Source: an uncultured Chromatiaceae bacterium (GTDB lineage Bacteria > Pseudomonadota > Gammaproteobacteria > Steroidobacterales > GCA-2729495). Taken from it: 45,905 nt of DNA. Numbering within the stretch: the first letter of the stretch is position 1; each line of letters starts with the position of its first letter. Below the pieces are notes generated by a model. That model made no database searches and was not told where the DNA came from. It worked only from the letters and a program-made list of their open reading frames with translations. The stretch lies in the NCBI GenBank assembly GCA_964384295.1, contig CAYLLI010000001.1, positions 1 to 45,905 of the forward strand. Reading direction: 5' to 3'. Made by a program: the position numbers and the translations under genes. Shown here piece after piece: positions 1 to 45,905 of this stretch.

Positions 1-147
1 CTGACGTCAATCATTTTCAATCTTGAGTAAGAAATTGTTCGGTCACTCTCATCCTCGGTTTTTGTTTAAACCAGGATGCGAGCTCCCACACAAATTATCT
101 GTTCGAGTTTTTAAAGAGCAAAACGCCCGCGGCTTCAGCGCGAGCGA
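1..147 (-). other. 5' leader (external transcribed spacer) of an rRNA operon; the 16S gene lies beyond the left edge
   Basis: The minus strand reads TGCTCTTTAAAAACTCGAACAGATAATTTGTGTGGGAGCTCG. This parallels the E. coli rrn leader CTCTTTAACAATTTATCAGACAATCTGTGTGGGCACTCG (boxA plus the 5' half of the RNase III processing stem). It lies directly downstream of an rrn P1-type promoter. The + strand ORF 23..238 is a shadow of this leader. Confidence 0.7.
108..120 (-). promoter_or_regulatory. boxA antitermination element of the rRNA operon leader
   Basis: Minus-strand TGCTCTTTAAAAA against the rrn boxA consensus TGCTCTTTAACAA. It sits about 30 nt downstream of the predicted transcription start. 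Confidence 0.7.
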
Positions 148-154
148 GGGGCGC

Positions 155-228
155 ATTATACAGAGGGTTCGTTACCCGTCAACGCATTTTCAAGCAATTT
201 TTAACTTTTTTTTGCTTTATTTTTTCTG
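155..228 (-). promoter_or_regulatory. rrn P1-type sigma70 promoter with UP element and GC-rich discriminator
   Basis: On the minus strand: -35 TTGACG (182..177), a 16-nt spacer, and -10 TATAAT (160..155). The -10 is followed by the discriminator GCGCCCCTCGC. An A/T-rich UP-like tract AGAAAAAATAAAGCAAAAAAAAGTTAAAAATTGC lies upstream (about 228..184). Confidence 0.75.
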
Positions 229-234
229 TGCCAC

Positions 235-1434
235 CTAAACGACTGTGACACGGGCAAATTTGCGTTTGCCAACTTGGAAAATATGCGCCTCTCCGGCCGG
301 AATTTCAAGCCCCCGGTCGCTGATTTTCTCGCCGTCAACACGAACTGCGCCCTGCTTGATCATGCGAAACGCCTCCGAATTGCTGCTCACCAGGCCGGCA
401 CCACTCAATATATTAGCGATTCCCAGCGAACCGGACTCCGACGGTAACGAAATTTCATCCATCTCATCGGGCATTGCCCCGCCTCTGAAGCGATTGATGA
501 ATGACTCTTTAGCCTGTTCCGCCGCTTGCTCACCATGAAAACGGCCAACGATCTCGAGGCCCAGCTCGAACTTCACGTCTCTGGGGTTCACGCCGCCGGC
601 AACCTTTTGCTGCAACTGCTCAATCTCCTGCAGGGGCCGGAAGCTGAGCAATTCGAAGTAGCGCCACATCAGCTCATCAGAGACCGACATGATCTTGCCG
701 AACATCTCGTCAGCTGAATCGGTAATACCAATGTAATTGCCGAGCGATTTAGACATCTTGTTGACGCCGTCCAGACCTTCCAGCAGCGGCATAGTCATGA
801 CTACCTGCGGACTTTGACCTGCCGCCTGCTGCAGCTGACGCCCCATCAACAGATTAAATTTCTGATCCGTGCCGCCCAGCTCAACATCGGCCTGCAACGC
901 GACCGAGTCATACCCCTGCACCATCGGGTACAGGAACTCATGAATAGCGATCGGTTGGTTGCCTTTATAACGCTTACTAAAGTCGTCACGCTCAAGCATT
1001 CGGGCCACAGTCTGCTTTGCAGCAAGCGCAATCAGATCAGCGGCACTCATGTCGCCCATCCACTCTGAGTTAAATGCGACGCGGGTCTTCTCCGGATCCA
1101 GAATCTTGAAGACCTGTTCTTTATAGGTTTCGGCGTTCGCCAGAACCTCTTCTTTACTAAGTGGCGGGCGCGTGGCGTTTTTGCCGGTGGGGTCACCAAT
1201 CATTCCGGTGAAATCGCCAATCAGAAAGATGACTTCATGGCCAAATGCCTGAAAAGCACGCAGCTTATTAATAAGCACGGTATGCCCGAGATGCAGATCC
1301 GGGGCTGTCGGGTCGAAACCTGCCTTAATCCGCAGCGGGCGGCCCTCATCGAGCTTTTTCTGCAAATCTTCCGCGGCCAGTATTTCTTCGGTGCCGCGCG
1401 CCAGTTCCGGCAACTGCTCTGCCGTTGATTTCAT
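235..1434 (-). CDS. tyrS: tyrosine--tRNA ligase
   Basis: 399-aa ORF with class I aaRS signatures: HIGH-type DLHLGH and KMSKS (KMSKSLGN). It has a C-terminal S4-like RNA-binding region. It sits next to an rrn operon, as tyrZ does in Pseudomonas. Confidence 0.95.
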
Positions 1435-1724
1435 TGAATAGTCCTACCGGGAAGCCAAATGCACCAACGGTGCCGGGACGCGAGAATAACCAATTACGTG
1501 TGACGGGTCGACCAAAGCACCGGGCCACAGCTTATTAGTGACATGCAGATCACAGTCTGGCACTGATTTAATTGACCGCAGGCCCAAACTTTACCGATAA
1601 TGACTTTATCTGTTATGTCAGATAAGTATCTGATATCTGCCGTTTTAAGGGGAATACGGGCCTCTGGCAGTTAACAGAACGTTGTTGACGCAAACGTCGC
1701 GATGCGCGACCCATTGGGGACTGA

Positions 1725-3146
1725 ATGAGCTCCAGACATACGGTTATGCGGGATTACAAAACCCCTGCCAAGTCCGGCGACCCTTCGGGGGCACGCTCGC
1801 CACTGGCGCGCGGACGTTTTCGGTGGCTACTCGCGGGAATTGCGCTGCCCGTACTAGCAGTGCTAATGCTGTTTGGCTTCCCCGACAACACGACGCCGGA
1901 AACAGCGGCCGTCGGGGAAGCAGAAGCTGCAGATGCTGTGAGCTCTGTTGCGACAGCGACGCCTGAGGCAATTAGCCAGACAGCGCCGGCCGAGATTGCA
2001 GTTTCGCCCGAACCAACGGCGGAGGATAACGGCACCTTCTTGAAGATGACCGTAGGCAAGGGTGACACCCTTGACCGCATGTTCCGGCGAAACAATCTCA
2101 GCATTCAGGATCTGCACAAAATTATTGCTCTGGATATCGCCAAGGACCACCTCGCTGTCGTCCGGCCGGGCGACGAGTTCGAGGTTTGGCACAAAGAAGG
2201 CGCTGTAGAAGCACTCCATCGCGAGCTCAGCATCATCGACAGCGTGGCGATTACCCGATCCGGCGACAGTTTTGTCGGTGAACTCTACAAGAACGACGTT
2301 GAGTACAGGCAGGCAGAAGCGTCGGGGGTTATTAAAGACTCCTTGTTTTTATCTGCAGCAAATGCCGGCATCTCAGACCGAATCATCATGAACCTGACAG
2401 CGATCTTCGCGTGGGATGTGGACTTTGTGCTGGACATCCGCGAGGGCGACCAGTTTGCCGTGATCTATGAAGAAATCTGGCGCGACGGCAAAAAAGTGTC
2501 TGAAGGAGAAATCCTGGCCGCAGAGTTCATCAACCGTGGCGAGAGTTTTCGCGCATTGCGCTATGAAGGCCCGGATGGCCGTTCCAGCTACTACACGCCG
2601 GACGGGCGCAATGTCAGAAAAGCCTTCCTTCGGGCGCCGTTAGTGTTCTCCCGGGTCAGCTCCAACTTTAACCCGAAACGGCTGCACCCCATCCGCAAGA
2701 CAGTCCGACCCCACCGCGGAGTCGACTATGCAGCGCCAAGGGGCACACCGATCAAAGCTGCGGGTGACGGCAAGATTACATTCCGTGGCAAGAAGGGCGG
2801 CTATGGCAATGTAGTGATACTGAGCCATGGTGGAAACATCAGCACTCTGTACGCCCACATGAACGGGTTTAAGCGCGGCCAAAAAGTCGGCACGCGGGTT
2901 CGGCAGGGGGAGATCATCGGCTACGTAGGTTCGACGGGCGCCTCGACGGGACCACATCTGCACTACGAGTATCGTCTCAACGGGGTCCATAGAAACCCCC
3001 GCACGGTAAAACTGCCTCAGGCCGAGCCTATCGACCCTGCCCTGAAGGCCGACTTCGAGCGCGCTACGGCGGCACTTGCTTTGCGCTTAGACTCTCAACG
3101 GCAGTTACTGGCCAGCAACCGGAAAACCTCCGAAGACCTGCGCTAG
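1725..3146 (+). CDS. M23-family murein endopeptidase (MepM/YebA-like) with N-terminal membrane anchor
   Basis: 473-aa ORF. It has an N-terminal hydrophobic segment (WLLAGIALPVLAVLMLFGF). C-terminal M23 motifs are HRGVDYAAPRGTPI and GSTGASTGPHLHYE. The start could alternatively be the ATG at 1746. Confidence 0.85.
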   Translation: MSSRHTVMRDYKTPAKSGDPSGARSPLARGRFRWLLAGIALPVLAVLMLFGFPDNTTPETAAVGEAEAADAVSSVATATPEAISQTAPAEIAVSPEPTAEDNGTFLKMTVGKGDTLDRMFRRNNLSIQDLHKIIALDIAKDHLAVVRPGDEFEVWHKEGAVEALHRELSIIDSVAITRSGDSFVGELYKNDVEYRQAEASGVIKDSLFLSAANAGISDRIIMNLTAIFAWDVDFVLDIREGDQFAVIYEEIWRDGKKVSEGEILAAEFINRGESFRALRYEGPDGRSSYYTPDGRNVRKAFLRAPLVFSRVSSNFNPKRLHPIRKTVRPHRGVDYAAPRGTPIKAAGDGKITFRGKKGGYGNVVILSHGGNISTLYAHMNGFKRGQKVGTRVRQGEIIGYVGSTGASTGPHLHYEYRLNGVHRNPRTVKLPQAEPIDPALKADFERATAALALRLDSQRQLLASNRKTSEDLR

Positions 3147-3160
3147 GGCGCTTAAACAGC

Positions 3161-4264
3161 ATGCCTGAAACCCGACAGCTGTATGCAGGAATGATGTCCG
3201 GGACCAGTCTCGACGGCATCGATGCCGTTCTTGTGGACTTTGAACAGGACTCACCCAGGGTTTTGGCCAAGCACCATCAGCCCTATTCAGAAAAACTGCG
3301 TGCATCAGTCAAAGCACTGATTGATGACAACCGCGAGCCCGACCAAAACGTTGCATCAAGGATCGGCAGGCTACTTGCAACAGAGTATGGCGCTGCATTC
3401 TCAACACTGATGCAAAAATCGGATGATGCGACTCAGGAAGAGGTCGTTGCAATTGGCAATCACGGCCAGACGGTGTTCCATGCGCCTCCGGTCAGCATTC
3501 AGCTCGATGACGGCGCCTATCTGGCCAAAGCTCTGAAAACTCCGGTCATCAACCAGTTCAGACAAGCTGACCTCGAGGCCGGCGGAGAAGGCGCGCCTCT
3601 TGTGCCGGCTTTTCACCAACATCTGTTCGGCAGTGATGGAACAACGGCTGCACTCAATATTGGCGGTATAGCGAACCTGACCTTGCTCAACACAACCGCT
3701 ACCGTCGGATTCGACACAGGCCCCGGCAACACTCTGCTCGATGAATGGGCAGCGCTTCATATCGGGGCACCCATAGATACCGACGGTACCTGGGCATCAG
3801 AGGGCAAGGCCAGCAAACCGCTGCTGGAAGCCATGCTCAGTGATCCATGGTTCGAAAAGGCTCCGCCGAAGAGCACCGGTCGCGAGTACTTCAACGTCAG
3901 CTGGCTAAAGCAGCAACTGTCGAACTTTGACGCCAGTGTCGCTGCTGCAGATGTGCAGGCAACATTGTGCGAGCTAACGGCTGCAAGCATCGCCAATGAC
4001 CTTCTGCGACACGGGCCGGGGATAACACGACTGGTCGTCTGCGGCGGCGGCAGCAGCAACCCGGTGCTCATGGCAGCGCTGGCGCGAGGGCTTCCGGAAG
4101 TGGAGATCACCGACAGCTCAGCCTTTGGTATCGGACCCGACTGGATAGAAGCCTGCGCTTTTGCCTGGCTGGCCAGAACTCACATGAACGGCATTCCGGG
4201 AAACATTCCTGCTGTGACCGGAGCCTCAGAGCCCCGGGTTTTGGGCGTCTTGCACAAACCCTAG
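3161..4264 (+). CDS. anmK: anhydro-N-acetylmuramic acid kinase
   Basis: 367-aa ORF with the characteristic N-terminus GMMSGTSLDGIDAVLV and the internal FDTGPGN motif of the AnmK family. It follows the M23 peptidase gene, as in Pseudomonas. Confidence 0.9.
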   Translation: MPETRQLYAGMMSGTSLDGIDAVLVDFEQDSPRVLAKHHQPYSEKLRASVKALIDDNREPDQNVASRIGRLLATEYGAAFSTLMQKSDDATQEEVVAIGNHGQTVFHAPPVSIQLDDGAYLAKALKTPVINQFRQADLEAGGEGAPLVPAFHQHLFGSDGTTAALNIGGIANLTLLNTTATVGFDTGPGNTLLDEWAALHIGAPIDTDGTWASEGKASKPLLEAMLSDPWFEKAPPKSTGREYFNVSWLKQQLSNFDASVAAADVQATLCELTAASIANDLLRHGPGITRLVVCGGGSSNPVLMAALARGLPEVEITDSSAFGIGPDWIEACAFAWLARTHMNGIPGNIPAVTGASEPRVLGVLHKP

Positions 4265-4295
4265 TTAGAGCTCTGCCGCAAGCCGCAAGCGGCCG

Positions 4296-4329
4296 CTGTC
4301 ATGATATCGTCACAGAAAAGCCCTAATCT
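4296..4329 (+). promoter_or_regulatory. candidate Pho box plus -10 element upstream of ppk
   Basis: CTGTCAT-GATA-TCGTCAC (4296..4313) matches the PhoB consensus of two 7-bp CTGTCAT-like repeats separated by 4 A/T-rich bp. TAATCT (4324..4329) lies 10 nt downstream, the usual position of a -10 in Pho promoters. There is no separate -35. Confidence 0.5.
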
Positions 4330-4373
4330 GAGGGTTTGGGCACCTGCACAACTATCCTGACAGACCTACCACG

Positions 4374-6455
4374 TTGAACACTGACGAATTCAAAGCGCCG
4401 GAAAATTACATTAATCGCGAGACCAGTGCGCTCGCTTTTAATCAACGTGTGCTGGCAATGGCCAGCAACCCGGAAACACCGTTGCTTGAGCGACTCAAGT
4501 ACGTATGCATTGTGTCGACCAACCTTGATGAGTTTTTCGAAATCCGTGTCAGCGGATTAGCGCAGCGGCTCGAGGCCGGCAAGATCTCCTACGGTCCTGA
4601 ACTGCTTCATCCTCAGGACATTCTCGACGAGGTACGCCTGACGGCCCGCGACATTATTCGCCAGCAGTACGAACTGCTTAACAACGACATTCTTCCGCAG
4701 TTGGCGGAGGCAGGCGTTCGCTTCGTCAGGCGGGACAACTGGAGCGATGAGCAGCGCAAATGGCTTAACGATTTCTTCCATCGGGAAATAGAACCTGCAC
4801 TGAGCCCCATCGCTCTGGACTCCGCGCGCCCGTTTCCCCGCATCCTGAATAAGAGCCTGAACTTTATCGTTGGCCTGGACGGAGTTCACGCATTTGGCAG
4901 ACGTTGCAAACGGGCAATCGTACAGGCACCACGTTTGCTACCCCGCTTAATCAAACTGCCGCCGGAGCTCTCGGGTGATGGCTCACAGGATTACGTTTTT
5001 TTATCGTCGATTATTCATGCCTTCGTCGACGAGCTGTTTCAGGGCATCAAAATTGAAGGGTGCTACCAGTTCAGAGTAACCCGCAATAGCGACCTGTATG
5101 TTGATGACGAGGAAGTCGAGAATTTGATGGCTGCGCTGGAAGGCAAACTCGCGTCGCGCCGCTACGGCGACGCGGTGCGGCTGGAAGTAGCCAATGACTG
5201 CCCCGCTAATCTGACGTCTTATCTTTTGTCGCAGTTTCACCTGACAGAGGACGATCTGTTTCCGGTGGATGGGCCCGTTAACCTCAATCGACTCATGTCT
5301 ATTTATGACGTAACAGGCATGGATCACCTGAAGTTCCCTCCGCTGCAACAAAGCATGCCGATGGCAGAGCTGGGAGAAAACAGCATTTTTTCAGTCATGC
5401 GCAAGCAAGACATTCTGCTGCATCACCCGTACCAGTCGTTTAATCCTGTGCTTGAGTTTATTCGCCAGGCATCACTGGATCCGAAAGTCATTTCTATCAA
5501 GCTCACTCTCTATCGCACAGGTCCCGAATCGCCCATTGTGGAACACCTGCTGGTAGCCGCGCGTGCCAACAAAGAGGTCACTGTTCTGGTCGAGCTTCGC
5601 GCGCGCTTTGACGAGGCGGCCAATATCAAGCTGGCAACAAGACTTCAGGAAGCCGGCGCGCATGTCGTTCACGGTATCGTCGGATTTAAAACTCACGGCA
5701 AAATGGCGCTCGTCGTGCGGCGCGAAAAAGGCAAGTTGATGCGGTACGCGCATCTCTCAACCGGCAACTATCACGCTCAGACGGCTCGTGTTTATACAGA
5801 CTATGGCCTGTTCACGACAGATCCGGCGCTCACCGAAGACGTCCATAATGTCTTGATGCAGATCACCAGCATGATGCAAACGCCGCCACTTCAGAAGCTA
5901 ATTCAGGCACCTTTCGAGCTGCATCAAAGGCTGATCGAAATGATCAACCGTGAGGCTGACAACGCCAGCAACGGTAAGCCGGCCAGAATCATCACCAAGC
6001 TCAATGCGCTTGTTGAACCCGAAATTATTCAAGCCCTCTATGCCGCTTCCGCCGCAGGAGTGCAGATTGACCTCATTGTCCGCGGCATTTGCTGTTTGCG
6101 GCCCGGGGTTGCCGGAATCTCGGAAAACATCAGAGTGCGATCCATTATCGGCCGCTTTCTGGAGCATTCTCGCGTGTATTACTTTCTGAATGACGGCGCA
6201 GAAGACGTTTACTGTGCCAGCGCCGACTGGATGGATCGAAACATGTTCCGCAGGGTAGAAGTTTGTTTCCCCATCGAGGTTGCGGATCTGAAGCAACGCC
6301 TTATCGACGATCTGAATGTTTATCTTTCAGATAACGAGTTAGCCTGGGAACTCGCCAGCGACTCCAGCTACAAGAAAGTATTACGGGCCGCCGGTGCAAA
6401 ATCGGTATCGTCACAGCAATATTTTCTGGAAACGGTCGCAGATCCTAGCCAGTAG
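4374..6455 (+). CDS. ppk: polyphosphate kinase 1
   Basis: 693-aa ORF of full PPK1 length. It has the phosphohistidine region FKTHGKMALVVRRE and C-terminal PLD-like HKD-type segments (GRFLEHSRVYYF). TTG start at 4374; there is no nearby in-frame ATG. Confidence 0.93.
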   Translation: MNTDEFKAPENYINRETSALAFNQRVLAMASNPETPLLERLKYVCIVSTNLDEFFEIRVSGLAQRLEAGKISYGPELLHPQDILDEVRLTARDIIRQQYELLNNDILPQLAEAGVRFVRRDNWSDEQRKWLNDFFHREIEPALSPIALDSARPFPRILNKSLNFIVGLDGVHAFGRRCKRAIVQAPRLLPRLIKLPPELSGDGSQDYVFLSSIIHAFVDELFQGIKIEGCYQFRVTRNSDLYVDDEEVENLMAALEGKLASRRYGDAVRLEVANDCPANLTSYLLSQFHLTEDDLFPVDGPVNLNRLMSIYDVTGMDHLKFPPLQQSMPMAELGENSIFSVMRKQDILLHHPYQSFNPVLEFIRQASLDPKVISIKLTLYRTGPESPIVEHLLVAARANKEVTVLVELRARFDEAANIKLATRLQEAGAHVVHGIVGFKTHGKMALVVRREKGKLMRYAHLSTGNYHAQTARVYTDYGLFTTDPALTEDVHNVLMQITSMMQTPPLQKLIQAPFELHQRLIEMINREADNASNGKPARIITKLNALVEPEIIQALYAASAAGVQIDLIVRGICCLRPGVAGISENIRVRSIIGRFLEHSRVYYFLNDGAEDVYCASADWMDRNMFRRVEVCFPIEVADLKQRLIDDLNVYLSDNELAWELASDSSYKKVLRAAGAKSVSSQQYFLETVADPSQ

Positions 6456-8019
6456 ACTTCTTGCCCGCCTTGCCGGAAGGGAATGCTTTGGCCCTGAGAT
6501 CAACATGACCTTTCAGGTAACGGCGCTCTTCACTCAAGTCCGCCCTCGATAGCGGGTTATCGCGCAGCCAGCCGCGCGGATAATTCAACAGCAACTGATC
6601 CTTGCTCCATGCGAGCTTAAAATCAGGCAGGGAATCGTTGCCACGACTGCGGTTTAACAACACGGCAAGCCTTAATACCGCCACCAGCAACAACAGCGGT
6701 TTGCGATTTGCTTTAGGTAACTCTTTGAAGGCTTCGCTGCGAATCTTGCGGCGGTGTTGTCCCACCAATACACTCAGAATCAGTTGCTCACGCCGGGTAA
6801 ATCCGGGCATATCGGTGTGTCTGACTAAATACGAGCCGTGATGATTGTAGCGGGCGTGGGCGATATCAAGCCCCACTTCATGCAGCCGCGCAGCCCACTC
6901 GAGTAACTTGCGGTAGTCATAACCGTGCAGTCCGGCATCGTCCGCAATCTGATCGAACAATTTCAGCGCAGTCTCGGCAACCCGCTCCGCCTGTTCCTCG
7001 TCGACGTGATACCGCGCCGACATAGAACGCACAGAAGCAACCCGGGCGTCTTCATCCGCATAACGACCAATCAGGTCGTACAGAATGCCCTCGCGCAAAG
7101 CGCCCTCAGCAATCGACATATTCTCAATTCCGAAGCGCTTGCAGACCTCGACGAGAATCGCCAAGCCGCCGGGCAACACAGCTGCCCGTTCGGGAGACAG
7201 CTCCGGAAAATCCAGTTGATCGGTATTACCCAGCTGAGCGCAATGCTTCATCAGCGCGCGCATACCGGATAGTGAAACGCCCTGCGATCCAGGAGACAGT
7301 ATCTGCTCAATGTCCGCAATCGCCCGCGCTGTTCCTGACGTACCAATAGCATCAGTCCATTCGTGCTTCGCCATCTTGCGAACGATAGGCGTCAGTTCCT
7401 GTCGAGCCGCGAGCCGGGCGCGGCGAAAACGCCAACGGCTCATTTTGCCTTTCGGAAAATACTTCCGGCTGTACGAAACGCAGCCCATTTCCAGACTTTC
7501 CAGCGCTTGTGGATGGCTGCCCTTTCCGACGACCAACTCAGTGCTGCCACCACCAATATCAACGACCAGCGATCGGGCATCCTCAAGTGGCAGACTGCTT
7601 AATGCGCCGAGATAAACTAAACGGGCTTCTTCAATACCCGAAATGATGTCGATCGAATGGCCAAGGGCAGCTTCTGCTTCAGTGAGAAACACACCCCGAT
7701 CACGAAGCTTACGAAGTGTATTGGTGCCGACAACCCGGACCTGCGAAGACGGAATGTCACGCAGTCGTTCTCCGAATCGCAGCAGACACGCCAGCGCCCG
7801 GTCGCGAGCCTCACTCGATAATCGTCGCTTCTTGTCCAGCCCCATTCGCAGCTGAACCATTTCCCGCAGGCGATCAACGACCAAAAGCTGGCCGTGACTA
7901 TAGCGGGCAACGATGAGGTGAAAACTGTTAGAGCCGAGGTCAACCGCAGCGAAATATTTTTCAGTCGACTGAGCAGGAAGCTCAGCCTGCGAGGTCGGAT
8001 TCAAAGACCCGGTCTGCAC
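6445..8019 (-). CDS. ppx: exopolyphosphatase (Ppx/GppA family)
   Basis: 524-aa ORF. The N-terminal ASKHA phosphate-binding motifs are AAVDLGSNSFHL and VVDIGGGSTE. The C-terminal region is HD-like. Its 3' end overlaps the ppk 3' end by 11 nt (convergent). Confidence 0.9.
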   Translation of the reverse strand: MQTGSLNPTSQAELPAQSTEKYFAAVDLGSNSFHLIVARYSHGQLLVVDRLREMVQLRMGLDKKRRLSSEARDRALACLLRFGERLRDIPSSQVRVVGTNTLRKLRDRGVFLTEAEAALGHSIDIISGIEEARLVYLGALSSLPLEDARSLVVDIGGGSTELVVGKGSHPQALESLEMGCVSYSRKYFPKGKMSRWRFRRARLAARQELTPIVRKMAKHEWTDAIGTSGTARAIADIEQILSPGSQGVSLSGMRALMKHCAQLGNTDQLDFPELSPERAAVLPGGLAILVEVCKRFGIENMSIAEGALREGILYDLIGRYADEDARVASVRSMSARYHVDEEQAERVAETALKLFDQIADDAGLHGYDYRKLLEWAARLHEVGLDIAHARYNHHGSYLVRHTDMPGFTRREQLILSVLVGQHRRKIRSEAFKELPKANRKPLLLLVAVLRLAVLLNRSRGNDSLPDFKLAWSKDQLLLNYPRGWLRDNPLSRADLSEERRYLKGHVDLRAKAFPSGKAGKKSTG

Positions 8020-8028
8020 AACACGTGG

Positions 8029-8391
8029 CTATACGGAAAAGGAGGAGCCGCAACCGCAAGTGGTTTGTGCATTCGGATTACGAATTACAAACTGCGCACC
8101 GGAAATGTCGTCTTTGTAATCGATCTGGGCGCCGACGAGATACTGAAAGCTCATAGGGTCGACCAGCAGAGTCACATCGCTGTTTACGACGCTGGTGTCA
8201 CCATCCTGGACTTCTTCATCAAACGTGAAGCCGTACTGAAAACCGGAACAGCCGCCACCCGAGATAAACACCCGCAGTTTCAGGTTCGGGTTGTCTTCTT
8301 CTTGAATAAGCTCACCGACTTTGCGGGCTGCCGCGTCGGTAAACACGATATCCTGTTGATCAGGCTCAAAAGTTGTTGGCTCTGCACTCAT
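8029..8391 (-). CDS. erpA: iron-sulfur cluster insertion protein ErpA (A-type carrier)
   Basis: 120-aa ORF with the A-type carrier cysteines: GGGCSGFQY and C-terminal CGCGSSFSV. Confidence 0.9.
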
Positions 8392-8414
8392 GAAAGCACC
8401 TAAAGTAAAACCGA

Positions 8415-8449
8415 GTCTAGATTGGTGAGTATTCTACTCAAACCTAGAC
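8415..8449 (-). terminator. possible intrinsic terminator or attenuator between the bactofilin gene and erpA
   Basis: An imperfect hairpin on the minus strand: GTCTAGGTTTGAGTA-GAA-TACTCACCAATCTAGAC, followed by TCGGTTTTACTTTA. It lies only ~24 nt upstream of the erpA start, so it may be partial or regulatory. Confidence 0.35.
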
Positions 8450-8473
8450 ACTTGAACAGTCGAAAAGTGTCAT

Positions 8474-8905
8474 TTAACCAGCCGTTTCACTCGCAACGCC
8501 CTGAATATAGGATTTGTCGCCCTCGTCGCTGCTGTCGGGGGCCGTCGCACCCTCTTCATGAATCATCTGGCCGTTAATCTCAGCGCCTGAGGCAATTTCC
8601 ATCAGATTGTAGTGAACATTGCCGATAACCCTGGCGCTGGGCCCGAACACCGCTTTTTCACTCACGTAGACATCGCCTTCAATGGTGCCACTCAGATCCA
8701 ACACCTTAACGCTGACGTTACCTTTCACGCAGCCGACGTCGCTAATACTGAGATAACCCTTTGCAGCTGAGCCCGTTGACACGTCACCAACGATCAAACC
8801 GTCAATGTAACAATCACCTTCAAACTTCAAATTGCCTGAAAGCTCAGCACCTTTTCCAATAAGCGACTGATTTTCTGATGATTTTTGATTCTTTCCGCCA
8901 AACAT
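8474..8905 (-). CDS. bactofilin family cytoskeletal protein
   Basis: 143-aa ORF. The central region has the repetitive beta-helical bactofilin pattern (GNLKFEGDCYIDGLIVGDV, GNVSVKVLDLSGTIEGDVYV, GNVHYNLMEIASGAEINGQM). The C-terminal tail is acidic. Confidence 0.8.
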   Translation of the reverse strand: MFGGKNQKSSENQSLIGKGAELSGNLKFEGDCYIDGLIVGDVSTGSAAKGYLSISDVGCVKGNVSVKVLDLSGTIEGDVYVSEKAVFGPSARVIGNVHYNLMEIASGAEINGQMIHEEGATAPDSSDEGDKSYIQGVASETAG

Positions 8906-8970
8906 AGTTTGCTCCTGATGCCCCGCCGTGCGATTGACAGGCTGCTAATTACACATAATAGAGCAATAGC

Positions 8971-9720
8971 CTACTCTTCTTTTATCTCCCAAAAGAAGGA
9001 CTCTTCCACAGTTTTGGGTTTTTTGCCCCCTGAACGCGCCTCAACCCGCAGGTTTTCAGGCTGAAACCCGGCCGGCAGGACAATATCCGCCGCAATCTCC
9101 TGAAAATAGCGAAACCGGAAATCACCGGACAATGGCGTCAGCGGGTCCGCCTGCAGCTCAGACAGGGCGTATTCAACGGCTTCTCCAGCAATATCTCCTG
9201 CAAGTGTCAGCTTTACCTTGCCTGAAATGGGCCGGTCACTGCGCAATGCCTGAGTCAGATACACCTGAACCCGGTACTCATTAAGGTTACTGCCGCGCGA
9301 GATTCTGAGGTCCTGAATTTTGACAACACCTTTTGTGTCGTCAGGAGAAACGATGCCGCGGTAAAACTCGAGGTTTTCTTCAAGCTCAGAAATTTGTGAT
9401 TGCAGCGCCACCAGTTCGGCACGAACCTGGCTGTAGGCTTCCTGGTCAACGCTGGCTGCCGTTTCCAGGATTGCTTCACGCTCGCGCAACTCATTGATCT
9501 CCGTTGCCTGCAGCTGCACCTGCTCTTCAAGTTCAGCGACAGCGCCGACCGCTTCCAGCCGGTTGTAACCCGCGCGTACCTGACCCCATTCATAGGCGCC
9601 AAACACTGCCGCAATAAAAGCGGCGACTACAGCAACCTGCAACGAGCGACGCAGCAGCGGAGAGCGCTGCTCAATAACTATTCGGGTTCGATTCATTCGC
9701 CAGGACCGGATTGAGCGCAA
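8971..9720 (-). CDS. membrane-anchored coiled-coil protein of unknown function (bactofilin-associated)
   Basis: 249-aa ORF. It has one N-terminal TM helix (LQVAVVAAFIAAVFGAY), then a heptad-like coiled coil (LEEQVQLQATEINELREREAILE...LVALQSQISELEENLEFY) and a C-terminal beta-rich domain. No catalytic motif is recognised. The start may be the internal ATG at 9696. Confidence 0.6.
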   Translation of the reverse strand: MRSIRSWRMNRTRIVIEQRSPLLRRSLQVAVVAAFIAAVFGAYEWGQVRAGYNRLEAVGAVAELEEQVQLQATEINELREREAILETAASVDQEAYSQVRAELVALQSQISELEENLEFYRGIVSPDDTKGVVKIQDLRISRGSNLNEYRVQVYLTQALRSDRPISGKVKLTLAGDIAGEAVEYALSELQADPLTPLSGDFRFRYFQEIAADIVLPAGFQPENLRVEARSGGKKPKTVEESFFWEIKEE

Positions 9721-9726
9721 CTTAAC

Positions 9727-10278
9727 TTACAGTGAAGGTGAAACATCGGGTGCCGCCACCCATTCTTTTGGCCACCAGCGCGGCTGTGGCGGAATGCCGT
9801 CAGGAAACATCAGTGGCCCGAGTTCCTTCAACGCATGCACGTAGACCCGCCGCTTAAAGTAAACAACTTCTTTCACCGGCCGCCAGTATTCTACCCACCG
9901 CCAACGGTCGAACTCCGGCTGATCGGTGGAATCGAGTCGCAGGCGGTCTTCACTGGATGTCAGCTTTAACAGATACCACATCTGCTTCTGCCCGATGCAC
10001 AGGGGTTTAGAGTTCCTGCGAATAAACTTAGCGGGCAGGTTGTATTTGATCCAGCTCCCGGTCACGCCGAGCATATCCACATCATCTGCAGTCAGTCCGA
10101 CCTCCTCTGCAAGCTCGCGGTACAGCGCCTGCTCGGGGCTTTCTCCCATCTGGATACCCCCTTGCGGAAACTGCCAACCCGAATGCCCGGCCCGACCACC
10201 AAGCAACAGGCGACCGTGATCATTGGCAATGATAATGCCAACGTTTGCCCGGTAGCCGTCTGCGTCGATATGGTCCAT
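9727..10278 (-). CDS. rppH: RNA pyrophosphohydrolase (Nudix)
   Basis: Nudix box GGIQMGESPEQALYRELAEEVGL and the RppH-like N-terminus DGYRANVGIII. I place the start at the internal ATG at 10278 (MDHIDADGYR...). The longest ORF extends to 10314. Confidence 0.88.
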   Translation of the reverse strand: MDHIDADGYRANVGIIIANDHGRLLLGGRAGHSGWQFPQGGIQMGESPEQALYRELAEEVGLTADDVDMLGVTGSWIKYNLPAKFIRRNSKPLCIGQKQMWYLLKLTSSEDRLRLDSTDQPEFDRWRWVEYWRPVKEVVYFKRRVYVHALKELGPLMFPDGIPPQPRWWPKEWVAAPDVSPSL

Positions 10279-10375
10279 AAGTCTGCTGAATTTCCGCCCG
10301 CGACATTGTTCCACAATCGCATTTGTGCCGCCACGATGTCATCATCGCGCTTCACCGCTAAACCACGGGCCGACC

Positions 10376-11353
10376 ATGCAACGAACTCTCTGCCTTATCG
10401 CTTTACTGCTGTTGTCGGGACTTGTTGTTCTGACAGCCCTGGCTGTGGGGAGCGCATCGTTTTCTCTGGCAGAAACGTGGGCAAGCCTGAACGGCAGTGG
10501 CGACCCGATGGCTCGCCAACTGATTCTTGAGTTGCGGCTGCCGCGCACACTGACGGCTTTTGGCACAGGGGCTGCACTGGCGGTGGCCGGAGTATTTATG
10601 CAGGTGCTGTTGCGCAACCCTCTGGCGGACCCCTACATATTGGGTACGTCCGGTGGTGCGGCAACCGCTGCACTTCTGGCGATATCTTTGGGCGCTTCCG
10701 GCTTCCTGCTAAACACCTTTGCGTTCGCAGGAGCACTGTTCAGCACACTTCTGGTGTTTGTTCTGGCGCGCTCGAGCGGCGGCTGGACTCCCGGAAAGTT
10801 GCTGTTAACCGGTGTCGTCACTGCCGCGGGCTGGGGAGCGCTGGTCACTCTGATGCTGACATTGGCATCCGATACCAATCTTCGGGGCATGTTGTTCTGG
10901 CTGATGGGCGACTTTTCGTTTGCGGCAACTCCGACGCCCATTCTTTTAACCGCAGCCGCCTCCGTAGTTGTCGGAATGGCTTTGTCGCGTTCGCTGAACG
11001 TTTTGGCAACCGGCGAAGATCAGGCGATGCTTCTCGGTGTCAGTGTCGGGCCGCTGCGAACCGGGCTCTACCTGATCAGTTCGCTGTTGACCGCCGTTGC
11101 CGTTACAACCGCCGGCACCGTCGGCTTCGTCGGACTTGTCATACCCCATTTGATTCGACTGATCACAGGCTCGGATCACCGCATCGTCTTGCCGTGTTCG
11201 GCGCTGGCCGGTGGATCTCTTCTGGTTGTTGCAGACCTGCTGGCTCGCACGGCAGTGGCGCCGCAACAGCTTCCGGTAGGTGCAATTACCGCAAGCATCG
11301 GCGTGCCGTTGTTCCTGATCCTGCTAAGGAATAATCGCAGCAGTTTTAGCTAA
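10376..11353 (+). CDS. FecCD-family ABC permease, probable vitamin B12 importer BtuC-type subunit
   Basis: Polytopic membrane protein with FecCD/BtuC-type segments (ELRLPRTLTA, NPLADPYILGTSGGAA, VGFVGLVIPHLIRL). Start taken at ATG 10376 (MQRTLCLIALLLL). The B12 assignment is inferred from the BtuF-like and PduO genes 3.5-6 kb away. Confidence 0.75.
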   Translation: MQRTLCLIALLLLSGLVVLTALAVGSASFSLAETWASLNGSGDPMARQLILELRLPRTLTAFGTGAALAVAGVFMQVLLRNPLADPYILGTSGGAATAALLAISLGASGFLLNTFAFAGALFSTLLVFVLARSSGGWTPGKLLLTGVVTAAGWGALVTLMLTLASDTNLRGMLFWLMGDFSFAATPTPILLTAAASVVVGMALSRSLNVLATGEDQAMLLGVSVGPLRTGLYLISSLLTAVAVTTAGTVGFVGLVIPHLIRLITGSDHRIVLPCSALAGGSLLVVADLLARTAVAPQQLPVGAITASIGVPLFLILLRNNRSSFS

Positions 11354-11354
11354 G

Positions 11355-12449
11355 TTACGACTCGCCGCGACCTTCAAGGTATGCTCTGCCCGATTCCATC
11401 AGGGCAACAAACGCGTCCTCATCACCACTGCGGATACAGTCGGTAATGTTCTCTATCGCTGCAGCCAGACCTTGCAGCGGCTCAAGACCGAAGTGATTGA
11501 GGGACTGAATCTCGTAGTACAGATGCGGGTTTTCGCGGGCTACTTTGGTTGCGACGCTGAGCTGGGCATCAAACGTTGTGCTCGAGATATTGGCCAGACG
11601 CGGAACGCGCTCGCCGCTGTCAGCAAGGACAGAAAAGAAGGCAATATTCAACGCGTGCGACAAGCCAAGCACGTATGCGATCAGCCGGTCATGGTCCTCC
11701 AGCGACATCTCGGTTTGCAGTGCCATCGTGGAATCAAACAAGCGACGCGCCTGTGCAGTTGCCTCGGGGCAGCCGGCATCGAGAAAGAGCACGTGTTTAT
11801 CAGACAACAACTCAGCATCCGGGCCAAACATCGGATGGATCGAGGTGACCTGAATGCCGGCAGCAGCCATCGCGCGAAGGCTTTTCAACAACGGGCTTTT
11901 CAGCGACCCGACATCAAACACCAACCCTTGTCGCCCTGACGTCGCCATTTCTTCGAGAATTTCGACCGTTGTGCTGAGCGGCGCTGCAACGACGGTCAAT
12001 GCAAAGTTATCCTCGGCATCGTGCCAGTCGGCGAGCGACGTCACGCCTTCAACGCTCCCGCCGGGGTCGGCGACCACCACATCAAAGCCCTGAGAATCCA
12101 GAAAGTTAACAAACCACTGACCCATTTTGCCGGCGCCGCCGATCACCAGCGCCCGACTTCCTGAACCCCGCCCCTCAGCACGGACCCGCGCCCGCTCCTG
12201 CTTCGTCAACGAGGAGTGAATCAGCATGGCCATCAGGTGTTCGGCCAGGTCGGGCTGCAAGCCCAGGGTCTCTGCCTGCTGCCTCGCCCCGTCGATCACT
12301 TCCTTTTCGCGGGCAAAGTCACGCGTCGCACGCCCCTCGGCACGCTTAAACTGACCCACTTCATCAACAATGCTCTGGCGCTCGGCAATCAACTCAAGCA
12401 GCTGACGATCGACCTCGGTGAGTCGCTGGCGCAGTTCTTTAAGGTCCAT
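11355..12449 (-). CDS. tyrA: bifunctional chorismate mutase / prephenate dehydrogenase (T-protein)
   Basis: 364-aa ORF. The N-terminal AroQ chorismate mutase helix is LKELRQRLTEVDRQLLELIAERQ. It is followed by a prephenate dehydrogenase Rossmann fold (ALVIGGAGKMGQWF). Confidence 0.88.
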   Translation of the reverse strand: MDLKELRQRLTEVDRQLLELIAERQSIVDEVGQFKRAEGRATRDFAREKEVIDGARQQAETLGLQPDLAEHLMAMLIHSSLTKQERARVRAEGRGSGSRALVIGGAGKMGQWFVNFLDSQGFDVVVADPGGSVEGVTSLADWHDAEDNFALTVVAAPLSTTVEILEEMATSGRQGLVFDVGSLKSPLLKSLRAMAAAGIQVTSIHPMFGPDAELLSDKHVLFLDAGCPEATAQARRLFDSTMALQTEMSLEDHDRLIAYVLGLSHALNIAFFSVLADSGERVPRLANISSTTFDAQLSVATKVARENPHLYYEIQSLNHFGLEPLQGLAAAIENITDCIRSGDEDAFVALMESGRAYLEGRGES

Positions 12450-12552
12450 TAAATACGGTTACTCAAAAAATGGGGGGCAGAATCGTTCTTCTCTGATTAG
12501 ACGACGCGAAGATAGCATGTCGCCCTTGGCTCAGTATTGCTTATACTGCTGA

Positions 12553-13710
<1,158 letters not shown>

Positions 13711-13725
13711 TCGCGTTCACCGTTT

Positions 13726-14364
13726 ATGACCTACCTTCCCGAACCACTGCCCGCAGACCCGCTCAGCATTTTTGAATCCTGGCTGGATCAGGCAATGGCT
13801 GAACGCGCAAGGCCCAACCCCAACTCGATGTCGCTGGCTACCGTCAACGCATCGGGGCAGACCAGCGTGCGGGTCGTTCTGTGCAAGCAGCTCGTTGTTG
13901 AGCCGGGCTATCTTGTGTTCTATACCAACTACGATTCGGCGAAGTCGGCAGACATCGCCGGCAATCCCAGAGCGAGCTTTCTGATGCATTGGGACGAACA
14001 CGGCAGGCAGATCCGGGGCGAAGGCTTATTGGTTAAATCGCCGGCTGAAGAGAGCGATGCCTATTTTATTAGCCGCGACCGTGGCAGCAGAATCGGCGCA
14101 TGGGCGAGCCGGCAGAGTAGTCCGGTAGCATCCCGCGAGGCGCTGGAGGCACAGTTTGCCAGTGCTGAGGCCCGCTTTGCAGGCATTGACGTGCCGCGAC
14201 CTGACAACTGGGGCGGTTATCGGCTTTGGTTTTCTGCCCTCGAGCTTTGGCTGAACCTGGAATCGAGGCTACATGACCGCGCGCGCTGGGAGAGGGAGTT
14301 AGCGAGCACTCCGGCAGGGGTCAGCGCATCCGAATGGCAGTGCATTGGCAGGCTGCAGCCCTGA
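13726..14364 (+). CDS. pdxH: pyridoxamine 5'-phosphate oxidase
   Basis: 212-aa ORF with a PNPOx-family layout: the N-terminal FESWLDQA helix, an SVRVVLCK core and the C-terminal LWLNLESRLHDRARWER segment. Confidence 0.88.
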   Translation: MTYLPEPLPADPLSIFESWLDQAMAERARPNPNSMSLATVNASGQTSVRVVLCKQLVVEPGYLVFYTNYDSAKSADIAGNPRASFLMHWDEHGRQIRGEGLLVKSPAEESDAYFISRDRGSRIGAWASRQSSPVASREALEAQFASAEARFAGIDVPRPDNWGGYRLWFSALELWLNLESRLHDRARWERELASTPAGVSASEWQCIGRLQP

Positions 14365-14555
14365 TGTAGCAGTGGCTACAGCCGCTGTCGAATTACATTA
14401 CACCCGCAATGGTCGCAATTCTGCTGCGCCCGCGAAGTTCCTGAGGGCCGGCCCTCCCTGACTGTCGGGAAAAGTGACAAGCGTGCATTACCAGCACGCC
14501 GGTTGCTGTGCACAGAAAACCATAAATAATTGTTTTTTATTAATTTTTTAAAATC

Positions 14556-14571
14556 TGGCACAGGCTTTGCA
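14556..14571 (+). promoter_or_regulatory. sigma54 (RpoN) -24/-12 promoter
   Basis: TGGCAC-AGGCT-TTGCA is an exact match to the sigma54 consensus TGGCAC-N5-TTGCW. It is preceded by an AT-rich tract (14520..14553) and four dyad symmetries (14443..14515) that could be enhancer-binding-protein or IHF sites. Confidence 0.75.
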
Positions 14572-14581
14572 AGTTAATTCC

Positions 14582-14806
14582 TGCGCACAACAGAGTTTCT
14601 ATGAGTGATAGCTCTTTCGGTCTTTGGATGTCATTACTGACTTTGTCGGCAGGGGTACCAAAGCAAACAACAATAAGAACAACAACAATTAGAAGAAAAA
14701 CGAAAGAACAACAACAATAAGAACGCAGACGTCACCCGCTAGATGAAACTGTATTCGCGACAACAACAATAACCCGTAAACCCCACTGCCCAGTGGGGTT
14801 TTTTTT
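14582..14806 (+). ncRNA. candidate sigma54-dependent A-rich sRNA (CrcZ/CrcY-like Hfq/Crc sponge)
   Basis: The transcript is bounded by the sigma54 promoter (predicted +1 near 14582) and a strong intrinsic terminator. It has in-register AAN triplet runs of 8 (14666..14689), 3 (14693..14701), 7 (14704..14724) and 4 (14762..14773). The 15-mer AACAACAATAAGAAC is repeated exactly at 14666 and 14710. There is no convincing ORF or RBS. Confidence 0.6.
14781..14806 (+). terminator. Rho-independent terminator
   Basis: CCCCACT-GCCC-AGTGGGG forms a 7-bp GC-rich stem with a 4-nt loop, immediately followed by eight T residues (14799..14806). Confidence 0.85.
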
Positions 14807-14876
14807 GCCCTTAGGAACGCCACTTGGCCAATGACACATGGCACACTGTGCAACTTCGCCTAACACGGACGACCTG

Positions 14877-15644
14877 ATGGCAACGCCACTTCGTTGCAAG
14901 CAACTGAGCATATCGGTTGCCGGCAGAACACTCGTAGAAAACCTCGACTTTGAGCTGCCCAACGGCTCAGTCACTGCCCTGCTTGGTTTGAATGGCAGCG
15001 GTAAAACGCTGACGTTGCATACGCTGGCAGGCATCCGCAAACCCGCAGGCGGCTCGGTCGAGCTGCTTGGCGAGGACATCGCCACTCAGAGCCGGCGGCA
15101 AATTGCCGGCAGCCTCGGACTCCTGCTACAGAGTCATGAAGATGCGTTTCCGACCACGGTTCTGGAGGCAGTACTAATGGGCAGACATGCGCAGCTGGCT
15201 TTCTGGGAACAGGAAACCGCGGCAATGCAGGACGAGGCTATGGATTTGCTCAAAGCTGCCGGACTTGAGGCACTGGCGGGACGTCAGGTGAGCTCGCTGT
15301 CAGGTGGCGAACGTCGGCGCACGGCTATTACAATGCTGCGAATGCAGAACCCGGATGTGTGGCTGCTCGACGAGCCAACCAATCATCTCGACCCTCAGCA
15401 TCAGATGGGCGTAATGGAATTGCTGGAGCAGCTGGCGACAGCTGGCAAAACCATTGTGACCAGCATTCATGATCCGATGCTTGCGGCGCGCTTCGCTAAC
15501 TATGCTCTGCTTCTTAATGGCGACGGCTCGTGGGAGTTCGGACCGGTCAACGAACTGCTAACCCCTGAGAACATGACGAAACTCTATTCCATTCCTTATG
15601 AGAACATCAGCGGCGCCCGCTTTAATGCGCTAGTGCCGCGATAA
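14877..15644 (+). CDS. ABC transporter ATP-binding protein, FecE/BtuD-type (probable B12 importer ATPase)
   Basis: Walker A GLNGSGKT, ABC signature LSGGERRR, Walker B VWLLDEPTNHLD. The start is either ATG 14877 (preferred, MATPLRCKQL) or ATG 14838. It is followed by a cobalamin adenosyltransferase gene. Confidence 0.85.
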   Translation: MATPLRCKQLSISVAGRTLVENLDFELPNGSVTALLGLNGSGKTLTLHTLAGIRKPAGGSVELLGEDIATQSRRQIAGSLGLLLQSHEDAFPTTVLEAVLMGRHAQLAFWEQETAAMQDEAMDLLKAAGLEALAGRQVSSLSGGERRRTAITMLRMQNPDVWLLDEPTNHLDPQHQMGVMELLEQLATAGKTIVTSIHDPMLAARFANYALLLNGDGSWEFGPVNELLTPENMTKLYSIPYENISGARFNALVPR

Positions 15645-15717
15645 ACCTGCCAATTCAGATTCATCCGTTTCCGCTAAACTAGCGAATACCTAGCCAACTC
15701 AACTTCAGGAAAGCTTC

Positions 15718-16260
15718 GTGGGCCACAGACTCAGCAAAATATATACCCGCACCGGCGATGACGGCTCGACCGGACTCGGCAACGGCGACCGCGTCAGAAA
15801 AGACGATCTGCGGGTGGAAGCGTTTGGCACCGTCGACGAGCTAAACAGCACGATCGGTATCGTCCTGAGTCACGGTATTCCTGATGAGCTCGCAAAGATC
15901 CTCACCGAAGTGCAGCATGATCTGTTCAATCTTGGCGGCGAGCTCTGCATTCCGGGCCACACGATGATTACAGCTGACACAACCCGGCAACTTGAAACCG
16001 CCATTGATCAGCTCAACGAAGATCTGCCACCGCTTAAAGAATTTATCCTGCCCGGCGGCGGGGTCGCTGCAGCTCATTGCCATCTTGCCCGGACAGTCTG
16101 CCGGCGCGCCGAACGACGCACGCTGTCGCTGGCAGCGGCGGAGGACGTCAACGCCGAAGCACTCAATTTCCTGAACCGCTTGTCCGACCTACTCTTTGTT
16201 ATGGCCCGCACGCTGTCGCGGCACGAACAAGGTTCAGAGGTATTGTGGTCCAGAGATTAG
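15718..16260 (+). CDS. PduO-type ATP:cob(I)alamin adenosyltransferase
   Basis: 180-aa ORF with the PduO-family N-terminal ATP-binding motif KIYTRTGDDGSTGL and the helical-bundle core. GTG start at 15718. Confidence 0.88.
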   Translation: MGHRLSKIYTRTGDDGSTGLGNGDRVRKDDLRVEAFGTVDELNSTIGIVLSHGIPDELAKILTEVQHDLFNLGGELCIPGHTMITADTTRQLETAIDQLNEDLPPLKEFILPGGGVAAAHCHLARTVCRRAERRTLSLAAAEDVNAEALNFLNRLSDLLFVMARTLSRHEQGSEVLWSRD

Positions 16261-17141
16261 GGTGACGCTTTCGCAGCGCGCACACGCTGCAGCCCTGAGC
16301 ACACCTGTTCAGCACCGTCGGCAATTCTCAGGCTCGACCGGCTGATCGCGTCCCGATCCACACTGATAAGCGAATCGTTCTGAACCGCGGTAACAAGCTC
16401 AAAGTTTCGCCATGCTTCACGCCAGTCTGCCTCAGTATCATCCCCCACAGGCGCGAGAATAATCTCCGGATCCGCTGCAATGACAGACTCCAGAGCTACA
16501 TCGGCCGCTAACGTAGGCAATTTGGCAAACACATTCTGACCACCGCAGCGCGCCATAATCCGGCTGATCATGTGTTCACCATTGACGGTGTACCAGGGCG
16601 CCGCAGAAATCTGAAAGAACACGCGCGTATCCGGACTCGCACCATATCGATCCCAGACCTTGTCCAGCGCAACGAGATACTGATCCGCAGCCGTGTTCGC
16701 AATCTCCTGCGTACCCGCTGCGTCACCGATCAGGCGCACATGCCGGGCAATATCCTCCAGCGTTGACGGCTCCAGCACCAACAAGTTGTAGCCGAGATCA
16801 CGCAGCCGCTGCCGCATAGCTGCGGGATTGCCGGATTCCCAAACCAGTATCAGGTCCGGTTTTAGCAACGCAAGTTGCTCAAAATCAATGCGGAAAGAAT
16901 CACCGATACGAGGCAATCGGGCAGCTGCTTCCGGATAATCACTGTACTCAACCGTGGCAACCAGATAATCACCGGCACCCGCCGAGTATGCGAGTTCGGT
17001 CAGACTCGGCGCCAGCGAGACAATCCTGAGCGGCTGTGAGGCGCCGATGGGAACCGATTCAGAATCAGCATCGCGCTTCGAACACCCGAAGATACTGAGG
17101 AGCACAGCCATCAGGCTGATCAGGCAGAGAGCGACACGCAC
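16257..17141 (-). CDS. btuF: periplasmic cobalamin-binding protein (BtuF-like), lipoprotein
   Basis: The signal peptide has a lipobox (LLSIFGC). There is BtuF-like similarity: IVSLAPSLTELAYSAGA, YSDYPEAA, LKPDLILVWESGN. Its 3' end overlaps the PduO gene by 4 nt (convergent). Confidence 0.8.
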   Translation of the reverse strand: MRVALCLISLMAVLLSIFGCSKRDADSESVPIGASQPLRIVSLAPSLTELAYSAGAGDYLVATVEYSDYPEAAARLPRIGDSFRIDFEQLALLKPDLILVWESGNPAAMRQRLRDLGYNLLVLEPSTLEDIARHVRLIGDAAGTQEIANTAADQYLVALDKVWDRYGASPDTRVFFQISAAPWYTVNGEHMISRIMARCGGQNVFAKLPTLAADVALESVIAADPEIILAPVGDDTEADWREAWRNFELVTAVQNDSLISVDRDAISRSSLRIADGAEQVCSGLQRVRAAKASP

Positions 17142-17154
17142 GAATACTAAACCC

Positions 17155-18108
17155 TTACAGCAACCCGTCAGTCAGTGTCAGCAGGGCGAGCGCCGGACAC
17201 CAAATCAACCACAGGGTTCTGCGCACCAGAGAAACCGCGACGGCAGCCTGTTCTGCCACGTTACTCAGAACCAGAGGGTCATCGTTGGCTACCGGCAAAT
17301 CGGCATCTTCGGTCAGTGCAAGCTGGCCGGAGGCGCCGCGACCAACAAAGGCCAGCACCTCATCGCTCAGATGACTGACATGAATGGCCGGCTGCGAATA
17401 ATAACGACGGAACCCTGCAAGAGCACCATCGAAGCTGCCCGCAAGCATGTAACCAACAATAAGCAGCCTCGAAGGTAGCCACGCCAGCGCACCATGCAGG
17501 TAGTAAATACTCTGGGATGCGCCGTCAATCGGCTCGGCGGTTACTCTTTGAGTCGTTTCATGACTCAGACGCGGCAGTTCGCAGGTCGCACGGTGGCGCA
17601 TAAGATCAACCGAGCGGAACAGCCACGCGCCGGCCGGACCAAGCACAACAAACCAGAAAGCCACAGAAAACACCCGGTTATTTGCCTGCACATAAACCGC
17701 CTGATCAACCCGCCCGAGACCATCGGTGTCACCACAGTTCTCAACGAGTTCCCGCGACAGCTTGCGCGCCTGCTCCAGGTCTCCCCGGTTCATTGCCGCG
17801 ACGAAGTTAGCCCCCTCATCCAGCAGATCGCGCGGACCTAACGAGAATAGCAACACAACGACAGCGAACAAGAAGTAAGGGATGTCGGCAAGCGTGCCCT
17901 CCAGAACATAGGCGGCAACGATAACCGGCAGCGCGGCAAGCAGCACAGCCGCAACTACCCCGGCGGCCGCAACCCCCCGGCTCGTGCGGGCGAGCTTGGC
18001 AAAGACCCGGTCGAAATAAGGATCGAGCCAGTCGAACTGTCGCAAATGGAACAGGTGTGTCAGCAATCGTTCGACACCCAGTCCCAACAAAAGAGCAAGA
18101 AAGTTCAT
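17155..18108 (-). CDS. ampE: AmpE-like inner-membrane protein
   Basis: 317-aa polytopic membrane protein. Its N-terminus MNFLALLLGLGVERLL resembles E. coli AmpE (MTLFTTLLVLIFERLF). It lies immediately downstream of ampD, as in the ampDE operon. A CobD/CbiB alternative was considered and judged less likely. Confidence 0.7.
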   Translation of the reverse strand: MNFLALLLGLGVERLLTHLFHLRQFDWLDPYFDRVFAKLARTSRGVAAAGVVAAVLLAALPVIVAAYVLEGTLADIPYFLFAVVVLLFSLGPRDLLDEGANFVAAMNRGDLEQARKLSRELVENCGDTDGLGRVDQAVYVQANNRVFSVAFWFVVLGPAGAWLFRSVDLMRHRATCELPRLSHETTQRVTAEPIDGASQSIYYLHGALAWLPSRLLIVGYMLAGSFDGALAGFRRYYSQPAIHVSHLSDEVLAFVGRGASGQLALTEDADLPVANDDPLVLSNVAEQAAVAVSLVRRTLWLIWCPALALLTLTDGLL

Positions 18109-18139
18109 TCGATTCGTTCGCTGCGATCCGCTGATTGCA

Positions 18140-18703
18140 TCAGCTCAGCAACGCTTCCAGAGTCTCCCAACTAAAGGCCGGCCCGGGGTCAGTCTTTCTC
18201 CCCGGCGCAACATCAGAATGCCCGACTACCGGCGCAACTTCCAGCGAAGGGACGGTATTTCTGAGCATGTTGATTAAAACAGCAAGCGCCTCGTATTGCG
18301 ACGCTTCGTAAGGCATGTCGTCTGTACCCTCAAGCTCGATCCCGATCGCAAAATCATTGCATTTTTCCCGGCCCCGATACGTTGAGACACCGGCATGCCA
18401 GGCTCGTTGAAAAATATCAACGTACTGAGTGAGTTCACCGTTCCGCCGAATCAGAAAATGCGATGACACCTCGAGACCTTCAATTTCGCGGTAATAGGGA
18501 TGGTCATCCGGTTTGAGACAGTTCGTGAACAACTGATCGATGCCATCGCCGCCGAATTCTCCCGGCGGCAGTGATATTCCATGCACGATGAACAGATCCG
18601 GCGGGCAGTTTGCCGGGCGCTGGTCGCAGTTGGGCGACGGCACACGACTTGCGCCTTGGACCCAGCCGCTGCCTTCTTCAAGTTGATATGGCCCTGCGCT
18701 CAA
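18140..18703 (-). CDS. ampD: 1,6-anhydro-N-acetylmuramyl-L-alanine amidase AmpD
   Basis: Amidase_2 motifs: RVPSPNCDQRP, IVHGISLPPGEFGG, HFLIRRNGELTQYV, AWHAGVS, GHSDVAPGRKTDPGP. The longest ORF reaches 18763. Alignment to the E. coli AmpD N-terminus favours the TTG at 18703, but the start is uncertain. Confidence 0.85.
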   Translation of the reverse strand: MSAGPYQLEEGSGWVQGASRVPSPNCDQRPANCPPDLFIVHGISLPPGEFGGDGIDQLFTNCLKPDDHPYYREIEGLEVSSHFLIRRNGELTQYVDIFQRAWHAGVSTYRGREKCNDFAIGIELEGTDDMPYEASQYEALAVLINMLRNTVPSLEVAPVVGHSDVAPGRKTDPGPAFSWETLEALLS

Positions 18704-18823
18704 ACCCCGAAACCCCAAAAACAACCTCTGCAACACTCTACAGCAAACCGTGAGCGGCACCACACCGCAGTGCTACCATTCGTGACACGAACCGCAGCCG
18801 CTTCACGCCCACAAGAGACGCCT

Positions 18824-19555
18824 ATGTCAGCAACCCGAATTTTCTCAGACACGACCGTTCCTGCAAACAGCGAGCTGGAGCTGACGGGCAATGCAGCACG
18901 GCACGTGGCAAAAGCATTGCGAATGAAAGCGGGCGACACGCTGCGACTTTTTGACGGGTCCGGGAACGAGTATCCGGCCCGGATTACAAACATTTCGAAG
19001 TCGGCGGTTCGCGTTGCAACAGGCGATGGCGTGGAAATCAAGACAGAGTCATCGCTGGCTATCGAGCTGTGGCAAGGCGTCAGTAAGGGCGGTCGAATGG
19101 ACAATGTCGTTCAGAAAGCAACCGAACTCGGTGTTGCACGAATCCGTCCGGTGCTTACGGAATACAGCGTCATTAAACTCGATGATCAGCGCGGCGCTAA
19201 GAAACTTGCCCACTGGCGGGAAGTGGCGATCAGTGCCTGCGAACAATCGGGCCGGGTGCGCGTCCCGGAGATTCTTCCCCCTGAAAGGTTTACGGCAGCA
19301 CTCGCCACACTGTCACCTGAGGCAGAGGCGATGATGCTGGTTCCGGGAAATCACAAGCCGCTCAGCATTGGCAATAACGCAAACCGCATCGTCGTGATGA
19401 TCGGCCCGGAGGGTGGCTTTAGCCCCGATGAAGAACGACTCGCCAGCGAGCATGGTGTCCGCCTTGCCTCGATGGGTACACGCGTTCTTCGAACCGAGAC
19501 CGCCCCCGTTGCGGCGCTGAGCATTCTGCAATATCAGGCAGGGGATATGGGATAA
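18824..19555 (+). CDS. rsmE: 16S rRNA (uracil1498-N3)-methyltransferase
   Basis: 243-aa protein starting at ATG 18824 (MSATRIFSD...). It has an RsmE-family PUA-like N-domain and the C-terminal SPOUT motif IGPEGGFSPDE...LGTRVLRTETA. The 81 upstream codons of the long ORF overlap ampD and are rejected. Confidence 0.88.
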   Translation: MSATRIFSDTTVPANSELELTGNAARHVAKALRMKAGDTLRLFDGSGNEYPARITNISKSAVRVATGDGVEIKTESSLAIELWQGVSKGGRMDNVVQKATELGVARIRPVLTEYSVIKLDDQRGAKKLAHWREVAISACEQSGRVRVPEILPPERFTAALATLSPEAEAMMLVPGNHKPLSIGNNANRIVVMIGPEGGFSPDEERLASEHGVRLASMGTRVLRTETAPVAALSILQYQAGDMG

Positions 19556-19570
19556 CCGGCTGAACAAAGC

Positions 19571-20074
19571 CTATTGAAGCACCGGCCGGGTCTCTTCTGA
19601 CGAGACAGTTTCCCGGTCCGCCACAGCGGCTTCCACACGCGGCAAATCAGGAATCAAAGCCGTTTCGTTGATCATTCTGATACGACACAACACTGGTTGC
19701 GAAGGATCAGGCTGATAAGCCAGGTCCTGCAGCAGAACGTCACGATTAACGCGGACGATCTGCGGAAAACCTTCCGCGAGCAGCCCGTATGTCACCAAAT
19801 CGCCCCGTGGATTCAGCATGTACACGACGATAATCCGGCTACGGCTGCCCCCTTCTGAAGCTGGATTGCCGCAGAGACTTTCAAAAGAGATCAGCGGAAT
19901 ACTCTTGCCGTGCCAGACTACGTCACCCAATAACCAATCGGGCGAGCCCGCCGGAGCTGCCTCAGGTTCTGCATACCGAATCACTTCCGCAACGCTCGCC
20001 CGCGGCAAAATAATCCGCTCATCGTTCAGCGGGATTAACAGGCTGTAAATCTCATCATTCGACTGCATAGTCAC
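19571..20074 (-). CDS. chpC: CheW-like coupling protein (ChpC-like)
   Basis: 167-aa single CheW-like domain protein encoded directly downstream of chpA. Size and position match P. aeruginosa ChpC. Confidence 0.75.
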   Translation of the reverse strand: MTMQSNDEIYSLLIPLNDERIILPRASVAEVIRYAEPEAAPAGSPDWLLGDVVWHGKSIPLISFESLCGNPASEGGSRSRIIVVYMLNPRGDLVTYGLLAEGFPQIVRVNRDVLLQDLAYQPDPSQPVLCRIRMINETALIPDLPRVEAAVADRETVSSEETRPVLQ

Positions 20075-20080
20075 GTTCCG

Positions 20081-23000
20081 TTATAGCGAAGCCGGAGCCT
20101 TATCCGCCAGCAAACTGCGCACCGACTCAAGCATTTCGGCTTCCTGATACGGTTTACCAAGGTAATCATTCACGCCAAGCTCGATAGCGCGGGCACGGTG
20201 CTTTTCACCACTGCGTGACGTAATCATGATGACCGGGACTTTTTCGGTATCAGGATTGTTGCGCAGGTTCTTCGCAAACTCATAGCCATCCATTCGCGGC
20301 ATTTCGATGTCCAGCAGCACAATGTCGGGCACTTCGTCTTCAAGTTTCTCCAATGCATCCACGCCGTCAGTCGCGGTGACGACACGCAAACCATGGCGTT
20401 CCAGCAACCGCTGGCTGACCCGACGCATCGTAATCGAATCATCCACCACCATGGCTAACGGAACGCGTGGCGCAACAGCCTCGTCTTTCAGAGGTTTCAT
20501 GCTGTCGCCCATCGGCATCGAGCGAACCAGAACAGCAACATCGAGAATAATGACAATGCTGCCGTCACCAAGGATGGTCGCACCTGAAACACCGCGCACC
20601 GTCGCTAACTGAGCACCCAGCGACTTCACGACGATTTCACGGCTATCGACCGTTTTATCGCTGATCAGCGCGACAGCCTCTTCCTCGGTTTTCACCAAAA
20701 TCAGTGAGACTGACTCGGTGTCGACCGGCATAGCCAGGTCGCTCAAGCCAAGATACTGCCCAAGGTGCCGGAAGGTATAAATCGTGCCGCCGTAATCAAT
20801 CACCGGCGTATCCTGCTTCAGGTAACCATCAAACTCTTCGCGAGAGACGCGGATAACGCCCTCGATTGAAGGCATCGGCAATGCATACGTTTCGTTGGCC
20901 ACTTTAACAATCAGTGCCTGAGCGACTGCCAATGTATAAGGCAGGCGAATGGTAAAGGTGCAACCATTACCCGGCGTCGAATTGATACCCAATGTGCCGC
21001 CAAGCTTAGCAACCTCGTTGACCACCACGTCCATGCCGACACCGCGACCGGCGCTCTGCGTCAACTGTTTCGCGGTAGATACACCCGCCTTCAGAATCAA
21101 CCGCATTGCCGCTTCATCGCTGATGACCTGCGTCTCGCTCAGATCGGCCTGCTGGCTGGCGGTGTTGCGAATCTCGTCGACATTCAGACCGGCACCGTCA
21201 TCAGTCACTTCAATCAGAACCTCAGAGCCATCGCGTCGCAACCGAATACCGATTTCACCCGCCGCAGGCTTGCCGAGCCGTTCACGCTCATCGGGTGACT
21301 CGATACCGTGGACAACAGCGTTGCGCAACATGTGCTCAAACGGCGGCAGCATTTTCTCCAGCACCTGCCTGTCGAGTTCTCCGCTGCCACCTTCGACCAC
21401 GAAGTTCACCTGCTTGCGCTCTGCGGCTGCGGTCTGGCGAACCAGGCGTGCCAGTCGCGGCACATGCTGCTGGAACGGCACCATACGGGTGCGCATCAGA
21501 TTGTCCTGAAGCTCGGCTACCGTGCGTGCTTCCTGCACCAACAGAGATTCGGTCTCACGCGCAAGATTCTGCAACAGATCTTTAATACTGCTGACGTCAC
21601 TGGATGATTCTGCCAGCGCACGCGATAACTGTTGAATCGCAGAAAAACGATCCATCTCCAACGGGTCAAACTCTTCATTGTCGGCGGTTTCGGTTTTGTA
21701 CCGGTTCAGGATCTGCGCTTCGGTTTCGATCTCCATTGCCCGCAGCTGTTCTCGCAAACGGGTAACGGTGCCACCAAGTTCTTCGAGGTTGAACTGAATA
21801 GAACCAAGCTGCTGATTCAAGCGCGAATGGAAAATACTGATTTCACCCGCACTGTTGAGCATCTCCTCCAGGGCAGCAGAATCAACCCGCACAAAATCAC
21901 GTGAGGCAGCCGCTTCGCGACTGATGTTATCCGGCGCATCGGCCTCCTGATCATCAACATCCGCAGGCGTTGCTTCAGCATCGTCTGCAGCTGCAACGTC
22001 AACCTCCGGCGCCAATGCTTCCTGTTCAGGCTCCGGCGCCGGATCCTGTTCAGGCTCTGCAGAAGGCTGAGGCAGCAAATCTTCAAGGTTCGGCAGCGGC
22101 GCAATACCGAGCGCGTCGACAATATCAGCATCATCGGGCACCGCAGGCGCTTTCAGATCGCGGGCAAGCTCGCCCAGCTTGTCATCCATCGACGTCGCCG
22201 GAGGTGCTACCGGGGCAGGCTCTTCAGGGACAACCTCAGCCACCGGTTCTTCGGCTACCACCTCTTCAACCGGCTCCGACAGTTCGTCCGGAACATCAGG
22301 CTCTGCTTTAAGCTCGACCGTGCTATCGACCTCTGCAGTGCCTTCAATCAATTGCTGCAACTCTGCCGCCAGAGCCGCATCGGGTTCGACGACTCGGGCA
22401 GACAAGACTGCCTCGCGCATTCGGTTCAACTCATCGAAACTGCGCTGCAGAAATGCCGCTGTATCGGCGGTAAGTGGTCGGGATCCATTTGCACAAAGAC
22501 CAATAAATTCCTCAATCTCATGACTGAAGTCACCCATTGGAGTAACACCCGCCATTCGTGCGCCACCCTTCAATGTGTGCAAGTCACGCTGCAACTCAGC
22601 CACGGGCGCACGATCATCCGTATTCCGAACCAACCGCTCGAGACTGCCGTCCGCGCTATCCAGAATCTCGGCCGCTTCTTCTGCAAATATCGCGGCAATC
22701 TCGGCGTCAAACTCAACTGCAGGCAATGGTTCAGCATCGGGAGTCTGCAGCCCGGACTCATCACTTACTGCCGGTTCCTCAGCAACCTCAGACTCTGTGT
22801 CAGCGGTTTCGGGCTGAGCGTGGACGCCGGTGAGGCTGGGTAACGCACTGCGCAGAGTATGCAACCGCGTCGCCACAGCCTCCGTGTCGACGGCCAACGT
22901 TGCGTCACTGTTGTCCAGCGCGGCTATGATCTGTGTCAGTCCGTCAACGGCATCGTTAATACCCTCAATCGCATCCATCGGCAGCAGCGCATTGTGTTCG

Positions 23001-25741
23001 TCAGCGTGCTGAACCAGTTGATTCATCGCCTCTGCGATTCCGATCGCAGGCGTCGCTTCAGCCATCGTCAAGCTGCCCTGAAGCGTGTGTGCGGCACGAT
23101 AGACATCGGCGTTAACCGCAAACGGCGGCGCGGCGGAACGACACTCAGCGACAAAGCCTCGCAAGGTTTCCAGATGGGTTGCGCTTTCTTTACGCAGAAT
23201 ATCCAGCAACACCGGATCCATCGCGGCGGCCGGCTCTTCCACATCATCAGCATCGTCCGGAATCAGGATATCGGGTGAGATCATCTCATCCGGTTCACCG
23301 ATGTCCGGCAGGTTTGCGACGAGCGGCTGTGGTTCAAACGCCAGGCCCTGCTCGGCATACCCATGAGCATTGGCAATGATAATGCCGAGGTTCGCTGACG
23401 GCTCAGCACCGACCTCCAGTTGTTCGATCAACTCAGGCGTTGTCGTGACAGCCTGTCGCAGCAATTCCATCACTGCAGGCACAGGTTCCAGCGTGTTGTT
23501 AATAATCCGGTTCAGCAGGTTTTCAATCGACCAGGCGTACTCACCGATCAGTTCAGCACTGACCATGCGGCCACTGCCCTTCAGTGTGTGATACGAGCGA
23601 CGCACCGTTGCGAGCGCTTCCTCTGCAGAGGTGTCTGCTTGCCAGACCGGAAACTCGCGCTGAATCGTCTCAACACACTCTTTGGCTTCTTCCAAAAAGA
23701 TTTCGAGCAGCTCTGGGTCCGGCGCGCTGTCGTCAGTCCGCACCACCTGATACTCACTGATATCGATCAGTTCAATCGGCGAATCCCTGTCGGCCGCTGC
23801 AGCGCCGGCATCCGCTGCAGGAGCTTCTGCTAATGCACCCCCATCAGCCTTTGCAGCCGCCGCAGCAATGTCGGCGGGCGCCTCAAGCACCTCTGTTCGT
23901 TCAACTGCCGGCGGGTTAAGAATCTCTGTCGAATCACCGACGGGCTTTAGCACTTCAGTCTTATCGATGTTGCCGCCCGGCAACTCGTCGATCGACATTT
24001 CACGCGTAGCATCATGTCCGACATTGATTTCAGGAGCCGCTGAGGTCAGCGCGGCTTCATCCATTGCGGCAAGACAACGGTCCGCGTTGTCCAACATATA
24101 AAGCGGTTCCTTGCGGCCGTTCTGAATCGTCTCAAGGTAATACTCGAAACTAACGATCGCATCTGCGAGGCGATTCAGATTCTCCAGCGGGAGATGGTCG
24201 CCACCATTGCGGGCAAAACCGATAATGTGCTCACCGGCTTTACCGATAACGGCGAGAGCCCGGTCTTTACCCAGCATCGCCAGGCCCGACTGAATGCCGC
24301 CAACGAGCACTTCCAGCTCGGCGATATCAGCCCGGTCATCGGTATGCCCCATAACGCCGGTTATCGCGTCTTTAATGCGGGCAATGTTAACCACGCACTC
24401 GCGCATTACGGCTTGCGTCACCTGTTGGAAATCGGAATCGATTTCAACGTCAAACTCGGCTTCTTCTGCAGACTCCGCGGGCTCAACCAGAGCTATCAAC
24501 TCGGCATCAAGCGCATCCTCAACGCTCAGCAATGCAGCGGCTAGCCCAACCAGCCGGGCTTCGTCCGGTTTTGCGCCCGATTGCACGATATCCCGCAGCT
24601 CATCGCTGTGAACCGCAACAGCTTCACGGAGGCTCGCAAGCCCGAGCACCCCGAGCGTGTCACTGATCTTGCGCAGCATATCGACCTGAGGCTCCAGCTC
24701 GGCAACGTTCTCCATGCCGGTACGCGCAAAGATATCGAGGACATCTTTGGCAGCGGTCAGATCCTGACGAATGGCATCGGCGACGGTGCGCATCAGGTTG
24801 GCGCTTGGCGCGGCGAGCATCTGACGCAACTCTTCAACCTGATCGTCGCCCGGAATCAGGTCGATCAAATTGTAGGCTTCGCGAATTTGGTCAACCCGCT
24901 CGCTGTGCGACGTAGCGCGCGCAACATAGTAAAGCAGGTTGTTTAACAGTTCGGTCGGGGGTTCTTTGCTGTAAGCGCCCTCACCGTCTGTCGCGAGTCG
25001 TTTAATTTCCCGGTCAGCCTGCCCCATCAATCGCTTGATAGCGACACTGGTAGCAAGGCCGTTATCCCGCAGCGCTTCGATCACACCGCCGACAACCCAC
25101 CACAACTGATGCACATCAGAGTTGCCTGCTGCTTTCTCAAGCGCACCGGCAACCTGATGCATAGCGTTCAGTTCATCGCCTGATGAACCGCCTTTAATCC
25201 AGCCCAGCAACCCGAGCTGAAAGCGGGTCCGCAATGAACGGGCCAGGGCTTGAATGTCGTTGCCGTCGGGCGCCGGAGACACCTTCTGCGCCACTTCATC
25301 CGGAGTGACGCCGGTATCCAGCAACAACAGCGTGCTTTCTGATAGCAGAGGGCGACCACGGGCTGCGCGCAAATCATTCAGCAACGGCAGCAACACCAAC
25401 GGTATATCGCGCCCGCCGACCATGATGGTCTCGACATAGGCAGGCAGCTGCACGATAGCGCGGGTTAAAGCCTCAATACCTTGATCGGCCGGTGCGGACT
25501 GTTGGTTCTCGATCAGCACCCGGCAGGTCAGCTCCATCTCTTCAGCTAGCAAGCTGGCACCGCTGGCTTCAGCCATCGATAAAGCGCCGGCAGCGCTGTG
25601 CAACGCGTCCGCGCACGCCGTCAGATCAGCAGCGCTGCCCTCACTGTCAATGTAGCTCTCCAGAATCTGGCGAGCCTCTGACAGCGTCGCCAGCAATTCC
25701 TGATAGATCAGGGAGAGTGAATCTGAAACCACGGCACTCAT
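20081..25741 (-). CDS. chpA: hybrid histidine kinase ChpA of the Pil-Chp chemosensory system
   Basis: 1886-aa ORF. It has at least three canonical Hpt motifs (SYHTLKGSGRM, AAHTLQGSLTM, DLHTLKGGARM) plus degenerate Hpt-like helices at the N-terminus. It also has acidic and proline-rich linkers. The CheA-type kinase core has an N box (HMLRNAVVHGIE), G1 (DDGAGL) and G2 (GRGVGMD). A CheW-like domain and a C-terminal receiver (VVDDSITMRR...LLDIEMPRMDG...GKPY) follow. Confidence 0.92.
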   Translation of the reverse strand: MSAVVSDSLSLIYQELLATLSEARQILESYIDSEGSAADLTACADALHSAAGALSMAEASGASLLAEEMELTCRVLIENQQSAPADQGIEALTRAIVQLPAYVETIMVGGRDIPLVLLPLLNDLRAARGRPLLSESTLLLLDTGVTPDEVAQKVSPAPDGNDIQALARSLRTRFQLGLLGWIKGGSSGDELNAMHQVAGALEKAAGNSDVHQLWWVVGGVIEALRDNGLATSVAIKRLMGQADREIKRLATDGEGAYSKEPPTELLNNLLYYVARATSHSERVDQIREAYNLIDLIPGDDQVEELRQMLAAPSANLMRTVADAIRQDLTAAKDVLDIFARTGMENVAELEPQVDMLRKISDTLGVLGLASLREAVAVHSDELRDIVQSGAKPDEARLVGLAAALLSVEDALDAELIALVEPAESAEEAEFDVEIDSDFQQVTQAVMRECVVNIARIKDAITGVMGHTDDRADIAELEVLVGGIQSGLAMLGKDRALAVIGKAGEHIIGFARNGGDHLPLENLNRLADAIVSFEYYLETIQNGRKEPLYMLDNADRCLAAMDEAALTSAAPEINVGHDATREMSIDELPGGNIDKTEVLKPVGDSTEILNPPAVERTEVLEAPADIAAAAAKADGGALAEAPAADAGAAAADRDSPIELIDISEYQVVRTDDSAPDPELLEIFLEEAKECVETIQREFPVWQADTSAEEALATVRRSYHTLKGSGRMVSAELIGEYAWSIENLLNRIINNTLEPVPAVMELLRQAVTTTPELIEQLEVGAEPSANLGIIIANAHGYAEQGLAFEPQPLVANLPDIGEPDEMISPDILIPDDADDVEEPAAAMDPVLLDILRKESATHLETLRGFVAECRSAAPPFAVNADVYRAAHTLQGSLTMAEATPAIGIAEAMNQLVQHADEHNALLPMDAIEGINDAVDGLTQIIAALDNSDATLAVDTEAVATRLHTLRSALPSLTGVHAQPETADTESEVAEEPAVSDESGLQTPDAEPLPAVEFDAEIAAIFAEEAAEILDSADGSLERLVRNTDDRAPVAELQRDLHTLKGGARMAGVTPMGDFSHEIEEFIGLCANGSRPLTADTAAFLQRSFDELNRMREAVLSARVVEPDAALAAELQQLIEGTAEVDSTVELKAEPDVPDELSEPVEEVVAEEPVAEVVPEEPAPVAPPATSMDDKLGELARDLKAPAVPDDADIVDALGIAPLPNLEDLLPQPSAEPEQDPAPEPEQEALAPEVDVAAADDAEATPADVDDQEADAPDNISREAAASRDFVRVDSAALEEMLNSAGEISIFHSRLNQQLGSIQFNLEELGGTVTRLREQLRAMEIETEAQILNRYKTETADNEEFDPLEMDRFSAIQQLSRALAESSSDVSSIKDLLQNLARETESLLVQEARTVAELQDNLMRTRMVPFQQHVPRLARLVRQTAAAERKQVNFVVEGGSGELDRQVLEKMLPPFEHMLRNAVVHGIESPDERERLGKPAAGEIGIRLRRDGSEVLIEVTDDGAGLNVDEIRNTASQQADLSETQVISDEAAMRLILKAGVSTAKQLTQSAGRGVGMDVVVNEVAKLGGTLGINSTPGNGCTFTIRLPYTLAVAQALIVKVANETYALPMPSIEGVIRVSREEFDGYLKQDTPVIDYGGTIYTFRHLGQYLGLSDLAMPVDTESVSLILVKTEEEAVALISDKTVDSREIVVKSLGAQLATVRGVSGATILGDGSIVIILDVAVLVRSMPMGDSMKPLKDEAVAPRVPLAMVVDDSITMRRVSQRLLERHGLRVVTATDGVDALEKLEDEVPDIVLLDIEMPRMDGYEFAKNLRNNPDTEKVPVIMITSRSGEKHRARAIELGVNDYLGKPYQEAEMLESVRSLLADKAPASL

Positions 25742-25775
25742 ATCGTTATTAACTTCGCAAGTTCCTTATGCTGCC

Positions 25776-27890
25776 TCAGGCAGACTGCTTACCGGCAAAA
25801 TCATCCGCATCATCAGCTTCAACCGTGCCTTCAGATTCGGATGATTCCTGCTCCAGCGATAACTCCTGCGTATCGTCCGCACCCGACTGTGAATCACCTT
25901 CATCATCGGCTTCGGCATCCCGCTGCAACGCTTTAAAGCTCTCGCGCTCGAGCACCGAGGTTTCTGAAAACGACTCCGGCAAACTAAAGCCTGCTACCGA
26001 CTTACGCAGCTGCGTGGCAAGCTCGGACAGCTTTTTAATACTGTCGGTGGTCGATGACACGTTCTGCACGGCAGAGTCACCGATTTCGGTGAGTTCATCC
26101 ATGTTCTTTTTCACGCCTTGAGCGGACACAGCCTGCTCACGCGCCGAGTTCGAGATGTTCTGCACGAGCATGGCGATCTGGTTCGAGACCTGCTCAATTT
26201 CCTCAAGCGCTGCACCGGCGTTTTCAGCAAGCAAAGCTCCACCCACCACGTCCGTCGTACTGCGCTCCATCGAGACGACCGCCTCGTTGGTGTCTGACTG
26301 AATCGTCCTCACCAGCACCTCGATCTGCTTCGTCGCATTCGTTGAGCGCTCAGCCAGCCGCTGCACCTCATCAGCAACAACGGCAAAACCGCGGCCGGCT
26401 TCGCCCGCCATAGACGCCTGAATAGAAGCGTTTAACGCCAGAATGTTGGTTTGCTCGGCAATGTCATTAATCAACTCCACGATGTTGCCGATTTCCTGCG
26501 AACTTTCGCCCAGCCGTTTAATTCGCTTGGACGTTTCCTGAATCGTCTCGCGAATCGTATTCATGCCTTCAATAGTCCTGCGCACGGCATCGCCGCCTTT
26601 GTGCGCAATATCCACCGAGTGACGTGCAACATCGGCTGAACGCTCCGCATCGCCGGAGACTTCATCGATGGACACATTCATAACCGCAATGGCCTCTGAA
26701 GCCAGCTTGATTTGATTCAGCTGGCGACCCTGGGCTTCATCCAACCGTTGCGCGCTGACTTCGGATTGCTTGGTGGCACTGTCGACCATGATGGTGCTTT
26801 CTTTGATCGTAATAACGAGTTCGCGCAGCGCTTCGATGGCGTAGTTAATGGAATCCGCAATCGCGCCGGTGATGTCTTCGGTAACCGTGAGTTGAGAGGT
26901 TAGATCGCCGTCCGCGAGATTGCCTAGCTCGTCCAGCATGCGAAGAATCGCCTCCTGATCCCGGCCGGCCTGCAACGCCATCTCCGCTGCCTCACGCCGT
27001 TTGGCAGCAGACTTGAAGTAGGAGAGCAGCATCAGCAGCAGCAAGACCGCTGCGGCCCCGAGAAGCGCCAGGGGCTGATACACCGCGGGAAGAGTATCGC
27101 CGCCCGCTGTGCTGACCGTTGTGGAAGATGCCGTATCGCCCAGGTCCTTGGCGGCCTCAACCACGGAAGCATTGGCAGCAAACACCGGCTCCAGCTGATC
27201 ATTTAACGCCGAGATCAGATTCAAATTGTCGCTCAACTGTGCAGAAAGACCTGACAGTTCATTCACCGTGGCCTTTGCACCAACGTCCGTTACCTGCTGG
27301 ATGGCAAGCTTAGGATCACCAATCAACAAGCCGGTAACAATCTGCGACAGCTCCATTTCGGTGTTCACTGCACGCTGAATTAAGTCGGAACTGTCATCAG
27401 CACCCGCTGCCAGTTCAGTCAAATCATTAACGAGCAATTGAGCCAGGACACGCAAGCGACCCAGATTAGCTACGGCAACCGGTTGTCGCTGCAGCGACAA
27501 CTGATCTTCAAGGCGGTACACGGTGTCGATAAACTGCGGCAACAAACCCTCGACCCGCTCCCCGGCACTTTTCAGGTCCTGCAGATCACGCTGCGCCGCG
27601 AGCACAACAGGTACAGCCGAACGAATATCTGCAAACCCCGCCGATGTGTTGCGATTCACGGAGCGCTGCAGAACAGAGAGCGCACGAAACGCGTCATCAT
27701 TGCCCTGCAAAGCACTCTGCATCTCGACCTGCACCGACTGCGCCAGCGCAAAGCCGTCAATGTCACTGTCTGCCGTTTGCTTTTCCTGACCTTCAAGCAG
27801 CCAGATCCAGCCGGCAGAGCCCGCCATCATCAACAGCACCAGCACCGCAAGTATCGGGACTAGTTTCCCTTCACTGGTTTTCTCGGCCAT
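25776..27890 (-). CDS. pilJ: methyl-accepting chemotaxis protein PilJ
   Basis: 704-aa ORF. It has an N-terminal TM, a large periplasmic domain, a second TM, a HAMP domain, and the MCP signalling hairpin IAEQTNILALNASIQASMAGEAGRGFAVVADEVQRLAERS. The C-terminal tail is long and acidic. Confidence 0.9.
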   Translation of the reverse strand: MAEKTSEGKLVPILAVLVLLMMAGSAGWIWLLEGQEKQTADSDIDGFALAQSVQVEMQSALQGNDDAFRALSVLQRSVNRNTSAGFADIRSAVPVVLAAQRDLQDLKSAGERVEGLLPQFIDTVYRLEDQLSLQRQPVAVANLGRLRVLAQLLVNDLTELAAGADDSSDLIQRAVNTEMELSQIVTGLLIGDPKLAIQQVTDVGAKATVNELSGLSAQLSDNLNLISALNDQLEPVFAANASVVEAAKDLGDTASSTTVSTAGGDTLPAVYQPLALLGAAAVLLLLMLLSYFKSAAKRREAAEMALQAGRDQEAILRMLDELGNLADGDLTSQLTVTEDITGAIADSINYAIEALRELVITIKESTIMVDSATKQSEVSAQRLDEAQGRQLNQIKLASEAIAVMNVSIDEVSGDAERSADVARHSVDIAHKGGDAVRRTIEGMNTIRETIQETSKRIKRLGESSQEIGNIVELINDIAEQTNILALNASIQASMAGEAGRGFAVVADEVQRLAERSTNATKQIEVLVRTIQSDTNEAVVSMERSTTDVVGGALLAENAGAALEEIEQVSNQIAMLVQNISNSAREQAVSAQGVKKNMDELTEIGDSAVQNVSSTTDSIKKLSELATQLRKSVAGFSLPESFSETSVLERESFKALQRDAEADDEGDSQSGADDTQELSLEQESSESEGTVEADDADDFAGKQSA

Positions 27891-27939
27891 CTATTCCTCT
27901 CCAAAACTGCTTGCAGCACTGGCGATCAAGTCGCACCGG

Positions 27940-28512
27940 CTAATGCTCACCGGCATGCTGAAAGTCCTGTGTCGCTAACAGAACTGCCATGCTGAATACC
28001 GGCCAAAATTCGTTATTTCGTGAAAACGCGCCCTCAAGATAGCGCTCGCAGCGCACAGTCATCTGTGGTTTATCTGCGGAGAACTCGCTATTCAAAAAAC
28101 GCCTGAAGCCGAACACCTCGTCAACCAACACGCCTACAGGAAACTCACGGCTGTTTAACACCAGCACACGGGCACCCCGGGAAACCTTGGTCACGCCTGC
28201 ACCCAGGTACTGGCGCAAGTCGACAATCGGCAGCAGCTGTCCGCGCAGGTTCGCAAGACCGGCAACCCAGGCTTTCGCGCCGGGTACCCGCGACATCGCG
28301 GGAGGCACCATCATCACCTCACGAACATCATCGCGCGCGACCAGCATCGTTTCATCGCCGACTTTGAACCCGATACCAACCCATTCGGCGGCATCGCCAC
28401 CCTCAGTGTCAGCAACCTGCACAAGCTCAAGGCAACGACGCTCGATTGCCTGCAACAGGTCAAACGGGCGGTCCACCAAGACCTGCAGATTAAGATCCAC
28501 CGAATCGCTCAT
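27940..28512 (-). CDS. pilI: CheW-like coupling protein PilI
   Basis: 190-aa CheW-domain protein lying between pilH and pilJ. Its start overlaps the pilH stop by 4 nt. Confidence 0.85.
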   Translation of the reverse strand: MSDSVDLNLQVLVDRPFDLLQAIERRCLELVQVADTEGGDAAEWVGIGFKVGDETMLVARDDVREVMMVPPAMSRVPGAKAWVAGLANLRGQLLPIVDLRQYLGAGVTKVSRGARVLVLNSREFPVGVLVDEVFGFRRFLNSEFSADKPQMTVRCERYLEGAFSRNNEFWPVFSMAVLLATQDFQHAGEH

Positions 28513-28874
28513 GCCTGCAGTCTCGCCTCCACAGCTTTAATCAAAGCATCGGGTTTAACCGGCTTAACAAGGTACTCAACCGCACCCTGACGCAGCGCCC
28601 AGATCTTGTCCGTTTCCTGATCCTTGGTGCTAATGATGATGACCGGGATGGCGGACGTTTCAGGCATCTTGTGTAGCTTGCGGGTAGCCTGAAACCCGTT
28701 CATACCGGGCATCACGACGTCCATGACAATAAGGTCAGGCAACTTGTCCTTCGCAAGCTCAAGGGCTTCTTCACCATCATTCGCGATGATCGTTTCGTAA
28801 CCATGCTGGTCGAGAGCCTGCGAATAAACGTGCTGCTCAACCGGCGAGTCATCGACAATCAGTATCAGTGCCAT
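28509..28874 (-). CDS. pilH: CheY-like response regulator PilH
   Basis: 121-aa single receiver domain with an intact acidic pocket (ILIVDDS), phosphoacceptor (LIVMDVVMPGMNG), T/S (IIISTK) and K (LVKP). Confidence 0.9.
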   Translation of the reverse strand: MALILIVDDSPVEQHVYSQALDQHGYETIIANDGEEALELAKDKLPDLIVMDVVMPGMNGFQATRKLHKMPETSAIPVIIISTKDQETDKIWALRQGAVEYLVKPVKPDALIKAVEARLQA

Positions 28875-28883
28875 GGCGCCGCC

Positions 28884-29285
28884 CTACCCCGCCACCTGAG
28901 ACGAAATCGCGCCAAGTAACTCATCACGCGTAAACGGTTTGGTCAGGTAATGTTCAGAGCCGACGATGCGTCCGCGGGCACGGTCAAACAAGCCATCCTT
29001 GCTGGAAAGCATAATGACGGGCGTATCTTTAAAGTTGCGGTTGTGCTTAATCAGCGAGCAGGTCTGATAGCCATCGAGTCGCGGCATCATGATGTCGACA
29101 AAAATAAGATCCGGATTGTGGTCTGCGATTTTCGACAGAGCATCAAAACCATCGACCGCAGTAAAGACACTGCAACCCTCTTTCGACAACAGCGTCTCGG
29201 CGGTGCGACGAATCGTCTAGCTATAATCATTCAACAATATCTTCAGGCCGCTAAGACCTTGCGCAGCGTCATCGCTCACAGACAT
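28884..29285 (-). pseudogene. pilG: pilG (CheY-like response regulator) interrupted by an in-frame TAG at codon 23
   Basis: ATG at 29285 gives MSVSDDAAQGLSGLKILLNDYS, then TAG (29219..29217). The same frame continues TIRRTAETLLSKEGCSVFTAVDGFDALSKIADHNPDLIFVDIMMPRLDGYQTC...LTKPF, which matches PilG throughout. The expected beta1/acidic pocket (hydrophobic)-IDDSK reads LNDYS-stop. Confidence 0.8.
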
Positions 29286-29597
29286 CTCCCTGGAATTTAC
29301 CGGACTCTATTCCCGATAATAGTTTTAACATAATGGTATCAACGCCGCCATGAACCAGCTGCCGATTGCAGCCACTCACAATCAGCACAGCAATCAGTCG
29401 CTGCATCATCAGAACACCGGATTTTTAACTCGCAATTCGGACGACCCTCTAACCCATAGAGCCAATCCGCCAACAACGTTTTGATAATACTCGGCATGTT
29501 TTGATATTTCACCAGTGTGGCGGAGTCTTGTGGCATCATTTCGCCCATTCAGCTTACTCACCTTGGAGATCTAAATGAGTGAACTTCATCTCGGGCC

Positions 29598-30476
29598 ATG
29601 CTGTTGGAAGCTCAGAAAAGAGGCTGGAAAATCAGCTACTTCGAACTCGGAGACCTGCGCATCACCAATGGTGAAGCGCGTGGCGTTGCACGTTCATTGT
29701 CGGTAAAAGACGATGATAATCAGTGGTTTGAGCTTGGTGAGCCCAGCGATATGAGTCTGAGCGAACTGGACGTGATCCTGATGCGCAAAGACCCCCCGTT
29801 CGACATGGAGTACATCTACTCAACCTACATTCTGGAACGGGCTGAAGCGGAAGGGGTGCTTATTGTTAACAAACCTCAAAGCTTGCGTGACATGAACGAG
29901 AAGGCGTTTACCGCGTGGTTTCCGGAGTGCTGCCCCGACACACTTATTACCCGGTCGATGGCCGACATGCGCAACTTCCTCGAAGAGCACGGCAAAGCGG
30001 TGGTTAAGCCCCTTCATGGCATGGGCGGGCAATCCATCTTTGTCATCAACAAAGGTGACCTGAATGCCAATGTGATCTTCGAAACACTGACCGATTACGA
30101 GCAGAATTATGCAATCTGTCAGACCTACATTCCCGAGATCACCGATGGCGACAAGCGCATCATCCTGGTGGGTGGGGAACCTGCTGCGAAAGTGGTCGCC
30201 CGCGTCCCCTCTGCCGACGACAACCGCGGCAACCTGGTTGCCGGCGCAAAACCCGACATTCGTCCGCTCACCGACAGGGACCGCTGGATTTGCGGGCAGG
30301 TTGGGCCGGTGCTGAAAGAGCGCGGGATTATATTCGCCGGTATCGATGTGATCGGCGACTACCTGACTGAAGTCAATGTCACCAGCCCGACCGGCATTCG
30401 CGAACTCTTAAAGTACGGCGATGTGGACGTGGCGAAGACACTGATGGATTACCTGCAGGACGAACTGCAGTCATAG
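29598..30476 (+). CDS. gshB: glutathione synthetase, apparently 5'-truncated or frameshifted
   Basis: The 292-aa ORF is collinear with E. coli and P. aeruginosa GshB from MLLEAQ onward (ILMRKDPPFD, NKPQSLRD.NEK, KPL.GMGG, DGDKRI, RGNL, TE.NVTSPT). The conserved first ~23 residues are absent. An RBS-preceded ATG at 29575 encodes MSELHLG in another frame. Confidence 0.85.
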   Translation: MLLEAQKRGWKISYFELGDLRITNGEARGVARSLSVKDDDNQWFELGEPSDMSLSELDVILMRKDPPFDMEYIYSTYILERAEAEGVLIVNKPQSLRDMNEKAFTAWFPECCPDTLITRSMADMRNFLEEHGKAVVKPLHGMGGQSIFVINKGDLNANVIFETLTDYEQNYAICQTYIPEITDGDKRIILVGGEPAAKVVARVPSADDNRGNLVAGAKPDIRPLTDRDRWICGQVGPVLKERGIIFAGIDVIGDYLTEVNVTSPTGIRELLKYGDVDVAKTLMDYLQDELQS

Positions 30477-30532
30477 CAGCATAGTCTGCACAGATTTTTG
30501 CCACTGCCCCGTTTCTCTGCGACTATCAATCT

Positions 30533-31441
30533 ATGACCGACAGCAGCGCTGCAGCAATGCCTCCGGCAAGTCTACAACCGCCAAAAGCGGGAGACTATTT
30601 CTCAGCGACGCTGTTTCTCGCCGCGCTGTTTCATGCCGTCGTGATTCTCGGCGTCACCTTTACCGCCGGGGAACCGCCTGCCGACACTGACGATGCGACC
30701 TCGCTGGAAGTCGTGATTCTTACCGGGGACTACGAGAAACAGATTGCTGCAGATGATGCCGAACTGCTGGCCGAGCGCAGTCTGATTGGTGCGGGCAACA
30801 CGGCAGACGATGTACCCCTCAGTATTGCCTACGGCGATGGTGGCGAAACGGCGACAGCGGGCCAGCCTCAGGACGGTGCAGACACGCCGGCCACCCGCCT
30901 GCCGCAACCACAGGATAACGATCTGCTGCTGTATCGACGCAACGAGACGGCTGTGCAGCAGGACCCTGAAACACTTGAACAAGTCGCACAGGAACAGCAA
31001 AGACAAGGGCTTGCCGGCGATAGCAACCCGACAGAGATCGTTGCAGAACCGGGAGAATCCACGGTCATTCGCAGCGAAAACCCGCGGGAACTGCTGATCA
31101 GCGCGAACACCCGGGAGAGTCGCATGGCGAGTTATCTAGACGGGTGGAAACGCAAGATCGAGCGCGTTGGCACAATGAACTTTCCCGACACCAGCGGTGC
31201 ACAGCGCAATCCGGTACTGGAAGTTGCGATTTCTGCTGACGGGGAACTGAAAGAAGTCATTGTGCAACGTTCTTCAGGCCAGAAAAGTCTGGATCAGGCA
31301 GCAATCAACATTTTGCGCATGGCGGCGCCCTTTGATCCGTTTCCGGAGTTTCTGAGCCGCGACTTCGATGTGCTGCGGTTTTCTTACGAATGGTACTTCA
31401 CCGGAGATACCGGGGGTTCAAAGTTATCGGTCGCGGAATAG
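30533..31441 (+). CDS. TonB-family energy transducer (TonB3-like position)
   Basis: 302-aa ORF. It has an N-terminal TM (ATLFLAALFHAVVILGVTF), a low-complexity periplasmic linker and a C-terminal TonB_C-like domain (YLDGWKRKIERVG...PVLEVAISADGELKEVIVQRSSG...LDQAAINILRMAAPFDPFP). It occupies the same position relative to gshB/pilG as P. aeruginosa tonB3. Confidence 0.75.
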   Translation: MTDSSAAAMPPASLQPPKAGDYFSATLFLAALFHAVVILGVTFTAGEPPADTDDATSLEVVILTGDYEKQIAADDAELLAERSLIGAGNTADDVPLSIAYGDGGETATAGQPQDGADTPATRLPQPQDNDLLLYRRNETAVQQDPETLEQVAQEQQRQGLAGDSNPTEIVAEPGESTVIRSENPRELLISANTRESRMASYLDGWKRKIERVGTMNFPDTSGAQRNPVLEVAISADGELKEVIVQRSSGQKSLDQAAINILRMAAPFDPFPEFLSRDFDVLRFSYEWYFTGDTGGSKLSVAE

Positions 31442-31475
31442 GCAATCGGCGTAAAGACGTGAGATACTGTCGGGC

Positions 31476-32051
31476 ATGAGCACACCAGACAATCTGCGTG
31501 GTCATCTGCTCATCGCGATGCCGACGCTCGATGATCCCAACTTTGATCACACGGTCACCTATCTGCTCGAGCACAACTCTGAAGGCGCATTCGGACTCAT
31601 TGTTAACCGGCCTTTTGATCTGGACATAGGCGACATCCTCAGCCAGCTCAACATCCCCAGCGAGAATCCTGAATTGAATAACCAGCCGGTGCTGATCGGG
31701 GGTCCGGTGCAACCCGAACGCGGGTTTGTTCTGCATCGCACCGGTCTTAGCAGCGATGAAAAATGGGACAGTACCGCGCGCTTTGACGACGGAATCAGCG
31801 TAACGACGTCGCCCGACATACTAAACGCGATGGCCGTCAACACGGGCCCCTCCGATATGCTGTTTATTCTGGGTTACGCCGGTTGGGATGCCGGGCAACT
31901 TGAACAGGAAATCTCGGATAATGCCTGGCTCAGCGTTGCCGCCACCCCTGAAATCCTGTTTGACGTGCCAATTGCAAAGCGCTGGGAGGCATCGACCCAG
32001 TTGCTGGGGTTTGATCCCGCAGCTATCGGTCCGGAAGCAGGGCATGCATGA
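31476..32051 (+). CDS. YqgE/AlgH family protein
   Basis: 191-aa ORF with the family N-terminus LRGHLLIAMPTLDDPNFDHTVTYLLEHN.EGA.GLIVNRP. It lies upstream of ruvX, as in many gammaproteobacteria. Confidence 0.85.
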   Translation: MSTPDNLRGHLLIAMPTLDDPNFDHTVTYLLEHNSEGAFGLIVNRPFDLDIGDILSQLNIPSENPELNNQPVLIGGPVQPERGFVLHRTGLSSDEKWDSTARFDDGISVTTSPDILNAMAVNTGPSDMLFILGYAGWDAGQLEQEISDNAWLSVAATPEILFDVPIAKRWEASTQLLGFDPAAIGPEAGHA

Positions 32052-32479
32052 ACACAATTATCGCGATCGATTTCGGCGAGCGTCGCATTGGCATTGCCAG
32101 CGGCTCTGTGATTACAGGGACCAGCTCTAAAATAACAACCATGAACGCCAATGGCGGCGTTCCGGACTGGGCGGAACTGGATAACATCGTCAAAGACTGG
32201 AATCCGGACGTCCTGGTCGTTGGCATGCCTTATAATATGGACGGCTCCGAATCCGAGATGTCGAAAAAAGCACGGGCGTTCGCCGATGAACTGGCGCAGC
32301 GCTATCAACTGCAGGTGGACACGATTGATGAAAGACTGACCTCTGCAGAAGCCGGCTCAATACTGAAAGAGCAGCGCAGACTCGGAATCAGAACAAAAAA
32401 AGTAAACAAAGCAGAGATCGATAGCCTGGCTGCCTGCCTGATCGCGGAAAGCTGGCTGCAGACTCACAAGACAACTTAA
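32048..32479 (+). CDS. ruvX: Holliday junction resolvase-like nuclease RuvX (YqgF)
   Basis: 143-aa ORF with the YqgF motifs IIAIDFGERRIGIA and DERLTSAEA. There is a 4-nt overlap with the upstream gene. Confidence 0.88.
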   Translation: MNTIIAIDFGERRIGIASGSVITGTSSKITTMNANGGVPDWAELDNIVKDWNPDVLVVGMPYNMDGSESEMSKKARAFADELAQRYQLQVDTIDERLTSAEAGSILKEQRRLGIRTKKVNKAEIDSLAACLIAESWLQTHKTT

Positions 32480-32538
32480 GCACCGGAATCGCCGGCTTAC
32501 GGCCACGATTCAGTCCAGACAGACGACCATAGACGCCC

Positions 32539-33507
32539 ATGACAAACTCAGGAACCGACGACCTGCAGCTAACACCTGCCGGAAAACTAAAGCACCTCTT
32601 GAGCCTGCAGGGCCTTAGCAAAGAGTTCATCACCTACCTGCTCAACCACGCTGAAAACTACCTGCGTCCCAACGGTGCACTTCCGGCCAGAGACTATGGC
32701 CTGCAAGGAAGAACCGTAGCCAACCTGTTTTTCGAGCCCAGCACCCGCACAAGGGCATCTTTCGAGCTGGCCGCCAAACGCATGAGCGCAGACGTCCTGA
32801 ATCTGGACGTCAACATGTCGTCGCGAATTAAGGGCGAGAGCCTGCTGGACACGATTTACACACTCCAGGCGATGCAGGTGAATGTGTTTGTTGTCCGCGA
32901 TGCCGGTGCCGGCATATCCGAGTTTATTGCCCGCAACGTTAACGAATATGCCAGCGTGCTGAATGCAGGAGAAGCGTCGGCGTCGCACCCGACTCAGGGG
33001 CTGCTGGACTTGCTGACCATTCGCCAGCACAAGAAAACGCTGGACGGGCTCTCCGTTGCAATTATTGGCGACATCGCTCATTCACGGGTTGCGCGCTCGC
33101 TCAGCGATGGCCTGAACATCATGGGCAACAACGACATTCGCCTTGTAGCGCCCGGCGGCATGACTCCGGACATGGCGCTATACCCGGGCGCCAGGCTCTA
33201 CGACAACACCGATGAAGCGGTCAAAGATGCCGATGTTCTGGTCTCGCTGCGAATTCAGCGGGAACGGATTGAAGACGAAAGCGGTATTCCGACGGAGGCC
33301 GAATACAACGCGCGCTACGGGCTTACCAGCGAACGCGTTGCTTTAGCGAAACCGGATGCCATCGTCATGCACCCGGGGCCGATGAACCGGGATGTCGAGA
33401 TTTCAGGTGAGGTCGCAGATGGCCCGCAGTCAGTCATTCAGCAACAGGTCACTAATGGTCTTGCGGTAAGAATGGCTGTGCTCTCCGCCGTTATGGAAGC
33501 CCGTTAA
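32539..33507 (+). CDS. pyrB: aspartate carbamoyltransferase catalytic chain
   Basis: 322-aa ORF with the carbamoyl-phosphate motif FFEPSTRTR, the HPTQ motif and the aspartate-binding HPGP motif. The Pseudomonas-type N-terminal extension is present (LQLTPAGKLKHLLSLQGLS). Confidence 0.93.
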   Translation: MTNSGTDDLQLTPAGKLKHLLSLQGLSKEFITYLLNHAENYLRPNGALPARDYGLQGRTVANLFFEPSTRTRASFELAAKRMSADVLNLDVNMSSRIKGESLLDTIYTLQAMQVNVFVVRDAGAGISEFIARNVNEYASVLNAGEASASHPTQGLLDLLTIRQHKKTLDGLSVAIIGDIAHSRVARSLSDGLNIMGNNDIRLVAPGGMTPDMALYPGARLYDNTDEAVKDADVLVSLRIQRERIEDESGIPTEAEYNARYGLTSERVALAKPDAIVMHPGPMNRDVEISGEVADGPQSVIQQQVTNGLAVRMAVLSAVMEAR

Positions 33508-33528
33508 CACCCAGGAAGAAATACATCA

Positions 33529-34404
33529 GTGGGCAAGGAAAACAGAAACACGATATTCGTCGATGAGGGTGAGGTAATCCGTCTGGATGCCTATCCTGAA
33601 GAGCAATACATCATGCGAATCGCAGCGCCGAAAGTAGCCGCGCATGCGCAGCCCGGCTCTTTCGTGCACATCCGCTGCAACGAAGAGATTCCGATGCGCC
33701 GCCCTGTCTCGCTGATGCGGGCAAGCGCCATCGAAGGCTGGATCGAAATCTATTTTAAAGTTGTTGGTGCCGGGCTGCGCGCTCTGAGCCTCGCGACACC
33801 GGGTACTGCCGTCAACATGCTCGGCCCCATCGGCAACGGCTTCTCACCGAAGCCGGAATTTACGACGCACATGATGATTGGCGGCGGCGTCGGCATTCCT
33901 CCGATGTTGTTTCTTGCAGAGCACCTGCAGGCGACCGAGGGCTTTCGTGACTCCGCTGTGGTGTTCATGGGTTCGGAAGCACCGTTCCCGTTTGAACTGA
34001 CTGCATCGAACATCCCGCTCGCGGGAATGCCGGAAGATGCAACGTCTTGCGTTCCTGACATGGAGACGCTCGGAATCCCGTCACGACTGGCCAGTCTGCA
34101 GGATTACTCAGGCGTGCATAAGGGCTTTGTCACTGATCTCGCCCGGACATGGCTGAAAGCCAATCCGGAAAAACAAGCAACCACGGCGATCTATGCCTGC
34201 GGACCCGAACCCATGCTTGAAGCGGTTGCAAAACTCGTTACCGACTTCAACATGGATGCACAACTGTGCCTCGAGGAATATATGGCCTGCGCCGTAGGGG
34301 GCTGTGCAGGATGCGCCGTGGCGGTGCATACGCCTGAAGGCACTGCGATGAAACGCGTTTGCGTTGACGGTCCGGTGTTTGCCGCCAGCGAGATTTATCC
34401 CTGA
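33529..34404 (+). CDS. PyrK-like FAD/NAD(P)-binding oxidoreductase with C-terminal 2Fe-2S cysteine cluster
   Basis: 291-aa ORF. It has the FAD-binding R-x-x-S motif (RRPVSL), the NAD-binding GGGVGIPP motif, and the C-terminal cysteine motif CLEEYMACAVGGCAGCAV...CVDGPVF. This is typical of the dihydroorotate dehydrogenase electron-transfer subunit family. GTG start. Confidence 0.7.
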   Translation: MGKENRNTIFVDEGEVIRLDAYPEEQYIMRIAAPKVAAHAQPGSFVHIRCNEEIPMRRPVSLMRASAIEGWIEIYFKVVGAGLRALSLATPGTAVNMLGPIGNGFSPKPEFTTHMMIGGGVGIPPMLFLAEHLQATEGFRDSAVVFMGSEAPFPFELTASNIPLAGMPEDATSCVPDMETLGIPSRLASLQDYSGVHKGFVTDLARTWLKANPEKQATTAIYACGPEPMLEAVAKLVTDFNMDAQLCLEEYMACAVGGCAGCAVAVHTPEGTAMKRVCVDGPVFAASEIYP

Positions 34405-34406
34405 CG

Positions 34407-35870
34407 ATGCCGGAGCCGGTGCATTTCGAGCGGGCTGACGCGCAGGCCGATGCCAGAACCCGCGCCATCTTCTACGCCCTGCTTGCAGTAGCCATAGCGC
34501 TGCGACTGTTTGATCTGAGCGCACGCGAAATCTGGCTCGACGAAGCATTTTCCTGGCACCAGGCCAGCATGTCGTTTGCGGGCATGCTGACCAGTGTTGC
34601 TGACGATGTGCATCCGCCGCTGTATCAGATCGTGCTGTGGTTAACGACAGGACTGTTCGGAGACAGCCCGTTGGTTTTGCGCTTACCGTCTGCCTGTTTC
34701 AGCATCATCGCCGTCGGGCTTACGTTTCGACTCACTCAGCGAATTGCCGGTAACAAAGTTGCTCTGTTGGCGACCGCGTTTGCAGCAGTATCTACCTTTC
34801 AAATCTGGTACGGGCAGGAAGCCAGAATGTACAGCCTGCTGGCGATGTTGGCGCTCGGCAGCATGCTGGCATTCGTTCAGGTTCTGGAACGTGACGACAA
34901 AAAGTCAGCGATCCTGTACGCCGTCGCCAGCGTCCTGCTGCTCTATACCCATGTCTATGGCGCCTTCATCGTTATCGCACAGCACACCATCTACGGCAGC
35001 CTTCTGCTCAGGGGGTACAAGCTGGCAACGTCACCATTGCGCTGGGTTTTGATTCATCTGTGTATTGGTGTCGCATTTTTGCCGTGGTTGTGGATTCTGC
35101 TGCAGCAAATCACTGCCGTTCAGGAAAATTTTTGGATTGCTGCTCCGGGGCTTGGTCTTCTGCCACGAACGCTGCTGACGTATCAGGCGCTGCCGCCAGC
35201 AGGCTTTGTGATCTCGGTCATCCTTGCCGGAACAGCGATCTATCGGGTGCTGCGGGAGCCGACGAAGACCCGGCGGGGCGGACTCATTCTGCTGCTGCTC
35301 TGGATAACGGTTCCGATCGTCGTTCCGTTTGTCCTGTCCCATCTGCTGCAACCCATCTTTGTTCCGCGCTATACGATCGCTGCAGCGTTTCCCTGGTACA
35401 TTCTGGTTGCACTCGGCATTGCTAAACTGCCGCGATACGCAGGCGCAGCAGCCGCGGGCATCTTGTTGCTGCTGGCTATCGGTACGTTGCCCGCGTACTA
35501 CAGCGAACGGCGTGAAATGCACACATGGCAGGACACAGCAGCCTATATCAACAGTGTCGCTACACCCGGTGACTATCTGATCTTTCACAGTGATTTCGGC
35601 AGTCTGCCGTACCGCTACCACAACCCGGACAACCGGCTCGCCATCATTACGATTGACTCCGGCTACGGCGTCTCTGCGACAGGCATTCTGCCGGATGAGC
35701 TTCCTGCGGCATTGCCTGCAACAGCAACTGCATGGTTTATTGATAGCTACAGTGAACGCCTGACAATACCGGCATCTGTGATTGAACAGGGGCTGCTGGA
35801 GACTCGCGTTCTGGAGTCAGAACAACGCTTCAGCAACGTGCGGGTTGCACAATACCGCGCTGCTGACTGA
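34407..35870 (+). CDS. GT-C fold membrane glycosyltransferase (family 39 / ArnT-PMT-like)
   Basis: 487-aa polytopic membrane protein. Its first loop carries the family motif WLDEAFSWHQA...DVHPPLY. Multiple TM helices are followed by a soluble C-terminal domain. It starts 3 nt after the PyrK-like stop. Confidence 0.7.
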   Translation: MPEPVHFERADAQADARTRAIFYALLAVAIALRLFDLSAREIWLDEAFSWHQASMSFAGMLTSVADDVHPPLYQIVLWLTTGLFGDSPLVLRLPSACFSIIAVGLTFRLTQRIAGNKVALLATAFAAVSTFQIWYGQEARMYSLLAMLALGSMLAFVQVLERDDKKSAILYAVASVLLLYTHVYGAFIVIAQHTIYGSLLLRGYKLATSPLRWVLIHLCIGVAFLPWLWILLQQITAVQENFWIAAPGLGLLPRTLLTYQALPPAGFVISVILAGTAIYRVLREPTKTRRGGLILLLLWITVPIVVPFVLSHLLQPIFVPRYTIAAAFPWYILVALGIAKLPRYAGAAAAGILLLLAIGTLPAYYSERREMHTWQDTAAYINSVATPGDYLIFHSDFGSLPYRYHNPDNRLAIITIDSGYGVSATGILPDELPAALPATATAWFIDSYSERLTIPASVIEQGLLETRVLESEQRFSNVRVAQYRAAD

Positions 35871-35871
35871 C

Positions 35872-36579
35872 TCAGTCGGCCAGCTCTTCCCGATAGTAAA
35901 AGTCCCGGCCAATGTCTTCGCAGATCGCGTTCTCCGGTACAGGAATCATCTGCCGAAGAAAGCTGTGCTTATAGGGAAAAAAGTGCAGGTGAGGATTAAA
36001 CGTGAACGCATGTTCGCGTTCGCGCGGCACCACAATGATCAGTCTTTTCCGGCACACCCGGCGCAGTTCTGCAATCGCTGCGCGAATATCGAGAATGTGT
36101 TCCAGCAAGTGCGTGCAGACGACCGTATCAAAGGCATCATCGTCAAAGGGCAACGCCTCTACTTTCCCGGCGACGAACGTCGTATTCGGCAGGTTTCGGG
36201 CGGCGGCATCGTCCACGTTAATATCAACACCGTTAAACTGCGAAATCTCAACGCCGGCGTGAGAATGGAGATAGTTGACCAGATAACCGGTCCCGCAGCC
36301 GACATCCAGCAATGAACCTGGCAGCAGGTCTTCGGCAATCCGCGCTAAGCACGCTTCAGAGTTATCCGTCTCATCCTGAATTCGCGGGAACCCGGCATAG
36401 AGCTCGATGTATTCCTGCTCGGTGTAGTGATGACCCCGGGTGCGGAAGTCTTCCAGCTTGTCGATCAACGGGCCCCAATAACTTCTGAACAACATGCGCA
36501 TCGGCGCACTGTCCCGCAGCAGCGGCGGCAGGCACTCTTCCAGCACGAAGCGAATCTTGTTGGTGGTCTCGCGATCCAT
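35872..36579 (-). CDS. class I SAM-dependent methyltransferase
   Basis: 235-aa ORF with SAM motif I LLDVGCGTGYL and the post-I/II pattern FDTVVCTHLLEHI. It is convergent with the glycosyltransferase, with a 1-nt gap. Confidence 0.8.
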   Translation of the reverse strand: MDRETTNKIRFVLEECLPPLLRDSAPMRMLFRSYWGPLIDKLEDFRTRGHHYTEQEYIELYAGFPRIQDETDNSEACLARIAEDLLPGSLLDVGCGTGYLVNYLHSHAGVEISQFNGVDINVDDAAARNLPNTTFVAGKVEALPFDDDAFDTVVCTHLLEHILDIRAAIAELRRVCRKRLIIVVPREREHAFTFNPHLHFFPYKHSFLRQMIPVPENAICEDIGRDFYYREELAD

Positions 36580-36674
36580 AAGCTCAGTCTAATTCCGTAT
36601 CTCGACTGCCGGTGGCGTCGGGCAGCGTTGAGACTAGCATGAGGACGGTAGCGACAGAAACTGAGCGCAGGCAA

Positions 36675-37730
36675 TCAGCCAAAGTTGATCGAGGCTTCCA
36701 GGTTCGTGCGCGAGTCTGCGTTGGCCAGCGCTTCTTCCATGCTGATCCGACCGCTTTTGTACAATGCAAGCAAGGCCTGATCAAAGGTTTGCATGCCCTG
36801 TTCAGAACTGGAGGTAAAGGCCTCTTTCACCTCGGGAACCTCGCCGCGATTAATCAGTTCGGCGATGTGTGAGGTATTAATCATCACTTCCACGGCGGCT
36901 ACCCGCTTACCGTCGACCCCGGACACCAGCCGCTGCGACACGATCGCCCGCAGATAGTGGGACAAATCCATGTAGATCTGCCGGTGCTGGTCCTGCGGAA
37001 ACATATTAATGATGCGGTCGAGGGTTTCCGGCGCATTATTCGAGTGCAGCGTGGCGACAACAAGATGGCCGGTACCCGCCAGATTGATCGCAGCCTGCAT
37101 CGATTCACGATCACGAACCTCACCAATCATGATGACATCAGGCGCTTCACGCATCGCACTTTTCAGCGCGCGCGAATATGACTTCGTATCAACGCCAACT
37201 TCACGTTGGTTCACGATCGAACGCTTGTTCGGGTGCAAAAACTCAATCGGGTCTTCAATCGTAATGATGTGCGAAGAGGTTCGGTCATTGCGGTAGTTCA
37301 GCATGCCGGCCAGCGTCGTCGATTTACCGTTACCAGCCGAGCCGACCATCAGCACCAGGCCTCTGCGAAACATGATCAGCTCTTTAAGGACCTGCGGAAC
37401 GCCAAGATCATCAAGGGTCGGCAGGTCTGTCGTAATGTGTCGCAGCACCATGGCGATGTTGCCGCGCTGCATGAATACGTTGACGCGAAAGCGGCCAAGA
37501 CCGGGCTTTGAAATTGCGAAATCGATCTCCAGCTCTTTAGCAAACTGATCCAGCTGACTCTCGTCCATGAGTTCAATTGCCGCCTGCTTCACCATCTTTG
37601 GCGTCAGCTCGAGCTGGTTGACGGGCATGATTTTGCCGTCGATTTTAATTTTTACGGGCGCATGCGAGGTGAAAAACAAGTCGGAGGCATGCTTCTCAAC
37701 CATCAGCTTAAACAGCGGCGCTACATTCAT
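36675..37730 (-). CDS. PilT/PilU-family type IV pilus retraction ATPase, additional paralogue
   Basis: 351-aa ORF. The N-terminus is PilU-like (LFKLMVEKHASDLFFTS). Motifs are Walker A GSAGNGKST, Asp box ITIEDPIEF, Walker B DVIMIGEVRD and an intact His box GHLVVATLHSNN. Confidence 0.85.
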   Translation of the reverse strand: MNVAPLFKLMVEKHASDLFFTSHAPVKIKIDGKIMPVNQLELTPKMVKQAAIELMDESQLDQFAKELEIDFAISKPGLGRFRVNVFMQRGNIAMVLRHITTDLPTLDDLGVPQVLKELIMFRRGLVLMVGSAGNGKSTTLAGMLNYRNDRTSSHIITIEDPIEFLHPNKRSIVNQREVGVDTKSYSRALKSAMREAPDVIMIGEVRDRESMQAAINLAGTGHLVVATLHSNNAPETLDRIINMFPQDQHRQIYMDLSHYLRAIVSQRLVSGVDGKRVAAVEVMINTSHIAELINRGEVPEVKEAFTSSSEQGMQTFDQALLALYKSGRISMEEALANADSRTNLEASINFG

Positions 37731-37780
37731 TATTTACTCGCAAACAGTTAGTTTCAGAGGCACGGATTAACCGCCGCGGT

Positions 37781-38944
37781 TTACGTAAGCACCGTCTGCT
37801 GGTGGCCTTCATCCAGCAAAGACAAGCTTTTATCGAATTCAGCATCGGTGTTTCTTTCGCGCTTACTCTCAAGTTTGATCCGCAGGCGCAGTTCATTCTT
37901 CGAGTCAGCATTGCGCATCGCCTCTTCGTAGGAGATCAACTCCTGCTCGTAGAGCACAAACAACGCCTGGTCAAAGGTCTGCATGCCGAGTCGGGTCGAC
38001 TTCGCCATGATCTCTTTAATTGCAGCAACTTCACCTTTAAAGATCAGGTCAGCGATCAGCGGCGAGTGCAGCATGATTTCCATGGCAGCCACACGTCCGT
38101 CGCCGTTCTCCTTCGGAATCAGGCGCTGCGAGATCAGTGCCCGGACGTTAAGCGACAGGTCCATAAGAAGCTGCGAACGCTTCTCTTCCGGGAAGAAGTT
38201 AATAATCCGGTCCAGCGCCTGGTTGGCGCTGTTGGCTTGCAACGTAGCGAGGCAAAGATGCCCGGTTTCAGCAAACTGCACGGCATACTCCATCGTCTCG
38301 CGATCGCGGATCTCGCCGATCATGATGACATCGGGAGCCTGTCGCAGCGTGTTTTTTAGCGCTGCGTGCCATGAATCGGTATCAACACCCACCTCGCGCT
38401 GCGTAATGACACAACGACCGTGGGGATGCACGTACTCCACCGGATCTTCAATTGTCACGATGTGGCCGCGCGAGCTTTCGTTCCTGTGCCCGACCAAAGA
38501 CGCCAGCGTAGTCGACTTACCTGAGCCCGTTGCACCCACGACGATAACGAGGCCACGTGAGATCATGGCAACGTCCTGCAGCACCGGTGGCAGCATCAGC
38601 TCCTCAACCGTCGGAATACGCGTAATAATCCGGCGCAGTACCGCGCCTACATGGCCCTGCTGAATAAATGCACTGACACGAAAGCGACCGATGTTCGCGG
38701 GGTTAATCGCAAAGTTGCACTCTTTGGTCGCGTCAAATTCCTTGGCCTGCTTGTCGTTCATGATGGAGCGGACCATCATCGCGCTGTTATCCGGTGTCAG
38801 CGGCGATTCAGCGGCGCGATGCAGATCTCCGTCGATTTTGATCGCCGGAGGAAAATCGGCGGTGATGAACAAGTCGGAACCGCCCTTTTCAACCAGCTTC
38901 TTCAACAGCTGCTGCATCAGTTTTGTCGCTTGATCTCTTTCCAT
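37781..38944 (-). CDS. pilU: type IV pilus ATPase PilU
   Basis: 387-aa ORF collinear with P. aeruginosa PilU (LVEKGGSDLFIT, Walker A GATGSGKST, TIEDPVEY, DVIMIGEIRD, long C-terminal tail). The His box reads GHLCLATLQANSANQ, so the second histidine is Gln. Confidence 0.88.
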   Translation of the reverse strand: MERDQATKLMQQLLKKLVEKGGSDLFITADFPPAIKIDGDLHRAAESPLTPDNSAMMVRSIMNDKQAKEFDATKECNFAINPANIGRFRVSAFIQQGHVGAVLRRIITRIPTVEELMLPPVLQDVAMISRGLVIVVGATGSGKSTTLASLVGHRNESSRGHIVTIEDPVEYVHPHGRCVITQREVGVDTDSWHAALKNTLRQAPDVIMIGEIRDRETMEYAVQFAETGHLCLATLQANSANQALDRIINFFPEEKRSQLLMDLSLNVRALISQRLIPKENGDGRVAAMEIMLHSPLIADLIFKGEVAAIKEIMAKSTRLGMQTFDQALFVLYEQELISYEEAMRNADSKNELRLRIKLESKRERNTDAEFDKSLSLLDEGHQQTVLT

Positions 38945-38980
38945 TCCCTTGCTCCGTAGGCCGCCTCAATGCAGTACCAA

Positions 38981-40021
38981 TCAGAAGTTTTCTTTGTTGA
39001 CCGCTTTGAAACGGGCCTCTTCCTTGCTGATCACACCTGACTCCAGCAGGTTCTGCAGATTCTGATCGAGGGTTTGCATACCCTGGGCCTGGCCCGTTTG
39101 AATAGCTGAATACATTTGCGCAATCTTGCCTTCGCGAATCAGATTCCGGATCGCGGGCGAGCCCATCATAATTTCGTGTGCGGCAACACGACCGCCGCCA
39201 ATGCGCTTCAATAACGTTTGTGAAATCACCGCCCGCAGCGATTCGGACAACATGGAGCGGACCATCTCTTTCTCTGCAGAGGGGAACACATCGACAATAC
39301 GGTCGATGGTCTTCGCCGCAGAGCTCGTATGAAGCGTTCCAAAAACAAGATGGCCTGTTTCCGCTGCCGTCAATGCAAGACGAATCGTTTCAAGGTCTCG
39401 CAGCTCACCCACCAGAATAACGTCCGGGTCCTCACGCAGCGCTGAACGCAGCGCCTCTGTAAAACCATGCGTGTCACGATGCACCTCGCGCTGGTTCACC
39501 AGCGACATATGGCATTCATGCACAAACTCGATGGGGTCTTCGATCGTCAGAATGTGATCCGGACGGTTCTTGTTGATGTAATCGACCATCGCAGCGAGTG
39601 TCGTGGACTTACCCGAACCGGTAGGCCCGGTAACCAGCACAATGCCGCGCGGGGCCATAGAAACATCTTTAAAGATCGCCGGAGCCATGAGGTCATCCAG
39701 CGATAGAATGGTAGAAGGAATGGTACGGAACACAGCACCGGCACCACGGGCGTGGTTAAACGCGTTCACCCTGAAGCGGGCCAGCTTCGGTATCTCAAAC
39801 GAGAAGTCGGTTTCCAGAAACTCTTCGAAATCCTTACGCTGCTTGTCGTTCATGATGTCGTACACCATGCTGTGTACGTCTTTATGGCTCAGCGAAGGCA
39901 TGTTGACCCGTTTAACATCACCATCCACCCGAATCATCGGCGGCACGCCCGCTGACAGATGCAAATCTGACGCGTTATTCTTCACCGAAAAGGCGAGTAA
40001 TTGAGCAATATCTACGGCCAT
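38981..40021 (-). CDS. pilT: type IV pilus twitching motility ATPase PilT
   Basis: 346-aa ORF, very close to P. aeruginosa PilT over its whole length (LLAFSVKNNASDLHLSAGVPPMIRVDGDV, GPTGSGKST, TIEDPIEF, DVILVGELRD, GHLVFGTLHTSSAAKT, AIRNLIREGK). Confidence 0.95.
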   Translation of the reverse strand: MAVDIAQLLAFSVKNNASDLHLSAGVPPMIRVDGDVKRVNMPSLSHKDVHSMVYDIMNDKQRKDFEEFLETDFSFEIPKLARFRVNAFNHARGAGAVFRTIPSTILSLDDLMAPAIFKDVSMAPRGIVLVTGPTGSGKSTTLAAMVDYINKNRPDHILTIEDPIEFVHECHMSLVNQREVHRDTHGFTEALRSALREDPDVILVGELRDLETIRLALTAAETGHLVFGTLHTSSAAKTIDRIVDVFPSAEKEMVRSMLSESLRAVISQTLLKRIGGGRVAAHEIMMGSPAIRNLIREGKIAQMYSAIQTGQAQGMQTLDQNLQNLLESGVISKEEARFKAVNKENF

Positions 40022-40119
40022 GTCAGCCCCTTAATTTTCTCCGGATGAATCGATGCGCTTCATTTACCATAAGCACTACTTATGCAACTGATTGTAAAAC
40101 CATTGCCGAGAGCGGCGTT

Positions 40120-40800
40120 GTGACCGGTATCACGAAAAACCTAAACACTTTGAACCAGCGTATTTCGCAGGCACTTACCGCAAACGGCCGGAAGGAAGGC
40201 ACTGTTTTCCTGCTAGCCGTCAGCAAAAAACATGATATTGAACGGGTGCGCGAAGCTGCTGTGGCAGGGCTCACAGATTTCGGTGAGAACTATGTGACGG
40301 AGGCCGTAGAAAAGATAAAAAGTGCCGATTTTGCGGCTCGCTGGCACTATATCGGCCGAATCCAAAGCAACAAGACCAAAGCCATTGCAGAGCACTTTGA
40401 CTGGGTGCAAACCGTCGACAGGGAAAAAATTGCGCGGCGCCTGAATGAACAGCGCCCGGCTGAACGGAAGCCTCTGCAGGTGCTGATTCAGGTGCAGACC
40501 GACCCTGACGATACCCATGGTGGCATCGAACCGGACAAGGTCACAGAGCTGGCGACACTGGTTGATTCATTGCCTCAGCTTACGCTGAGAGGTTTGATGT
40601 GTATTCCGGCAGCGGCCAGCGATGAAGCCGCACAACGTGCTCCATTCAAGCTCATGCACAGCTTATTCTCCGACTTACAGCAGTCGTTTAATACTATCGA
40701 CACTCTCTCGATGGGCATGTCGGGTGACCTTGAGACCGCTATTGAAGAAGGCAGTACAATGGTCAGAATCGGAACCGCACTGTTCGGTTCGCGCGACTGA
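40120..40800 (+). CDS. yggS: YggS-family pyridoxal phosphate homeostasis protein
   Basis: YggS/PROSC motifs LLAVSKKH (PLP lysine), WHYIGRIQSNK and LSMGMSGD. GTG at 40120 gives a family-typical 226 aa. The longest ORF starts at 40045. It is divergent from pilT, as in Pseudomonas. Confidence 0.85.
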   Translation: MTGITKNLNTLNQRISQALTANGRKEGTVFLLAVSKKHDIERVREAAVAGLTDFGENYVTEAVEKIKSADFAARWHYIGRIQSNKTKAIAEHFDWVQTVDREKIARRLNEQRPAERKPLQVLIQVQTDPDDTHGGIEPDKVTELATLVDSLPQLTLRGLMCIPAAASDEAAQRAPFKLMHSLFSDLQQSFNTIDTLSMGMSGDLETAIEEGSTMVRIGTALFGSRD

Positions 40801-40841
40801 ATAAGCTCTGCTGTCGCTAAGCGTAAGAAAGAAGGATCACC

Positions 40842-41657
40842 GTGAGTCACACAGAACAAACAATCGGGTTTATCGGCGCCGGCAACATGAGTCTGGCGAT
40901 CATTCGGGGATTATTGGATGCCGGTCATTCACCTTCCCGGATCGCGGCTGCCGACCCCAGCGAGCATCAACTGCAGACGCTGCTGGATCTATCGACAGAC
41001 ATCTTCACGTCGACAGACAACGTCGCCGTGGCCGGGCGGTCGGATGCGGTCGTTCTGGCAACGAAACCTCAGCACATCGTGCCGGTTGCCGGCGAAATAG
41101 CCGGAAAGAGTATTCCACTGATTGTCTCCATTGCTGCCGGCGTAAAACTGTCAGCGATTGCTGAGGCTTTTCAGGAGCCTCAGGCTGTTGTCCGGATCAT
41201 GCCGAACCAACCGGCGCTATTAGGGCTGGGCATGGCCGGATTGGTTGCCAATGCAGCGGTCGATGAACCCGGTCGCAATCTTGCGAACTACATTGCAGAG
41301 GCAACCGGCGAGGCTGTCTGGCTGGACGATGAGTCACTCATGGACGGCATCACAGCCATTTCCGGCAGCGGACCTGCCTACTTTTATCTGCTGCTGGAGA
41401 TGCTTGAAGCCGGCGCCCGCGAGTTCGGCTTCAGCGATCAGGTCGCACGCAAGCTTGCAGTGCAAACGGGCATCGGGGCGACCCAGCTCGCTGCTGCGGA
41501 CGCAGCTTCTCTCGCGGAGCTGAGGCGGAGGGTAACCTCACCGGGCGGCACTACAGAAGCCGCGATTAATTCTCTGGAAGACGGCGGCATTCGCGCGGCA
41601 TTCAAGCAGGCCCTGGAAGCCGCCAGAGATAAATCAATAGAGCTTGGCAACAAGTAG
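40842..41657 (+). CDS. proC: pyrroline-5-carboxylate reductase
   Basis: 271-aa ORF with the Rossmann motif IGFIGAGNMS and the P5CR C-terminal motif VTSPGGTTEAAI. GTG start. Confidence 0.9.
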   Translation: MSHTEQTIGFIGAGNMSLAIIRGLLDAGHSPSRIAAADPSEHQLQTLLDLSTDIFTSTDNVAVAGRSDAVVLATKPQHIVPVAGEIAGKSIPLIVSIAAGVKLSAIAEAFQEPQAVVRIMPNQPALLGLGMAGLVANAAVDEPGRNLANYIAEATGEAVWLDDESLMDGITAISGSGPAYFYLLLEMLEAGAREFGFSDQVARKLAVQTGIGATQLAAADAASLAELRRRVTSPGGTTEAAINSLEDGGIRAAFKQALEAARDKSIELGNK

Positions 41658-41681
41658 CCACATCTATGCAAGACGCACACC

Positions 41682-42263
41682 ATGAATAACGCGCTCGTAT
41701 TTATCGTCACCACGCTGGCGAACCTTTACATCATCACGTTTATTTTGCGGATTCTCCTGCAGTGGCAACGCGCCGACTTCAGAAATCCGCTGGTGCAGTT
41801 CATATTGACGGTAACGAATCCGCTGGTCCTGCCGCTGCGGCGTTACGTGCCACCGATATACGGTCTGGATACCAGCAGCTTGCTGGTAGCGGTGCTGCTT
41901 AAAGCACTGGAGTTCGCTGGTTTGCTGACACTGCTGTGTGTAACAGCACCCGGCCTAGTAGCGGTCGCAAGCTTAACCGTACTGAGTCTGATCAGAACCG
42001 TGCTGAACCTTTACTTCTTCCTGATTCTGATTTCGGTCATTCTCAGCTGGGTGAATACCGGCGGCTACAATCCGATGGCAGCGTTGGTCAGCCGTTTGGC
42101 GGAGCCGGTGCTTGCCCCGTTCAGACGGGTAATTCCGCCCATCGGTGGTCTCGATATCTCGCCAATATTCGCCATTATCGCGATTCAGGCACTAACGATG
42201 CTGGTGCCATACGGGCCGTTTTTCGGCGGGCTGCAGTGCTCATCCTCCGTCGGAATGATCTAG
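41682..42263 (+). CDS. yggT: YggT family membrane protein
   Basis: 193-aa protein with two YGGT repeats (PLRRYVPPIYGLDTS and PFRRVIPPIGGLDISP). It follows yggS-proC in conserved order. Confidence 0.85.
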   Translation: MNNALVFIVTTLANLYIITFILRILLQWQRADFRNPLVQFILTVTNPLVLPLRRYVPPIYGLDTSSLLVAVLLKALEFAGLLTLLCVTAPGLVAVASLTVLSLIRTVLNLYFFLILISVILSWVNTGGYNPMAALVSRLAEPVLAPFRRVIPPIGGLDISPIFAIIAIQALTMLVPYGPFFGGLQCSSSVGMI

Positions 42264-42274
42264 TCAGCAAACAA

Positions 42275-42718
42275 TCAGTCGCCCATTACGCGGTGCTTGG
42301 TTCGCAGAACGTCGCTCGCGGGCACGTACATCAGATCAGCCACTTTCTTCACCAGATAGTCTTCGTACTTATCGAGGGTGTTGTCGCTTAAAGCCACCTG
42401 CCAGAGCAGCTCAATCACCCGGATTCGTTCCTCGGCAGACAATGAACTGTGCAGCGTTCGAATAAAGTCATGTAATGACACCGCATCATCGGTGGCTATC
42501 TGCGCCTCGTTAAGCAGTTCCAGCGACTCGCTCTCAGATAAAGCGAAATGATCGGCCAGCAACCTGGCAATAGCGTCGTTCTCGGTGTCAGTCTGATCAA
42601 AATCAGCGCGCGCCATCTCGACCAGCAGTGCAGCGAGCGATAAACGTAGCTTCTTATCCGGATCTTCCTCAACAACATTATTTGCGGCGAAGATCTCTTT
42701 CAGTTTCTTAAGCATCAT
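42275..42718 (-). CDS. TerB-family (tellurite-resistance-like) protein
   Basis: 147-aa all-helical ORF with two acidic TerB-like repeats (EMARADFDQTDTENDAIARLL and LWQVALSDNTLDKYEDYLVKKVADLM). Confidence 0.6.
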   Translation of the reverse strand: MMLKKLKEIFAANNVVEEDPDKKLRLSLAALLVEMARADFDQTDTENDAIARLLADHFALSESESLELLNEAQIATDDAVSLHDFIRTLHSSLSAEERIRVIELLWQVALSDNTLDKYEDYLVKKVADLMYVPASDVLRTKHRVMGD

Positions 42719-42735
42719 GAATCCCTTAAACGGCC

Positions 42736-43380
42736 TCAGCCAACGCTGGCGGCGAGACGTTCAACCAGCAGTTTACGCAGCACAACCAGCTGACCGTGAA
42801 AGAAATGAGTAGCCTCGGGCATTATCACTACCTCAGGCGGGGGCGACAGCTTTGCTGCCCAATCAACCACTTCCTGCACATCCAGCAGTTCGTCTTGCTG
42901 TCCCTGAATCAGCAACCATGCGGCTTCGGGCATGCTGGCAAGATTGCTATCGATCATGCCCACGGCAGGTGCAACCGTAACTAACTGCTTAGCGTCAGTC
43001 TGTGCAGCGGCCAGAGCCGCCACCATACCGCCGAATGAAAAACCTGCCAGCCAGAGGTCTGCGCCGGCAAACTCTTGCTGCAGCCAGGCAGCCAGAGCAA
43101 CGGTGTCATCGGTCTCGCCAATGCCGTCGGCGTAACTGCCCTCGCTGTCGCCGACACCGCGAAAGTTAAATCGCAGTGTCGGCACTCCAAGCTCATGCAT
43201 TGCGCGTGCGAGTGTATGCACCACCTTGTTATGCATGGTGCCCTCATACAACGGATGCGGATGGCACAGCAGCGCCACCTGACCCTGCGAATGGTTCGCA
43301 GGAACCTCGAGCAGGCACTCCAGATTACCGGCAGTGCCGGGGAGCATCAGTGAGTCTTTTTGCAACAGAGCTTTTGCCAT
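42736..43380 (-). CDS. alpha/beta hydrolase
   Basis: 214-aa ORF with the nucleophile elbow GFSFGG and a C-terminal His-containing motif (EATHFFHG). The substrate is unknown. Confidence 0.7.
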   Translation of the reverse strand: MAKALLQKDSLMLPGTAGNLECLLEVPANHSQGQVALLCHPHPLYEGTMHNKVVHTLARAMHELGVPTLRFNFRGVGDSEGSYADGIGETDDTVALAAWLQQEFAGADLWLAGFSFGGMVAALAAAQTDAKQLVTVAPAVGMIDSNLASMPEAAWLLIQGQQDELLDVQEVVDWAAKLSPPPEVVIMPEATHFFHGQLVVLRKLLVERLAASVG

Positions 43381-43455
43381 CGAAGGACATTCAATTTAAA
43401 TAATTCCTGTGGCAGGATACAGACGTCGTCCGTGAATACAAAGTTGAGAGTCTTT

Positions 43456-44082
43456 ATGAAGCTGCACTCCGATACGTTTGCCGATAATTCACCTATGCCC
43501 GACCGCACCGGGTTTGGCATTCCCGATGCAGAAAACCACATGAAGCTCGGCGAGAACCTGAACCCGCATCTGCAGTGGAGCGATGTCCCCGCTGATGCCA
43601 AATCACTGGTTCTGCTGTGCAACGATCCCGATGTTCCAACCATCAAAGACGACATTAATCAGGAAGGCAAAAGCCTCGCGGCAGATATGCCCCGCACCAA
43701 TCTGTGCCACTGGATCATGGTCGACATTCCGGCAACGGCAGGAGAAATTAAAGAAGGTGAATGCTCACAAGAGGTCACGCCGGGTGGTAAGCAGAACCCG
43801 CCGGGACCGGCCGGTTCCAGGCAGGGTATCAACGGCTACACCCAGTTTATGGCGGGCAATCCCGACATGGCAGGAGACTACTACGGTTGGGACGGCGCAT
43901 GCCCGCCCTGGAACGACGAGCGGGTGCACAAATACGATTTTATTCTGTATGCAACCGACCTGGAATCATGCCCCGTCGACGGCGCATTTACAGCGGCCGA
44001 CGTTGCGGCCGCAATCAGCGGCCATGTCTTGGCAGAGGCCAGGATTAGCGGAACCTACACGCTGAATCCGAAGCTGCGCTAA
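43456..44082 (+). CDS. YbhB/YbcL-family PEBP (Raf kinase inhibitor-like) protein
   Basis: The PEBP core is LVLLCNDPDVP...CHWIMVDIPA...YDFILYATD. The start is taken at ATG 43456, which is preceded by GAGAG. The longest ORF starts at 43360 and overlaps the hydrolase gene. Confidence 0.8.
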   Translation: MKLHSDTFADNSPMPDRTGFGIPDAENHMKLGENLNPHLQWSDVPADAKSLVLLCNDPDVPTIKDDINQEGKSLAADMPRTNLCHWIMVDIPATAGEIKEGECSQEVTPGGKQNPPGPAGSRQGINGYTQFMAGNPDMAGDYYGWDGACPPWNDERVHKYDFILYATDLESCPVDGAFTAADVAAAISGHVLAEARISGTYTLNPKLR

Positions 44083-44086
44083 CGGC

Positions 44087-44554
44087 TTATTGCAGCGCCA
44101 GCAACTCGACGTCAAACACCAGCGTTGCGTCCGGCGGAATGACGCCGCCCGCACCGCGACTGCCGTACGCCAGATCGGGCGGAATAATCAGCTGGCGTTT
44201 ACCGCCGACCCGCATGCCGACAATACCCTGATCCCAGCCGCGGATGACGCGACCGCCACCCAACGGAAAAGGAAACGGCTCGTTGCGGTCGAGTGAACTG
44301 TCAAACTTTCTGCCGCGCAGATCGGGGGCGGTGGGTTCGTACAACCATCCGGTGTAGTGCATGACGGCAGTCTGGCCGTTCTCGGCCTCTGCACCGTCGC
44401 CAACCAGCGTGTCTTTGATAATCAGTTCGGTCACAGGACCATTGGCATTCGACATTGCAGATTCTCCTTGCTGCTCAGTACCGCTCTGCCCGCAACCAAC
44501 CAAGCCAACCGCGGTCAGCAGCGCAAAGCACATATTTCTTAAACCGGTGTTCAT
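44087..44554 (-). CDS. FKBP-type peptidyl-prolyl cis-trans isomerase, lipoprotein
   Basis: The FKBP domain is HYTGWL...KFDSS.DR..PF.F.LG.G.VI.GWD.G..GM..GGKR.L.IP..LAYG...VIPP.A.L.FDVELL. The start at ATG 44554 gives a signal peptide with a lipobox ([10 protein letters not shown]). Confidence 0.88.
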
Positions 44555-44558
44555 CGCA

Positions 44559-44957
44559 CTACCCCTCATCAGCGCCCGCAAAATCAAGCGACGCAGAATT
44601 AATACAGTAGCGCTTTCCTGTCGGTGCAGGCCCGTCATTGAATACATGACCCAAATGAGCACCGCAGTTAGCGCAAACGACTTCTTCGCGCACCATACCG
44701 TGACTGCGGTCAACATTCACACCCACTTGTTCATCAGACACCGGCTGGTAGTAGCTGGGCCAGCCGGTTCCCGAATCAAACTTGGTTTTGGAATCGAACA
44801 GATCAGCACTGCAAACAATGCAGCGATACATGCCGTCACGCTTATTGTCGACGTACTTCCCGGTAAACGGTCGCTCGGTGCCCTGCTGCTGAGTCACATA
44901 GTACTGCTCGTCAGTGAGCCGCGCGCGAAGCTCTTCCTCAGTTGGTTTCGTGCTCAT
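44559..44957 (-). CDS. msrB: peptide-methionine (R)-S-oxide reductase
   Basis: 132-aa ORF with two zinc CxxC pairs ([21 protein letters not shown]) and the catalytic RYCINS motif. Confidence 0.93.
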
Positions 44958-45034
44958 CCGTTTCTCCTGCTACAACTTTCAACTATACGGGCAGACTACC
45001 CCCTGCCCGCAGAGTTCAAAAGTACATCGCAGGG

Positions 45035-45905
45035 TCAGGCGCTCAATTCAACCAACAAGCGGTTCATGCGCTGCACAAAGGCACCGGGATCTGATAACTG
45101 CCGTCCCTCTGCCAAAGCAGCCTGATCAAACAACAAGTGACCTAACTCGGCAAACCGCTCGTCCTCCGACTCATCAGAAAGACGCGCAATCAGCGGGTGA
45201 TCCGGGTTGATCTCAAGTATTGGCTTGCTCTCCGGCACTGTCTGACCGCTGGCTGCCATGATCTTGCGCATTTGCTCACCAATGTCGTATTCGCCCAGCA
45301 CCAGACAGGCCGGCGATTCAGTCAGTCGCCGGGTCGGCCGGACTTCACTGACATCGCTTTCCAGGATTCCCGACAGCCGTTCGACGAGTTCTTTGTGCTC
45401 TTCCTGCAGCTCTTCTGCAGACTCAGCCTCTTCTTCGCCAAGCTCGGCAAGATCAAGATTGCCGCGCGTCACATCGACGAGCGCATGTTCCTGATACTCG
45501 CGCAGCTGGCCCATCAGCCATTCGTCAATAGGCTCTGCAAGGAGCAGCACTTCAACACCCTGCTTGCGGAAGATCTCCAGATGCGGGCTCGACTTTGCAG
45601 CGGCAAAGTTTTCACCAACAACGTAGTAGATTTTCTTCTGCTCACCTTTGATGCGGCCGATGTAATCAGCCAATGACTGGTCCTGCTTTTCAGAATCAGT
45701 ATGGGTCGTACTAAAGCGCAACAACCCGGCGATGGCATCGCGATTCGAAAAGTCTTCGGCAGGCCCCTCTTTCAGCACCCGGCCAAACTCATCCCAGAAG
45801 CTCTGATACTTTTCCGGATCATCCTTGGCCAGCTTGCCAATCATATCGAGCACGCGCTTCGTCAAAGCACCACGAATTGCCGTGACATTGTCGTCTTCCT
45901 GCAAC
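45035..45905 (-). CDS. htpG: molecular chaperone HtpG (Hsp90), C-terminal part only
   Basis: The ORF is open at the right window edge. The 289 aa match the HtpG middle and C-terminal domains (YYVVGENFAAAKSSPHLEIFRKQGVEVLLL, PILEINPDHPLI, ending LLVELSA). Confidence 0.9.
   Translation of the reverse strand, partial: LQEDDNVTAIRGALTKRVLDMIGKLAKDDPEKYQSFWDEFGRVLKEGPAEDFSNRDAIAGLLRFSTTHTDSEKQDQSLADYIGRIKGEQKKIYYVVGENFAAAKSSPHLEIFRKQGVEVLLLAEPIDEWLMGQLREYQEHALVDVTRGNLDLAELGEEEAESAEELQEEHKELVERLSGILESDVSEVRPTRRLTESPACLVLGEYDIGEQMRKIMAASGQTVPESKPILEINPDHPLIARLSDESEDERFAELGHLLFDQAALAEGRQLSDPGAFVQRMNRLLVELSA

Follow-up and report, generated by a model that had tools for sequence, protein, structure and literature searches.

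A predicted sigma-54-dependent small RNA family with AAN tracts in Woeseiaceae and uncultured relatives, and its possible action on Hfq

The window, by which we mean the whole 45,905-base stretch of DNA analyzed here, carries at positions 14582–14806 what is very probably a real, independent sRNA gene. Comparison with related loci indicates that it belongs, judging by sequence conservation, to an sRNA family that had not been catalogued before and that occurs in Woeseiaceae (Woeseiales, Gammaproteobacteria) and in uncultured relatives. We refer to it as the AAN sRNA. As the best overall explanation, we propose with moderate confidence a new family of sRNAs that would bind the distal face of Hfq and most likely act as an Hfq titrator analogous to CrcZ of Pseudomonas. 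The original prediction had read the locus as a sigma-54-driven, terminator-bounded transcript made largely of AAN triplets and as a candidate CrcZ-like sponge; all of the coordinates and strings that it gave are present as written.

Locus, neighboring genes, and distribution of the family

The RNA lies in a spacer with the following flanks:

13726–14364: pdxH, 5' flank of the sRNA spacer
ORF from 14838, with relatives starting at the equivalent of 14877: Btu/Fec-type ABC ATPase gene, 3' flank of the sRNA

The spacer length of 512 bp given previously holds with the ATG at 14877 as the ATPase start, as called in relatives, while the longest ORF begins at 14838. The next gene after the ABC ATPase encodes a PduO adenosyltransferase, and btuF, ampE, and ampD lie on the opposite strand of the window. 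The locus is indeed away from cbrAB: no cbrAB, crc, hfq, or rpoN was found anywhere in the 45,905-base window. Tblastn with P. aeruginosa queries for Crc (100% identical to PDB 4jg3) and Hfq, and six-frame searches for GAFTGA-type activators, gave no match in the window or in 104 loci (895 kb), and rpoN is likewise absent from these loci.

The window is a singleton metagenome contig, and exact look-up of its own PdxH and FrmA proteins returned no record. Relatives with 62–69% PdxH identity have the same gene order on their contigs, with a 590–730-bp spacer. In the alignment of the spacers (A1), the conserved parts are a 17-bp dyad, an AT-rich tract, the −24/−12 elements, and the whole stretch from TGCGCAC (14582) to a T-run; conservation is lacking from the pdxH stop up to the activator site and again past the T-run. 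Further variants came from scanning metagenomes with a portion of the conserved 3' block, which brought alignment A2 to 11 distinct transcripts, and an iterated nhmmer profile of A2 recovers the RNA in 51 loci. The homologs comprise 36 distinct full-length variants and 40 distinct promoters, and in these related genomes the promoter, AAN tracts, and terminator are conserved, as the original prediction would have it.

The RNA also occurs in more distant relatives (≤55% PdxH identity). Among 80 GTDB loci fetched via PdxH, nhmmer detected it in 27, labeled Woeseiaceae, Woeseia, Lentisalinibacter (three cultured species), or unclassified; it is absent from every locus among the 80 that carries a Steroidobacteraceae label. 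In the NCBI taxonomy, Lentisalinibacter belongs to Woeseiaceae, order Woeseiales. TyrS homologs of the window (76–82% identity) are labeled only “Gammaproteobacteria” or “Chromatiales bacterium,” and because these labels are so broad, we place the window's clade only as Woeseiaceae-related.

In the genomes of this GTDB set that have the RNA, it follows an amidohydrolase gene and is ~2.5 kb downstream of pdxH, and the next ORF has no Pfam match and is not an ABC ATPase. Because the setting differs, we interpret the RNA as a gene of its own and not as a leader of B12 genes. As a cis-acting leader of the ABC ATPase and PduO (B12) genes, it would be a sigma-54 transcript that mostly stops at 14806, with regulated read-through. 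Consistent with this, the RNA is upstream of the ABC ATPase in the window, L081, L084–L092, L095, and L100 (all of the window-clade loci examined downstream), the adjacency holds in L100 despite different upstream genes, and no sigma-70-like promoter was found within 14000–15200. However, the RNA, promoter, and terminator are still conserved in Woeseia and Lentisalinibacter, where the downstream ORF is unrelated; conservation ceases at the T-run; the terminator is strong (10-pair stem, U8), with no conserved alternative antiterminator pairing seen; and Rfam yields no cobalamin riboswitch or leader. We consider a leader function very improbable. The link to B12 genes that had been drawn from the gene order stands in the window's clade only, and is lost in the other two clades, where the downstream neighbor differs.

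Promoter architecture

The promoter region of the AAN sRNA includes these elements:

14556–14571, + strand: sigma-54 promoter TGGCACAGGCTTTGCA, −24 TGGCAC and −12 TTGCA (motif match; conserved in the family)
14463–14479, no strand assigned: UAS1, predicted proximal activator-binding site TGTCGGGAAAAGTGACA, a TGTC-N9-GACA dyad (half-sites invariant in alignment A1)
14386–14402, no strand assigned: UAS2, predicted distal activator-binding site TGTCGAATTACATTACA (matches YGTCR-N7-TKACR)
14520–14553, no strand assigned: AT-rich tract with the IHF-like motif TAAATAATTGTTT at 14523–14535 (YAA-N4-TTGWTW match)

An exact sigma-54 promoter had been predicted at this position, and TGGCACAGGCTTTGCA is the sole zero-mismatch TGGCAC-N5-TTGCW match in the 45.9-kb window. 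The element is present as TGGCA[CT]-N5-[CT]TGC in all 40 distinct family promoters. Each of the 40 also has a UAS1-type site, [TC]GTC[GA]-N7-T[GT]AC[AG] (that is, YGTCR-N7-TKACR), which begins 91–95 nt, mostly 92 nt, upstream of TGGCA, and 38 have a second, distal copy of this motif 170–288 nt upstream of the −24 element. The distal copy in the window, UAS2, was overlooked in the earlier analysis. In 895 kb of related loci, such a site combined with a sigma-54 promoter turned up 53 times, each time at the AAN sRNA.

Four dyads had been described upstream of the promoter. TGTC-N9-GACA (14463–14479) is conserved, while GAGGGCCGGCCCTC, GCGTGC-N7-GCACGC, and CTGTGCACAG lie in sequence that is unconserved in alignment A1. 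NtrC, a candidate activator based on GCGTGC-N7-GCACGC (14481–14499), was rejected because that dyad is not conserved. The AT-rich tract is present as described and holds an IHF-like motif at a fixed offset: 31 of the 40 promoters have a relaxed form, YAA-N4-YTGWWW, that lies 33–34 nt upstream of TGGCA (14523–14535 in the window), in the reverse orientation of the IHF consensus WATCARNNNNTTR (PMC3045617). With a GG-N10-GC core, an activator site at least 70 bp upstream, and an IHF/bend site between them, the region is, by its motifs, a classic enhancer-dependent promoter layout, from which we infer that it would depend on RpoN, an activator, and IHF.

The closest published look-alike of YGTCR-N7-TKACR is the GlrR site, which is one base off in spacing; we take this as a lead, not an assignment. 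The GlrR consensus TGTCN10GACA occurs at the sigma-54- and IHF-dependent glmY and glmZ promoters, which have several activator sites (PMC3045617). The AAN sRNA resembles the enterobacterial GlmY/GlmZ in its promoter only (a sigma-54 sRNA gene with TGTC...GACA-type sites and an IHF site), and even here, the spacing is N9 rather than N10, the right half-site is often TTACA, and there are two sites instead of three. The RNAs themselves show no similarity in sequence or structure (no Rfam match). GlmY acts by protein sequestration, as we propose for the AAN sRNA, but its target is RapZ and not Hfq, and it does so without AAN tracts.

The transcript, its AAN tracts, and its structure

The transcript is organized as follows:

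14582–14806, + strand: small RNA, ~225 nt from the predicted +1 to the end of the T-run (conservation limits, nhmmer profile, no conserved ORF)
14582–14619, + strand: conserved 5' block with the 5' strands of P1 (14582–14586), P2 (14594–14599), P3 (14603–14612), and P4 (14613–14619) (RNAalifold, pair counts)
14620–14664, + strand: variable hairpin, CUUUGG...CCAAAG in the window (folds in each of 11 variants)
14666–14701, + strand: AAN tract 1, with 8 units (14666–14689), UAG, then 3 units (14693–14701), in the loop closed by P4
14701–14707, + strand: 3' strand of P4 (RNAalifold consensus)
14704–14724, + strand: AAN tract 2, 7 units, between the 3' strands of P4 and P3
14725–14762, + strand: 3' strands of P3 (14725–14739), P2 (14745–14750), and P1 (14757–14762) (RNAalifold, pair counts)
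14753–14786, + strand: block ATTCGCGACAACAACAATAACCCGTAAACCCCAC, which holds tract 3 and is almost unchanged across the window's clade
14762–14773, + strand: AAN tract 3, 4 units, between P1 and the terminator
14778–14806, + strand: intrinsic terminator with a 10-pair stem AAACCCCACU/AGUGGGGUUU, a 4-nt loop, and a T-run (terminator scan, MFE fold)

The conserved stretch begins with TGCGCAC at 14582, 12 nt past the −12 GC, and ends at the T-run. The terminator scan matched AAACCCCAC-TGCCCA-GTGGGGTTT (in full, AAACCCCACTGCCCAGTGGGGTTT) plus the T-run at 14778–14806, and the MFE fold likewise shows the terminator, in agreement with the terminator-bounded end proposed for the transcript. A GC stem with a T-run is found in all 36 distinct full-length family members. 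Conservation covers the sequence from sigma-54 promoter to terminator as one unit and does not extend into the flanking spacer, which fits the discrete transcription unit of the original prediction.

We found no conserved ORF, and no start codon or frame is common to the variants, in which ORF frames and lengths vary; this agrees with the earlier view of the RNA as non-coding. Tracts 1 and 2 are in different reading frames, and a tract reads as N/K, Q, or I/T according to the variant. Of the 11 variants, 9 (all but L091 and L100) have a TAG after tract 1, and the 5' block of L095 carries a 7-nt deletion. A coding or leader-peptide reading was rejected based on the missing shared start codon or frame and the out-of-frame tracts, and a CsrA/RsmA sponge was rejected because the RNA has only one GGA.

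In a broader form, the alternative is that the A-rich tracts recruit a protein other than Hfq (ribosomal protein S1, a Crc-like partner, or another) or that the RNA encodes an Asn/Lys-rich micro-peptide or attenuator leader. Ribosomal protein S1 binds A/U-rich single strands, and in-frame AAN triplets are Asn/Lys codons, with third-position variation that is also typical of coding sequence. The frame evidence, including the TAG, runs against a peptide, and the single GGA against CsrA/RsmA, and (AAN)n is the defined motif of the Hfq distal face (PMC4063720). We regard this alternative as improbable.

The AAN runs of 8, 3, 7, and 4 units are confirmed at the predicted positions, as is the 15-nt repeat AACAACAATAAGAAC, which is exact at 14666 and 14710. 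On both strands of the 45,905-base window, there are three (AAN)≥4 runs, all within 14666–14773. AAN≥3 runs account for 22 triplets of the RNA, whereas in 2000 shuffles of its own base composition the count averages 1.0 and never exceeds 10; because the shuffles fall so far short, the periodicity is not a by-product of A-richness. Across tracts 1 and 2, the A columns have an entropy of 0, while the third-base columns range from 0.95 to 1.82 bits. The invariant AA and free N show that selection acts on the AAN motif and not on one fixed sequence. The tracts are thus under motif-level selection, the signature expected of Hfq distal-face binding, and the predicted conservation of AAN tracts in the spacers of relatives takes the form of an invariant AA with a drifting N. 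The number of tracts differs by clade, with two in Woeseia, three in the window's clade, and about four in Lentisalinibacter, and L036 has AAU expansions; the motif persists.

Structure was analyzed separately in two clades. For the window's clade (alignment A2, 11 distinct transcripts), RNAalifold predicts four long-range helices: P1 (UGCGC/GCG-CA), P2 (AGUUUC/GAAACU, with two compensatory changes), P3, and P4 (UCUUUCG/CGAAAGA). In this clade, 92.5% of cells are paired versus at most 50% with a slid partner, and there are 5 double-change pairs versus 1.0 ± 0.9 in shuffles (0/500). The variable hairpin differs in sequence and length among the 11 variants, yet it folds in all of them. The window RNA does not fold to a lower minimum free energy than shuffles do (z = −0.67). 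In the Woeseia clade, tested independently (alignment A3, 17 sequences), the AAN tracts are enclosed by the helices GUAACUG:CAGUUAC, CGGUAA:UUACCG (four compensatory changes), and GGAU.UAGA:UCUG.UAUC. Here, 97.2% of cells are paired versus at most 41% when slid, and there are 19 double-change cells versus 6.4 ± 2.8 in shuffles (0/500). The Woeseia clade thus shares its design with the window's clade, in different sequences. Altogether, covariation supports a predicted fold in which long-range helices hold the AAN tracts in loops or linkers.

The 3' block follows another pattern. Positions 14753–14786 are nearly identical in the 11 window-clade variants (L100 has four base differences, and L081 has one extra ACA triplet), despite PdxH proteins that are, where compared, only 62–69% identical to that of the window. 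This 34-nt block is under sequence-level and not motif-level constraint, a pattern that a plain sponge explains less well than a base-pairing seed or a specific partner does. Conservation of the block, unlike that of the AAN tracts, does not extend to the Woeseia or Lentisalinibacter clades.

This block bears on the main rival explanation, a class II Hfq-dependent base-pairing sRNA of the ChiX/MgrR type, in which the AAN tracts and U-tail would anchor the RNA on the distal and proximal faces of Hfq. The seed would be a conserved unpaired segment, GCGACAACAACAAUAACCCGUAAA in the window's clade or GAUCCAGAUCC in Woeseia, and such a role is compatible with some titration. A U-tailed terminator with AAN motifs is the signature of class II Hfq-dependent sRNAs, and the AAN sRNA shares this combination with ChiX, MgrR, and CyaR, implying distal plus proximal Hfq binding. 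The near identity of the 3' block is also more than upkeep of the motif needs, and the Woeseia clade too has invariant non-AAN blocks. On the other hand, the window-clade block is not kept in the two other clades while the AAN tracts are, and three separate tracts, expanded in lineages such as L036, exceed the need of an anchor. ChiX, MgrR, and CyaR are 80–110 nt long and sigma-70 dependent, with one ARN stretch and defined seeds; the AAN sRNA is twice as long, is predicted to be sigma-54 dependent, and has three tracts on a long-range helix clamp. MgrR, for one, figures as a class II sRNA in PMC6239178. We judge the class II reading unlikely overall, though it is the one that most deserves to be weighed against titration.

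Comparison with CrcZ and proposed role

CrcZ is a 407-nt RNA with six A-rich stretches that binds the distal face of Hfq and titrates it, and the distal face has six tripartite pockets that bind (ARN)n (PMC4063720). Homology to CrcZ, CrcY, and CrcX was not recovered by the Rfam covariance models in the window or in six family loci. Rfam 15 at gathering thresholds gave no match in these sequences, an e-value scan of 14300–14900 at E ≤ 10 listed no Crc model, and the best CrcZ (RF01675) score anywhere was 11.5 bits versus a gathering threshold of 95, on L028, a Lentisalinibacter member. Permissive Rfam matches (rnk leader, AgvB, Trp leader, and others) were set aside as terminator-driven noise. 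The enhancer is likewise not of the CbrB type. The CbrB site is TGTTAC-N12-14-GTAACA-N15-19-GTAACA, and CbrAB is described as restricted to Pseudomonadaceae (PMC8871633, PMC6296734), whereas the site conserved here is YGTCR-N7-TKACR and not TGTTAC-N12-14-GTAACA. The CrcZ-like reading of the original prediction is therefore retained for the sigma-54 promoter, the terminator, and the several AAN tracts, and dropped for the CrcZ covariance model and the CbrB site.

The shared features are nonetheless several. Like CrcZ/CrcY/CrcX, the AAN sRNA combines a sigma-54 promoter with an IHF site and an activator site upstream (predicted from sequence in its case), is a stand-alone non-coding RNA with an intrinsic terminator, carries several hexamer-sized (ARN)n tracts that are A-rich and single-stranded, and has the 5' end GC(G)CACAA; titration of the Hfq distal face is the proposed action. 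It differs from CrcZ in size and tract number (225 nt and 3 tracts versus 407 nt and 6; PMC4063720), and the earlier estimate of about half the length of CrcZ is accurate. Its gene is not beside cbrB, and its host order is Woeseiales. Thus, the AAN sRNA plausibly works like CrcZ but falls outside the CrcZ family. Our literature search found no CrcZ-like or Hfq-titrating RNA outside Pseudomonadaceae, and no work on sRNAs or regulatory RNAs of Woeseia or Woeseiaceae.

We interpret the AAN sRNA as an Hfq-binding sRNA and likely titrator because it has two hexamer-sized tracts and one shorter tract, a U-tailed terminator, and a putatively inducible sigma-54 promoter. That it binds Hfq through its AAN tracts is probable. 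Hfq titration as its main role is a more tentative proposal, which may well be right. Among the observations that count against this explanation, there are only two to three hexamer-sized tracts, compared with six in CrcZ, and there are no notable ARN-rich ribosome-binding sites among the ~40 genes of the window, a tiny sample; the constraint on the 34-nt block and the unremarkable minimum free energy noted above also weigh against it. A link of the AAN sRNA to carbon use would, if there is one, be putative.

In the mechanism that we propose, transcription from the sigma-54 promoter would need an enhancer-binding protein at the two 17-bp YGTCR-N7-TKACR sites, helped by IHF bending of the DNA at the fixed AT-rich site, and the strong intrinsic terminator would end the transcript. 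Long-range helices, supported by covariation, join the 5' block to sequences close to the 3' end and leave tracts 1 and 2 in loops and tract 3 just before the terminator, and each tract of 4–8 AAN units would fit the ARN pockets on the distal face of an Hfq hexamer. Once the activator turns the gene on, the RNA would take up one to three Hfq hexamers and pull Hfq off the mRNAs that it represses, as CrcZ does in Pseudomonas, with a different activator and a non-homologous RNA.

If the AAN sRNA does titrate Hfq, the strategy would have arisen at least twice, since the sequence is unrelated, the enhancer is different, and the order is different. Specifically, Woeseiales may have independently evolved a CrcZ-type global regulator, an Hfq decoy with AAN tracts on a helical clamp that would be controlled by sigma-54 and by a two-component or enhancer-binding system specific for YGTCR-N7-TKACR, without CbrAB and possibly without Crc; this is conceivable, and we put it forward as rather doubtful. 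The rigid promoter design, with two 17-bp sites, one at a fixed 92 nt, provides a handle for finding the activator and its signal. Woeseiaceae are ubiquitous in marine sediment, and the cultured strains of Lentisalinibacter and Woeseia make the hypothesis directly testable. If the convergent reading is true, an inducible Hfq decoy RNA would be a recurrent strategy and not a peculiarity of Pseudomonadaceae.

Layout of the B12-type uptake and PilT/PilU-family genes

The B12-type uptake genes lie in separated pieces across 10325-17141 of the window, as follows:

10325-11353, btuC-like permease
14838-15644, ABC ATPase
15718-16260, PduO adenosyltransferase gene
16257-17141, btuF, on the opposite strand

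The genes tyrA, frmA, and pdxH, together with the predicted sRNA, stand between the btuC-like permease and the ATPase/PduO genes. Rfam searches of the whole window yielded no cobalamin riboswitch. Elsewhere, three PilT/PilU-family ATPase genes lie side by side on the minus strand (36675-40021), one more than the two genes of the usual pilT-pilU pair.

Sigma-54-like and terminator-like strings

Another sigma-54-like string, TGGCACAGGGGCTGCA, occurs within the btuC-like ORF (10561-10576). The putative activator site of the sRNA promoter, YGTCR-N7-TKACR, was not found upstream of it, and about 0.4 such matches are expected by chance; TGGCACAGGGGCTGCA is probably a chance match. On the minus strand, the terminator scan also flagged GGCGTGCTGGTAATGCACGCT (14480-14500), followed by a T-rich tail; this is the GCGTGC-N7-GCACGC dyad of the original prediction. 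Because no minus-strand gene ends at 14480-14500 in the window and the GGCGTGCTGGTAATGCACGCT sequence is not conserved among relatives, this terminator signal probably arose by chance.

Conserved string and uORF ahead of the ABC ATPase

The string CATGGCACACTGTGC, which lies some 40 nt before the ABC ATPase start, is kept in eight of the 11 clade variants of the sRNA locus (window 14836-14880; relatives L081 6270-6305 and L084 6205-6245) and is absent from L091, L092, and L095. It resembles TGGCAC, but its spacing is GG-N8-GC, and we therefore rejected it as a sigma-54 promoter. A short uORF of 11-16 codons (MAHC...) begins at CATGGCACACTGTGC. In relatives, the uORF terminates at the ATG of the ATPase or overlaps it (CCCTGATGA); the window instead has the uORF joined in frame to the ATPase ORF (ATG 14838). 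A coupled leader peptide is one possible role for this element, and a regulator site is another.

Clade and locus variation at the sRNA

In the relative L087, GTGCAAAAAAAAAAGG (5941-5952) replaces GTGCGCACAAAAAAGG, the reading in all other variants; this variant is otherwise near-identical, but lacks the conserved 5' GCGCAC of the long-range helix P1. The change may be a homopolymer assembly error or a natural variant. An additional palindrome, GTTGTT-TGTC-AACAAC, is present in the sRNA promoters of the Lentisalinibacter clade, ~35-55 nt before the -24 element (L028 6838-6860, with equivalents in L017, L030, L031, and L038); other clades have only an IHF-like motif at this position. The palindrome may be a clade-specific regulator site.
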